IMG/VR virus record: IMGVR_UViG_2645727640_000047 | Coordinates: 1-6,492 of that record | Strand: one strand, 5' to 3' | Length of the DNA: 6,492 nucleotides | Origin: a virus | Lineage: Duplodnaviria; Heunggongvirae; Uroviricota; Caudoviricetes | Shown: positions 1 to 6,492 of the stretch, piece by piece | How positions within the stretch are numbered: the first letter of the stretch is position 1 | How the letters are laid out: every line of letters begins with the position of its first letter | The notes under the pieces: generated by a model | Database searches by the model: none | The model's input: the letters and a program-made list of their open reading frames with translations, nothing else | Told to the model about the DNA's origin: nothing | Position numbers and translations under genes: made by a program

Positions 1-35
1 CTGTTATAAATATCTTTTATATCAGTATATTATAG

Positions 36-204
36 GGTGAACAGTTATTTATGAACTGTTCACCAAACTATTCACTGTTCACCTTTTTGATTGTTTATTG
101 AGCTTCAAGGGTGAACAGTGGTGAACAGTTGGTGAATAGTTTTTGTGAAACTGTTCACCCCTTAACATTATGAATTAAAAGATAAAATATCAAAAGGTGA
201 ACAG
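36..204. repeat. Iteron cluster of a P4 alpha-type replication origin (ori/crr-like): octamer TGTTCACC in both orientations
   Basis: Seen in sequence: TGTTCACC at 57-64, 76-83 and 152-159; its reverse complement GGTGAACA at 36-43, 110-117, 120-127 and 196-203; one degenerate copy GGTGAATA at 131-138. An AT-rich stretch at 161-195 could be the unwinding element. Established knowledge: TGTTCACC is the type I iteron bound by the phage P4 alpha primase-helicase at ori and crr. Confidence 0.7.
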
Positions 205-301
205 GTGAAGGGTTAAAACGCAAAAATTTTAATTTACTGCTGTGAGATAAAGCCTATGACAGCGAAGCACATAAAAAAAATCACAATCGCACGCCCTTGA
301 T

Positions 302-502
302 TTGACGGAACACTGGTTAAGGGTGTCGATAAAAATCATCGACCGCAACGCCGGGGAAGGATATGCGAAAGCACATCCCGAACTGATTAGCGCATTCATG
401 ACAACGGCAGCTGCAAACTTTGCCACGCTGACAGAACGGGAGATTGCCGAAGCGGAACAGGTGACAACCATCAACGTTAAAACCGGAGAGCAGACAGCAT
501 GA
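302..502 (+). CDS. Hypothetical small protein; start uncertain (TTG 302, GTG 323 or ATG 398, all in frame)
   Basis: ORF in the track; its TGA stop (500-502) overlaps the ATG (499-501) of the next gene in an ATGA arrangement, suggesting translational coupling. No family recognised. The antisense ORF 229-474 is judged less likely because the plus-strand genes form a coupled operon. Confidence 0.35.
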   Translation: MTEHWLRVSIKIIDRNAGEGYAKAHPELISAFMTTAAANFATLTEREIAEAEQVTTINVKTGEQTA

Positions 503-921
503 CAGCACAGATAGCGGCTTACGGGCGGCTGGTGGCTGACCCGCAGTTAAAGACCACCAGCAAGGGTACACAAATGACGATGGCGAGTATGGCGGTCCCA
601 CTTCCGTGCAGCCAGGCAGATGACGGAACGGCGACGATGTGGTTATCCGTCCTGGCGTTTGGCAGACAGGCCGAAGCACTGGCAAAGCACCGCAAGGGTG
701 AACTCCTGAGCGTGGCGGGTAACATGCAGGTGAGCCAGTGGACCGGACAGAACGGGGAGACGCGGCAGGGCTGGCAGGTTATCGCAGACAGCGTAATCAG
801 TGCGAGAACGGCGCGACCGGGCGGCAAAAAAGGCCAACAGGGGCAGGCTACTGATGCACTGAGCAGAGCAAAACAACAGGCGGGAAATGATGATCCGTAC
901 GGGGATAACATACCGTTTTAA
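499..921 (+). CDS. ssb: Single-stranded DNA-binding protein (SSB family), 140 aa
   Basis: The translation has an OB-fold-like core (VLAFGRQAEALAKHRKGELLSVAGNMQVSQWTGQNGETR, compare E. coli SSB [39 protein letters not shown]), a Gly/Gln-rich linker and a C-terminal tip DDPYGDNIPF (compare E. coli SSB DFDDDIPF). A GGAGAG Shine-Dalgarno lies about 9 nt upstream, and a terminator follows. Confidence 0.75.
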   Translation: MTAQIAAYGRLVADPQLKTTSKGTQMTMASMAVPLPCSQADDGTATMWLSVLAFGRQAEALAKHRKGELLSVAGNMQVSQWTGQNGETRQGWQVIADSVISARTARPGGKKGQQGQATDALSRAKQQAGNDDPYGDNIPF

Positions 922-936
922 GCAACGAGTAACAGA

Positions 937-959
937 AGCCGGAGCAATCCGGCTTTTTT
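937..959 (+). terminator. Rho-independent terminator after the ssb-like gene
   Basis: Stem AGCCGGA (937-943), loop GCAA, stem TCCGGCT (948-954), followed by a T-run through 959; it sits 16 nt after the stop codon. Confidence 0.6.
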
Positions 960-977
960 ATGGGTCCTCCCGGTGTA

Positions 978-1186
978 GTGACCTGCCACGGGGCGGGAGC
1001 GGCGCGGAAAAAGGCTAGTTTTTGCATTTTCATTCGTCATCATCATCTTTCTATAATGTTGAATTTTAAGTGTTTTTATTTTTGGTATGTTAATTTTGCT
1101 TGTTTTGTGTTCAACATACAGCGCGTTTTTTGACCTTTTTTAAAAGATATTTGCAAGATGCATTTTTAAAACATTCTGGAGCGGGT
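978..1186 (+). promoter_or_regulatory. Candidate lambda-like cos region (cosN-like 988-1003, AT-rich cosB-like 1020-1180) upstream of the Nu1-like gene; contains a perfect TATAAT at 1052-1057
   Basis: ACGGGGCGG at 988-996 is identical to the 9-mer that, as recalled, spans the lambda cosN nick (right end ...TTACG joined to left end GGGCGGCGACCT). It lies about 196 nt upstream of the Nu1-like ATG at 1187; lambda Nu1 starts at nt 191. TCGTCAT and GTTTTTATTT motifs recalled from lambda cosB also occur (1034-1040, 1072-1081). The right half of the putative cosN differs from lambda (GAGCGG versus CGACCT). Confidence 0.4.
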
Positions 1187-1672
1187 ATGGATCGGGAACT
1201 GAAAAATCTGATGCTGAACATTAACCAGCTGGCGGCGATAGCGGGAATATGTCGCCAGACTGCGGCGGCAAGGCTGAAAAATATCCAGCCAGCCGGAGGA
1301 CATGACAAGCTGAAACTCTATCGGGTGACTGACATTCTGACTTGTTTTCTTGATCTTCCCGTTCCGGCATCACTGGAAGAAATGGAGCCACACGACCGTA
1401 AGGCCTGGTATCAGTCCGAACGTGAGCGCCTCAAGTTCGAACAGGAAACGGCGCAACTCATACCCGCCGATGATGTGCGAAAAGAGATGGCTATATGGGG
1501 AGAAATCGTAAGCGAGGAACTGGAAAAACTCCCCAGTATTCTGGCACGTGATGTTGGGCTTAAACCGATGGCAGTAAACAGAGTGCAGTCAATTATTGAC
1601 GATTTGTGTAATCAGATTATCAGCCGGATGGTAAAAAATGACGTAGTGAATGAGGTCGCAAAACAGGCATGA
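1187..1672 (+). CDS. Nu1-like terminase small subunit (N-terminal HTH), 161 aa; start set at the ATG with a GGAG Shine-Dalgarno rather than the track's TTG at 1100
   Basis: The N-terminal LNINQLAAIAGICRQTAAARLKNIQPA matches the lambda gpNu1 HTH pattern VNKKQLADIFGASIRTIQNWQEQGMPV (Q-L-A-x-I-x-G-...-T-...-P). The size is similar (161 versus 181 aa). A GGAG lies 8 nt upstream of ATG 1187. The gene sits downstream of the cos-like sequence as in lambdoid phages. Confidence 0.55.
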   Translation: MDRELKNLMLNINQLAAIAGICRQTAAARLKNIQPAGGHDKLKLYRVTDILTCFLDLPVPASLEEMEPHDRKAWYQSERERLKFEQETAQLIPADDVRKEMAIWGEIVSEELEKLPSILARDVGLKPMAVNRVQSIIDDLCNQIISRMVKNDVVNEVAKQA

Positions 1673-1956
1673 TAATGACCGAATCTGAAATACTGCGATT
1701 AATCCGCTGTGCTGGTGGAATTAGCCAGTTGGCTGACGAACAGGCCGCGCAGCCGGATACAGTCACCGCTGAAAATTACGCGCGTGTGGTGGCTGAGGTG
1801 ATGCGCCGTGACGGTATTGAGCTTAACGGCGTGGATATGCGCAACATACGAACCAGAGTCCTTGAGTTGCTGGCATACCGTCGCCGTTCTCAACAACGGA
1901 GGGAGAGCGCGAAAAATACTTATCAGTGGAAGAAGCCGGAATGGTTGCGGCGGTAA
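1669..1956 (+). CDS. Hypothetical 95-aa protein translationally coupled to the Nu1-like gene; weak resemblance to the N-terminal segment of lambda gpA (terminase large subunit)
   Basis: Its ATG (1669-1671) overlaps the upstream TGA (1670-1672). The N-terminus MIMTESEILRLIRCAGG...QPDTVTAENYA loosely parallels lambda gpA MNISNSQVNRLRHFVRAGL...PQTAVEWADANYY. It occupies the position that terL holds in lambdoid phages but is only 95 aa. Confidence 0.45.
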   Translation: MIMTESEILRLIRCAGGISQLADEQAAQPDTVTAENYARVVAEVMRRDGIELNGVDMRNIRTRVLELLAYRRRSQQRRESAKNTYQWKKPEWLRR

Positions 1957-2001
1957 TTTGTTGATATTCCTGATAGCGCAAAAGTGCGTTGGCTGGTGGG
2001 T

Positions 2002-2021
2002 GAGTTGCAGATCTGCAACTC
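2002..2021. repeat. Perfect 20-bp palindrome GAGTTGCAGATCTGCAACTC with a central GATC
   Basis: The reverse complement is identical to the forward sequence. It lies 46 bp after the stop of the last island ORF. Either a dimeric-protein operator/recognition site or a hairpin; the central GATC is a Dam site. Confidence 0.5.
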
Positions 2022-2040
2022 GACCATGAAATTACGGAAA

Positions 2041-2223
2041 CTACCCGTAGTTTGGGTAGTAAGAGTAACACCCAGATTTTGGGGCTTACTCGCGATACCC
2101 AAATAAAGGGTATCTGTGGAAGAAATATCGTTTCTCATATGTGAGTACCGAGGGCGGAATTCCGCCTTCGGTTACTTATTGTGCTCATGCACAGGGAGGG
2201 GCGGGTCAAATCCCTGTGACCTG
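2041..2223. other. Non-coding cluster of inverted repeats / hairpins at the right border of the inserted element
   Basis: CTACCC...GGGTAG (2041-2059); GATACCC-7nt-GGGTATC (2094-2114); perfect 14-bp palindrome GGCGGAATTCCGCC (2153-2166) extended by wobble to ACCGAG/TTCGGT (2147-2172); CACAGGGA-13nt-TCCCTGTG (2190-2218). Contains GGGGCGGG (2198-2205) and GTGACCTG (2216-2223), both also present at 978-997. No credible ORF. Confidence 0.45.
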
Positions 2224-2362
2224 ACGTCTTCCGGACTGCCAGCCCCATCGATTTTTTATACCCGCGAAAAATGAAAAACGCTTCACGCTGGTGGGCCTGA
2301 TGCCGATAACTGGTTTCATGACTGATAGCCGGAAAATGATAACGATTAAAGCGTGTTGATCT

Positions 2363-2419
2363 TTGTTCGTGGTTGTTCGATATTGTTCGTGGAACGGTGT
2401 AGTTAATGGTGTAGTTAAT
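2363..2419. repeat. Direct repeats: TTGTTCGTGG (2363-2372, 2383-2392; partial TTGTTCGA 2373-2380) and tandem GGTGTAGTTAAT (2396-2407, 2408-2419)
   Basis: Seen directly in sequence. The arrangement resembles arm-type recombinase or regulator binding sites next to an integration junction; the function is not established. Confidence 0.4.
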
Positions 2420-2592
2420 TTTACTGTTTTTGACGAGCTTATTGTTTGCAACTCAATGAAAAATAAAGGCTAATAAGCCAAATGCTATAAATGATAGTTA
2501 TCTATCATGTGGAGTAGATTGGTCAGGCAAATAAGCTCTTGTCAGCGGCAGGGCGTTCTGCCGATAACCGTAACCGAAGATGATAACTGACA

Positions 2593-2913
2593 ATGGGTAA
2601 AACGAACGACTGGCTGGACTTTGATCAACTGGCGGAAGAAAAAGTTCGCGACGCGCTAAAACCGCCATCTATGTATAAAGTGATATTAGTCAATGATGAT
2701 TACACTCCGATGGAGTTTGTTATTGACGTGTTACAAAAATTCTTTTCTTATGATGTAGAACGTGCAACGCAATTGATGCTCGCTGTTCACTACCAGGGGA
2801 AGGCCATTTGCGGAGTCTTTACCGCCGAGGTTGCAGAAACCAAAGTGGCGATGGTGAACAAGTACGCGAGGGAGAATGAGCATCCATTGCTGTGTACGCT
2901 AGAAAAAGCCTGA
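2593..2913 (+). CDS. clpS: ATP-dependent Clp protease adaptor ClpS, 106 aa
   Basis: The translation [51 protein letters not shown]... matches E. coli ClpS as recalled; there is a 30-bp gap to clpA, as in K-12. Confidence 0.96.
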
Positions 2914-2943
2914 ATGCAGGCATAAAAATTGGGGGAGGTGCCT

Positions 2944-5220
2944 ATGCTCAATCAAGAACTGGAACTCAGTTTAAATATGGCTTTCGCCAGAGCGCGCGAG
3001 CACCGTCATGAGTTTATGACCGTCGAGCACTTGTTACTGGCGCTGCTCAGTAACCCATCTGCCCGGGAGGCGCTGGAAGCGTGTTCTGTGGATTTGGTTG
3101 CGCTCCGTCAGGAACTGGAAGCCTTTATTGAACAAACCACACCCGTTCTGCCTGCCAGTGAAGAGGAGCGCGACACACAGCCGACGCTGAGTTTTCAGCG
3201 TGTACTGCAACGTGCGGTCTTCCATGTCCAATCCTCCGGTCGCAATGAGGTAACCGGTGCAAACGTTCTGGTCGCTATCTTTAGCGAACAGGAGTCGCAG
3301 GCGGCATATCTGTTGCGTAAACATGAAGTCAGCCGTCTCGATGTGGTGAACTTTATCTCTCATGGCACGCGTAAAGACGAGCCGACACAGTCTTCTGATC
3401 CTGGCAGCCAGCCAAACAGCGAAGAACAAGCTGGTGGGGAGGAACGTATGGAGAATTTCACGACGAACCTGAATCAGCTTGCGCGCGTGGGCGGAATCGA
3501 CCCACTGATTGGTCGTGAGAAGGAGCTGGAGCGTGCTATTCAGGTTCTCTGCCGTCGCCGTAAAAACAACCCGCTGCTGGTGGGGGAATCTGGTGTCGGT
3601 AAAACCGCGATTGCGGAAGGTCTTGCCTGGCGAATTGTTCAGGGCGATGTGCCGGAAGTGATGGCTGACTGTACGATTTACTCTCTCGATATCGGTTCTC
3701 TGTTAGCGGGCACTAAATATCGCGGCGACTTTGAAAAACGTTTTAAAGCGTTGCTCAAGCAGCTGGAGCAGGACACTAACAGCATCCTGTTTATTGATGA
3801 GATCCACACCATTATCGGTGCGGGGGCAGCGTCTGGTGGCCAGGTCGATGCGGCTAACCTGATCAAACCGTTGCTCTCCAGCGGTAAAATTCGCGTAATT
3901 GGTTCGACAACCTATCAGGAGTTCAGCAACATTTTCGAGAAAGACCGTGCTCTGGCGCGTCGCTTCCAGAAAATTGATATTACTGAACCGTCGATCGAAG
4001 AAACTGTTCAAATCATCAATGGCCTGAAACCGAAGTATGAAGCGCACCACGACGTGCGTTATACCGCAAAAGCGGTGCGTGCAGCGGTAGAGCTGGCGGT
4101 GAAATACATTAACGATCGTCATCTGCCGGATAAAGCCATTGACGTTATCGACGAAGCGGGCGCTCGCGCACGCCTGATGCCGGTAAGCAAACGCAAGAAA
4201 ACCGTTAATGTGGCGGATATTGAGTCCGTGGTGGCCCGTATTGCGCGCATTCCAGAGAAGAGTGTTTCTCAGAGTGACCGCGATACCCTGAAAAACCTCG
4301 GCGATCGCCTGAAAATGCTGGTCTTCGGTCAGGATAAAGCCATTGAGGCGCTGACTGAAGCCATTAAGATGGCGCGTGCAGGTTTAGGTCACGAACATAA
4401 ACCGGTTGGTTCGTTCCTGTTTGCCGGCCCTACCGGGGTCGGGAAAACAGAGGTGACGGTACAGCTTTCGAAAGCGTTGGGCATTGAGCTGCTGCGCTTT
4501 GATATGTCCGAGTATATGGAACGCCATACCGTCAGCCGTCTGATTGGTGCGCCTCCGGGATACGTTGGTTTTGATCAGGGAGGTTTGCTGACTGATGCGG
4601 TCATCAAGCATCCACATGCGGTGCTGTTGCTGGACGAAATCGAGAAAGCGCATCCGGACGTGTTCAATATTCTGTTGCAGGTGATGGACAACGGTACGCT
4701 GACCGATAACAACGGACGCAAAGCGGACTTCCGTAACGTGGTGCTGGTGATGACCACCAACGCCGGGGTACGTGAAACTGAGCGTAAATCCATTGGTCTT
4801 ATCCACCAGGATAACAGCACCGATGCGATGGAGGAGATCAAGAAGATCTTTACACCGGAATTCCGTAACCGTCTCGACAACATTATCTGGTTTGATCATC
4901 TGTCAACCGACGTGATCCATCAGGTGGTGGATAAATTCATCGTCGAGTTGCAGGTTCAGCTGGATCAGAAAGGTGTTTCTCTGGAAGTGAGCCAGGAAGC
5001 GCGTAACTGGCTGGCCGAGAAAGGTTACGACCGGGCAATGGGCGCACGTCCGATGGCGCGTGTCATCCAGGACAACCTGAAAAAACCGCTCGCCAACGAA
5101 CTGCTGTTTGGTTCGCTGGTGGACGGCGGTCAGGTCACCGTCGCGCTGGATAAAGAGAAAAATGAGCTGACTTACGGATTCCAGAGTGCACAAAAGCACA
5201 AGGCGGAAGCAGCGCATTAA
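2944..5220 (+). CDS. clpA: ATP-dependent Clp protease ATP-binding subunit ClpA, 758 aa
   Basis: The translation begins [35 protein letters not shown] and has two AAA+ modules with Walker A motifs ([16 protein letters not shown]). A strong Shine-Dalgarno GGGGGAGG (2931-2938) lies 5 nt before ATG 2944; the track's TTG start at 2929 is not used. Confidence 0.96.
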
Positions 5221-5244
5221 TCTGATTGTTAGGTAGGTTGGTCA

Positions 5245-5280
5245 AGTCCGTAATCTCGAAAGAGGTTACGGACTTTTTGT
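5245..5280 (+). terminator. Rho-independent terminator of clpA (about 13-bp stem, GAAA tetraloop, T-run)
   Basis: AGTCCGTAATCTC (5245-5257), loop GAAA (5258-5261), GAGGTTACGGACT (5262-5274) with one G-U wobble, then TTTTTGTTT. Confidence 0.8.
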
Positions 5281-5432
5281 TTATGGGGTGGAGGAGGTTC
5301 AGACCCTTTTTTTAATGATGATGGTAAGTTGTTGATAATTAGTGCTGCGGGAAGGTAAGGATAAAAAAGGGTGCTGCAGGAGAATGGGATGGTTTTGCTT
5401 TATTAACAACGGGCTAAACGTGTAGTATTTGA

Positions 5433-5520
5433 GTTCACTGCCATACAGGCAGCTTAGAAATCGACGGGGTGCGGTAAAACCTTTGCGAACGCGTTCACTG
5501 CCGTACAGACAGATAAAATG
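5433..5520 (+). CRISPR. Orphan type I-F CRISPR mini-array: 2 repeats, 1 spacer, no cas genes in the window
   Basis: Repeat 1 GTTCACTGCCATACAGGCAGCTTAGAAA (5433-5460); 32-bp spacer TCGACGGGGTGCGGTAAAACCTTTGCGAACGC (5461-5492); degenerate terminal repeat GTTCACTGCCGTACAGACAGATAAAATG (5493-5520). The repeat matches the 28-bp Ypest/I-F consensus GTTCACTGCCGTACAGGCAGCTTAGAAA with one mismatch. An AT-rich leader-like region lies at 5290-5432. The clpA-infA position is the known E. coli CRISPR3/4 (I-F) locus. Confidence 0.85.
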
Positions 5521-5522
5521 CG

Positions 5523-5550
5523 AAAAAAAAGCTCGCACTTTCGTACGAGC
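5523..5550 (-). terminator. Rho-independent terminator of serW (8-bp stem, GAAA tetraloop, U8)
   Basis: On the minus strand the RNA reads GCUCGUAC-GAAA-GUGCGAGC followed by UUUUUUUU; it lies 14 nt downstream of the tRNA 3' end. Confidence 0.8.
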
Positions 5551-5563
5551 TCTTCTTTAAATA

Positions 5564-5651
5564 TGGCGGTGAGGGGGGGATTCGAACCCCCGATACGTTG
5601 CCGTATACACACTTTCCAGGCGTGCTCCTTCAGCCACTCGGACACCTCACC
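5564..5651 (-). tRNA. serW: tRNA-Ser (anticodon GGA), 88 nt including the encoded CCA
   Basis: The reverse complement reads GGTGAGGTGTCCGAGTGGCTGAAGGAGCACGCCTGGAAAGTGTGTATACGGCAACGTATCGGGGGTTCGAATCCCCCCCTCACCGCCA, with the anticodon loop CUGGAAA, a long variable arm and the T-loop GGTTCGAATCC. Confidence 0.95.
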
Positions 5652-5693
5652 AAATTGTTTTGTCGCCTGACCTCATGGGTGGCAACGGGGCGC

Positions 5694-5722
5694 TACTATA
5701 GGGAGTTGGAGTAAAACGGTCA
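5694..5722 (-). promoter_or_regulatory. Candidate sigma-70 promoter of serW (-35 TTGACC, 17-bp spacer, -10 TATAGT, GC-rich discriminator)
   Basis: On the minus strand: TTGACC (plus 5717-5722), 17 bp, TATAGT (plus 5694-5699), followed by AGCGCCCC, as is typical of stringently controlled tRNA promoters; about 40 nt upstream of the mature tRNA 5' end. Confidence 0.5.
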
Positions 5723-5840
5723 AGAAGAATTTTAATGATAATTATTGTTTGCTCATACTGTAAACAAGTTGTGCAGTATATCTACATCGAGACAAGTTAC
5801 GGACTTATACTTCCAAAGTACTTCATACATATCACAAAAT

Positions 5841-5862
5841 AAAAAGGCCGGTTAAACCGACC
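5841..5862 (-). terminator. Rho-independent terminator of infA
   Basis: On the minus strand the hairpin GGUCGG-UUUAA-CCGGCC (plus 5846-5862) is followed by a U-run (plus 5841-5845); it lies about 40 nt downstream of the infA stop codon. Confidence 0.6.
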
Positions 5863-5904
5863 TTTTACTCGTTCTTTCTCTTCGCCCATCAGGCGGTAAA
5901 ACAA

Positions 5905-6126
<222 letters not shown>

Positions 6127-6492
6127 ATCCTCTGGGGTATCACTACCGTAATTTGAACCGGCAAGATAATGCCGAAGTTCTGTAAATAAGTAAAGATTTG
6201 CGCGCTAAATCGCAACAAACAGGTTCGGCACATTACTCCGAAAACACACGGCTAAGCCGCACCAAAAGCGCAACGTATAAGGGAGCGGTGAGATAAACGA
6301 TGGGCGTTACCTGACGCGAAAAATTCCTTATCGGCAGCGGGGTAATGAGCGTAACCAACTCTGCGACCGCAATTATAACACTCTGGGGAGAAATGTGCCG
6401 AAAACATTCATTCTTGTGGTGAAAACAAGGGAAGGTGCGAATAAGCGGGGAAATACTTCTCGGCTGACTCAGTCATTTCATTTCTTCATGTT

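Follow-up and report, generated by a model that had tools for sequence, protein, structure and literature searches.

What lies to the left of clpS in this window of 6,492 nucleotides, where does it end, and how might it be mobilized? From position 2491 rightwards the window is K-12 backbone (clpS, clpA, a tRNA-Ser gene at 5564-5651 and infA), as the first-pass annotation had proposed from clpS onward. Positions 1-2508 are very probably the right-hand part, from ori to attR, of an integrated PICI of ~8.06 kb that belongs to the EcCICFT073/EcCIIHE3034 lineage and is predicted to be packaged by two routes. That annotation also read the region next to clpS as the right end of a PICI-type satellite, which is upheld by the gene set of a near-identical locus (L001), by the att repeat and by a published insertion site. 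The insertion lies at the 11-bp core ATGATAGTTAT, with yljB/cspD on one side and clpS on the other. This core has already been listed at cspD-clpS for the PICIs EcCIIHE3034 and EcCI18098 (Fillol-Salom 2018, ISME J, PMC6092414 Table S1), which share with our element the att site, the core and an encoded TerS homologue. The att site, its core and this kind of PICI are already published; the new part is the pairing of two cos types.

The right border of the element is the attR core ATGATAGTTATCTATCAT (2491-2508), the first 11 bp of which (2491-2501) are the published core. The first backbone gene, clpS (2593-2913, plus strand, as are all stranded features of the window given below), is outside the element, 85 bp to the right of the att core. 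The full junction repeat is 18 bp, ATGATAGTTAT[C/T]TATCAT, and is found at both junctions of L001 (attL and attR) and, as attB, in K-12, which is the empty site. A T/C difference at core position 12 implies that crossover takes place within the first 11 bp. The two att cores of L001 are 8,057 bp apart. The first-pass annotation had set the border at ~2450 and expected the junction repeat near 2420-2480; both need correcting, as the true border and repeat sit at 2491-2508, about 40-60 bp further right. Its expectation of a second att repeat upstream holds in L001, in the form of attL. It had also placed the element in the position of cspD. The K-12 cspD start codon lies 323 bp upstream of the clpS ATG, which puts the gene at 2046-2270 of the window, and there is indeed no cspD ORF there. 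However, cspD has not been replaced: in L001 both cspD and yljB are intact immediately to the left of the integrase gene, and cspD is displaced by 8 kb.

We read the left part of the element (int, alpA, pri and attL), which is outside the window, from L001 (NZ_AP027844), a locus 99.5% identical to the window but not its source genome. Here we find, in order, a tyrosine integrase (PF00589 and Arm-DNA-bind_3), AlpA (PF05930, 4e-16), an Icd-like gene, DUF4222 and a P4/D5-family primase (D5_N/Pox_D5/DUF5906), followed by ori where the window starts. The integrase, alpA and primase genes to be looked for upstream are all present in L001. The same int-alpA-icd-DUF4222-primase-ori-ssb order is found in EcCIIHE3034. 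EcCICFT073, an experimentally characterized Rpp-type cos PICI (PMC6092414, PMC6739421), has an identical gene order and a similar style of ori iterons, with an integrase and a primase that are 78% and 49% identical to those of L001. As described for PICIs (PMC6092414), the integrase, AlpA regulator and primase (all three from L001) and the iteron ori are co-oriented, and the element uses a specific site that, among the occupants examined, is unused by prophages. From these genes and its packaging signals in cis and in trans, we conclude that it is very probably a PICI.

Might the region instead be a P4-like satellite, a defective prophage or conserved E. coli backbone? The primase does belong to the P4/D5 family, an Icd-like gene is present, and islands of this sort are commonly annotated as cryptic prophages. 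Nevertheless, psu, delta, sid and a P2-type cos are all absent from L001, whose cos sites are lambda-type and SfV-type. Nor does the full element, at only 8 kb, encode any capsid, tail, lysis or structural gene, its sole packaging gene being the TerS homologue. The integrase, gene order, last gene (ORF93) and arm motif all match characterized PICIs. Conserved backbone, which the first-pass annotation had named as what would refute its reading, is not what the genomes contain, as the site is intact and empty in 5058 (93%) of the 5426 complete E. coli genomes and split in ~367. All four of the occupants examined among these ~367 genomes (L001, L018, L020 and L021) are PICI-like, and the form seen in the window occurs in only 2 of the 5426. 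Any of these three identities is therefore barely credible. A P4-like satellite was rejected; with such satellites the element has in common just the primase family and the icd-like gene. A capsid-forming PICI was also rejected: neither the window nor L001 has capsid, protease, portal, connector, HNH or TerL genes.

The window opens within the replication origin (1-230), of which it holds the AT-rich right part, with iterons in both orientations. Eight copies of the 9-mer GGTGAACAG/CTGTTCACC lie within 36-204. Across the whole window, there are 10 matches against 1.5 expected, a number that none of 200 shuffles reached, and further copies lie just left of the window (L001 19980-20005). The EcCICFT073 origin has the same layout downstream of pri, with a different 9-mer, CTGTCTACC. 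Next is a small ORF (256-501, PHROG 1231), which in the window carries one additional A in a poly-A run (A8 at 274-281 versus A7) and is thereby frameshifted, but which is intact (81 aa) in L001, L016, L017 and L020. It is followed by ssb (499-921), which encodes a 140-aa single-strand DNA-binding protein (PF00436, 7e-16; PHROG 44). A terminator-type hairpin, GCCGGA-GCAA-TCCGGC followed by T6 (938-959), marks a module boundary, with homology to longer relatives restarting at 954. This hairpin was read from the sequence and is absent from the list of the hairpin scan; a near-identical one stands upstream of EcCICFT073 cos1.

Immediately beyond the hairpin is a lambda-type cos site, cos1 (962-1010), which occurs once in the window. 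It consists of a cosQ-like GGGTCCT (962-968) and a cosN-like ACG/GGGCGGGAGCGG/CGCGG (988-1007), with a presumed 12-nt cohesive end at 991-1002. The lambda counterpart is GGGTCCT...ACG/GGGCGGCGACCT/CGCGG. Relative to lambda, 5 of the 12 cosN positions differ, whereas 11 of 12 match the mEp460 group (phi458, GGGCGGGAGCGT), and the site is conserved with phages phi458 and mEp460_4F5. The leader from cosN to terS (1011-1186) is the cosB equivalent. It is ~70% like that of mEp460-group phages, least so in its distal half, and by analogy with the lambda layout may be the region that TerS binds. The gene that follows (1187-1672) encodes a 161-aa, Nu1-like small terminase homologue of the DUF1441 family (2e-35, 122 bits against a cut-off of 35.1) that matches PHROG 141, 'terminase small subunit' (5e-57). 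Thus, the iteron ori, ssb and packaging gene noted in the first pass are all confirmed (by iteron shuffles, PF00436 and DUF1441, respectively). The TerS homologue is 67% identical to mEp460_4F5 TerS, and a weak MAFFT alignment gives 28% identity to lambda Nu1; family membership and cos adjacency both fit a lambda Nu1-like small terminase, with putative DNA and TerL binding. Overall, identity with the cos-terS region of the mEp460/phi458/Ayreon group is 72-76% over 962-1617, which makes these phages candidate helpers. In mEp460, TerS is followed by a protein of 700 aa that carries a large-terminase annotation; its gpA-type label comes from prophage annotations, and it matches no NCBIfam family.

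The arrangement resembles that of EcCICFT073, where a terminator hairpin and then a lambda-type cosQ-cosN also stand just upstream of the specificity gene. As in that system (Fillol-Salom 2019, PMC6739421), lambda-like cosQ and cosN come first and a divergent cosB separates them from the specificity gene. In EcCICFT073, however, rppA takes the place of the TerS homologue. This raises the alternative that the satellite DUF1441 protein is Rpp-like, co-assembling with phage TerS, blocking recognition of the phage cos and redirecting packaging to the satellite cos. It fills the rppA slot, between cos1 and ORF93. Through the oligomerization region it is 67% like phage TerS, yet none of the four satellite copies examined has the acidic C-terminal tail, which in the phage protein may contact TerL, as suggested by lambda Nu1. 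Given its absence, the satellite protein may not bind TerL directly and could act by mixing with phage TerS. Against an Rpp-like role, it is a full-length TerS homologue with a conserved N-terminal winged-helix region, and TerS replacement as in SaPIs is an equally good precedent. An Rpp homologue is also not what we found: neither this protein nor ORF93 resembles RppA (E 2.5), and neither has a significant match among PDB chains (the best for TerS, E 0.046, being an unrelated HNH nuclease), although the structure of RppC has been solved (PMC6739421). We consider this alternative unlikely, and prefer the reading in which the satellite TerS itself would direct the helper terminase.

Downstream of terS, the element is a mosaic. 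ORF93 (1669-1956), a satellite-specific ORF of 93-95 aa without a Pfam domain, is a homologue of CFT073 c1505. EcCICFT073, EcCIIHE3034, a capsid-forming PICI and a helper-embedded satellite all carry it at the equivalent place. Its 875 homologues are all unnamed, it is essentially absent from 50,697 phage records, and its AF2 model is poor. The first-pass annotation had described what follows as a non-coding, hairpin-rich tract. Positions 1957-2592 indeed contain no annotated gene and are exceptionally hairpin-rich (RNA-fold z = -8.3 on the plus and -9.0 on the minus strand, with none of 200 shuffles as stable), but the tract is more than a border: it combines a module conserved among satellites with a phage cos and arm sites for the integrase. 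The first of these, module X (1957-2193), contains a perfect 20-bp palindrome at 1991-2010. The module also has three ACCC-N7-GGG[T/G] hairpins and, at 2147-2172, a stem resembling a terminator. It is 92-97% identical in PICIs at other att sites and in the helper-embedded satellite, and has no phage match and no Rfam match. What the capsid-forming PICI (L008) has in common with the element is limited to ORF93, the arm motif and part of module X; the whole block of terS, ORF93, module X and cos2 is also found in PICIs at tRNA-Ile. Module X, restricted to satellites, may be a cis element not yet described, acting, for example, in packaging or regulation. It falls outside the packaging and excision model proposed below.

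Abutting module X is an 83-bp copy of a second kind of cos, cos2 (2194-2276), that of HNH-dependent, SfV/HK97-style phages (SfV, SfI, SfII, SfIV, ST64B and phiP27). It is 94-98% identical to the phage sites (94-96% for SfV, SfI, SfII and ST64B; E 1e-28 to 9e-30), matching at phage genome ends, and 82% identical to the region annotated 'cos-site' in phiP27. The SfV/SfI/ST64B/phiP27 group would thus supply a second set of candidate helpers. Within cos2, the equivalent of the cohesive end is TGCCAGCCCC (2237-2246), which agrees at 9 of 10 positions with the experimentally determined SfI end TGCCCGCCCC, and the flanks match. The one difference, a C-to-A change inside the 10-nt end, is common to all satellite copies examined. 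In prophages, the cos2-like block lies between HNH and a P27-family TerS, whereas in the satellite it adjoins neither HNH nor terS. The element encodes no HNH, P27-type TerS or TerL, so that this, together with the C-to-A change, could mean that cos2 is inactive. Compared with both helper groups, the element lacks large terminase, portal, capsid, tail and lysis genes, and homology ends sharply at the module edges.

The outermost part of the element carries two presumed classes of integrase arm-type site. Three TTGTTCG repeats with exact 10-bp spacing occupy 2363-2389, and similar TGTTCG repeats adjoin attL in L001. A doubled motif, GGTGTAGTTAAT twice (2396-2419), follows, and the 29 bp that contain it (2394-2422) are repeated directly at the left end (L001 14567-14595). 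The GGTGTAGTTAAT motif is conserved in EcCICFT073, EcCIIHE3034, a capsid-forming PICI and a Shigella element. We presume the doubled motif to be an arm-type site and not the crossover core; the integrase would bind both sets of repeats. The integrase has an Arm-DNA-bind_3 domain, which fits this reading.

Could the element be a decaying remnant that is no longer mobile, with cos2 a recombination scar from an SfV-like prophage? The frameshifted small ORF and the missing capsid gene, found in most relatives, could mean decay. The ~2.4-kb capsid module of those relatives is absent from the window form, which is itself rare, and the cos2 cohesive end has a substitution; the element has no cognate HNH, TerS or TerL gene. 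Furthermore, a query with 1957-2490 finds a median of one place per genome, implying that SfV-type prophages with this cos are missing from most carriers. On the other side, L001 retains undamaged int, alpA, primase, ssb, terS and ORF93, and both of its att cores and the arm repeats are intact; the capsid genes of EcCICFT073 are reported in a preprint to be dispensable for transfer. Moreover, cos2 retains 94-98% identity with sharp borders. The C-to-A variant is kept in satellite copies at two att sites despite divergence elsewhere in the block, which looks like maintenance, not decay. We judge a remnant to be improbable, and continue with the reading of a mobile PICI.

EcCIIHE3034 is near-identical to our element in the P arm and core from ~2310 rightwards and has ORF93. 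However, it is 10.5 kb long and encodes major capsid and decoration proteins, its TerS is lambda-Nu1-type (35% to Nu1) and barely like the window DUF1441 protein (E 0.011), and it has neither module X nor an HNH-type cos2. In EcCICFT073, too, ORF93 (c1505) is the last gene, and the ~550 non-coding bp beyond it, at the right end, include the doubled motif; this PICI also has two cos sites. In EcCICFT073, both cos are lambda-type with the cosN given above for lambda, whereas in our element the second cos belongs to an HNH-dependent system. EcCICFT073 further differs in its att site (ycfD-phoQ) and in having capsid, decoration and perC genes.

By analogy with EcCICFT073, these features suggest the following likely cycle. 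A helper phage would induce AlpA, and the integrase, acting on its arm sites, would excise it. The primase, at the iterons and with the satellite's own SSB, would then generate concatemers, which the helper terminase would cut and package at the cos sites. By the first route, cos1 and the satellite TerS would steer the large terminase (gpA-type) of lambdoid helpers like mEp460 and phi458. By the second, cos2 would let the unmodified terminase and HNH of SfV/SfI/ST64B/phiP27-type phages cut the same concatemer.

In Staphylococcus, SaPIbov5 combines both kinds of route, one satellite being equipped for two helper packaging types. The pac-type SaPIs encode a TerS that redirects helper TerL, and SaPIbov5 carries a copied helper cos that is cut by an HNH-dependent phage terminase (cited in PMC6092414 and in a preprint on capsid-forming PICIs). 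These Gram-positive elements have no sequence relationship to ours, in which both putative routes are cos-type. Two cos sites from two unrelated packaging systems in one satellite are the fresh point here, and suggest, from sequence, two types of helper. Tentatively, and at less than even confidence, we propose that an 8-kb satellite is equipped to exploit two unrelated helper packaging machines, with module X as a cis element. If this is true, the satellite-specific C-to-A change would stop satellite ends from annealing perfectly to phage ends.

The left part of the window is the right end, from the replication origin to attR, of a phage-inducible chromosomal island (PICI) at an already published att site. 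Our ORF listing and family scans give, from left to right, an AT-rich iteron field (1-230), a small PHROG-1231 ORF (256-501; 81 aa when intact) preceding ssb (499-921), a non-coding stretch (922-1186), a gene for a DUF1441 protein (1187-1672), a 95-aa ORF (ORF93; 1669-1956) and 636 bp without genes (1957-2592). From the clpS start rightwards, the window is ordinary Escherichia coli backbone, comprising clpS (2593-2913), clpA (2944-5220) and, on the minus strand, tRNA-Ser(GGA) (5564-5651) and infA (5905-6123). The clpA/tRNA-Ser interval also holds two copies of GTTCACTGCC[A/G]TACAG[G/A]CAG (5433-5452 and 5493-5512), 60 nt apart. Their spacing and sequence fit what we take to be the two-repeat orphan type I-F CRISPR remnant known at clpA-infA.

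In K-12 MG1655 the gene order is macB, cspD (minus strand), yljB, clpS, with the cspD start 323 bp before the clpS ATG. From this spacing, the first-pass annotation had expected cspD at 2047-2271, which is correct within a base, and no cspD was found there. The gene has been displaced by 8 kb, not lost, and its position is occupied by the element only as coordinate arithmetic. Among 5,426 complete E. coli genomes searched, the best match to the window is NZ_AP027844 (locus L001; 99.5% identical over 6.4 kb), which reads macB, cspD, yljB, tyrosine integrase, AlpA-type regulator, YlcI, Icd-like protein, DUF4222 protein, primase, the window genes and clpS. The integrase, AlpA, primase and second att repeat that were to be sought upstream are all present in this genome, and cspD is retained to the left of yljB and the integrase gene.

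Alignment with K-12, as had been proposed for finding the breakpoint, shows that homology stops at 2491. At the att site K-12 reads CCAACGATAG/ATGATAGTTATCTATCAT/GTGGAGTAG, the right junction in the window reads AATGCTATAA/ATGATAGTTATCTATCAT/GTGGAGTAG, and the left junction in NZ_AP027844 reads CCAACGATAG/ATGATAGTTATtTATCAT/CTAGTGTTCG. The 8,057-bp insert in NZ_AP027844 is thus bounded by an 18-bp repeat with a single mismatch. At this position attL has T, and both attR and attB have C; strand exchange therefore falls inside the first 11 bp, ATGATAGTTAT. The att core, and with it the right border of the element, lies at 2491-2508, not at 2450 as first placed. The core shares bases with the stop codon of yljB, a gene of 24 codons that stays intact at attL (L001 14361-14450). 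The inserted sequence is not conserved backbone: of the 5,426 genomes, 5,058 have an unbroken site and about 367 (~7%) an occupied, split one. The initial reading of a PICI right end was right as to kind, and the element is real; the fate of cspD and the position of the border are the details that needed correction.

Pfam searches of the L001 proteins identified a Phage_integrase with an arm-binding domain, Phage_AlpA and a D5_N/Pox_D5/DUF5906 primase. The characterized island EcCICFT073 has the same gene order, with an integrase and a primase that are 78% and 49% identical, respectively. Its ori, at the same place, likewise consists of 9-mer iterons lying in both orientations. Its final gene is also the same (c1505, 93 aa), and beyond it come about 550 bp without coding sequence. 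Two islands, EcCIIHE3034 (10.5 kb) and EcCI18098 (10.8 kb), have been listed as occupants of 'cspD-clpS', both with the core ATGATAGTTAT (Fillol-Salom et al. 2018, Table S1, PMC6092414), which is exactly the core that we deduced from the window and NZ_AP027844. EcCIIHE3034 shares the integrase region, ORF93 and a near-identical right arm from about window position 2310 onward, but differs in its packaging module. Another PICI occupies the same att site in O157:H7 strain Z1767. The cspD-clpS att site is a PICI hot spot, and the locus should be labeled as a PICI at this published site with cspD intact, rather than as a cspD replacement or a cryptic prophage.

The DUF4222 protein (99 aa; L001 17855-18154), encoded upstream of the primase and outside the window, appears to be RgdR because of its length and its position relative to CFT073 c1493. 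RgdR, the 99-aa product of c1493, is a reported activator of LEE type III secretion (PMC3378721) and is listed as a PICI accessory gene. Residues 20-22 of the L001 protein are PGA in place of the RGD motif. We set ORF93 aside as an RgdR candidate, since length and position fit the DUF4222 protein instead.

The iterons recognized at the origin are borne out by eight copies of GGTGAACAG within 36-204, on both strands. Across the whole window there are 10 matches against 1.5 expected, a total reached by 0 of 200 shuffles. The small ORF at 256-501 is frameshifted by an A8 tract at 274-281, one base longer than the A7 of NZ_AP027844; the extra A could be a sequencing error, decay or homopolymer slippage. 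Only two complete E. coli genomes carry 1-2600 whole. Most relatives at this att site, such as Ecol_224, have an additional ~2.4 kb between ssb and the lambda-type cos site at 962-1010 (cos1). This segment (at the place of window 922-954; 8433-11000 in the related locus L020) encodes a ClpP-like protease/major-capsid fusion and includes an ORF of 207 bp. Because it is absent here, the window represents a short, capsid-less form, as do H1 and H2 (8.06 versus about 10.5 kb).

At cos1, a terminator hairpin (938-959; read from the sequence and not reported by the terminator scan) precedes a cosQ-like GGGTCCT (962-968) and a cosN-like ACG/GGGCGGGAGCGG/CGCGG (988-1007). Lambda has a similarly spaced pair, GGGTCCT (cosQ) and ACG/GGGCGGCGACCT/CGCGG (cosN). 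The functional cos1 of EcCICFT073 (PMC6739421) is laid out alike: a nearly identical hairpin, cosQ and a cosN of lambda type come immediately before rppA. The gene that follows cos1 in the window was rejected as an rpp (E 2.5 against RppA). Its DUF1441 product matches the PHROG 'terminase small subunit' family (5e-57), and window 962-1617 is 72-76% identical to terS and its upstream region in mEp460, phi458, Ayreon and PhiR47_1, a lambdoid group in which a 700-aa large terminase comes after terS. The satellite TerS is 67% identical to that of mEp460_4F5. In all four satellite copies examined, the last ~15 residues are unlike the phage protein and the phage acidic tail ADDEEELQQEE is missing. 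A PDB sequence search with the protein returned nothing meaningful. Most likely, the satellite TerS is the element's own subunit for cos recognition and works with the large terminase of mEp460-type helpers. Co-assembly of the satellite TerS with phage TerS, in the manner of Rpp, is a compatible variant that both its slot and its changed tail fit.

The gene-free right end, described initially as a non-coding border, is a mosaic of a hairpin-rich module (module X, 1957-2193), a putative second cos, presumed arm-type repeats and the att core. The putative second cos (cos2, 2194-2276) is an 83-bp block that is 94-96% identical to the genome ends of SfV, SfI, SfII, SfIV, ST64B and 118970_sal3, 82% identical to the annotated 'cos-site' of phiP27 and 97.6% identical to a block in many E. 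coli prophages. In the one prophage inspected, this block has an HNH endonuclease gene on one side and the gene for a P27-family small terminase on the other. The cohesive end of SfI was established by experiment as 5'-TGCCCGCCCC (PMC3636060), and its equivalent in the window is TGCCAGCCCC at 2237-2246. The C-to-A change occurs in all satellite copies examined and in none of the phage copies.

The hairpin-rich character of the tract was confirmed, as 1957-2195 folds far better than shuffled sequence (z = -8.3 and -9.0 for the plus and minus strands). Both strands are equally stable, which points to DNA palindromes and not to one RNA. Within module X there is a perfect palindrome of 20 bp, along with three hairpins of the form ACCC-N7-GGG[T/G] and, at 2147-2172, a stem resembling a terminator. 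It is 92-97% shared with tRNA-Ile-integrated PICIs and a satellite embedded in a prophage gpA gene, is in part common to a capsid-forming PICI (cf-PICI), and is nearly invariant among E. coli copies. It is not present in EcCICFT073 or EcCIIHE3034 and has no match among 50,697 phage records; scans of genome contigs gave no locus, then one Shigella locus without the module. Rfam searches of 1-2600 (E ≤ 1) returned two chance miRNA-family matches in the iterons and none in 1957-2490. Module X seems to be satellite-specific, and the minimal reading is the 3'-end/terminator region of the operon. We also observed a related satellite integrated within gpA, the large-terminase gene, of a lambdoid prophage (NZ_CP168984, UTME-3; L009 1-9365). 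This satellite has ORF93 and module X without terS or cos2 and is one of the 'helper-embedded satellites' of Tommasini et al.

ORF93 is the last gene in every satellite type inspected, with 875 unnamed homologues, and is virtually absent from phage genomes. ORF93-like sequence occurs in about 1,000 genomes, terS together with ORF93 in 192, and at least 80% of 1957-2490 in 44. Searches of ORF93 against Pfam and NCBIfam found nothing, and a PDB sequence search nothing meaningful. AlphaFold2 (28-sequence alignment) gave a low-confidence model of three helices (pLDDT 62, pTM 0.31), too poor to support a fold search. A role of ORF93 as decoy of the TerL N-terminus was rejected for lack of similarity. 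Further right, three TTGTTCG repeats in exact 10-bp phasing (2363-2389) and two copies of GGTGTAGTTAAT (2396-2419) are best read as arm-type sites, because both motifs recur beside attL in direct orientation, the integrase has an arm-binding domain, and the doubled GGTGTAGTTAAT is conserved in a Shigella element, a cf-PICI, EcCICFT073 and EcCIIHE3034.

The analysis shows the insertion with its borders, the genes and sites that it contains and their homologies; we infer the life cycle from EcCICFT073 (PMC6092414, PMC6739421). A helper phage would induce AlpA expression, Int would excise the element, and the primase and iterons would replicate it into concatemers. Helper terminase would cleave these at cos, and several tandem copies would be packaged into a full-size head; five copies would make about 40 kb, a length within the 37-45 kb spanned by the two candidate helper groups. 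Two routes are newly proposed here: cos1 and the satellite TerS may serve lambdoid mEp460-type helpers, and HNH-dependent SfV/ST64B-type helpers may act on cos2 as it stands. Dual packaging competence has a precedent in SaPIbov5 of staphylococci. For SaPIs, use of a helper cos with HNH is cited in the literature.

Only 85 bp separate the element from the clpS start codon, and it also overlaps the stop of yljB; therefore, insertion or read-through from the element may alter clpS-clpA expression in the ~7% of genomes with an occupied site. The element belongs to a known family and sits at an att site already described; its modest extra interest lies in a putative second cos of HNH type, a TerS homologue that fills the Rpp slot and the apparently satellite-specific hairpin module. 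The non-coding right end is readable as functional modules. Helpers in the 2018 study were reported for EcCICFT073 and PmCI172 only (Fillol-Salom et al. 2018, PMC6092414); the cos homologies name mEp460/phi458-like and SfV/ST64B-like phages as candidate helpers for a class of TerS-encoding E. coli PICIs at the cspD-clpS att site. Two cos sites from different phage lineages in one satellite would broaden its helper range, as proposed for SaPIbov5.

Follow-up and report, generated by a model that had tools for sequence, protein, structure and literature searches.

An iteron array carrying the P4 octamer is the probable replication origin of an E. coli PICI

The DNA stretch analyzed in this study (IMG/VR virus record IMGVR_UViG_2645727640_000047, positions 1 to 6,492, hereafter called the window) begins with a dense cluster of an 8-bp sequence, TGTTCACC, which raises the question of what function such an array performs and for which genetic element. 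The initial annotation had counted seven perfect copies and one degenerate copy of this octamer, in both orientations, and had read the array as a P4 alpha-type iteron origin. Our own tally returns the same copies at the same positions, and seven exact octamers are observed within the 169-bp array (36–203/204) where only 0.003 would be expected from the regional base composition. For the whole 6.5-kb window, eight exact copies are observed compared to the 0.2 expected from base composition. When as many as one mismatch is permitted, the whole window yields 15 matches, a value that is reached by none of 200 shuffles. The eighth exact copy resides on the minus strand at positions 2853–2860, inside clpS, and it is probably a meaningless chance occurrence because approximately 0.2 chance copies are expected per window.

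Several sites can be added to the original eight. Two additional degenerate iterons occur in the window, TATTCACT at positions 69–76 on the plus strand and CCTTCACC at positions 204–211 on the minus strand. Moreover, two further exact copies on the plus strand are located 8 to 25 nucleotides upstream of the window, at window-equivalent positions −17 and −7. This latter pair was read in locus L001 from E. coli strain 2017.18.02CC, which is identical to the window over positions 1–260 and shares 98.5% identity with it over positions 1–2300. In this strain, the stop codon of a replicase gene is followed by the two exact octamers and then by the nucleotide that corresponds to the start of the window. 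Therefore, the window begins within the array, whose sites comprise seven exact and three degenerate iterons in the window plus two exact iterons just upstream, the upstream pair being taken from relatives. Octamer maps of the window and of L001 reveal no second iteron cluster. The features of the region are as follows.

1–211, no strand: in-window part of the predicted origin; the full origin would start ~25 nucleotides upstream of the window and end at 211
1–35, no strand: left AT-rich tract, candidate unwinding element, GC 0.25–0.33
11–66, no strand: left arm of an imperfect inverted repeat, 56 nucleotides, 75% complementary to the right arm
36–43, minus strand: iteron, exact TGTTCACC
57–64, plus strand: iteron, exact TGTTCACC
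69–76, plus strand: degenerate iteron TATTCACT, two mismatches; mirror partner of the copy at 120, position kept in relatives
76–83, plus strand: iteron, exact TGTTCACC
110–117, minus strand: iteron, exact; counterpart of P4 ori repeat 9310–9317
120–127, minus strand: iteron, exact; counterpart of P4 ori repeat 9320–9327
129–184, no strand: right arm of the inverted repeat, partner of 11–66; symmetry center ~97.5
131–138, minus strand: iteron TATTCACC, one mismatch; counterpart of P4 ori repeat 9331–9338
152–159, plus strand: iteron, exact; counterpart of P4 ori repeat 9353–9360
160–195, no strand: right AT-rich tract, candidate unwinding element, GC ~0.22–0.28; aligns with the AT tracts of P4 ori and crr
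196–203, minus strand: iteron, exact; counterpart of P4 ori repeat 9396–9403
204–211, minus strand: degenerate iteron CCTTCACC, two mismatches; counterpart of P4 ori repeat 9406–9413, 2 bp nearer its neighbor

These sites occupy non-coding DNA that separates the replicase gene from the genes orf81 and ssb. No open reading frame of 40 or more amino acids is present in window positions 1–228, and no Rfam family is represented in positions 1–300. The right AT-rich tract, which had been noted at the outset as lying next to the array, is indeed present. The left tract is flanked by the two plus-strand iterons outside the window and by the minus-strand iteron at position 36, and it is present in nearly all relatives. 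The two head-to-head pairs described initially (36–64 and 110–159) likewise exist, and they belong to a larger two-fold symmetry in which all sites are arranged, to within a few base pairs, as the mirror pairs (−17, 204), (−7, 196), (36, 152), (57, 131), (69, 120) and (76, 110). The eleven strong or moderate sites are also helically phased, as evident by R = 0.83 at 10.5 bp (Rayleigh p ~3e-5, best period 10.6 bp), where both the phasing and the symmetry statistics take the sites as independent.

One candidate component was examined and rejected. The sequence TATCAGTATATTA at positions 20–32, within the left AT tract, fits the IHF consensus WATCARNNNNTTR. Such a match is kept in 43 of 49 P4-type origins of Xenorhabdus and Photorhabdus and in only 2 of 11 PICI-type relatives. 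The match is not counted as part of the origin because it is not conserved among the latter.

The relationship of the array to P4 extends well beyond the octamer. GenBank labels the 8-bp repeats in both the ori and the crr regions of P4 as 'ori type 1 repeat', and these have the sequence TGTTCACC or near variants of it. Window positions 104–177 align with the P4 ori core with z = 20 relative to shuffles, and the site offsets (0, 10, 21, 42 and 86) are nearly equal to those of P4 ori (0, 10, 21, 43 and 86). Positions 153–209 align with a P4 crr unit in the alpha orientation (z = 15.6), and the left module, in which an AT tract separates two iterons from an inverted one, aligns with a P4 crr unit taken as its reverse complement (z = 9.7). 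The assignment of this array to the P4 type is upheld by the shared octamer, the ori-core alignment and the near-equal offsets. In P4, the origin's repeats are bound by the winged-helix domain of the alpha protein (PMC4234260).

A replicase of the alpha type had been predicted to be encoded just upstream of the window. In three E. coli relatives (L001, L085 and L086), a gene annotated as a 'DNA primase family protein' of 601 to 605 amino acids ends 32 nucleotides short of the base that corresponds to window position 1. This gene lies outside the window and was read from these relatives; the L001 protein, which is 605 amino acids in length, is called Rep below. Rep shares 51% identity with P4 alpha residues 320–771, and the segments of this region share 64% (helicase), 48% (helices of the binding domain) and 50% (wing). 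The Pfam families D5_N, DUF5906 (SF3 ATPase) and Pox_D5 are matched by both proteins, and the Rep C-terminus (residues 497–593) matches the origin-binding domain of P4 alpha (PDB 1KA8) with an E value of 1.8e-24. In contrast, the Pfam families Zn_Ribbon_Prim and Toprim are matched by P4 alpha and not by Rep. Thus the prediction of an alpha-like replicase is correct for the helicase and origin-binding parts of the protein, whereas the zinc-ribbon/Toprim primase is absent.

The N-terminus of Rep is formed by a domain of ~140 amino acids that is typical of Pri-Rep proteins from E. coli PICIs. Over its whole length, N-domain included, Rep is 49% identical to EcCICFT073 Rep across 596 aligned positions, with 67–69% identity in the N-domain, 56% in the helicase and 33–39% in the binding domain. 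By these segment-by-segment identities, Rep is a protein of the PICI type with a helicase and an origin-binding part that are closer to P4 alpha than to the allele of EcCICFT073, the best studied among PICIs.

Neither BLAST nor profile comparison (hhalign) detects similarity between the Rep N-domain and the primase part of the P4 protein. A forced MAFFT alignment had made a degenerate P4 Toprim domain a candidate for this region, and this candidate was set aside for want of support from either method, leaving a weak likeness at the level of the fold. An AlphaFold model generated from a 22-sequence alignment predicts residues 1–130 with pLDDT values of 85–93 as a four-stranded alpha/beta domain. 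The third strand of this domain is followed by VRLYQAG, without DxD, and the zinc ribbon is also absent. The model weakly suggests a Toprim-like fold for the N-domain, which is probably not a working primase. Because Rep lacks both the zinc ribbon and the catalytic Toprim signature of alpha, the primers for Rep-driven replication would probably come from the host primase, although we put this forward loosely. With no recognizable primase active site, the annotation of Rep as 'DNA primase' and the source of its primers merit a check. The PICI-type N-domain also occurs fused to helicases of the RepA/AAA_25 type.

A survey of one genome for each bacterial species yielded 350 relatives of the replicase, of which 80 loci were fetched (L005–L084). 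Essentially all of these 80 have an iteron array no more than 450 nucleotides 3′ of the rep stop codon. The iterons fall into four core classes: TGTTCACC at 60 loci, a class dominated by closely related loci from Xenorhabdus and Photorhabdus; TCTCCACC/TGTCCACC at nine; TGTCTACC at seven; and TGTCCGCC at three. Origins of the TGTTCACC type behind PICI-type replicases are also found in Klebsiella, Raoultella, Citrobacter, Pluralibacter, Kluyvera and Pectobacterium. Whatever the iteron sequence, the sites follow a common layout of two direct iterons, an AT tract, one inverted iteron, two or three direct, two or three inverted, one direct, a second AT tract and two inverted iterons. This layout is constant across three unrelated replicase N-domains, namely the PICI type, the P4 zinc-ribbon/Toprim type and a third type.

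The third N-domain, which spans 120 to 140 amino acids, was encountered in approximately 20 replicases of ~580 amino acids (L014, L015, L017–L033, L082 and L084) that share the helicase, the binding domain and the origin layout. It has no relation to the PICI N-domain or to the P4 primase that is detectable by BLAST or hhalign.

The survey also bears on how the replicase might distinguish one iteron class from another. When the C-terminal domains are aligned, the helices are nearly constant and the types of the hairpin that comes next (approximately Rep residues 568–585) track the iteron class. Replicases of the TGTTCACC class carry a wing of the form KRK-TKxG[IL]RSN, and P4 alpha, with KRHTKQGIQTN, belongs to this class. 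The other iteron classes are accompanied by the wings RKKSTKGNMRSN, KKAESKKKATRGRIQSN, and either KRKQCTRGPDKGRTISN or TRKVKGVTQTN. A natural swap is provided by L008 from Escherichia ruysiae, whose iteron is TGTCTACC and whose replicase is 98% identical to Rep in the helicase and 86% identical in the binding-domain helices, yet only 39% identical in the wing, compared to 72–83% wing identity for relatives of the same iteron class as Rep. The rule is not one-to-one, as evident by the two unrelated wing types that accompany TGTCTACC, and the co-variation is a correlation that was read after seeing the data. It suggests that the wing hairpin (Rep residues 568–585) may act as an exchangeable cassette that determines which iteron class is recognized. 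A wing that sets specificity, as this natural swap argues, would help in the design of orthogonal satellite or cosmid replicons.

The element to which the array belongs can be delineated in L001, where the attL and attR cores are 8,058 bp apart and bound an element of 8.07 kb integrated between cspD/yljB and clpS. Its genes are arranged in the order int, alpA, a YlcI-like gene (on the opposite strand), an icd-like gene, a hypothetical gene, DUF4222, rep (605 amino acids), the array, orf81, ssb, DUF1441 and orf95. The left 2.5 kb of the window represents the right end of this integrated element, and E. coli core chromosome makes up the right two-thirds, with features as follows.

Within 256–502: orf81, an 81-codon open reading frame between the origin and ssb
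499–921, plus strand: satellite SSB gene, 140 amino acids, the next functional gene after the origin (Pfam SSB, E value 7e-16)
1187–1672: DUF1441 (terS-like) gene
Within the left 2.5 kb: orf95, a 95-codon open reading frame of the element's right end
2491–2501, plus strand: attR core ATGATAGTTAT, 11 bp, right end of the satellite
2593–2913: clpS
2929–5220: clpA
5564–5651, minus strand: tRNA-Ser
5905–6123, minus strand: infA

Both the core ATGATAGTTAT and the location between cspD and clpS have been published as the PICI attachment site of EcCIIHE3034 (Table S1 of PMC6092414). The relatives exhibit the remainder of the PICI organization as well, with unidirectional genes in the order int-alpA-...-rep-ori-...-packaging genes, sizes within about 8–12 kb and a dedicated att site. 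An ssb gene occupies the same position in EcCICFT073 and EcCIIHE3034, and the origins of these two islands align site for site with the window origin, with TGTCTACC as their octamer. Origins of Gram-negative PICIs are known to be located immediately 3′ of pri-rep (Fillol-Salom et al. 2018, PMC6092414); this is where the array is found, with its iteron sets flanking AT-rich DNA. The initial annotation was correct in combining P4/PICI-type replication with lambdoid packaging genes. This combination is not an unusual hybrid: in published descriptions, Gram-negative PICIs are built this way as a rule (PMC6092414, PMC6739421).

Several other observations were made on the island and its surroundings. 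A fuller form of the island at cspD-clpS (L087) carries a prohead-protease/major-capsid ('ClpP-like') fusion gene between ssb and DUF1441 that is absent from the window copy, and a comparison of window positions 921–1186 with L087 positions 7420–10222 indicates that the window copy is ~2.4 kb shorter. The window island is a deletion variant. At positions 273–280 the window has a run of eight A nucleotides where L001 and the best E. coli copies listed have seven (the listed copies cover 499 bases of this segment, compared to 500 in the window), and the extra nucleotide shifts the reading frame of orf81. This difference is either an inactivating mutation or a homopolymer sequencing error.

Window positions 962–1112 share 83% identity with the right end of phage mEp460, and positions 1162–1476 share 76% identity with the left end and terS of phages like mEp460. 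Because these likenesses flank positions 1112–1162, a cos-type packaging site would be expected near there, just upstream of the DUF1441 gene. The DUF1441 protein was considered as a candidate RppA and rejected, since it exhibits no similarity to the 144-amino-acid EcCICFT073 protein; it also has no PDB match. Between clpA and tRNA-Ser lies a remnant CRISPR array (5433–5520), which consists of a 28-nucleotide repeat, GTTCACTGCCATACAGGCAGCTTAGAAA (Rfam CRISPR-DR4, 45.8 bits), a 32-nucleotide spacer and a degenerate second repeat at 5493–5520. The E. coli type I-F array occupies this location, and the window carries no cas genes.

We conclude that window positions 1–211, together with ~25 nucleotides upstream, very probably constitute the vegetative replication origin of the 8.07-kb PICI at cspD/yljB-clpS, which would be served by the Pri-Rep protein encoded immediately upstream, with its SF3 helicase and alpha-type winged-helix domain. 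Homology and co-variation suggest how binding, melting and firing might proceed at this origin. The origin-binding domains of Rep would recognize (C)TGTTCACC via the wing hairpin. The ~12 sites form two sets of six that mirror each other and share one face of the helix, so that Rep would become concentrated on either side of the two ~35-bp AT tracts, where its helicase would assemble, plausibly as one hexamer per arm. The helicase would then melt the AT tracts and unwind outward in both directions, the satellite SSB encoded just downstream would coat the single strands, and host polymerase would finish synthesis, with priming probably by the host primase. Helicases of the alpha-type SF3 group are hexamers. 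One hexamer per arm is our guess because six plus six sites are present for helicases of this kind, and the conserved, mirror-symmetric and phased layout may thus represent a loading pad for two Rep hexamers.

The possibility that the window carries only an inactive relic of an origin in a decaying island must be considered, given that the capsid-protease gene of the fuller form is missing and the additional A nucleotide disrupts orf81. These two lesions make the present-day activity of this particular copy uncertain. However, every iteron is intact and the origin is identical to that of L001. Over 500 nucleotides, the window shares 99.8% identity with the best copies listed, and 137 genomes carry this region at 99% identity or more. 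Furthermore, in the diverged relative L086, substitutions have struck the AT tracts and the spacers and every iteron has been kept. Also, as noted above, the extra A could reflect a sequencing error rather than a mutation. We therefore regard a relic as unlikely.

A second alternative is that the array serves mainly as a control element and that initiation occurs elsewhere. Iterons in this location could titrate Rep or permit 'handcuffing' for copy number control or incompatibility, or they could form a Rep operator that governs read-through into orf81-ssb. Indeed, in P4 the same repeats are found at ori and also at crr, which carries the annotation of a region required in cis and not that of an origin. 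Moreover, Rep bound to the array would stand in the path of transcription because the array lies between co-oriented genes. Against this, the right half of the array matches the P4 ori core itself, AT tract included, the element and the window offer no other iteron cluster, and a scan of the rep-orf81 gap revealed no promoter-like or terminator-like site. The equivalent region of EcCICFT073 is the cloned ori of a replicating plasmid: a rep-ori segment from this island maintains a temperature-sensitive plasmid at the restrictive temperature, with rep and ori mutants as controls (PMC6092414). A control role in place of initiation is decidedly unlikely on this evidence, although origin and control functions are not mutually exclusive.

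It is highly improbable that the element is instead a P4-family satellite whose array represents crr or ori for a true alpha primase-helicase. The octamer is the same as that of P4, the array is located immediately 3′ of the replicase gene as is P4 crr, and the helicase and origin-binding domain of Rep lie nearer to P4 alpha than to EcCICFT073 Rep. However, Rep lacks the zinc ribbon and Toprim and has the N-domain of the EcCICFT073 protein, as evident by the 67–69% identity given above. No sid, delta, psu or epsilon genes are present in the annotated relatives, whereas the gene order, the attachment site, ssb and the terS-like gene all fit published E. coli PICIs. The locus also forms one composite origin rather than an ori and a crr that are separated by kilobases. 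Finally, chance or low-complexity repeats, to which nothing but the AT-rich context lends itself, can be dismissed given seven exact copies where 0.003 are expected and a layout that is kept across genera and across different iteron sequences.

As a PICI origin located 3′ of pri-rep and equipped with P4 type I iterons, the array is most likely an ordinary example of a known feature, and reading it is a matter of routine annotation: it marks, in a manner that can be called from sequence alone, the origin of a widespread E. coli PICI. Window positions 1–500 are found at a coverage of at least 80% in 529 of 5,426 complete E. coli genomes (~10%), at several chromosomal sites, and the 137 genomes mentioned above are among these. 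According to PMC6092414, the Pri-Rep proteins of E. coli PICIs comprise four alleles that have 'distant homology' to alpha, and a figure of that paper presents iteron sequences, among which the window allele may already be drawn. Gene flow of primase-replicases among satellite families has also been published (PMC10085698). That the octamer and the layout are identical to those of P4, that 12 sites form a two-fold architecture and that wing and iteron co-vary may be unreported so far; a limited literature search found no text on these three points, and the octamer, when looked for in full texts, turned up in unrelated primer sequences only.

The same octamer, the P4 ori/crr arrangement and a wing of the same class as that of alpha lead us to propose, tentatively and with less than even confidence, that P4-like satellites and these PICIs share origin specificity, such that the PICI origin could be fired or titrated by P4 alpha and, conversely, the P4 origin by the PICI Rep. 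If true, two satellite families with different helper phages would be cross-activating or incompatible in one cell. The presence of a PICI replicon allele with P4's octamer in ~10% of complete E. coli genomes raises this question of cross-talk or incompatibility for satellite families that are reported to co-occur in genomes.

Compared to P4, the octamer is identical, and the right half of the array reproduces the ori core with six sites in the same order and orientation and with near-identical spacing around the AT tract. The crr module, in which two iterons are followed by an AT tract and then by an inverted iteron, recurs in both halves, and the array, like crr, directly follows the replicase gene on its 3′ side. 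Rep in turn resembles alpha in its D5_N, SF3 helicase and 1KA8-type winged-helix domains. The two systems differ in that the sites here form a single, compact, two-fold-symmetric locus of ~230 bp, whereas P4 has two elements, ori and crr, that are ~4.5 kb apart. Furthermore, the type 2 repeats are absent here, Rep is without the zinc-ribbon and Toprim primase of alpha, and the element that carries this origin does not appear to be a P4-type satellite.

In its organization, the element corresponds to EcCICFT073, which shares the gene order, the Rep N-domain, the position of the origin, its layout site by site and the placement of ssb after it. The iterons of the two islands are different (TGTTCACC here and TGTCTACC there), as are their origin-binding domains, which are only 33–39% identical, and the AT content of the right tract is much lower in EcCICFT073. 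In addition, EcCICFT073 carries capsid genes and RppA, whereas the window element has the DUF1441 terS-like gene, which is unrelated to RppA. The origins of SaPIs and other Gram-positive PICIs, as summarized in PMC6092414, are likewise situated immediately 3′ of the initiator gene and have iteron sets that flank an AT-rich region. Their iteron sequences and Rep family are presumably unrelated to those described here at the sequence level.

Follow-up and report, generated by a model that had tools for sequence, protein, structure and literature searches.

We conclude that positions 499–921 of the window (the whole 6,492-nucleotide stretch of DNA analysed here) are predicted to encode a bacterial-type SSB (single-stranded DNA binding protein), which presumably binds ssDNA and oligomerises, and which is carried by an element that, on its gene content and order, is a Gram-negative PICI, a phage satellite of about 7.9 kb that lies between cspD/yljB and clpS in E. 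coli. We think it reasonably probable that this satellite SSB serves as an accessory SSB of the PICI replication module, engaging host partners through its C-terminal tip. The gene itself is an ordinary and already annotated component of a well-known phage-satellite class: its nucleotides show no differences from those at two other loci, L001 (in E. coli 2017.18.02CC, described below) and L004, at which RefSeq lists the product as WP_000126661.1, ‘single-stranded DNA-binding protein’. This RefSeq name is correct, the Gram-negative PICI that has been studied best also carries an SSB, and SSB is among the listed PICI replication genes.

The initial annotation had proposed a 140-aa SSB homologue here and had suggested an OB-fold profile search, and the open reading frame is exactly as it described, with a GGAGAG Shine-Dalgarno sequence 8 nt 5′ of the ATG. 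The search gives a match to Pfam PF00436 with an E value of 7.3e-16 and 58.6 bits against a curated cut-off of 26 bits, with SSB residues 5–99 aligned to positions 4–101 of the 104-position profile. The NCBIfam model TIGR00621 (ssb) is matched at 59.1 bits, also above its threshold of 53.95 bits, and PHROG 44 (single strand DNA binding protein) is matched with an E value of 4.5e-39. The sequences of solved structures that are matched are SSBs only, from Thermus (2.8e-11), Thermotoga, S. aureus, B. subtilis and E. coli (1EQQ, 4e-5). Absence of an OB fold from a structure model had been named as evidence against the proposal, and an OB barrel is predicted: the single-sequence AlphaFold2 model, which is of moderate confidence (mean pLDDT 64.7, and about 62–83 in the core), has strands at residues 2–11, 17–21, 24–36, 44–54, 69–82 and 88–101, and a helix at 55–62 that sits between strands 3 and 4, as in an SSB-type OB barrel. 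When this model is compared with the PDB using Foldseek, all of the top 50 matches listed are SSB or SSB-like proteins, with E values from 6e-8, a probability of 1.00 and target TM scores of 0.6–0.76. Comparison of ssb with six relatives gives dN/dS values of 0.11–0.24, indicating purifying selection, and it is thus not a chance open reading frame; the OB core and the tail are both constrained in four of these comparisons, and in the other two dS is saturated in the tail. Three opposite-strand open reading frames (519–911, 317–685 and 643–876) were dismissed, the homology and the selection signal being carried by the plus-strand frame.

The satellite SSB resembles E. coli SSB (P0AGE0; PDB 1EYG, 1EQQ and 4MZ9) in its PF00436 OB fold, even though the two are only 26% identical over the OB domain. 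We aligned them with MAFFT, using an E. coli SSB sequence that is consistent with the 178-residue chain of 1EQQ. Three of the four aromatic positions that stack on ssDNA have equivalents, with W54, F60 and W88 of E. coli SSB corresponding to W48, F54 and W81; W40 pairs with C37 and H55 with L49 in the alignment, which is uncertain in the L23 loop, three residues shorter in the satellite protein. The L45 loop is of equal length in both. Each protein also has a disordered tail that ends in aromatic(−7)-x-D-x-I-P-F, and that of the satellite SSB (residues 104–140) is predicted to be disordered from a pLDDT below 50 in the AlphaFold2 model.

The satellite tail has 37 residues compared with 66 in E. 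coli SSB, and ends in ...NDDPYGDNIPF, in the same register as the E. coli MDFDDDIPF with an aromatic residue at −7 and an aspartate at −5. P139 and F140 are invariant and I138 is nearly invariant in the family alignment, and the short tail with a conserved IPF tip described previously is thus borne out. It had further been proposed that the linker is both shorter and less acidic than that of the host protein. The first part holds, but the second does not, as the Gly/Gln/Pro-rich host linker (residues 113–168) is itself neutral rather than acidic, with two K/R residues and one D/E. The satellite linker, with five K/R residues and one aspartate among its 27, is net basic, and its tip contains three aspartates with an asparagine at −4, compared with four aspartates in the host tip PMDFDDDIPF. 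The differences from the host protein that we regard as real are therefore that the linker is basic and that the tip is less acidic. Fewer acidic residues in the tip (GDNIPF compared with DDDIPF) could weaken the binding of SSB partners.

Among the 120 closest cluster representatives, most have a tip of the form DDPYGD[N/G/D/E]IPF; DDPYGDNIPF itself occurs 49 times, and the variants at −4 are G, D, E and S. In relatives from other genera the tips are closer to the canonical form, for example FDDEAPF, YDDQIPF and PFDDDIPF. More widely, short SSBs of about 125–150 aa from genomes and metagenomes share the length class and have FDDxIPF-type tips, and a short-tailed SSB with an IPF tip appears from these comparisons to be a common design. 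In a 50%-identity library of 1.84 billion proteins there are 345 clusters related to the satellite SSB at E ≤ 1e-10, many of them being SSBs of this short, FDDxIPF-tipped kind, but only 12 at E ≤ 1e-30, and relative to the short-SSB clusters at large the satellite proteins of the Enterobacterales group tightly into a sub-lineage with a tip variant of its own.

Over its first 2.6 kb the window shares 98.7% identity with part of the genome of E. coli 2017.18.02CC (locus L001), from which the arrangement of the element can be read. In L001 the order is cspD, yljB, a tyrosine integrase, a Phage_AlpA regulator, a YlcI/YnfO gene on the opposite strand, an Icd-like gene, a hypothetical gene and DUF4222, then a 605-aa ‘DNA primase family protein’, a 290-nt gap, an 81-aa hypothetical protein, SSB, DUF1441, a hypothetical gene, clpS, clpA, tRNA-Ser and infA. 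The 605-aa replicase contains D5_N, DUF5906 and Pox_D5 domains and its gene ends 33 nt before window position 1; NCBI annotation names the replicase of a relative ‘phage/plasmid primase, P4 family’, a designation that covers these same domains. The gene order found is that of a PICI, running rightward through int, an alpA-type regulator, pri-rep, an iteron origin and genes of the interference/packaging class, with no lysis or tail genes. The element analysed here is a deletion variant of the island that has lost a protease-capsid gene. The cspD/yljB–clpS site is occupied by related PICIs in many genomes. These findings agree with the initial annotation that the SSB is element-borne, its carrier being a PICI-type satellite with a D5_N/DUF5906/Pox_D5 primase-helicase, and ‘alpha-primase-driven replication’ is a fair description of a D5/SF3-type replicase of this kind.

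Further features of the element are listed in Table 1. The putative origin adjoins the 3′ end of the primase-helicase gene, itself just outside the window, and its composition matches published E. coli PICI origins, in which groups of iterons surround an A+T-rich region (PMC6092414). The hairpin downstream of ssb has a predicted RNA folding energy of −17.6 kcal/mol (z = −3.95), with none of 200 shuffled sequences as stable, and probably ends the replication-module transcript; a consensus terminator scan missed it, which we attribute to an extension of the stem that consumed the T tract. The DUF1441 gene has about 76% nucleotide identity to the TerS genes of coliphages phi458, vB_EcoS-569R4 and others, and is likely to be the packaging-redirection gene of the satellite, standing outside of the ssb module. 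We considered whether its product is an Rpp protein; it has no sequence similarity to RppA of EcCICFT073 and no sequence match in the PDB, and we refer to it as TerS-like. Together with the phage-like cos segment, it gives an indirect hint that a helper phage may package the satellite. The att repeat of 60 nt is located at 8536–8595 and 16362–16421 in L001, with 78% identity overall and a nearly identical 3′ half.

Table 1. Positions of features in the window and parts of the satellite SSB.
Feature	Position	Strand	Description
Iteron origin	36..214	.	11 copies of GGTGAACAG, 6 direct and 5 inverted, with A+T-rich spacers between groups
Small conserved ORF	256..502	+	PHROG 1231 (unknown function), E 5e-43; 81 aa in relatives
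ssb	499..921	+	ATG start; 140 aa plus stop; Pfam, NCBIfam, PHROG and PDB sequence matches; AlphaFold2 model with Foldseek matches
SSB protein parts			OB-fold core, residues ~1–103; basic Gly/Gln-rich linker, 104–130; tip DDPYGDNIPF, 131–140
Terminator-like hairpin	934..960	+	10-bp stem, GCAA loop, then T tract; 13 nt past the ssb stop
DUF1441 / TerS-like protein, 161 aa	1187..1672	+	PF07278, E 2.3e-35; PHROG 141 terminase small subunit, E 3.2e-57
cos-like segment	2194..2276	+	95–96% identity to unannotated genome-end segments of phages ST64B, SfII and 118970_sal3
attR, right end of satellite	2363..2422	+	Direct repeat of the integrase-side attL in L001

The stop codon of the small open reading frame upstream overlaps the ssb start as ATGA at 499–502, and to this extent the previously suggested coupling of the two genes stands. 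However, the small ORF is frameshifted in the window and the pairing is limited to one sub-clade. A run of eight A residues at 271–278, compared with seven in the relatives, causes the frame from the ATG at 256 to stop at 298–300; the extra A may be genuine or may reflect a sequencing error in the homopolymer, and the conserved 66-aa core is open from a TTG at 302 to the stop at 500–502. In the relatives, the product is 80–104 aa long with a variable N-terminus preceding the 66-residue core. There are 154 homologues, all annotated as ‘hypothetical’, and the named sources are Escherichia, Shigella and one Citrobacter record. AlphaFold2 predicts a helical hairpin (pLDDT 73.5), with no match in Pfam or NCBIfam and none in the PDB using Foldseek. 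A homologue sought beside ssb in other genera was not found, and the small ORF is also absent with replicases of the DUF927 type, so that on present comparisons its pairing with ssb seems to be confined to the Escherichia clade.

The closest characterised counterpart of this locus is EcCICFT073, the Gram-negative PICI prototype, which is located between roxA and phoQ in CFT073 and has lambda and phi80 as known helpers. Its SSB (WP_000126698.1; CFT073 1384538–1384948) is 71% identical to the satellite SSB along its entire length and has the OB core and the DDPYGD-IPF tip in common with it, and the gene order is the same, with pri-rep, the origin, the small ORF, and ssb with overlapping stop and start codons. 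It differs in being 136 aa long, with the linker allele NRRKTTGTQGNQPPAGG rather than the KKGQQGQATDALSRAKQQAGN present here. The genes downstream also differ: ssb is followed by a DUF1441 TerS-like gene in the element studied here, by PerC, capsid-like and head-decoration genes and RppA in EcCICFT073, and by ProQ-like and PerC genes elsewhere. L045 is the only inspected locus with a full set of head and terminase genes and corresponds to a capsid-forming PICI. We rejected the Nissle and O157 loci as further capsid-forming PICIs, because EcCICFT073 itself has a capsid-like and a head-decoration gene, c1499 and c1500, and the loci are therefore of the EcCICFT073 type (PMC6092414).

The variation downstream of ssb is accompanied by a fixed arrangement upstream of it. 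In all ten annotated E. coli contexts, EcCICFT073 included, ssb follows the replicase gene and the origin, at a distance from the replicase gene of 200–300 nt that spans the origin. The position is the same with four unrelated replicases, a D5/SF3 protein of 605 aa, a P4-family protein of 584 aa, an AAA_25 RepA-like protein of 466 aa and a DUF927 protein of 708 aa; these replicase types match the ‘four allelic variants of Pri-Rep’ described for E. coli PICIs (PMC6092414). The SSB linker alleles, in proteins of 140, 136 and 141 aa, reassort freely among the replicase types, which argues against a dedicated partnership between a replicase and its SSB.

These contexts also bear on a role in defence, in which the satellite SSB would shield satellite ssDNA from host systems that sense foreign SSB–ssDNA complexes or ssDNA, or would act as a decoy or trigger for them during helper infection. 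Satellites carry immunity functions, the SSB lineage is satellite-specific as described below, and phage SSBs are reported in several recent papers as activators of Retron-Eco8, AbpAB, Hna, DARNA and DRT10. However, there is no defence gene beside ssb in any of the ten contexts, where the neighbours are PerC, ProQ/FinO-like and packaging genes, and the sequence itself has no hint of a sensor or effector. We consider a defence-related role to be very unlikely.

Of 5426 complete E. coli genomes, 1681 contain DNA similar to the small ORF and ssb (window 250–950), at up to six places per genome, and 2246 of the 2249 places are chromosomal. Outside of Escherichia, a survey of Enterobacterales using one genome per species found 40 loci with relatives of the SSB, in genera including Klebsiella, Enterobacter, Leclercia, Buttiauxella, Pectobacterium, Edwardsiella, Rosenbergiella, Budvicia, Rahnella and Pantoea. 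An integrase is located about 3–10 kb upstream (mostly 6–10 kb) on the same strand at 33 of these, and at six of the seven loci lacking one the sequence available upstream is shorter than 10 kb. A search of 50,697 phage records gave no relative above 32% identity, and the ten host genera that occur most often for the matching phage records do not include Escherichia; 72,556 plasmids gave 112 matches, only nine of them at 60% identity or above. The lineage thus appears to be essentially satellite-specific in practice within the Enterobacterales.

We rejected a plasmid or prophage origin of ssb because of its context and the lack of close relatives among these phage and plasmid records. We likewise considered and rejected its identification as a conjugative-plasmid leading-region SSB, given the predominantly chromosomal locations and the finding that all ten E. 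coli contexts are integrated satellites. The F-type leading-region Ssb and the PF00436-type phage SSBs are similarly element-encoded, with bacterial SSB architecture and a host-like tip, but they are not closely related to the satellite SSB; moreover, the F-type gene lies in a plasmid leading region, whereas the satellite ssb is integrated and adjoins a primase-helicase origin. Plasmid SSBs can complement ssb mutants.

The wide distribution is also relevant to the possibility that ssb is a dispensable passenger, a hitch-hiking remnant with no selected function. Several SSB database entries are truncated, the partner small ORF is frameshifted in the window, and the EcCICFT073 rep gene and putative ori maintain a plasmid in DH5alpha, in a construct for which ssb is unmentioned (PMC6092414). 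However, the low dN/dS values reflect constraint on the OB core and, where measurable, on the tail; the gene is found in nearly a third of complete E. coli genomes and at the same position across many genera; and it has been retained in the deletion variant studied here. We regard a passenger as highly improbable.

We favour instead the accessory role in replication, which could operate as follows. Induction of the island by a helper phage would lead to transcription of the rightward operon (icd-like, DUF4222, primase-helicase, small ORF and ssb) as far as the hairpin, and the primase-helicase would melt the iteron origin just 5′ of the small ORF and ssb. The island SSB would then coat the exposed single strands, with its ...D-x-I-P-F tip recruiting host SSB-binding replication and repair proteins, and the satellite burst would have its own supply of SSB at a time when the host pool has to serve helper and satellite alike. 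We propose co-transcription of ssb with the replicase gene because there is no promoter-like site between them and a strong terminator hairpin follows ssb; a sigma-70 promoter scan of positions 1–1300 found none, with 1.4 expected. The invariant position of ssb after the replicase and origin leads us to favour replication over modulation of the host SSB interactome, and a genomic survey of Gram-negative PICIs classes ‘Primase, SSB and DUF5906’ together as genes for replication, which colocalise with the origins that have been mapped (PMC10111431). Deletion of EcCICFT073 pri-rep reduces transfer about 100-fold, and no ssb mutant is reported in that study (PMC6092414). Our literature search found no experimental work on any PICI or satellite SSB, and the founding PICI papers make no mention of it. 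Since pri-rep and ori alone replicate a plasmid, the satellite SSB would be at most accessory, and is probably non-essential when host SSB is available.

The apparent ability of the pri-rep/ori plasmid to replicate without the satellite SSB also leaves room for some other selected function. One such function is that the satellite SSB mainly competes with host SSB, either on ssDNA or for the partners of SSB (chi, PriA, RecQ, ExoI, RecJ, RecO and others), an effect that would tilt replication or recombination in favour of the satellite, to the disadvantage of the helper phage or of host repair. The near-confinement of the lineage to satellites is consistent with this, as are a tip that is conserved yet chemically shifted from that of the host and a basic linker. 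However, ssb is fixed in the replication module and not in the interference or packaging module, and interference by EcCICFT073 has been mapped to RppA (PMC6739421). Overall, competition as the main function seems unlikely. The satellite-exclusive lineage, the association with four replicases and the replication of the pri-rep/ori plasmid without SSB together also make it possible that the protein has been selected as a satellite-specific manipulator rather than as a generic replication factor, whether by outcompeting host SSB on ssDNA, by using its altered, less acidic tip and its basic linker to redirect the host proteins that bind SSB, or by shielding the satellite from, or acting as a decoy for, SSB-sensing defences during helper infection; in Escherichia it might do so together with the translationally coupled small helical protein. 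We give this broader proposal a low probability, and retain an accessory role in satellite replication as our preferred interpretation.

Although the gene is a known component of these elements, about one-third of complete E. coli genomes carry a satellite-specific SSB, and the modest value of these observations lies there. They raise the questions of whether satellites need their own SSB in order to out-replicate the helper, and whether the network of host SSB interactions is disturbed when a second SSB bearing a host-like tip is present.

Most PICIs at the cspD/clpS site have roughly 2.3 kb of additional sequence separating ssb from the DUF1441 gene; it encodes a 637-aa fusion of a ClpP-like prohead protease with a major capsid protein and also contains a small hypothetical ORF. 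This segment is missing from the window's island and from L001, the 98.7% identical island of E. coli 2017.18.02CC, and the short form that lacks it was found in only two of 5426 complete E. coli genomes. The breakpoint of the short form lies at about position 954 of the window, inside the run of T residues of the terminator that follows ssb. In many related satellites, the gene directly 3' of ssb encodes either a regulator of the PerC family or an RNA-binding protein of the ProQ/FinO family; the window's island has neither.

Positions of compared loci and features (L-handles denote relative loci in other genomes; L045 is a capsid-forming PICI)
Feature	Locus	Position	Remark
Long-form locus	L050	6433-9233	compared with window junction at ~954
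Long-form locus	L051	6433-9233	compared with window junction at ~954
DUF1441 / TerS-like protein	window	1187-1672	PHROG 141; probable packaging gene of the island
Type I-F-like CRISPR repeat (GTTCACTGCCATACAGGCAG...), two copies	window	5433-5460; 5493-5512	Rfam CRISPR-DR4, 45.8 bits
PerC-family or ProQ/FinO-family gene next to ssb	L003	9604-9876	
PerC-family or ProQ/FinO-family gene next to ssb	L045	8670-8942	
PerC-family or ProQ/FinO-family gene next to ssb	L049	14960-15208	
PerC-family or ProQ/FinO-family gene next to ssb	L046	8495-8992	
PerC-family or ProQ/FinO-family gene next to ssb	L047	8484-9020	

On the 5' side of ssb, sequence comparison shows a homopolymer of eight A residues at 271-278, within the ORF at 256-502, where two near-identical relatives have seven. 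The extra A shifts the frame of the 81-aa ORF, which now meets a stop codon at 298-300; its conserved core of 66 aa is still open from a TTG at 302. The A8 run reflects either a real mutation that inactivates or truncates the ORF or an error in sequencing the homopolymer. We also observed a locus with an Enterobacter-like satellite SSB (65% identity) in CACSKA010000004.1, whose assembly bears the title Chryseobacterium sp. 18061 and is probably mislabelled or contaminated.

The two CRISPR repeat copies are 60 nt apart, with clpA on one side and tRNA-Ser on the other; no cas genes are present within the window, and the repeats are a vestigial array.

An 83-nt segment at 2194-2276 matches, at 95-96% identity, unannotated sequence from the genome ends of three phages (ST64B, SfII and 118970_sal3). 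This segment is probably the cos site of the island and gives a hint of which type of helper phage the island uses. The DUF1441 / TerS-like gene shares about 76% DNA identity with TerS genes of coliphages including phi458 and vB_EcoS-569R4, and its product has no sequence relationship with RppA of EcCICFT073, the prototype Gram-negative PICI. The DUF1441 / TerS-like protein may provide a route for hijacking helper packaging other than the published Rpp mechanism.

Follow-up and report, generated by a model that had tools for sequence, protein, structure and literature searches.

A DUF1441 small-terminase paralogue and a lambda-type cos at the right end of an Escherichia coli PICI

The window analyzed here (the whole 6,492-nt stretch of record IMGVR_UViG_2645727640_000047) carries, from 5' to 3', an island replication origin, an SSB gene, a predicted lambda-type cos, a small-terminase paralogue (terS), a 95-aa open reading frame (ORF95), a non-coding arm and an attR core. 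The interval from cos to ORF95 is the right-end packaging module of a 7.8-kb PICI in the E. coli chromosome. The complete element was read from a genome (L001) that is 98.7% identical to the window; there the PICI is inserted between cspD and clpS, and its order is integrase, AlpA, primase, iterons, SSB, cos, terS, orf95 and attR.

Boundaries and gene content of the island

The 24-nt att core GGTGTAGTYAATGGTGTAGTTAAT is found in L001 at 10569 and 18395, the latter corresponding to window position 2396, and the island measures 7,826 bp from core to core. The attR core (GGTGTAGTTAATGGTGTAGTTAAT, 2396..2419, + strand) pairs in L001 with an attL located 7,826 bp further upstream, immediately 5' of the integrase gene (L001 10616-11854) at one island end. 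The 5' part of the L001 element holds only integrase, AlpA, an Icd-like gene, DUF4222, primase, SSB and small ORFs. The gene after int encodes a 69-aa HTH protein, and its equivalents in two other genomes (L011, L025) carry PF05930 (Phage_AlpA); 3' of this AlpA-type gene lies a D5_N primase and then the iterons. The origin (1..220, no strand assigned) was read directly as about eight GGTGAACAG iterons, which lie in both orientations immediately 3' of the primase gene, itself outside the window; repeat families D2, D4, D7 and D10 occur in the matching L001 segment. The SSB gene (499..921, + strand; Pfam SSB, 7e-16; phrog_44; annotated as SSB in L001 and L030) is the final gene 5' of cos. Beyond ORF95, the non-coding right arm (1957..2392, + strand; fold z = -6.7) consists of stable hairpins at about 1991-2245 and then TTGTTCG repeats adjoining attR; it is 100% identical across L001, L025 and L030, and the region 1957-2290 has no Rfam match.

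Genes for the large terminase (TerL), portal, capsid and tail were not found in the full L001 element, nor were virion or lysis genes between its att cores. P4-like sid, psu and delta genes are absent from the L001 gene map, the cos being of lambda and not of P2 type, and cf-PICI capsid, portal, HNH and TerL genes are absent from both L001 and the window. The element has an integrase and att repeats, the AlpA-primase-origin order and a small size, in agreement with the definition of Gram-negative PICIs taken from Fillol-Salom 2018 (PMC6092414). The module is carried by 187 of 5,426 complete E. coli genomes (approximately 3%), its terS gene is intact and conserved in those 187 genomes as well as in other genera, and the same architecture is known from several chromosomal locations and from other genera.

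The original prediction, made from the window alone, had described a TerS without TerL, followed by a 95-aa ORF and the end of the element; this order was confirmed, as no TerL follows ORF95 and the element terminates at the attR core (2396-2419). Its proposal of a satellite that borrows the TerL and capsid of a helper is supported by the lack of terminase or capsid genes in the 5' part of L001, which argues against an ordinary prophage fragment. It had further held that the identity of the element and its helper could not be determined. No helper genome lies within the 6,492-nt window, but comparison with other genomes established the PICI identity and a likely helper class.

ORF95 (1669..1956, + strand; phrog_1561, 1.4e-51) encodes 95 aa, or 93 aa when read from the second ATG at 1675. 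Its ATG at 1669 overlaps the terS TGA (1670-1672), and its stop is at 1956. The second ORF that had been predicted is thus real, but it is not specific to TerS: the ORF95 family provides the last gene before attR in cf-PICIs, in a Nu1-type variant and in EcCICFT073. ORF95 was accordingly rejected as a TerS-specific partner, being found also after TerL, after the Nu1-type gene and after rppA; derivation from the TerL N-terminus, as a remnant or as a decoy, was considered too, but no similarity was detected (BLASTP E = 5.4). Homologues fall into 875 clusters, all unnamed, and dN/dS values of 0.17-0.51 indicate purifying selection. No family match was obtained in PDB, Pfam, NCBIfam or PADLOC, and a poor AF2 model (pLDDT 67) gave no fold match. 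ORF95 is a conserved terminal gene of the PICI family and not part of a terminase.

The cos region

The 9-mer ACGGGGCGG, identical to the lambda cosN junction and the starting point of the original prediction, was found once in the window (988-996, + strand). Alone it is weak evidence, because 12 of 200 shuffled sequences contain at least one match (mean 0.06 matches). The composite motif GGGTCCT-N16-22-ACGGGGCGG, which combines the lambda cosQ heptamer with the left half of cosN, likewise occurs once (962-996, spacer N19) and in none of the 200 shuffles (0/200), so that the cosN match is upheld.

The cosQ-like heptamer GGGTCCT (962..968, + strand) lies 29 nt 5' of the predicted nick, compared with 30 nt in lambda, and is invariant across all aligned phage and island cos copies. 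With slashes marking the cuts, the lambda cosN ends read GGGTCCTTTCCGGTGATCCGACAGGTTACG/GGGCGGCGACCT/CGCGGG and those of the window GGGTCCTCCCGGTGTAGTGACCTGCCACG/GGGCGGGAGCGG/CGCGGA; the two agree at the heptamer, in the ACG 5' of the nick (ACG/GGGCGG), in 7 of 12 overhang bases and in the CGCGG after the overhang. Alignment to the lambda ends places cosN (CCACG/GGGCGGGAGCGG/CGCGG) at 986..1007 (+ strand), and the nicks are predicted after 990 on the top strand and after 1002 on the bottom strand, which would leave the 12-nt 5' overhang GGGCGGGAGCGG (991-1002). The record of phage cdtI, as deposited, starts with GGGCGGGAGCGT and ends with CTGCCACG, which is exactly the predicted nick. A terminator-like hairpin with a T-run (GAAGCCGGAGCAATCCGGCTTTTTTAT, 929..957, + strand), read directly and not among the predictions of the terminator scan, abuts cosQ, and an equivalent hairpin and T-run precede cos in EcCICFT073 and in L018, L021 and L030.

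The 184 nt between the overhang and the gene (1003..1186, + strand) make up the cosB-equivalent spacer and terS leader and are homologous to phage spacers. Conservation extends over the first approximately 45 nt in every DUF1441 phage, and a conserved TTGCAAGATGCATTTTTAAAACATTCTGGAGCGGGT lies 5' of the terS ATG. Neither R nor I1 sequences of lambda were found in the spacer, which holds only short type-specific inverted repeats, and a search of 955-1187 on the + strand for a sigma-70-like promoter that could serve terS found none. The composite motif stands upstream of terS in every examined DUF1441 phage locus; the window cos region shares 77-81% identity with those of phi458 and mEp460 and is near-identical, cosB included, to that of prophage L014. 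Homology to the cos of DUF1441 phages spans the full cos length, and does not extend to lambda cosB. The earlier description of a lambda-like cos consequently stands for cosQ and the left half of cosN, whereas cosB is homologous to that of DUF1441 phages instead. Taken together, sequence comparison shows a predicted complete lambda-type cos (cosQ, cosN and cosB-equivalent), homologous to that of lambdoid phages with a DUF1441 TerS and a gpA TerL.

Most relatives of the island have two cos sites and, in addition, a capsid-protease gene; the two-cos island of strain Ecol_224 is an example, and the capsid module measures 2.54 kb. The capsid gene encodes a ClpP-MCP fusion, a homologue of the helper capsid protein (57% identical), and the second cos is direct, of the cdtI type and without a matching island TerS. 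The window island is a capsid-less derivative, and its single cos matches what a deletion of the capsid module between two cos sites would leave. The hybrid cos does not amount to proof of a terminase-mediated deletion: alleles of the markers are not tied to one site, cos1 of L114 bearing cos2-type markers, and the crossover position tips the balance toward the terminase route, and away from recombination, by no more than about five-fold.

The small-terminase paralogue and its mosaic structure

The 161-aa product of the terS gene (1187..1672, + strand) is assigned to DUF1441 (Pfam PF07278, 2e-35, 122 bits with a cut-off of 35.1; phrog_141, 5e-57). With the predicted left end (991) taken as nt 1, the ORF starts at nt 197; Nu1 of lambda starts at nt 191, and the lambda-like spacing that had been predicted was thus recovered. 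PHROG 141/DUF1441 comprises the small terminases of the lambdoid phages phi458, mEp460 and cdtI and of Stx phages, and also of Ayreon and many prophages. In phages, the next gene after DUF1441, at +0 to +20 nt, encodes a 700-aa TerL (GpA_ATPase/GpA_nuclease), and the 161-aa protein is 65-85% identical to the products of such terS genes directly 5' of TerL; one set of these comparisons gave 65-71%. None of the INPHARED phage records encodes the island-type protein (best match 71% identical), and a literature search on DUF1441 gave no mention in connection with satellites.

The N-terminus had been likened to gpNu1, and a profile search had been suggested. That search identified a small terminase of the DUF1441 type, but Pfam Phage_Nu1 gave no match at E<1. 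The kinship to Nu1 is based on reciprocal profile matches (window protein to phrog_57, 8.8e-8; lambda Nu1 to phrog_141, 5.6e-8) and on a weak hhalign alignment (E = 0.0025), with no other basis; the protein is probably a remote Nu1 relative. The layout is a winged HTH (approximately residues 1-55), an invariant central helix (approximately 68-93) and an island-specific C-terminal half (94-161). The AF2 model reaches an overall pLDDT of 78.7, and the winged HTH (H12-19, H23-29, E37-39, E42-46, H47-55) is modeled at pLDDT 82-88. Foldseek against PDB placed MerR-type winged HTHs at the top along with lambda TerS (6hn7_B, rank 15), all at E > 0.1, while PDB sequence searches with the single protein (E < 1) and with a 32-sequence profile yielded nothing meaningful. 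No homology to RppA or RppC was found in the PDB and profile searches, the hhalign comparison with RppA giving E = 0.06 over 23 HTH columns.

The two halves of the protein differ in their history. In the N-terminal half, the window protein and prophage L014 are separated by 12 synonymous and 0 non-synonymous differences, and island L018 and phi458 by 5 and 0, respectively; island L025 has an N-terminal half and cosB of the VT1-Sakai type. The spacer at about 1043-1135 co-varies with the TerS DNA-binding half, and at least 3-4 cassettes can be distinguished. The DNA-binding half and cosB appear from these patterns to travel jointly, as cassettes common to phages and islands. Downstream of terS, island and phage share no homology, so that any double crossover between them has to end inside the gene.

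Among islands the C-terminal half hardly varies (dS <= 0.09), whereas comparison with phages gives saturated dS and a dN/dS of about 0.16. It remains unchanged across N-terminal types and does not track the helper TerL type. In phages, TerL N-termini diverge along with the TerS C-terminal halves; phi458 and Sakai TerL are 47% identical in the first 80 columns and 73% in the remainder. The segment of the lambda small terminase that binds TerL is formed by its last approximately 40 residues. The last 20 residues carry a net charge of 0 to +1 in islands, as compared with -2 to -9 in 67 of 70 TerL-linked orthologues (drawn from 77 species-representative loci), and the PHROG Nu1 profile match ends at profile position 165 for the island TerS versus 184 for phi458 TerS. 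On this comparative evidence the C-terminal half is in all probability an old island-only lineage, which could be a mere clade marker, and the paralogue as a whole is shown by its substitution pattern to be under purifying selection.

Packaging and comparison with known systems

The explanation that we regard, by a little, as the probable one for the whole module is a helper-packaged PICI with a copied cos and a TerS paralogue, sister to EcCICFT073. Induction of the helper would lead to excision of the island, replication from the iteron origin and formation of concatemers; the gpA-like TerL of the helper would nick the island cosN to give 12-nt GGGCGGGAGCGG ends, and about five island units (39 kb) would fill a helper-sized head (the phi458 genome has 44.9 kb). 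The 161-aa protein should bind the island cosB, because its winged-HTH half and central helix are the same as those of the cognate helper TerS. Since every island cosB type also occurs in some phage, altered specificity would be evident only if the resident helper had a different cassette. As to the role of the protein, our preference, held at a little under even confidence and by analogy with Rpp in EcCICFT073, is for a TerS-derived adaptor that would form mixed oligomers with the helper TerS, bring the helper terminase to the island cos and divert helper TerS from phage packaging.

Direct binding of TerL, as in SaPIs, ranks just below the adaptor and is nearly as likely. In its full form, which we rate as tentative and well short of even, the island protein would be a classical satellite TerS that binds island cosB and recruits the helper TerL with no helper TerS, its C-terminal half being another TerL-binding variant. 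Such a role agrees with a full-length protein that aligns end to end with phage TerS (161 versus 158-164 aa), with the purifying selection on its C-terminal half, with the Nu1-family profile that covers residues 70-144, and with the precedent of SaPI TerS (PMC6092414, PMC6739421); it is harder to reconcile with the absence both of the acidic tail of 67/70 phage orthologues and of the phage-conserved VQVLETxPDxLERD motif, and with one C-terminal half joined to the N-terminal halves of helpers whose TerL N-termini differ strongly. We consider improbable a mimicry of cos as in P4 and SaPIbov5, in which the TerS-TerL of the helper would use the copied cos and the island TerS would be a dominant-negative interference factor or dispensable. 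The window cos is indeed near-identical to that of the cognate prophage, and the cdtI-type second cos of relatives can be used only by the TerS of the helper itself, because no matching island TerS exists; however, a dominant negative of the same specificity would block the island cos too, and a dispensable gene is at odds with a terS kept intact in all 187 genomes and in other genera. That the locus is a decaying lambdoid prophage, with cos and terS left over after deletion of the late genes, has a next to negligible probability: the cos-terS segment is clearly phage-derived, but the complete PICI gene set with att repeats, the island-only C-terminal half and ORF95 under purifying selection, the recurrence at several sites and in other genera and the lack of the island-type protein in INPHARED all speak against decay.

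An extended version of the preferred adaptor reading, rather unlikely in its entirety, would make the island protein a young counterpart of Rpp, that is, a TerS turned adaptor which has lost TerL binding but kept a helper-type DNA-binding half and the invariant dimerization helix. It could then join the TerS of any DUF1441 helper in mixed oligomers, direct the helper TerL to the island cos and leave the phage short of functional TerS. Recombination would exchange cassettes of cosB and the DNA-binding half between islands and phages, in an arms race over packaging specificity; two-cos islands would exploit two helper classes; and capsid-less mini-islands like that of the window would now and then be packaged and fixed when terminase runs from cos2 to cos1.

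PICIs transfer virulence and defense genes at high frequency, and the capture of helper motors sets which phages move them. For E. coli PICIs, the packaging strategies that have been worked out are Rpp and, in cf-PICIs, a self-encoded capsid and terminase; the present family (approximately 3% of complete E. coli genomes, and other Enterobacteriaceae) points to a third. If true, the adaptor reading would show how an Rpp-like hijacker originates from a terminase gene and would offer a direct system for mapping the DNA-, TerS- and TerL-binding parts of a cos-phage TerS. Stx- and Cdt-converting phages are among the likely helpers, so that the islands may influence the spread of toxin phages.

The closest known systems are the Rpp-type PICIs of E. 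coli, among them EcCICFT073, in which Rpp binds the helper TerS and turns it toward an island cosB unlike that of the phage (Fillol-Salom 2018, PMC6092414; Fillol-Salom 2019, PMC6739421; Murialdo & Feiss 2022, PMC9026076). The EcCICFT073 segment at L031 2529-3655 corresponds to window 962-1956, with terS in the slot of rppA, and EcCICFT073 shares the terminator-like hairpin, the lambda-type cosQ-cosN, a winged-HTH gene, ORF93 (73% identical to ORF95), the non-coding arm and the core of attR; both lack TerL, and in both the winged-HTH protein is TerS-like in its DNA-binding part and without a TerS-like C-terminal tail. The window gene differs in being a full-length DUF1441 TerS paralogue and not Rpp, and the window cosB is common to phages where that of Rpp-type PICIs is unique to the island. 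Helpers of the latter are phages with a Nu1 TerS (lambda, phi80, 21), whereas DUF1441-TerS phages are the likely helpers here, and cos2 is inverted in EcCICFT073 but direct, and of another phage type, in relatives of the window island.

Pac-type SaPIs resemble the island in combining a satellite TerS homologue with a helper TerL and having no TerL of their own. They use headful packaging instead of cos, and their TerS diverges in the DNA-binding half, which in the window island is the helper-identical part, the C-terminal half being divergent; no Ppi homologue was identified in the window island. With P4 and SaPIbov5 the island shares a copy of the helper cos, and SaPIbov5 Ccm is paralleled by the helper-capsid homologue of the relatives, a gene that the window copy has lost; unlike both, the island also encodes a TerS paralogue. 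The cf-PICIs have the same backbone of int, AlpA, DUF4222, primase and SSB, in some cases the same cspD-clpS site, and a terminal gene of the ORF95 family (L007-L010). They encode capsid, protease, portal, connectors, HNH, TerS (Terminase_4) and TerL (bioRxiv 10.1101/2022.09.08.507074), of which the window island has none except a TerS of unrelated type. Lambda itself is similar in the cosQ heptamer, the left half of cosN and its flanks, the cos-to-terS spacing, a winged-HTH N-terminus and, in the phages, a gpA-type TerL as the next gene; it differs in its Phage_Nu1 family, an unrelated cosB and 5 of 12 overhang bases. Set against these systems, the lifestyle of the island is known, and what sets its packaging apart is a full copy of a helper cos together with a TerS that has a phage-swapped DNA-binding half and an island-specific C-terminal half.

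Element and chromosomal setting

The window derives from an E. coli chromosome. Its right part consists of chromosomal genes, among them clpS (2593-2913), clpA (2944-5220) and, on the minus strand, tRNA-Ser (5564-5651) and infA (5905-6123), and its left 2.4 kb belong to an inserted element, of which they form the right end. Between clpA and tRNA-Ser (5432-5520) a single 32-nt spacer is enclosed by two type I-F CRISPR repeats, of which the second is degenerate (Rfam CRISPR-DR4, 45.8 bits); this mini-array is an orphan, and the window has no cas genes. The full element is seen between cspD/yljB and clpS in a 98.7%-identical copy from strain 2017.18.02CC (L001), where tyrosine integrase is followed by a 69-aa HTH gene (its equivalents in the islands L011 and L025 are Phage_AlpA), Icd-like, DUF4222, D5_N primase, iterons, an 81-aa gene, SSB (window 499-921), the cos-terS-ORF95 interval and attR. 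The 24-nt att core, GGTGTAGTYAATGGTGTAGTTAAT, is present once just 5' of int and once at window 2396-2419, 7,826 bp apart. The iterons (1-220), directly 3' of the primase gene, comprise about eight copies of GGTGAACAG in both orientations and are presumed to be the replication origin of the island. The 81-aa gene (phrog_1231; 256-502) is frameshifted in the window by an A8 run at 272-279, which is A7 in L001 and in L030, a relative from Ecol_224; the ATG at 256 leads to a stop after 14 codons, and the remainder is read from a TTG at 302. The A8 run could reflect a sequencing error or a mutation, or the tract could be prone to slippage.

No genes for the terminase large subunit (TerL), portal, capsid, tail or lysis were found in the gene map of the complete element, and the layout is that of the Gram-negative phage-inducible chromosomal islands (PICIs) described by Fillol-Salom et al. 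2018 (PMC6092414). The original prediction of a satellite in which terS is followed by a coupled 95-aa ORF and no large terminase therefore stands, also for the 5' part of the element, which likewise lacks TerL and capsid genes. Another assembly (GCA_031665325.1, contig JARKNJ010000001.1) carries a tandem head-to-tail pair of capsid-bearing islands of the same family (L018/L019), adjoining the allantoin gene cluster.

The cos site and the capsid segment

The nonamer ACGGGGCGG occurs once in the window (988-996) and is weak evidence for cos on its own, because 12 of 200 shuffles contain at least one copy too. The composite GGGTCCT-N16-22-ACGGGGCGG also occurs once (962-996) and in none of the 200 shuffles. 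Compared with the lambda ends, the cosQ heptamer, ACG 5' of the nick, CGCGG 3' of the overhang and 7 of the 12 bases in the overhang itself are identical; the predicted nick lies 29 nt from cosQ (30 nt in lambda), and the 161-aa ORF starts 197 nt past the predicted left end (191 in lambda). Composite motif and spacing together bear out the proposed lambda-like junction at 988-996. In the alignment to phage cos regions that had been suggested, positions 962-1190 showed 77-81% identity to the DNA 5' of terS in phi458, mEp460 and relatives, with weaker matches to Stx phages. The cosQ-cosN motif was found upstream of terS in every DUF1441 phage locus fetched, and the GenBank record of phage cdtI starts with GGGCGGGAGCGT and ends with ...CTGCCACG, record ends that coincide exactly with the lambda-predicted nick. 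By these similarities, the island cos is homologous to that of the likely helper phages.

The module is carried by 187 of 5,426 complete genomes, and in most of them the match to the window begins only at position 954. L030 is the same island with an additional 2,541 bp between SSB and terS, encoding a 68-aa protein and a ClpP-protease/major-capsid fusion 57% identical to the fusion of a helper-type prophage. Two direct cos copies flank this segment (L030 7473-7720 and 10009-10233), as they do in the related islands L025 and L021-L024. The cosB of the first is that of another group of phages (cdtI, HannyBb, Tritos; 93-95% identity), and that of the second matches the TerS type of the island itself, which suggests that one island can use two helper classes. 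The single cos of the window carries L030 cos1 alleles left of cosN and cos2 alleles right of it; L001 shows the same hybrid pattern, except that overhang position 12 is T and not G.

The window island is a capsid-less derivative, and its hybrid cos is consistent with what a deletion between two cos repeats would yield. Such a deletion could have arisen by homologous recombination between the repeats, or through a terminase that started at cos2 and cut at the next cos1, packaging a 7.8-kb unit without the capsid module. The crossover positions favour the terminase route no more than weakly, and the marker alleles are not fixed per site (as seen in L114). Other capsid-less forms are L115, with a single cos and another cassette, and L114, with an internal deletion and both cos sites kept; their existence agrees with the published dispensability of PICI capsid genes for transfer (PMC10111431).

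The mosaic small terminase subunit and ORF95

The 161-aa product (1187-1672) matches Pfam DUF1441 (2e-35) and PHROG 141 ('terminase small subunit'; 5e-57), and a profile search gave no match to Pfam Phage_Nu1. It also matches PHROG 57, the lambda Nu1 family (lambda Nu1 itself, 1e-76), at 8.8e-8, and lambda Nu1 matches PHROG 141 at 5.6e-8, reciprocal hits that point to a remote relationship of the two families. The designation 'Nu1-like' accordingly holds for position and superfamily but not for the Pfam family. In hhalign against Nu1 the HTH alone was aligned (E = 0.0025). In the AF2 model (pLDDT 78.7) a winged HTH is followed by a long helix at residues 68-87 and a C-terminal half that is helical; Foldseek returned only weak matches (E > 0.1), MerR-type wHTH proteins first and lambda TerS chain 6hn7_B at rank 15. 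The nearest relatives in phage records (65-71% identity) are from phi458, mEp460, Ayreon and PhiR40_1, remoter ones from mEp043/mEp213, Stx phages, VT1-Sakai and Gifsy-2; each of these genes has cos on one side and a 700-aa GpA_ATPase/GpA_nuclease TerL on the other, with a W-like gene and portal next in line.

In an alignment of 32 DUF1441 family members (120 scored), TerS splits near residue 93 into two halves. The N-terminal half (wHTH and linker) is of at least 3-4 types, each present in phages and islands alike: that of the window is identical in protein to the prophage group L014-L017 (12 synonymous, 0 non-synonymous differences), that of island L018 differs from phi458 by 5 synonymous and 0 non-synonymous changes, and that of L025 is of the VT1-Sakai type. 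The cosB-equivalent DNA co-varies with the type, which fits a role of this half as cosB reader. Phages and islands share an invariant central helix (KAWYQSERERLKFEQETAQLIP). The C-terminal half tracks the kind of element, with a single form in all islands, ending IISRMVKNDVVNEVAKQA (inter-island dS <= 0.09), and other forms, with an acidic tail, in phages. Between island and phage C-halves dS has reached saturation, with dN/dS at about 0.16; the split is therefore old and the island form under selection. Of 77 species-representative loci, TerL lies directly downstream in 70, and in 67 of these 70 the tail net charge is -2 to -9, compared with 0 to +1 in the islands. Loci from Phytobacter, Kosakonia and an uncultured member of the Enterobacteriaceae are built like the islands, with a capsid fusion and terS but no TerL, and have a further kind of non-phage tail.

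In lambda, the TerS C-terminus binds the TerL N-terminus. As this rule predicts, the phi458 and Sakai TerL proteins (47% identity in the first 80 columns, 73% in the rest) diverge N-terminally along with the TerS C-half, a pattern from which the island C-half departs.

ORF95 (1669-1956) is joined to the 161-aa ORF by ATGATAATG and encodes 95 aa (93 aa if translation begins at the second ATG, the RefSeq start). Its family is large, with 875 clusters, none named. ORF95 is under purifying selection (dN/dS 0.17-0.51) and, save for one weak match, is absent from INPHARED phages; searches revealed no family, fold or TerL similarity. Always the final gene ahead of attR, it follows TerL in cf-PICIs (L007-L010), rppA in EcCICFT073, the DUF1441 gene in the window and a Nu1-type TerS in L011-L013, a variant whose capsid genes are lambda E- and D-like. 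ORF95 is thus a backbone gene of the PICIs rather than a terminase component. In the adjoining non-coding stretch (1957-2290, core about 1991-2245), a long-range stem encloses six or seven hairpins of very high stability. The stretch folds as RNA at -136.7 kcal/mol (shuffles -96 +/- 6; z = -6.7) and matches no Rfam family. Of 5,426 E. coli genomes, 349 have at least 80% of its length and 1,692 have pieces of it; it is never annotated and, in every context examined, lies at a PICI right end 3' of an ORF95-family gene. It could be a structured RNA or hold DNA-level sites for integrase or excision.

Packaging and comparison with known islands

In EcCICFT073 (L031 1-4130) the right end shows, in this order, capsid E-like and D-like genes, a hairpin and T-run, cos1, rppA (encoding 144 aa), cos2 in inverted orientation, the gene for a 93-aa protein, a non-coding arm and attR, the core of which is that of the window island. 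As the 93-aa gene product is 73% identical to ORF95, the DUF1441 gene sits in the rppA slot. RppA resembles the 161-aa protein at the HTH level only (hhalign E = 0.06) and matches the Nu1 PHROG only at residues 7-47. The att core is almost the same in EcCICFT073 (L031 4104-4130; GGTGTAGTTAATGGTGTAGT) and the window island (2396-2419), yet the chromosomal sites differ, EcCICFT073 adjoining phoQ and the window island lying between cspD and clpS. Rpp proteins bind helper TerS, are devoid of the TerL-binding end and redirect the terminase to the island cos (PMC6739421, PMC9026076).

Upon helper induction the island would excise and replicate, the gpA-type TerL of the helper would nick its cosN, and island multimers would be packaged. 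Five island units amount to 39.1 kb, 87% of the 44.85-kb phi458 genome, and packaging of E. coli PICIs as phage-length concatemers has been reported. We tentatively favour, at somewhat short of an even chance, that the TerS paralogue acts as an Rpp-like adaptor in mixed oligomers with helper TerS, because its acidic tail is lost, its C-half ignores the TerL type, the dimerisation helix and DNA-binding half are unchanged and the gene is in the rppA position. This is weakened by the presence of each island cosB type in phages too, so that any shift of specificity would depend on the resident helper. That the protein instead binds TerL directly, as a classical satellite TerS, is nearly as probable, and it is improbable that cos mimicry does the packaging work and the protein serves for interference or is dispensable.

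PICIs as such are known, as are their cos sites, Rpp, TerS genes of satellites and capsid genes in PICIs. A cos-type PICI with a DUF1441 TerS paralogue, helper-identical DNA-binding cassettes and an island-specific C-half is not described in the searchable literature, where no mention of DUF1441 concerns satellites and the papers citing Rpp describe no such variant. The mosaic TerS, with its phage-shared N-half and island-specific C-half as read from the alignments, is a new observation. A third packaging variant at the cspD-clpS site (L011-L013, 9297-9839) combines lambda E-like capsid and D-like decoration genes with a 180-aa TerS that matches Pfam Phage_Nu1 at residues 64-147 only; its C-half is Nu1-like and its N-terminus divergent, the reverse of the mosaic in the 161-aa protein.

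Follow-up and report, generated by a model that had tools for sequence, protein, structure and literature searches.

The 6,492-nt stretch of DNA analysed here (the window) contains a perfectly self-complementary sequence of 20 bp, GAGTTGCAGATCTGCAACTC, at positions 2002-2021, with GATC at its centre and CAGATCTG as its core. This palindrome is real and conserved. The same element recurs inside or upstream of KilA-N-domain genes of temperate phages, and the feature is best seen, as judged by sequence comparison, as an instance of cis-element sharing between a satellite and its helper, in which the link to KilA-N is unexpected. We tentatively read the palindrome as a phage cis-element that the satellite captured and that a factor of the helper recognises, in the simplest case the KilA-N protein, and give this reading somewhat less than an even chance; the binder and the effect of its binding are what we infer.

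The window comprises clpS-clpA-tRNA-Ser-infA of E. coli, preceded by the right part of a PICI-type satellite of ~8 kb that sits between cspD/yljB and clpS. In NZ_AP027844, where the element is complete, it carries, in order, an integrase, AlpA, an Icd-like protein, DUF4222, a P4-alpha-like primase, an iteron origin, SSB, DUF1441 and a 93-aa ORF; a KilA-N domain is not encoded in the island. The window has the following features around the palindrome:

1-230: iteron origin
962-1186, + strand: cos1, the cos/cosB region of mEp460/PhiR55_1-type phages, directly 5' of the island's DUF1441 terS homologue
1187-1672, + strand: DUF1441 / phrog_141 small-terminase homologue
1675-1956, + strand: last island ORF, 93 aa (ORF93), phrog_1561, which invariably precedes the palindrome region
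1974-1991, + strand: hairpin GCGCAAAAGTGCGT of a "cassette-end" unit, after the leader TAAtttGTTGATATTCC
1992-1999, + strand: exact Chi octamer, GCTGGTGG, 2 nt 5' of the palindrome
1996-2027, no strand assigned: extended inverted repeat around the palindrome, with GTGG (1996-1999) imperfectly paired with CCAT (2024-2027)
1997-2125, + strand: satellite-specific conserved non-coding module of 129 nt (~125), with the palindrome at its 5' end
2042-2058 and 2096-2112, no strand assigned: two TACCC-N7-GGGTA inverted repeats
2147-2172, + strand: GC-rich hairpin with a T-rich tail, terminator-like (-26.8 kcal/mol), between the module and cos2
2186-2283, + strand: cos2, which copies the entire intergenic cos region between HNH and terS in SfII/SfV/SfI/ST64B/phiP27-type phages
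2287-2294, + strand: second Chi octamer, located 41 nt to the right of cosN within the non-coding right end
2362-2392: three TTGTTCG arm-type repeats, preceding the att repeat
2396-2422, no strand assigned: att-proximal repeat GGTGTAGTTAATGGTGTAGTTAATTTT, the right end of the island (~2395-2422), of which 18 nt are common to attL in the related element L001

ORF93 is predicted by AlphaFold to be helical, at low confidence (pLDDT 65), and a comparison with the TerL N-terminus found no similarity. Orthologous cassette-end units keep their stems by compensation (GCGC/GCGC, GTGC/GCAC, GCCC/GGGT). The two TACCC-N7-GGGTA repeats double as the arms of a long imperfect hairpin centred at ~2078 (-35.6 kcal/mol, z -5.2), and the module hairpin shows a single compensatory change from A-T to C-G at alignment columns 109/123. 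With two cos types, Chi sites and the palindrome, the 440-bp region shows a compact stacking of signals directed at the helper.

An earlier reading made from the letters alone (the sequence-only reading) had described a perfect 20-bp palindrome with a central GATC immediately after the last island gene and had considered it unlikely by chance, and all of this was borne out. The dyad is exact at 2002-2021 and begins 45 nt 3' of the stop codon of the 1675-1956 ORF, inside the 440-bp non-coding right end. It is the longest perfect palindrome of the window, the runner-up being a 14-bp one, GGCGGAATTCCGCC, at 2153-2166. By naive expectation a palindrome of 20 bp occurs 0.006 times per window, and this length was reached in 2 of 300 mononucleotide shuffles. 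The extended stem of 1996-2027 (8+4 bp) folds at -18.4 kcal/mol with a z-score of -4.0. As the palindrome is also kept in relatives, in all copies of the module, the shuffles and the conservation together rule out a chance origin.

Of 5426 complete E. coli genomes, 706 contain the 129-nt module, usually as a single copy and never annotated. A search of relatives, as the sequence-only reading had proposed, showed the palindrome to be conserved in related elements: it is present in every copy of the module, including 88 instances in IMG/VR and 75 in metagenomes. The additional copies or half-sites that the same proposal had envisaged within the element were not found in the 8-kb island. The module follows an ORF93 homologue in satellites of differing late modules, which comprise the DUF1441 type, a capsid-forming PICI with P27-TerS/TerL/HNH, the Rpp type and a helper-embedded type. 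Three variants of the palindrome centre were observed:

GATC centre, GAGTTGCAGATCTGCAACTC: 66 of 88 IMG/VR copies, 49 of 75 metagenome copies
GATT centre, GAGTTGCAGATTTGCAACTC: 10 of 88 IMG/VR copies, 20 of 75 metagenome copies (one with an extra arm change)
AATT centre, GAATTGCAAATTTGCAACTC: 12 of 88 IMG/VR copies, 6 of 75 metagenome copies

A metagenome scan for more divergent satellite copies gave only these three. The AATT centre of the L004 lineage is a symmetric double change from GATC, and this lineage also has an outer stem pair changed from G-C to A-T (alignment columns 10/37). Satellite palindromes further tolerate the asymmetric GATT centre and one A.C mismatch. Sister satellites such as EcCICFT073 are without the palindrome and have unrelated hairpins at that spot. 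The central GATC had been expected to make binding sensitive to Dam methylation. GATT or AATT replaces it in 22 of the 88 IMG/VR and 26 of the 75 metagenome copies (25-35%), so Dam methylation cannot be essential, and a Dam-regulated site was rejected. Moreover, GATC occurs in none of ~160 copies of the E. coli phage KilA-N gene that we examined, all of which have GATT.

Outside the satellites, a palindrome-centred search returned phage matches that fall inside KilA-N-domain genes, and the exact phage matches all have a KilA-N context. Gene 46 of phage SfII (SfII_46), which encodes a KilA-N domain and lies in the nin region, immediately 5' of Q, carries GAGTTGCAGATTTGCAACTC, the GATT variant of the satellites, at 20/20 positions in its sense strand, where codons 52-58 encode ELQICNS. 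The GATT element is also found in homologues from Stx2a phages, 2H10, Kati and 569R4; the ~160 IMG/VR copies examined all read GAG TTG CAG ATT TGC AAC TCG, and the 5' part of an SfII_46-type gene is present in 2135 of 5426 E. coli genomes. Three divergent KilA-N lineages have a palindrome at the equivalent codons. In the first of these (L377), the exact 20-mer of the window lies within a 22-bp perfect palindrome encoding TELQICNSP. The gene of Pasteurella phage Pmp14, at 52% amino acid identity, reads AAG TTG CAG ATC TGC AAC TCG. The third lineage (L501/L502) has AAA GTA CAG ATC TGT ACT TTG, which encodes KVQICTL and is perfectly palindromic over 22 bp, with arms of another sequence; here both arms were altered and the protein sequence followed. 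Other protein-conserved blocks of the same genes show free synonymous variation (Leu as CTG/CTT/TTA, Lys as AAG/AAA), whereas the codons of the palindrome are frozen (TTG/CAG/TGC/AAC/TCG), even against the AT bias of Pasteurellaceae, which argues that the constraint acts on nucleic acid. On this codon evidence, the intragenic palindrome is kept by selection on nucleic acid and not on protein.

The homology of the satellite module to the phage KilA-N genes extends over only ~20-30 nt. Read in frame, the window gives LVGELQICNST against LISELQICNSV in the phage; in the phage collection, the rest of the satellite module has no counterpart and only the palindrome recurs. SfII is the source of the cos2 homologue and also a bearer of the palindrome allele, in its GATT variant, one base off that of the window. 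A comparison of the KilA-N protein with the PDB gave no homologue.

An 18-mer scan of IMG/VR yielded seven contexts beyond the PICI modules and the common lambdoid KilA-N gene of E. coli, and six of the seven were linked to KilA-N. In three groups of these (L367, L409/L433 and L406/L420), the palindrome lies 132-150 nt upstream of a KilA-N gene; the Pfam E-values are 4e-20 for L367 and 2e-17 for L409, and the gene of L406 was called KilA-N from its N-terminal sequence only. Forty-five Pasteurellaceae-type KilA-N loci were surveyed for upstream palindromes, and 19 of them carry TGCAGATCTGCA 139-168 nt upstream of the ATG. A different perfect palindrome of 20-24 bp (12 bp in one case), mostly at the same place, is found in 14 of the other 26, its commonest form being AAAT-NNNN-CAGATCTG-NNNN-ATTT; the remaining 12 loci are without a perfect palindrome of at least 12 bp. 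Three Pasteurellaceae-type loci carry a version with ...GTGAGAATTCTCAC..., and in L501/L502 the survey located the palindrome ~390 nt upstream. The Pasteurellaceae-type arms come in at least 10 variants, all of them perfectly covarying. Arm sequences do not follow the similarity of the KilA-N proteins, in that GTTG arms are common to divergent proteins and the arms of close relatives are unlike. This favours recognition of structure together with the conserved centre over an arm-specific readout, and a hairpin of RNA or single-stranded DNA fits equally well.

In Pasteurellaceae phages, the palindrome stands 5-12 nt upstream of an RNA of the sRNA-Xcc1 family (above the Rfam gathering score), which is followed by the KilA-N gene. 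As the palindrome lies directly 5' of this RNA, its role in the phages may be related to a promoter or to RNA. In APSE phages, a link between sRNA-Xcc1 and Bro-network genes was noted earlier (bioRxiv 10.1101/2020.03.17.996009). The E. coli KilA-N loci and the window gave no match to sRNA-Xcc1.

We delineated the family of elements within this analysis, not from a curated source, by a CAGAT(C/T)TG centre in a perfect or near-perfect palindrome of at least 18 bp that is located inside a KilA-N gene (codons ~52-58) or 130-170 nt upstream of one. In centre and length the window palindrome belongs to it, being identical to the L377 element and one base from the SfII/Stx allele. Its location is another one: it is non-coding, 3' of ORF93, in an island without a KilA-N domain. 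Since the island has no KilA-N gene, we treat the palindrome as a gene-less copy and not as a canonical member of the family. Symmetry is kept by compensation, as seen in the phage arm variants, in the arms of L501 and in the change from GATC to AATT in L004.

The packaging signals of the island map elsewhere. cos1 is 77% identical (E 1e-39 to 1e-42) to the region upstream of phage terS genes of the DUF1441 type, and its alignment to the left end of mEp460 starts at window position 986. cos2, whose model phages carry a Terminase_4 TerS and HNH, is 95% identical to SfII; the annotated 10-nt cos of phiP27 corresponds to 2237-2246 (TGCCAGCCCC), approximately where the cosN of cos2 maps, and a lambda-type cosN was not found within the window. 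The palindrome lies ~215 bp upstream of cosN2, with the GC hairpin at 2147-2172 standing between its region and cos2, and it was rejected as a cos site; it also occurs in satellites whose cos is 2.6 kb distant (L002). An Rpp-type system was likewise rejected. The DUF1441 protein is unlike RppC, with no match in a comparison with RppC in the PDB, and is instead homologous to TerS, preceded by a phage-like cos of its own; as its cosB thus lies upstream, the palindrome is not its cosB. Furthermore, the palindrome is ~375-390 bp away from the att repeat (2396-2422) and the TTGTTCG repeats (2362-2392) and is common to satellites with different integration sites, and it was discarded as an att arm or core, which would be expected at most ~150 bp from the crossover. 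With both cos sites and the att arm repeats elsewhere, a terminase, excisionase or recombinase site, as the sequence-only reading had suggested, is unlikely. The transcription-blocking hairpin offered beside it does not correspond to a canonical intrinsic terminator, because the stem is followed by GACCATGAAATTACGG and no U-tract; a scan flags 2147-2172 alone as terminator-like.

No sigma-70-like promoter was found on the + strand of 900-2600; a weak TTGCAG-17-GAAA(T/C)T could still serve as one. A sigma-54 promoter (TGG-N8-TTGCA) was dismissed because its spacing varies among the variants. The small ORF from ATG 2026 and other overlapping ORFs are not conserved in length and have no family matches. 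ORF93 was rejected as a partner of the palindrome, since presence or absence of the palindrome does not go with particular variants of its C-terminus.

Two alternatives place the function in RNA. The palindrome could be a stem-loop in the 3' UTR of the operon, at the head of a series that closes with the GC hairpin at 2147-2172, that acts as a barrier to 3'-exonucleases, as a processing site or in defining the transcript end, with the KilA-N match reflecting ancestry and no common factor, which we consider unlikely. It is co-oriented with the terS-ORF93 operon, between its stop codon and the terminator-like hairpin at 2147-2172, and the + strand of 1957-2182 folds at -96 kcal/mol (z -7.5). The neighbouring unit hairpins vary in sequence and keep their pairing, and sister elements place other hairpins at the same position. 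However, the - strand folds equally well, both strands being far beyond shuffles, a U-tract is missing after the palindrome, and covariation in the module (alifold term -0.16; pair counts) is no better than in shuffles, with no strand bias of G.U versus A.C departures. Rfam 15 gave only spurious matches over 900-2600 (E above 0.6). In 25 non-redundant satellite right ends, inverted repeats are enriched ~10-fold and biased to 0-2 unpaired central bases, versus the 3-6 expected for RNA loops, a bias that RNA loops would not require. Such an element would also leave unexplained why the same palindrome is found in and upstream of phage KilA-N genes. The other alternative is cross-talk between RNAs: as the palindrome is self-complementary and present in the KilA-N mRNA of the helper, a satellite transcript could pair with that mRNA over 18-20 nt in an antisense-like manner, leading for example to cleavage by RNase III. 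The identity to the helper gene segment is 20/20, regulatory RNAs within Bro-network genes are known (P4 CI/seqA and P1 c4; PMC10111431), and the structured sRNA-Xcc1 adjoins the palindrome in other phages. Yet intramolecular hairpins would compete strongly with intermolecular pairing, transcription of the region is only presumed, and upstream palindromes outside the coding mRNA in some lineages would have no explanation. We hold this form of cross-talk to be improbable.

Three further alternatives look to the DNA itself or to the island. A cruciform or hairpin beside Chi, near the end generated by cos cleavage, might modulate RecBCD or form a hotspot for the exchange of cassettes. This has a slim chance in our estimate, although an exact Chi lies 2 nt upstream, the different 22-bp palindrome of L032/L057 is also preceded by an exact Chi, and Chi is ~80-fold enriched in the non-coding right ends of these satellites, which further show a strong excess of near-perfect palindromes and a mosaic, cassette-like content 3' of ORF93. 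Several palindrome-bearing lineages are without Chi at this place, which is absent in the L002 type and retains 7/8 bases in the L015 and L004 types, the linkage to KilA-N would go unexplained, and we know of no mechanism that joins short palindromes to Chi function. It is also hardly probable that recombination left the palindrome behind as a mere relic of a KilA-N gene, without function in the satellite. PICIs do have Bro-network zones that are dynamic, and they take up DNA of their helpers (PMC10111431), and the in-frame match described above would fit; but the homology is confined to ~20-30 nt, all ~160 satellite copies from two independent collections keep the palindrome intact, where neutral DNA would decay, it is perfected to GATC in most satellites as opposed to GATT in the phage gene, and it is embedded in the conserved module of ~125 nt. 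The version of the sequence-only reading, in which a dimeric repressor, excisionase or terminase made by the island binds the palindrome as a Dam-sensitive operator, we regard as very improbable indeed. Its perfect dyad symmetry and central GATC are what such an operator should have, and maintenance of the two-fold symmetry, in the AATT centre of L004 and in the compensated arms of the phages, makes a site for a symmetric, dimeric factor a reasonable reading. This part of the proposal stands, and the partner is what it lacks, as no plausible one is encoded by the island. The site is single in the 8-kb island, without half-sites and with no sigma-70-like promoter found on the + strand of 900-2600, a quarter to a third of copies (25-35%) have lost the GATC, cos and att functions lie elsewhere, ORF93 does not co-vary, and the element is common to satellites with unrelated packaging modules (DUF1441, Rpp, P27-TerS/TerL, helper-embedded).

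In the reading that we prefer, a captured cis-element for a helper-encoded factor, temperate phages possess a palindromic cis-element tied to KilA-N genes, which are Bro-network, antirepressor-like genes, and the satellite would have captured it. The satellite has the E. coli/SfII allele without the gene, between its packaging operon and the SfII-type cos. A trans-acting factor from the helper or a resident prophage would then recognise the two-fold symmetric site. KilA-N is a predicted DNA-binding domain, which makes the KilA-N protein the prime candidate binder; in the simplest case it would bind as a dimer, and the bound form might be an extruded hairpin or cruciform. Recognition could couple the satellite to the delayed-early regulatory state of the helper, with the site serving as a sensor or a decoy. 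The form recognised may be DNA, as a duplex or a cruciform, or RNA, and the consequence may be that of a sensor, a decoy or a regulator. The reading rests on the sequence identity, the conservation, the constraint on nucleic acid, the linkage to KilA-N genes, the lack of such a gene in the island and the occurrence of the allele in the phage family whose cos the island copies. Several observations count against it: the arms do not go with KilA-N protein similarity, the palindrome of Pasteurellaceae phages adjoins sRNA-Xcc1, a GATT centre is accepted although asymmetric, sister satellites such as EcCICFT073 do without the palindrome, the remainder of the module is missing from phages, and HK022 Roi, the one precedent that we can name, has a gene free of any such palindrome.

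KilA-N and Bro-network proteins are very common in phages and satellites, and to our knowledge their DNA or RNA targets are mostly not established. A palindrome that stands in or upstream of KilA-N genes across families, and to whose symmetry the protein sequence yields, offers a concrete candidate target. It is possible, though we have our doubts, that temperate phages of Enterobacteriaceae and Pasteurellaceae have a previously unrecognised KilA-N target in perfect palindromes of the form NNNN-CAGATCTG-NNNN, which might serve as operators, cruciforms or hairpins, and that satellites took up a copy without the gene and use it to sense the protein or titrate it. If so, the target would matter enough for the reading frame of the KilA-N protein itself to encode it, and a new layer of helper-satellite cross-talk would exist, distinct from cos mimicry and from Rpp/TerS hijacking. 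If a satellite does copy a cis-element belonging to a regulatory gene of its helper, this would reveal a second route for PICIs into helper biology. In the searchable literature, the coverage of which is incomplete, we found no description of a KilA-N-associated palindrome, nor of this sequence, of KilA-N operators or of PICI sRNAs.

Several known systems resemble the palindrome in part. Dam-controlled sites such as P1 pac, the pap GATC sites and IS10 likewise have GATC at a symmetric position, but the palindrome has a single, non-conserved GATC and shows GATT in its phage gene allele. A stable stem-loop after the last gene of an operon, among other hairpins, is also what Rho-independent terminators and REP-type 3' stem-loops present. 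Unlike them, the palindrome has no U-tract, keeps its palindromy through the would-be loop, and has copies at coding and promoter-proximal positions in phages. The RNAs embedded in the Bro network (P4 CI/seqA, P1 c4, IsrK and the sRNA-Xcc1 leaders) are similarly nucleic-acid elements that overlap or abut KilA-N/Bro genes, whereas the window matches no Rfam family and the palindrome lies outside the sRNA-Xcc1 model. As Clerget and Boccard are said to have reported in 1996, the Roi protein of HK022 binds a site within its own roi gene. Like the intragenic palindrome, that site reportedly stands within Ant/KilA-related coding sequence, in the nin region upstream of Q. The N-terminus of HK022 Roi is of the Rha type and not KilA-N, its gene carries no copy of the palindrome, and the element described here is a gene-less satellite copy known from its sequence.

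By analogy, the palindrome would work most like the mimicry of helper cis-sites by satellites. Satellites such as P4, SaPIbov5 and EcCICFT073 copy the cos of their helpers (PMC6092414, PMC6739421), and the cosB of PICIs is recognised by Rpp-TerS (PMC6739421). The palindrome differs from these cases in lying outside both cos sites and in being homologous to an element of a regulatory gene and not to a packaging signal. It resembles them in that the satellite bears a copy or variant of a helper cis-site for helper proteins, in an island that also copies two cos regions.

The island carries cos regions from two unrelated packaging families, a combination which suggests that helpers of two families can mobilise it. 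The cos regions, a terminator and the Chi sites lie in the window as follows:

936-958, strong intrinsic terminator AGCCGGAGCAATCCGGCTTTTTT, after ssb and just before cos1
962-1186, cos1, mEp460/PhiR55_1 type, with the island's own DUF1441 terS homologue directly downstream
2186-2283, cos2, SfII/SfV/phiP27 type, HNH-dependent
528, 554 (- strand), 1711, 1992, 2287, 3430, 3576 and 5115, Chi sites (GCTGGTGG), seven of the eight on the + strand

Chi is strongly over-represented in the window, where shuffles gave an expectation of 0.19 sites. Over the whole 8-kb island (L001 8436-16430), we counted seven sites on the + strand and three on the - strand, and in satellite right ends (26 non-redundant regions, 17.7 kb) the count was 22 per strand, the expectation being 0.27. 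When RecBCD enters from a cos-cut right end, it is the + orientation of Chi that is active.

Directly 3' of the primase gene, window positions 1-230 hold multiple GGTGAACAG / CTGTTCACC repeats, which are P4-type TGTTCACC iterons and presumably constitute the satellite origin. At its right end, this island (window 2396-2422) and EcCICFT073 (L086 4104-4130) have the att-proximal sequence GGTGTAGTTAATGGTGTAGT(T/C)AATTT in common. As the former is inserted at clpS and the latter at phoQ, the shared sequence must be island DNA rather than the crossover core; it probably represents integrase binding repeats.

The right-end regions of the satellites are rich in dyad symmetry. Those of 25 non-redundant satellites (for example at L032 97-118, L003 390-409 and L086 324-339, and in L073) contain a large variety of perfect palindromes, 14-26 bp long, among them CAGAATGTAAATTTACATTCTG, GTAGTTAACATGTTAACTAC, TATGGGGATCCCCATA and CCCGATATGGTGATCACCATATCGGG. 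Inverted repeats were enriched approximately 10-fold in this set, with a bias towards 0-2 unpaired central bases. The satellite-specific module that begins with the 20-bp palindrome contains two TACCC-N7-GGGTA inverted repeats (window 2042-2058 and 2096-2112), 54 bp apart, which can also pair with each other into a single hairpin of ~80 nt. One compensated natural variant of this repeat was observed, GATCCCC...GGGGATC. In the satellite of L004 (9292-10053 and flanks), which is embedded in its helper and splits the major capsid gene of the prophage, the palindrome module and attR flank an abortive-infection gene, and a TIR-domain gene lies near int; these genes are right-end accessory cargo for defence.

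Arrays of diverged units were found 3' of the last island ORF, ORF93, and of other small genes:

window 1950-2000
L002 8750-9005
L086 3641-3900
L098, reverse complement, 1500-1890

Each unit consists of a stop codon and the leader TAAC(T/C)nGTTGATATT, after which comes a short hairpin that varies in sequence yet is compensated (GCGCAAAATTGCGC, GTGCAAAAATGCAC, GCCCAAAAATGGGT, TCCCCCATTGGGGGA). The number of units differs between elements, and they look like cassette-end sequences.

In Pasteurellaceae-type phages, matches to sRNA-Xcc1 (RF02221) that exceed the gathering score are located in the interval from the palindrome to the start codon of KilA-N (L454 676-761; L281 1217-1300; L501 671-757 and 443-526). 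The sRNA-Xcc1 family seems to serve Bro-network genes as a leader and not to be a free-standing sRNA.

Given the terminator ahead of cos1, the terS-ORF93 unit needs its own promoter or antitermination, and a promoter scan found no sigma-70-like promoter. ORF93 (window 1675-1956), which has no Pfam family, is kept across satellites of every packaging type and ends in an arginine-rich helix (YRRRSQQRRESAKNTYQWKK). As pure speculation, this C-terminus bears a loose resemblance to the lambda N ARM, and the A-rich loops of the neighbouring unit hairpins, equally speculatively, recall those of boxB.

Follow-up and report, generated by a model that had tools for sequence, protein, structure and literature searches.

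Genomic setting of the locus

The window considered here is the whole stretch of DNA that was analysed, 6,492 nucleotides in length, and all of it corresponds to Escherichia coli chromosome at the right end of an integrated element. The genes and features that define this setting are as follows.

955-1110, + strand: first cos, homologous to the cos-terS region of lambdoid phages (mEp460, phi458, Stx phages)
1187-1672: TerS-like DUF1441 gene, 3' of the first cos, matching DUF1441 and the phrog_141 small terminase family
1675-1956, + strand: ORF93, the last gene of the late operon, encoding a 93-aa protein with a basic C-terminus (phrog_1561)
2315-2422, + strand: integration module at attR, with arm-type repeats and core
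2363-2392: three arm-type TTGTTCG repeats, with AACGGTGTAGTT/AATGGTGTAGTT also in the module
2405-2422: right copy of the att core AATGGTGTAGTTAATTTT, an 18-bp direct repeat duplicated at attL
2593-2913: clpS, 3' of the right end of the element
2943-5220: clpA, 3' of the right end of the element
5564-5651, - strand: tRNA-Ser
5905-6123, - strand: infA

Strain 1223 is 100% identical to the window over 1900-2600, and a near-identical island sits between cspD/yljB and clpS in that strain. The genes annotated in this island encode a tyrosine integrase, an HTH regulator, an Icd-like protein, a member of the DNA primase family, an SSB, a DUF1441 protein and a 93-aa hypothetical protein, and their order is that of a Gram-negative phage-inducible chromosomal island (PICI). 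Such satellites were recognised by an integrase, a regulator, a primase-replication module with an origin, a late or packaging zone, att repeats, a size of about 8-10 kb and the absence of tail and lysis genes, and the strain 1223 annotation, the att repeat and the iterons at 1-220 agree with this description. The iterons, GGTGAACAG/CTGTTCACC, occur in both orientations upstream of the SSB gene and are likely the replication origin of the island; they resemble the TGTTCACC repeats of the P4 origin.

The interval 2041-2223, which the first-pass annotation had singled out, falls within this island at about 180 bp from attR, and host backbone is thereby excluded. That annotation had allowed for ordinary intergenic backbone conserved in strains without the element, which does not agree with the distribution found: 1975-2270 is present at a coverage of at least 80% in 349 of 5426 complete genomes, against 5425 for the clpS-proximal part. 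A tRNA fragment as the attachment site of the island was ruled out, since a tRNA/tmRNA scan gave tRNA-Ser as its sole match. Between clpA and tRNA-Ser lies an orphan type I-F CRISPR remnant (5433-5460 and 5493-5520), in which one repeat scores 45.8 bits against Rfam CRISPR-DR4; a 32-nt spacer separates it from a second, degenerate repeat, GTTCACTGCCGTACAGACAGATAAAATG, and the window contains no cas genes.

A hairpin-rich, non-coding border

The interval had been described as a hairpin-rich border with no open reading frame and a perfect 14-bp palindrome, and this description is accurate. The inverted repeats are in place at the following positions.

2042-2074/2080-2112: inverted-repeat arms
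2133-2144: inverted repeat
2147-2160/2159-2172: inverted-repeat arms enclosing the perfect 14-bp palindrome GGCGGAATTCCGCC at 2153-2166
2190-2197/2211-2218: inverted-repeat arms

The hairpin content is far above chance, as the DNA fold of exactly 2041-2223 reaches -39.2 kcal/mol, compared with -19.7 +/- 3.1 for shuffled sequences (z = -6.3), and none of 200 shuffles folded equally well. Folded as RNA, 1990-2270 reaches z = -8.4 for the + strand and -6.5 for the - strand.

The lack of an open reading frame holds in a practical sense. Mechanical frames of 40-82 aa run across 2041-2223 in several registers, as expected for palindromic DNA, and RefSeq annotation is absent from the interval in every listed genome. 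The most persistent frame (- strand, ATG at 2138) lacks a Shine-Dalgarno sequence, and only a truncated version of it is found in the diverged copy at locus L007; on these grounds a protein-coding gene was rejected. A scan of the whole window with the covariance models of Rfam 15 found no match in 1900-2400 at E <= 1.

A probable phage-type cos site at 2194-2277

When 1975-2270 was used as a query against 50,697 phage records, the sole part to find a match was positions 220-296 of the query, corresponding to 2194-2270 of the window. No phage match was found in those records for 1957-2193. The flagged interval is probably a composite stretch, spanning parts of two pieces that differ in function at the right end of a PICI-type satellite. 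The second of these pieces contains the following features.

2194-2277, + strand: cos site of the HNH-dependent SfII/SfV/ST64B/phiP27 type, comprising the whole phage HNH-terS intergenic region and including the conserved hairpin 2190-2218
2237-2246, + strand: predicted 10-nt cohesive end (cosN), TGCCAGCCCC, assigned by homology

Over 77-83 bp (2194-2270/2277), the island is 94-96% identical to SfII, ST64B, 118970_sal3 and vB_EcoM-720R4, and 2194-2270 is 96% identical to SfI, 95% to SfV and SfIV and 82% to phiP27. In the phages, the matched block always lies between the gene for an HNH endonuclease and that for the small terminase (terS), or at the ends of a linear record. Homology begins about 20 bp past the stop codon of the phage HNH gene and ends about 20 bp short of terS. 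As these borders match the HNH-terS gap, the island appears to have captured exactly the non-coding cos unit. Conservation with the phage cos extends to the G-rich hairpin, the cohesive-end block of 10 nt and the ATACCCGCGAAAA flank, which is rich in T. Homology to P27/SfV/HK97-like cos regions whose ends are defined by the phage records suggests that 2194-2277 is probably a captured copy of the cos of HNH-dependent SfII/SfV/ST64B/phiP27 phages, at which cleavage and packaging of island DNA would be probable.

The position of the cohesive end can be predicted from two phage records. The phiP27 record annotates a 10-nt 'cos-site', CGCCCGCCCC, which aligns with 2237-2246, and the SfI record ends in ...CTGCCCGCCCC and starts with GTCGTTTTTTTATACCC, which places its ends exactly at the junction 2246|2247. 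In the SfV record the linear ends fall 17 bp to the left of this point, and the assignment thus relies on SfI and phiP27. Phage cohesive ends of this type read TGCCCGCCCC or CGCCCGCCCC, and the island sequence agrees with the TGCCCGCCCC of SfI and SfII in 9 of 10 bases. At position 2241, A is found in the window and in most satellite copies, and C in all phage copies and in five satellite loci; the A may be a satellite-specific discrimination base or may just reflect lineage.

Satellites that share the same backbone hold differing variants of this cos unit. Locus L027 carries the right half of the phiP27 cos base for base, and L160 and L032 carry further variants. The swapping of cos variants on one backbone argues for selection to match the available helpers. 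A diverged version occurs in the capsid-forming PICI (cfPICI) L005 between its own HNH and terS genes; the island of the window has neither an HNH gene nor a P27-type terS of its own, and no terL adjoins the cos. Just 3' of the cos, the segment 2278-2308 contains CGCTTCACGCTGGTGGGC, which is common to satellites and absent from the phages, and its counterpart at 2586-2615 of L027 is TGCGTTGCGCTGGTGGGC. This segment is possibly a satellite-specific cos flank on the first-packaged side. String searches of the literature with the palindromes and the cos core returned nothing relevant.

The lambdoid cos and the shared 8-mers

The first cos of the island belongs to a different phage group. Identity to the lambdoid cos-terS region (mEp460, phi458 and Stx phages) amounts to 73-82% between 962 and 1190, with a shorter match of 89% in phage HannyBb, and one record of the mEp460 type begins at the equivalent of position 986. 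Judged by sequence homology, a lambdoid and an HNH-dependent cos, unrelated to each other, appear to coexist in the island.

Two 8-mers are shared between this region and the flagged interval, as had been reported: GGGGCGGG is confined to 990 and 2198, and GTGACCTG to 978 and 2216. The accompanying caution that two such matches are not statistically compelling was well placed, as at least two shared 8-mers arose in 7% of trials in which both regions were dinucleotide-shuffled (p about 0.07). The proposal that they represent the two halves of the lambda cohesive end does not stand, because the two 8-mers are 10 nt apart (2206-2215). A lambda-type cos was taken to require the contiguous 12-nt end GGGCGGCGACCT with cosQ/cosB, together with homology to lambdoid cos regions, and 2041-2223 has no contiguous lambda-like cosN. 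Lambdoid homology belongs to 962-1190, and in the phage search 1975-2270 matched P27-type phages only. A lambda-type cos, or a rearranged copy of the first cos, was rejected for this interval given these phage matches and the near-chance occurrence of the 8-mers.

The 8-mer GGGGCGGG (2198-2205) is invariant in the phage cos regions, where it occupies the loop of the conserved hairpin 2190-2218, and it is the inverted complement of the phage cosN core CCCGCCCC. Judged from these alignments, it is a conserved flanking element of the P27-type cos rather than half of a lambda end. The idea of a second packaging site thus survives for the 3' end of the interval, through the homology of 2194-2277 to the cos of SfII, SfI, SfV, ST64B and phiP27, and fails in its lambda-like or rearranged form. 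The predicted cohesive end at 2237-2246 and part of the cos extend past 2223, where the flagged interval ends.

In strain 1223, the lambdoid cos segment is duplicated as an 80-bp direct repeat (L001 12520-12598 and 15055-15134; window 954-1033), and the repeats flank a 2.4-kb insert encoding a fusion of a ClpP-like protease and a major capsid protein. The island of the window has a single lambdoid cos copy and no protease/capsid fusion gene, and is therefore a deletion (or pre-insertion) variant.

The hairpin-cassette array

Upstream of the phage-homologous block, 1957-2193 forms an array of hairpin cassettes, the elements of which are the following.

1954-1990, + strand: proximal cassette, with a match to the IHF consensus at 1954-1966 (- strand, overlapping the ORF93 stop codon) and the hairpin AGCGCAAAAGTGCGTT at 1975-1990
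2002-2021: perfect 20-bp palindrome GAGTTGCAGATCTGCAACTC with a central GATC
2028-2045, + strand: tandem 9-nt repeat GAAATTACG/GAAACTACC
2040-2060, + strand: hairpin ACTACCC-N7-GGGTAGT
2063-2091, + strand: hairpin GAGTAAC..TTACTC
2094-2114, + strand: hairpin GATACCC-N7-GGGTATC
2121-2135, + strand: small hairpin AGAAA-TATCG-TTTCT
2147-2172, + strand: terminator-like hairpin of 11 pairs, 8 of them G-C, holding GGCGGAATTCCGCC and followed by the T-rich tail TACTTATTGT
2180-2193, + strand: hairpin TGTGC-TCAT-GCACA, the last satellite-specific element before the phage-homologous block

The array always lies directly 3' of an ORF93 homologue at the right end of a satellite. This pair is found in three kinds of satellite, namely PICIs, capsid-forming PICIs (in tqsA) and helper-embedded satellites (in a prophage terminase or capsid gene). 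A scan of genome contigs with the 93-aa protein found one locus only, and a protein search returned close relatives only (at least 80% identity), all of them unnamed. No sequence relative of ORF93 was found in the PDB, and its AlphaFold model is all-helical with a pLDDT of 65, a confidence too low to support a fold search.

Comparison of 160 loci from viral and metagenome collections revealed sharp mosaic borders at 1957/1960, 1990/1997, 2114/2119, 2194, 2277, 2308 and 2315-2420. A 123-bp module, 1997-2119 (1997-2039 and three hairpins), is 93-94% identical to its counterpart in capsid-forming PICIs and lies at varying distances from ORF93 across loci. Units composed of TAAC-N4-TGAT and a palindrome, similar to the proximal cassette, are repeated one to three times in other satellites; their TAAC-N4-TGAT motif often fits the IHF consensus and is followed by a palindrome with a G+C stem and an A/T centre, and some of these cassettes start with a remnant of the last codons of ORF93. 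The palindrome at 2002-2021 recurs with its flank, on its own, in the otherwise unrelated downstream regions of L168 and L080, and a covariance model of the array recovered no complete diverged copy, only this first palindrome cassette in the same two loci. The 9-nt repeat is present as a single copy in L007 and L166, from which its copy number appears to change by slippage.

These cassettes have been seen in satellites only; PICIs, capsid-forming PICIs and helper-embedded satellites all carry them at the equivalent place, in shuffled arrangements. Array-like cassettes occupy at most 6 places per genome and are found in 1945 of 5426 genomes, a count that includes phage cos matches. Downstream of the same 93-aa gene, the tail of L027 (2100-2480) carries TTGCGGGTTA/TAACCCGC repeats, and the tails of L032 (1770-1850) and L008 (3520-3580) carry GTGACA-type repeats (GTGACGGAGAGTGACACACAGTGACA).

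Function of the array

The most economical reading of the array is a 3' untranslated tail that ends in a terminator, and this reading is considered probable. The hairpin at 2147-2172 is the only terminator-like site found on the + strand in 900-2600 by a terminator scan, and it is the probable 3' end of the late operon transcript, as predicted from sequence. It is kept in variants of the array with changes of pairing or register; its T tail, TACTTATTGT, is weak and missing from L007. Where the satellite is helper-embedded, a further hairpin and a long T run lie between the same array and attR. The segment 1957-2193 would thus be the non-coding tail of the late (packaging) operon, which would stop and stabilise the late transcript and would insulate cos, att and the host clpS from read-through. 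About 200 bp of hairpins exceeds the needs of termination, and the array may therefore have another or an additional role.

One such role would be that of a functional structured RNA on the + strand (about 1990-2190), such as a small RNA derived from the 3' untranslated region or a cis-acting element of the late operon. The first-pass annotation had also raised a structured RNA, and the stability of the fold is extreme (z = -8.4). Folding favours the + strand over the - strand (-6.5), as do the G-U pairs, and the array terminates in a terminator-like hairpin. The sequence is 92-100% conserved across three satellite families, and the pair at the foot of hairpin 3 varies between C-G, U-A and the intermediate U-G. 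Covariation is weak, however. In an 18-sequence alignment of low statistical power (92-100% identical except for L007 at 79%), 97.9% of cells are paired, double changes affect only 2 pairs, and the score is matched by 37 of 500 shuffles. Several changes disrupt predicted pairs and are uncompensated: GAGTAAC carries a T to C change in 6 of 18 sequences, L007 is altered at the apex of hairpin 2, and L080 has an A to T substitution. Furthermore, indels of 9 nt delete arms of long-range helices in the minimum free energy (MFE) fold, the cassettes recur independently and not as a single fold, no promoter-like site was found on the + strand, and the Rfam scan gave no family. An RNA of this kind is thus an unlikely explanation of the array, and the evidence does not decide between a role in RNA and one in DNA. 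The long-range closing helix of the MFE fold (1991-1997/2239-2245) was rejected, as it pairs satellite-specific sequence with the cohesive end and the two partners recombine independently.

Alternatively, the palindromes could be protein-binding DNA that confers packaging specificity in the manner of cosB or cosQ, bound by ORF93, the TerS-like protein or IHF, comparable to the cosB/Rpp-TerS of PICIs. Island-specific cosB is known for PICI cos sites (PMC6739421). The palindromes at 2002-2021 (20 bp) and 2153-2166 (14 bp) are perfect through their centres, and in L007 the centre of the first shifts symmetrically from CAGATCTG to CAAATTTG, which fits a DNA dyad better than an RNA loop. Two TACCC-N7-GGGTA dyads lie 54 bp apart, the IHF consensus is matched at 1954-1966, and every sampled locus with the P27-type cos also has modules 1997-2119 and 2120-2193. 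Set against this association, module 1997-2119 also ends capsid-forming PICIs, whose cos is elsewhere, between HNH and terS, and helper-embedded satellites carry the module with no adjoining P27-type cos. The array lies upstream of cosN, on the last-packaged side, unlike the cosB of lambda, and the model of ORF93 as a candidate binding protein is of low confidence. A packaging-specific DNA site is accordingly held to be improbable, and the untranslated tail with its terminator is preferred.

Packaging of the island

Among the loci with enough flanking sequence, 19 combine the lambdoid cos, the TerS-like gene, ORF93, the hairpins and the P27-type cos, and in 10 the hairpin modules occur but this second cos is absent. 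Under the proposed mechanism, a P27-type helper phage would supply a P27-family TerS, TerL and HNH that would nick island concatemers at 2237-2246, and the nicked DNA would be packaged into helper phage particles, as in P4 and SaPIbov5. With the lambdoid cos and the TerS-like gene (955-1672), the island would have two unrelated packaging entry points.

The cos-like block could instead be an inert remnant, left by recombination with a P27-type prophage, that has no part in island transfer. The cohesive end differs from the phages by one base, and the island is already equipped with a lambdoid cos and a TerS-like gene. In EcCICFT073, one of the two cos sites is dispensable (PMC6092414). Against an inert relic, the block has kept 94-96% identity to the phage cos, with sharp borders that fit the phage non-coding unit, and it is kept in many satellites, with related satellites carrying variants that match different phages. 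Its position, at the right end, is one at which such a site occurs in several satellite lineages. These points make a relic quite unlikely, and a cos used by P27-type helpers remains the favoured interpretation of 2194-2277.

An att or recombination site of the island at 2041-2223, another option offered by the first-pass annotation, is barely credible: the interval is repeat-rich and near the right border of the island, but the duplicated core (2405-2422) and the arm-type repeats (2363-2392) both lie outside it, the integration module at 2315-2420 recombines independently of the hairpin and cos modules, and the same hairpin module occurs in satellites that use sites in tqsA, the terminase gene gpA and a major capsid gene.

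Satellites spread virulence and defence genes, and packaging signals decide which phages mobilise them. If the interpretation given here is true, a PICI that combines cos sites from two unrelated families of phages would be open to a broader range of helpers than the E. coli PICIs described so far. The variant cos cassettes on one backbone suggest that helper range evolves via swaps of 80-bp modules. Additionally, the right end of a satellite is recognisable in three families by the array and the 93-aa gene, which could help to find satellite borders. A more speculative and rather doubtful extension is a dual-helper satellite, with a lambdoid cos and its own TerS-like protein on the one hand and a swappable HNH-phage cos on the other, in which the array is an undescribed satellite cis element (RNA or DNA) linked to ORF93.

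Comparison with known systems

The hairpin cassettes resemble enterobacterial intrinsic terminators and REP/BIME-like palindromes in their G+C stems after the end of an operon, a nearby IHF consensus and multiple shuffled copies. They differ from REP/BIME-like palindromes in that the cassettes occur here in satellites only, and to our knowledge they have no similarity to the REP or ERIC consensus.

The closest counterparts of the second cos are the cos regions of SfII, SfI, SfV, ST64B and phiP27, which are HK97-like and served by a P27-family TerS, TerL and HNH; identity is 82-96% over the whole HNH-terS intergenic region. The island copy differs in that it lacks the adjoining HNH, P27-type terS and terL genes, is preceded by the hairpin array and not by the 3' end of an HNH gene, and has one substitution in its cohesive end (A at 2241).

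Satellites that carry the cos of their helper are already known. They include P4, with the cos of P2, and SaPIbov5, with the cos of HNH-dependent staphylococcal phages (cited in 10.1101/2022.09.08.507074). The island is like both in having a short non-coding copy of a helper cos within a small integrative satellite that has no matching terminase. It differs from them in host, phage family and island type, and in that the copy coexists with an unrelated cos and a TerS-like gene.

Among E. coli PICIs, which have functional cos sites, EcCICFT073 has two, both with a lambda/phi80-like cosN (PMC6092414, PMC6739421). A limited search of the literature returned no mention of a PICI with two heterologous cos types. 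The island shares with EcCICFT073-type PICIs its architecture (integrase, regulator, primase and origin, late zone), cos packaging and the presence of more than one cos, and differs in that both of their cos sites are lambda/phi80-like, whereas its own second cos is of the HNH-dependent family (PMC6092414, PMC6739421). The feature described here is a PICI with a putatively captured HNH-dependent phage cos besides a lambdoid cos and a TerS-like gene, with a conserved hairpin array upstream of the captured cos.

Follow-up and report, generated by a model that had tools for sequence, protein, structure and literature searches.

What are the clustered short direct repeats at positions 2363-2419 of this stretch, upstream of clpS, and which proteins would read them? 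The original prediction, made from the letters alone, took them for integrase arm-type sites or regulator binding arrays. Reading the whole stretch of 6,492 nt (the window) allowed us to separate two repeat types. Three in-phase 10-bp units occupy 2363-2392 and read TTGTTCGTGG / TTGTTCGATA / TTGTTCGTGG, which bears out the predicted unit that occurs twice with a partial third copy between; in full, the units are ctTTGTTCGTGG (2363-2372), TTGTTCGATA (2373-2382, matching at 7/10 positions) and TTGTTCGTGG (2383-2392). The second type is GGTGTAGTTAAT, present at 2396-2407 and again at 2408-2419 as a perfect tandem that is followed by ttt. The tandem duplication that had been predicted is thus a perfect 12-bp doublet, but it does not follow the first array directly, as a 3-nt gap (AAC) lies between them. 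Tandem Repeats Finder and a repeat search agree on three copies of period 10 and two copies of period 12 with 100% match, and the only other tandem arrays in the 6.5-kb window are replication iterons at 110-141. We very probably see here the attR-side arm of the attachment site of a phage-inducible chromosomal island (PICI) with a P4-family integrase, laid out as follows.

2363..2392, + strand: motif A array, with the TTGTTCG heptamer conserved; proposed to be an operator for another protein of the island, with the AlpA-family regulator/excision factor as the likeliest candidate
2396..2419, + strand: motif B, GGTGTAGTTAAT twice at a 12-bp period; on the attR side of attP, proposed arm-type sites to which the P4-family integrase would bind with its N-terminal domain
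2420..2490, + strand: AT-rich spacer of ~71 bp from doublet to core; sequence variable, length conserved
2491..2508, + strand: attR core, imperfect palindrome ATGATAG-TTAT-CTATCAT, from attB/attL/attR comparison; the chromosome starts here

The repeats had been placed near a probable island/chromosome junction, with the proviso that their presence at the same position in island-free genomes would make them native clpS-upstream sequence, and the K-12 cspD-clpS region had been named as the comparison to make. When 2150-2700 was compared by megablast with 5,426 complete E. coli genomes, nearly all matched only from ~2487 on; a full-length match was found in only 175 of them, and the clpS-site arm is present in ~367-370. 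The K-12-like empty site reads gatagATGATAGTTATCTATCATgtggag and contains neither repeat type. Since homology to island-free genomes starts at ~2487 and the empty site is devoid of the repeats, they are island DNA beside the junction, and not native sequence upstream of clpS. Native clpS/clpA regulation, or a chance cluster, would be an explanation in keeping with the closeness of the clpS start codon (2593), and we regard its probability as negligible. Besides the absence from empty sites in more than 5,000 genomes, a three-copy in-phase array like motif A arose in 0 of 300 first-order Markov resamples of the window, and a perfect 12+12 tandem is expected ~4e-4 times per 6.5 kb (6492 x 4^-12). 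In a comparison of seven clpS-site alleles of the arm, the 24-nt doublet did not vary and the TTGTTCG heptamers hardly did, whereas the spacer of ~70 bp beside the doublet drifts in sequence and carries indels. The same doublet is also found at phoQ, smrA and other insertion sites. Native regulation and chance were rejected on these grounds.

Comparison of the empty site, attL and attR puts the att core, ATGATAGTTATCTATCAT, at 2491-2508, inside the interval of about 2420-2590 where it had been expected. The core is an 18-bp imperfect palindrome common to all three sites, with one T for C in attL, and its position follows from its being common to the attR and attL junctions. The two junctions have an 11-bp identity block, ATGATAGTTAT, at 2491-2501. 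Set against each other, the attL core of locus L001 (5848-5865) and the window (2491-2508) read ATGATAGTTAT[T/C]TATCAT, with T in attL and C in attR and attB, which puts strand exchange within the left 11 bp of the palindrome. The repeats lie in the arm that flanks this crossover core, outside the attB identity block, and the doublet ends 71 bp before 2491. The ~71-bp spacer in between is probably a DNA-bending segment of the arm; a search of the window allele's spacer for the IHF consensus with at most one mismatch gave no match, and two relatives have perfect IHF consensus sites there.

An ~8-kb PICI-type phage satellite sits between yljB and clpS in E. coli, and window 1-2490 is its right part; the right two-thirds of the window hold E. 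coli clpS (2593-2913), clpA, tRNA-Ser and infA. The closest full relative (L076) matches window 2300-2520 without a difference; its island, 8,058 bp long from core to core, has genes for a tyrosine integrase, an AlpA-family protein, an icd-like protein, DUF4222, a D5-type primase, ssb, DUF1441 and one hypothetical ORF. Pfam assigns to the integrase an Arm-DNA-bind_3 domain (PF13356, residues 8-96, E=1.4e-16) and a Phage_integrase domain, and the gene next to it is Phage_AlpA. Downstream of the point at which the primase gene of relatives ends, eight copies of the iteron GGTGAACAG, seven of them exact, lie on both strands at 36-204, with the tandem run at 110-141; they are probably the iterons of the satellite's replication origin. 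Gene set and iterons together give the gene plan of a gram-negative PICI, and the island agrees with what is expected of one: an int-alpA-pri-ori backbone, genes that all run in one direction, a length in the range of ~8-15 kb, an att site of its own, and neither lysis nor tail genes. A reading of the repeats at 2363-2419 as replication iterons was rejected, the iterons of this island being GGTGAACAG at 36-204.

Some further features of the window were recorded alongside. In strain 1223 and many others, a 1.9-kb gene for a ClpP-like protease/major-capsid fusion lies between ssb and DUF1441 (L001 12236-15038). The window's island does not have it, and the homology of most relatives to the window starts at 954; members of this island family thus occur both with a capsid gene and without one. 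After the ssb terminator, at the place of extra genes in relatives, a single GGTGTAGTGAC at 967-977 agrees with the 12-bp doublet unit at 9 of its first 11 positions, and this copy is probably not meaningful. The noncoding stretch from the last island ORF to the att arm (1957-2300) contains several strong palindromes.

~2002-2021: palindrome GAGTTGCAGATCTGCAACTC
~2040-2060: palindrome ACTACCCGTAGTTTGGGTAGT
~2150-2169: palindrome GAGGGCGGAATTCCGCCTTC
~2192-2218: palindrome ACAGGGA...TCCCTGT around GGGGCGGG

Parts of this stretch are in common with a capsid-forming PICI (L003 15670-15790). The palindromes could be packaging (cos-like) or RNA elements; an Rfam search that covered the window's island part, palindromes included, gave no match to an RNA family. 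Directly left of the att arm, a conserved block, GGATAGCCGGAAAATGATAACGGTTAAAG (window 2318-2350), is preceded in relatives by CATCCACCAGCTTCAT. The block recurs at L004 15375-15412, L012 25345-25380 and L018 1500-1535, where integrases and insertion sites differ, and it seems to lie where the cargo meets the int/att module. Between 2293-2343 and 2551-2587 (the clpS leader) there are two short collinear similarities, GGGCCTGATGCCGATAAC / GGGCGTTCTGCCGATAAC and GAAAATGATAAC / GAAGATGATAAC, which are probably due to chance because the island block also occurs at other insertion sites. On the chromosomal side, an Rfam match to CRISPR-DR4 (5433-5460, 45.8 bits, GTTCACTGCCATACAGGCAGCTTAGAAA) and a degenerate second repeat one spacer on (~5487-5514) sit between clpA and tRNA-Ser; the window contains no cas genes, and the pair looks like an orphan type I-F CRISPR remnant.

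The same repeats had also been predicted to appear near the left end of the element, and both motifs are indeed found there, between the attL core and the integrase start codon. From the core, the attL arm begins core-ctaGTGTTCGCGG GTGTTCGTGG ... ccTTGTTCGCTC TTGTTCGTCA cggtttgccc ttgtacgatg cac, and after cac it continues with GGTGTAGTCAAT GGTGTAGTTAAT - 23 bp - ATG (int). It thus carries GGTGTAGTCAATGGTGTAGTTAAT as well as TTGTTCG repeats, so that the motifs stand on both arms. The left doublet is co-oriented with the right one and lies 22-23 bp upstream of the int start codon, and in both arms the 10-bp phase of the A units stops 3 nt before the doublet. Exact GGTGTAGTYAAT occurs four times in a 32.5-kb locus with the whole island, each time in one of the tandem pairs of the two att arms. 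Closed into a circle, attP has the order [A x3][B x2] - ~71-bp AT-rich spacer - core ATGATAGTTATCTATCAT - [A x2] - spacer - [A x2-4][B x2] - 23 bp - int start, with the doublets of the window's island at ~-80 and +129 to +132 from the attP centre.

Two natural recombinants reveal which module the repeats belong to. The first, the capsid-forming PICI L003, has capsid, portal and terminase (TerS/TerL) genes of its own and lacks DUF1441; its integrase and integration site are the same as here, and it likewise has window 2315-2490 and, at both ends, both motifs. The second, L004, has the same ssb/DUF1441 cargo (its homology to the window ends near 1973) together with another P4-type integrase, at tRNA-Pro, and its arm repeats, likewise of 12-bp period, are different ones, TTTAGCTACACG TTTAGCTATACG. 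The repeats at 2363-2419 thus go with the int/att module and not with the packaging cargo, and this linkage speaks against both a packaging role and clpS regulation. Under a packaging role, the repeats would be cosB-type R elements read by a small-terminase/Rpp-like complex. PICIs of this group do have cos sites near the right end with an unusual cosB, and the repeats lie downstream of the DUF1441 gene and of the GC-rich palindromes at 2000-2225. However, they are present in L003, which has its own TerS/TerL and no DUF1441, and absent from L004, where the DUF1441 module is joined to another integrase; the same motifs adjoin int at the opposite end of the island, and the DUF1441 protein has no sequence match to solved Rpp chains. 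As the repeats follow int and neither DUF1441 nor TerS, we consider the cosB reading highly improbable and rejected it.

The reading as an attachment-site arm extends to other integrases. We compared integrase relatives with 92%, 79%, 77% and 70% DNA identity, from the sites clpS, roxA-phoQ, tqsA and rcnR-thiM with unrelated cores. In all compared clades the attR side consists of a 10-bp-phased TTGTTYN array, a 12-bp doublet, a spacer of ~60-75 bp and the core, and the attL side of the core, A units, a spacer, A units and a doublet, with the int start 22-23 bp further on (in one clade 36 bp). The two doublets of the reconstructed attP, measured end to start, lie 209-210 bp, or ~20 helical turns, apart in 4/4 int clades with unrelated cores. 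Much the same context is found in IMG/VR, where all 58 exact doublets (58/58) stand behind an A array in an attL-type or attR-type setting.

Doublet sequence changes together with the integrase. Among 79 IMG/VR loci, Int with LSVRHSTSGLL always goes with GGTGTAGTYAAT and Int with LSVKYLTSGKL always with GGTGTAGTCAYT (18 and 12 doublets). In L008 and L011, AlpA is identical, the Int N-terminal regions are 78% identical and the doublets are GGTGTAGTTAAT versus GGTGTAGTCACT. The clpS-site and phoQ-site integrases have the segment LSVRHSTSGLLTWYFTYR in common and use the same doublet, and their AlpA proteins are only 55% identical. The sample for this covariation came from a viral-contig alignment scan that returned close relatives only (74-100% identity), most of them cut at the int start, and no new integrase clades; a genome-contig scan with the integrase found only two unrelated distant recombinases. 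Since the clades are few and related, and the observations not phylogenetically independent, the covariation counts as support and not as proof. Within this limited number of independent clades, the motif is distinct from the core sites and changes with the integrase, not with cargo or integration site.

The location of the repeats, their duplication at both ends, their conservation, their covariation with the integrase and their linkage to the int module are thus matters of observation; which protein binds which motif, and with what regulatory consequences, we infer by comparison with known systems. For the doublet, the closest of these is P4, whose record (NC_001609) annotates 12-bp tandem 'attP arm sequence repeats' in both arms (Pierson and Kahn 1987, as cited in PMC7286903). 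The P4 arms read AGTGGGGGCACA AAAGGGGGCATA ... core ... ATTGGGGGCATA ATTGGGGGCATC, and the right pair ends 15 bp before the int ATG (NC_001609). The island's attP has this P4-type architecture of one co-oriented 12-bp doublet per arm, one of them just upstream of int, while sequence and exact distances differ. Like P4, the island combines an Arm-DNA-bind_3 integrase, an AlpA/Vis-family gene and an int-proximal doublet 15-23 bp from the int start. Unlike P4, its repeat sequence is unrelated (GGGGGCAT core versus GTGTAGTTAA) and its doublets are spaced at ~77-80/129-132 bp instead of 63.5/122.5 bp. P4 additionally has an extra inverted copy over the ATG and no 10-bp arrays of the TTGTTCG type, and the integrases are only ~23-25% identical.

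A second precedent is found in helper-embedded PICIs, where a doubled motif with a 12-bp period, tgTGTATTGCantgTGTATTGCa, lies at -81 and +132 bp from the attP centre and where integrase arm domains or AlpA have been suggested as its binder (PMC10111431, 2023). As in those elements, two co-oriented doublets of 12-bp period per attP occur here in a gram-negative setting with Int and AlpA encoded; the doublet sequence and the integrase clade differ, and a second, 10-bp-phased motif is present here too. The doubled tgTGTATTGCantgTGTATTGCa motif was stated not to be found in other PICIs (PMC10111431). Against that statement, an analogous doublet is present in at least four further integrase clades, EcCICFT073 included. 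That island, the prototype gram-negative PICI (PMC6092414), resembles the window's island in gene order, in Int (~79% DNA identity), in a related AlpA, in the same B doublet in both arms and in its A arrays. It differs in its site (roxA-phoQ), in an AlpA allele that is 55% identical and in its late genes, and it has a strong A array upstream of alpA that is missing from the window's island.

On the strength of this P4/PICI geometry, of the covariation with the Int N-terminal signature and of the Arm-DNA-bind_3 domain in the cognate integrase, the 12-bp doublet is a candidate arm-type site of the P4-family integrase, and a better candidate for that role than the TTGTTCG array. Judged from sequence, both alternatives of the original prediction find support: the doublet may represent the integrase arm-type sites, and the TTGTTCG array, which looks like an operator for another protein, may represent the regulator binding array. 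A search of the PDB by sequence retrieved no solved arm-binding domain related to Int. In the mechanism that we propose, the four B half-sites (two per arm, co-oriented, 209-210 bp apart) would be bound by the Arm-DNA-bind_3 domains of an integrase tetramer, whose catalytic domains would sit on the inverted core repeats to form the intasome for integration and excision.

Bound integrase would probably also repress its own gene. P4 Int autoregulates via sites near its own promoter, and for KplE1, binding and repression by integrase and excision factor have been demonstrated, with IntS repressing its own gene near the promoter (PMC2951348). Motifs and integrase family differ from those of KplE1; as there, int points away from attL, and the region upstream of int is full of what the geometry suggests are Int arm-type and excision-factor sites, and this KplE1-like layout predicts negative autoregulation. 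With the left doublet no more than 22-23 bp away from the int start, any int promoter would have to overlap the doublet and A units or else be located upstream of these. When both arms were scanned for sigma-70 sites and terminators, neither a promoter-like site nor a sigma-70 consensus came up, and it is therefore from the distance only that autoregulation of int is suggested.

The TTGTTCG 10-bp-phased array is a second site class, distinct from the doublet. We scanned for A arrays with a position-weight matrix, requiring three in-phase copies and taking the 95th percentile of null maxima as the threshold. Only three kinds of place gave arrays: att arms, the int-alpA intergenic region and, in capsid-forming PICIs, the stretch before the capsid operon. 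The flanking chromosome (~20 kb per locus), P4, the empty site and L004 gave none. Islands at the phoQ and tqsA sites have an array just downstream of int on the opposite strand, and in capsid-forming PICIs one follows directly after a terminator, ~215 bp upstream of the capsid gene. Those outside the arms are as follows.

L075 (EcCICFT073) 3682-3741 and 3943-3972, opposite strand: A arrays downstream of int, upstream of alpA
L003 8504-8533: A array after terminator, upstream of capsid operon
L010 22301-22330: A array after terminator, upstream of capsid operon
L011 22866-22895: A array after terminator, upstream of capsid operon

AlpA is the most likely binder of these arrays, with about an even chance of being the right one. 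This assignment draws on the AlpA-activated region of EcCICFT073, on the repeat spacing of excision factors and on a pattern like that of the lambda Xis sites. The int-alpA intergenic region of EcCICFT073 contains six A copies, plus three at 55-85 bp upstream of the alpA start; its promoter is activated by AlpA, and AlpA overexpression triggers excision and replication (PMC6092414). According to PMC7498355, excision factors typically bind direct repeats one helical turn apart. Such direct repeats lie here next to the doublet, in an element that encodes alpA.

The lambda attP, for its part, has arm-type Int sites on its P and P' arms and an Xis array, X1-X1.5-X2, between arm site and core. Much like that Xis array, the A array consists of direct repeats at helical-turn spacing, with two good sites around a degenerate middle one, and abuts an Int arm site; a heterobivalent integrase with arm sites on both arms is a further likeness to lambda. 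The A array departs from the lambda arrangement in its placement: seen from the core it lies beyond the doublet, it occurs on both arms, and it is present at internal promoters too, whereas Xis sites are found on one arm only, on the core side; the arm-binding domain is also of another family. Its position beyond the doublet counts against AlpA as the binder. Two exact copies around a degenerate one, 3 nt from the doublet on both arms, would suit a winged-helix protein of the excisionase type, and AlpA on this array would act together with integrase at the arms and switch on promoters in other parts of the island. With AlpA as query, a PDB search gave an unpublished AlpA-family entry, 8c3t, as its sole match, and the literature searched yielded no definition of AlpA binding sites in PICIs.

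A less likely alternative, which leaves B as the integrase site, is that motif A serves the integrase as an arm site of a second class, or that a host winged-helix factor which recognises 10-bp-phased direct repeats binds it (OmpR/PhoB-type, TorR-box-like). TTGTTCGATA and TTGTTCAT seem to resemble the TorR box, CTGTTCATAT. Capsid-forming PICIs with either of two AlpA types, only 55% identical to each other, have one and the same array before the capsid operon, and islands with the window's AlpA type have no strong array upstream of alpA but only a weak, conserved GTTCG-phased one. In EcCICFT073, moreover, expression of a Pint reporter is unchanged by AlpA (PMC6092414), and A arrays flank Pint. 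However, the restriction of A arrays to island DNA argues against a host factor or integrase as binder, the arrays cluster in the sole PICI region that is experimentally AlpA-responsive, and the recognition-helix region is nearly identical in the two AlpA types. A second arm-site class would also be unusual, as heterobivalent integrases such as those of lambda and P4 normally use one arm-site consensus. AlpA thus remains our preferred binder of motif A.

The repeats are a known kind of recombination site and stand for no new type of element and no new kind of biology. What is modestly new is the P4-style paired arm doublet common to several PICI integrase clades, the model island EcCICFT073 included, the conserved composite module of A array and doublet, and a candidate AlpA operator that is concrete and testable. 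The exact right boundary and the core are now fixed for a satellite widespread in E. coli, and for PICIs as delivery vehicles the likely attR-side limits of attP enclose ~140 bp (roughly 2349-2508). A broader proposal, which we put forward tentatively and at somewhat less than an even chance, is that the TTGTTCG arrays are the unmapped target of AlpA, the master activator, as one type of operator placed at the arms (at a 3-nt offset from the doublets), at the alpA promoter and at late/capsid operons, and that one doublet per arm, ~20 turns apart, is the general attP design of P4-type PICI integrases. If this holds, a single helper-induced protein would couple excision to transcription, and the general doublet design would contradict the published confinement of such motifs to helper-embedded PICIs (PMC10111431).

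Follow-up and report, generated by a model that had tools for sequence, protein, structure and literature searches.

The window, by which we mean the whole 6,492-nt stretch of DNA analysed here, harbours a type I-F CRISPR mini-array at 5433-5520, which consists of two repeats and one spacer and lies between clpA and serW (Table 1). A sequence-only reading had placed two I-F repeats and one 32-bp spacer at this site and had reported the window to be free of cas genes; the coordinates turned out to be exact, and no cas gene was found in the window or, more specifically, between clpA and infA.

Table 1. Positions of the array, its parts and its neighbours in the window.
Feature	Position	Strand	Description
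clpA	ends at 5220		upstream neighbour of the array
Intrinsic terminator hairpin of clpA	5244-5275	+	14-pair stem followed by a T-run
Array leader	5276-5432	+	CRISPR4.1 leader by homology to cas-positive E. coli
Repeat 1	5433-5460	+	28 nt, GTTCACTGCCATACAGGCAGCTTAGAAA; 27/28 identical to the E. coli I-F consensus
Predicted Cas6f hairpin of repeat 1	5438-5452		
Spacer	5461-5492	+	32 nt, TCGACGGGGTGCGGTAAAACCTTTGCGAACGC
Repeat 2 (terminal)	5493-5520	+	GTTCACTGCCGTACAGACAGATAAAATG; 19/20 identical to the consensus over the first 20 nt
First part of repeat 2	5493-5512		would give the 3' handle and hairpin of the crRNA; the 8 nt that follow are the deletion junction
Hairpin terminating serW	5523-5558	−	terminator-like site
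serW, tRNA-Ser(GGA)	5564-5651	−	ARAGORN, Rfam tRNA; right-hand boundary of the locus
infA	5905-6123	−	beyond serW

The terminator of clpA insulates the array from clpA read-through. Upstream of repeat 1 lies an AT-rich leader, recognised by its homology to the CRISPR4.1 leader of the cas-positive strains UTI89 and ETEC-2264. The homology to these two strains extends without a break over clpS, clpA and the leader and reaches into repeat 1 (98-99% identity over window 2487-5466), and from this collinearity it follows that the leader is the CRISPR4.1 leader, identical by descent. Its repeat-proximal ~100 nt are almost invariant in nine strains of divergent lineages. A consensus scan of the plus strand of the leader found no sigma-70 promoter. 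On the other side of the array, the hairpin that terminates serW probably serves the plus strand as well, as terminator of the array transcript. In the serW gene itself, one stem pair is swapped in a compensatory manner relative to the cas-positive strains, a pair read as belonging to the T-stem (GAGGGGGGGATTCGAACCCCCGAT in the window, GAGGCGGGGATTCGAACCCCGGAT in UTI89 and ETEC-2264).

As for the ends of the window, positions 1-2486 (junction at about 2487-2508) are not the usual macB-cspD neighbourhood: an island of ~8 kb with an integrase gene has inserted between yljB and clpS, and these 2.5 kb are its right end. Besides the integrase, its products are an HTH regulator, an Icd-like protein, a primase, an SSB and a DUF1441 protein, and the direct repeat ATGATAGTTAT(T/C)TATCAT lies on both sides of it; the full 2.6 kb of its end occur in only 2 of 5,426 genomes. 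Judging from the gene content, it looks like a P4-like satellite or a PICI. At the right end (6430-6492), the window ceases to resemble other E. coli at a point 22 nt inside aat, counted from the 3' end of this gene, which has probably lost a few codons. The final 63 nt of the window (GGAAGGTGCGAATAAGCGGGG...) occur 8,170 times in 1,728 genomes, on chromosomes as well as on plasmids, and such a number of copies marks them as the end of an insertion sequence, which we take to be the terminal repeat of IS5.

The repeats were compared with the 28-nt E. coli I-F consensus GTTCACTGCCGTACAGGCAGCTTAGAAA. The sole change in repeat 1, G11A, falls in the hairpin loop, and this repeat matches the Rfam family CRISPR-DR4 (RF01317), which corresponds to Kunin repeat cluster 4, with a score of 45.8 bits (gathering score 35, E = 1.8e-8). 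With up to three mismatches allowed, the consensus occurs once in the window, the expectation from 200 shuffles being 0.00; together with the Rfam score, this means that the array is not a chance match. The distance from repeat start to repeat start is 60 nt, a period canonical for I-F arrays (PMC3506596). In the terminal repeat, the only change within the first 20 nt is G17A, located in the stem, and the last 8 nt are degenerate. A degenerate 3' part is usual for terminal CRISPR repeats.

A typical I-F repeat has a stable 5-bp stem and a 5-nt loop, features needed for binding and cleavage by Cas6f. Repeat 1 folds into the expected hairpin and also contains the 8-nt sequence of the crRNA 5' handle, CUUAGAAA; the predicted hairpin energy is -7.8 kcal/mol, against -8.6 kcal/mol for the consensus. 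In repeat 2, G17A turns the C9-G17 pair into a C-A mismatch, so that four of the five stem pairs remain and the predicted energy is -1.4 instead of -8.6 kcal/mol. Since the binding of Cas6f is sensitive to helix geometry (PMC5965381), the 3' end of the crRNA may form, or be held, poorly. A search of the literature found no work on the tolerance of Cas6f to a stem mismatch of this kind; a Csy4 deep-learning preprint treats the flanking context, not stem mutations. An open reading frame of 79 aa with a GTG start on the minus strand (5299-5538) was rejected as a gene because it covers the repeats, the strain-variable spacer and the leader. In a few genomes, this frame is annotated as a 'hypothetical protein', and such RefSeq annotations lie over the spacer.

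To identify the target, the 32-nt spacer was compared by blastn with 5,426 complete E. coli genomes. It matched 1,802 of them, most in unannotated DNA at the same clpA-serW locus, and the 31/32 matches fall in a gene annotated as 'cas3f: type I-F CRISPR-associated helicase Cas3f'. In cas3f of ETEC-2264 the match is perfect (32/32, L003 9101-9132), and this allele is present in ~39-40 genomes; in cas3f of UTI89, an allele present in ~201 genomes, it is 31/32 (L001 12001-12032), the one mismatch lying at spacer position 12 as a synonymous TGC/TGT change. The second, ETEC-2264-type allele is 92.6% identical over 230 nt. Both protospacers are directly preceded by CC at the 5' side (flanks TTGCC in ETEC-2264 and TGGCC in UTI89). 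The E. coli I-F system uses GG as its PAM, defined on the target strand and leader-proximal to the protospacer (PMC3506596); on the strand with the sense of the spacer, this corresponds to CC on the 5' side, as in both flanks. Furthermore, every sixth position is kept from base-pairing by the Cas7f thumbs in the Csy complex (bioRxiv 10.1101/453720); position 12 is thus unpaired, and the UTI89-type cas3f should be targeted as well as the perfect match.

The spacer has the sense of the cas3f coding strand, and its protospacer covers codons 425-435, starting on the first base of codon 425. It encodes STGCGKTFAN in the context MA-STGCGKTFAN-ARIMY, i.e. helicase motif I (Walker A). According to Pfam, the start of the DEAD-type helicase domain lies at residues 423-491 of Cas3f and covers the target peptide, which is also retained in solved Cas2/3 structures (aligned segment NMASTGRGKTFANARIMY in one of PDB 23dj/9x2f). 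These results show that the spacer is a copy of the I-F cas3f coding strand at the codons of helicase motif I. The translation of spacer frame 1 as STGCGKTFAN in the sequence-only reading is therefore the frame read in cas3f, and the cas3-type helicase that it had suspected behind a P-loop signature is the gene matched in both ETEC-2264 and UTI89, with the CC that it had suggested looking for in front of either protospacer.

In UTI89 and ETEC-2264 the order of the complete locus is clpA - CRISPR4.1 - cas1f - cas3f - csy1 - csy2 - csy3 - cas6f - serW - CRISPR4.2 - infA. From the window, ~8.6 kb of the cas-positive strains (cas1f, cas3f, csy1-3 and cas6f) are absent, and the homology resumes exactly at the serW terminator hairpin, downstream of cas6f. 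Consequently, the terminal repeat is joined directly to the A-run and hairpin that follow cas6f, and the cas operon is missing. It is this absence of an adjacent I-F cas operon that makes the array an 'orphan', and its membership of the repeat family is unaffected by it. The CRISPR4.2 array with its leader, about 0.7-1.0 kb in cas-positive strains, is absent from the window as well. Its place between serW and infA is taken by ~110 nt of unrelated sequence (5733-5840), in which 5787-5806 repeats the right half of the clpA terminator (5256-5275) with 17 of 20 nt identical. The I-F systems decay in cas-positive strains, too: csy2 of UTI89 is annotated as a pseudogene with an internal stop (L001 15596-16519), and cas3f of STEC299 is interrupted by two elements, one of the IS110 family and one IS100 (L005 6656-13018).

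The clpA-serW spacer regions of eight other strains were then aligned with the window. All the aligned orphan arrays have a common leader and the same terminal junction (...CAGATAAAATGCGAAAAAAAAGC), and they differ in their spacers. When the orphan spacers were mapped against two cas operons, one of the UTI89 and one of the ETEC-2264 type, the spacer of K-12 and O157:H7 matched cas1f (1-3 mismatches) and that of isolate 362 matched csy3 (4 mismatches), and cas3f was matched by the spacers of strain 4/4 (0-1 mismatches), N50 (1-3), T16R and 2 HS-C (2-5) and the window (0-1). All six distinct orphan-array spacers sampled from other strains match an I-F cas gene (cas1f, csy3 and four times cas3f) with 0-5 mismatches, and for every spacer mapped, at least one of the alleles has CC in the PAM position. 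In a control set of 51 spacers, taken from three cas-positive strains, none matched the cas operon with up to 8 mismatches. The orphan array of K-12 and O157:H7 has the same 343-nt intergenic architecture, leader and terminal repeat as that of the window, including G17A in K-12; its spacer, TTCAC[A/T]GGTAACATACTCCACCCGCCCACCAT, is directed at cas1f, not cas3f, and seed position 4 is among its 1-3 mismatches.

Some orphan arrays contain more than one such spacer. In WP2-S18-ESBL-07 (L011, about 364-554), the anti-cas3f spacer of the window, in the leader-proximal position, is followed by the K-12 anti-cas1f spacer, and 2 HS-C (L014) has three anti-cas spacers, the last with a 4-nt deletion. Given these multi-spacer arrays, those with one spacer, such as the array of the window, could have arisen by reduction of longer anti-cas arrays. 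G17A is present in the terminal repeat of K-12, WP2-S18 and 2 HS-C, and the stem of this repeat is intact in 4/4, O157:H7, isolate 362, N50 and T16R. In T16R (L012, about 497-631; also in H162 and H174), ~180 nt are inserted between the terminal repeat and serW. This insertion is annotated as 'RtT sRNA', starts with a partial copy of the serW 3' end and looks like a local duplication or repeat expansion.

Across the 5,426 genomes, the spacer of the window was found in array context in 1,560 (28.7%), among which it is essentially invariant, and the exact 88-nt array including G11A of repeat 1 in about 29. Because most of the 1,560 arrays differ from the window by one base only, the loop change of repeat 1, G17A is the common state of the arrays with this spacer. 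Among the matches listed, roughly three quarters of these arrays have one spacer and roughly a quarter continue into a further full repeat. The K-12-type anti-cas1f spacer is carried by about 2,000 genomes and the anti-cas3f spacer of strain 4/4 by about 670. The cas3f gene is present in 241 of 5,426 genomes (4.4%), and none was found on E. coli plasmids. As 1,560 and 241, together with one spurious 18-nt match, add up to the total of 1,802, no genome has both the array and cas3f; this exclusivity is partly automatic, because the chromosomal locus exists in two alternative states, with this array or with the cas operon.

To see how widely the target peptide is distributed, one genome per species was searched for DNA that would translate to STGCGKTFAN, the serine codon being TCN. 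The peptide is encoded identically in at least 120 other assemblies or stretches, and the matches listed include Yersinia, Photorhabdus, Serratia, Erwinia, Aeromonas and Photobacterium. Among these, the closest at the nucleotide level are from Escherichia: E. coli SCPM-O-B-8794 and E. ruysiae have one mismatch to the spacer each, at positions 30 and 27, respectively, and E. whittamii has three. In the more distant genera among the matches listed, 3-9 positions differ, 2-5 of which are paired. The alanine codon preceding the protospacer is GCG, GCT or GCA instead of GCC in many distant genera, and the PAM is consequently absent from many of their targets; among the matches listed, CC is kept in the Y. 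pestis gene and in a minority of the other distant genera. Since its nearest matches are from Escherichia, the spacer derives from an Escherichia I-F cas3f, specifically from one of the most constrained segments of that gene.

One may ask whether the choice of target has itself kept the spacer in the population. The spacer starts at codon position 1, so its unpaired positions 6, 12, 18, 24 and 30 are all wobble bases, and among the matches listed the Escherichia cas3f alleles differ from it by single third-base changes at positions 12, 30 and 27. In addition, the Walker A codons of Cas3 may not permit any change at the protein level. That the spacer persists in ~29% of E. coli genomes for this reason, being nearly escape-proof and so broad in range that the array could, at the least, prime against I-F systems from genera such as Yersinia (Y. 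pestis), Photorhabdus and Aeromonas, nevertheless seems quite unlikely to us. A general rule that anti-cas spacers always start on codon position 1 was considered and discarded: the cas3f spacer of strain 4/4 does so and two others do not. The register of the window's spacer is thus probably a coincidence.

From these results, we consider it highly probable that the window contains an orphan I-F 'CRISPR4.1-2' anti-cas3f array that serves as a guard against incoming I-F systems. About its identity as an anti-cas3f orphan I-F array there is hardly any doubt. The array of the window is likely to be still effective as a guard, its transcription, processing, interference and priming being taken from the literature or deduced. 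In the mechanism published for orphan arrays of this class, which we extend by analogy to the array of the window, the array would be transcribed from its leader and nothing would happen as long as Cas proteins are absent. Were a complete I-F cas operon to enter the cell on a plasmid or by recombination, its Cas6f would cut the resident transcript into a crRNA that would pair with the cas3f template strand. By the crRNA anatomy of PMC5965381, this crRNA would begin with the 5' handle CUUAGAAA from repeat 1, continue with the 32-nt spacer and end in a 3' hairpin, for which repeat 2 would give its first 20 nt. The Csy complex would load this anti-cas3f crRNA and bind the incoming cas3f next to the CC PAM, whereupon Cas2/3 would degrade the carrier DNA and prime the acquisition of further spacers. 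As a result, the I-F system could not establish itself in the cell, and an operon integrated in the chromosome would lead to lethal targeting.

Two reviews (PMC8616872 and PMC5972030) state that E. coli without cas-F genes invariably retains a short I-F array and that almost all orphan-array spacers match cas-F genes. They also relate, from Almendros et al. 2016, that native orphan arrays are constitutively expressed, interfere with plasmids bearing the full set of cas-F genes and trigger primed adaptation. The sequence-only reading had connected the array with the anti-cas orphan arrays of Almendros et al. 2016, in agreement with the reviews, which come from the laboratory that discovered these arrays (PMC8616872 section 20; PMC5972030). 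A full-text literature search for the spacer sequence itself gave no match.

The array might instead be an inert fossil, one that records a self-targeting event at the time when the I-F cas genes were lost and no longer yields a usable crRNA in this lineage. The G17A-weakened hairpin of repeat 2, the rare loop change in repeat 1, the lack of a predicted promoter and the absence of cas genes would all suit such a relic, and the one terminal junction common to all orphan arrays fits a single old deletion that was then inherited. However, neither the leader nor repeat 1 nor the 32-nt spacer is damaged, the spacer shows next to no variation over 1,560 genomes, the part of the leader next to the repeat has hardly changed between divergent lineages, and repeat 2 keeps four of its five stem pairs; moreover, native orphan arrays at this locus are reported to be expressed and to interfere (PMC8616872 and PMC5972030). 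We therefore regard an inert fossil as unlikely. Another conceivable role is that of a small regulatory or antisense RNA independent of Cas proteins, acting for example on the convergent serW terminator region, with the CRISPR features being incidental. It is true that the array converges on serW and has the terminator hairpin in common with it, and the few RefSeq annotations of a 'hypothetical protein' over the spacer could be read in the same direction. Yet Rfam gives no family besides CRISPR-DR4 and tRNA, and the 131-nt fold is not unusual (z = -1.45). Furthermore, the spacers at this array position are wholly different between lineages and all aimed at cas genes, which fits a guide function and not a fixed sRNA, and makes such a role highly improbable.

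As regards the target, the GxGKT motif is common to many NTPases, and the spacer could in principle have been taken from, or be directed against, a phage or plasmid with a P-loop helicase, so that its likeness to cas3 would come from the shared Walker A motif only; a general P-loop NTPase target had been the fallback of the sequence-only reading, which had proposed a BLASTN search of cas genes, phages and plasmids. The search yielded the cas3f match, and neither a phage target nor a genuine plasmid target: none of 50,697 phage records matched, even at E <= 10. Seven full-length matches to E. coli 'plasmids' were obtained, including records of 0.7-4.9 Mb, and were discarded; the one inspected, a 73-kb 'plasmid' record, carries clpS-clpA-infA and is thus chromosomal DNA filed as a plasmid. 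The remaining plasmid matches (25 nt, 88% identity, E about 9) were dismissed as chance. Set against a cas3f match of 32/32 at the nucleotide level with a CC PAM, a phage or plasmid target retains hardly any probability at all.

The class to which we assign the anti-cas3f array was described in 2010 and explained experimentally in 2016, and the finding is therefore already known. To that description the present analysis adds the exact protospacer in two cas3f alleles, a mismatch to the common allele that falls on an unpaired position, an updated census, and a terminal-repeat mutation that weakens the hairpin. The locus is a clear example, found in nature, of a CRISPR array directed at CRISPR-Cas, in which an incoming I-F system would cut its own cas3. 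Such an anti-cas guide helps to explain why I-F cas genes are found in only ~4% of complete E. coli genomes and the array in almost all of them. For genome scans, it follows that an orphan mini-array is not necessarily junk, and that its spacer content can be decoded exactly.

In the I-F system of Pectobacterium atrosepticum, a resident spacer that matches DNA of the same cell is reportedly toxic, the conflict being resolved by loss of the target. There the target is a pathogenicity island, whereas the spacer of the window is aimed at the CRISPR-Cas machinery, and the array survives as a guard; by analogy, self-targeting resolved by loss of the target is presumed to be the origin of the cas loss at this locus. 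The mini-arrays of viruses and plasmids, made of one spacer and a truncated repeat (PMC8616872 section 16), resemble the array of the window in their minimal architecture and in borrowing Cas proteins from elsewhere. They reside, however, on mobile elements and target competitors (PMC8616872), while the array of the window is chromosomal and targets incoming cas genes. With the complete E. coli I-F systems of LF82, UTI89 and ETEC-2264, it has in common the chromosomal site, the leader, the repeat and the GG/CC PAM (PMC3506596); these systems possess the cas operon and CRISPR4.2 with its leader, which the window lacks, and of 51 spacers from three cas-positive strains none matches a cas gene. 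The closest likeness is to the orphan CRISPR4.1-2 anti-cas arrays (Diez-Villasenor et al. 2010; Almendros et al. 2016, Nat Microbiol 1:16081), as described in PMC8616872 and PMC5972030: they occupy the same clpA-serW-infA locus, have the same repeat family and leader, carry one or a few spacers without cas-F genes, and match an I-F cas gene with the correct PAM. As far as those accounts go, nothing essential sets the array of the window apart, its repeat 1 being distinguished by the rare G11A loop change. It is a member of this class, and by analogy with the class it would be transcribed and would interfere.
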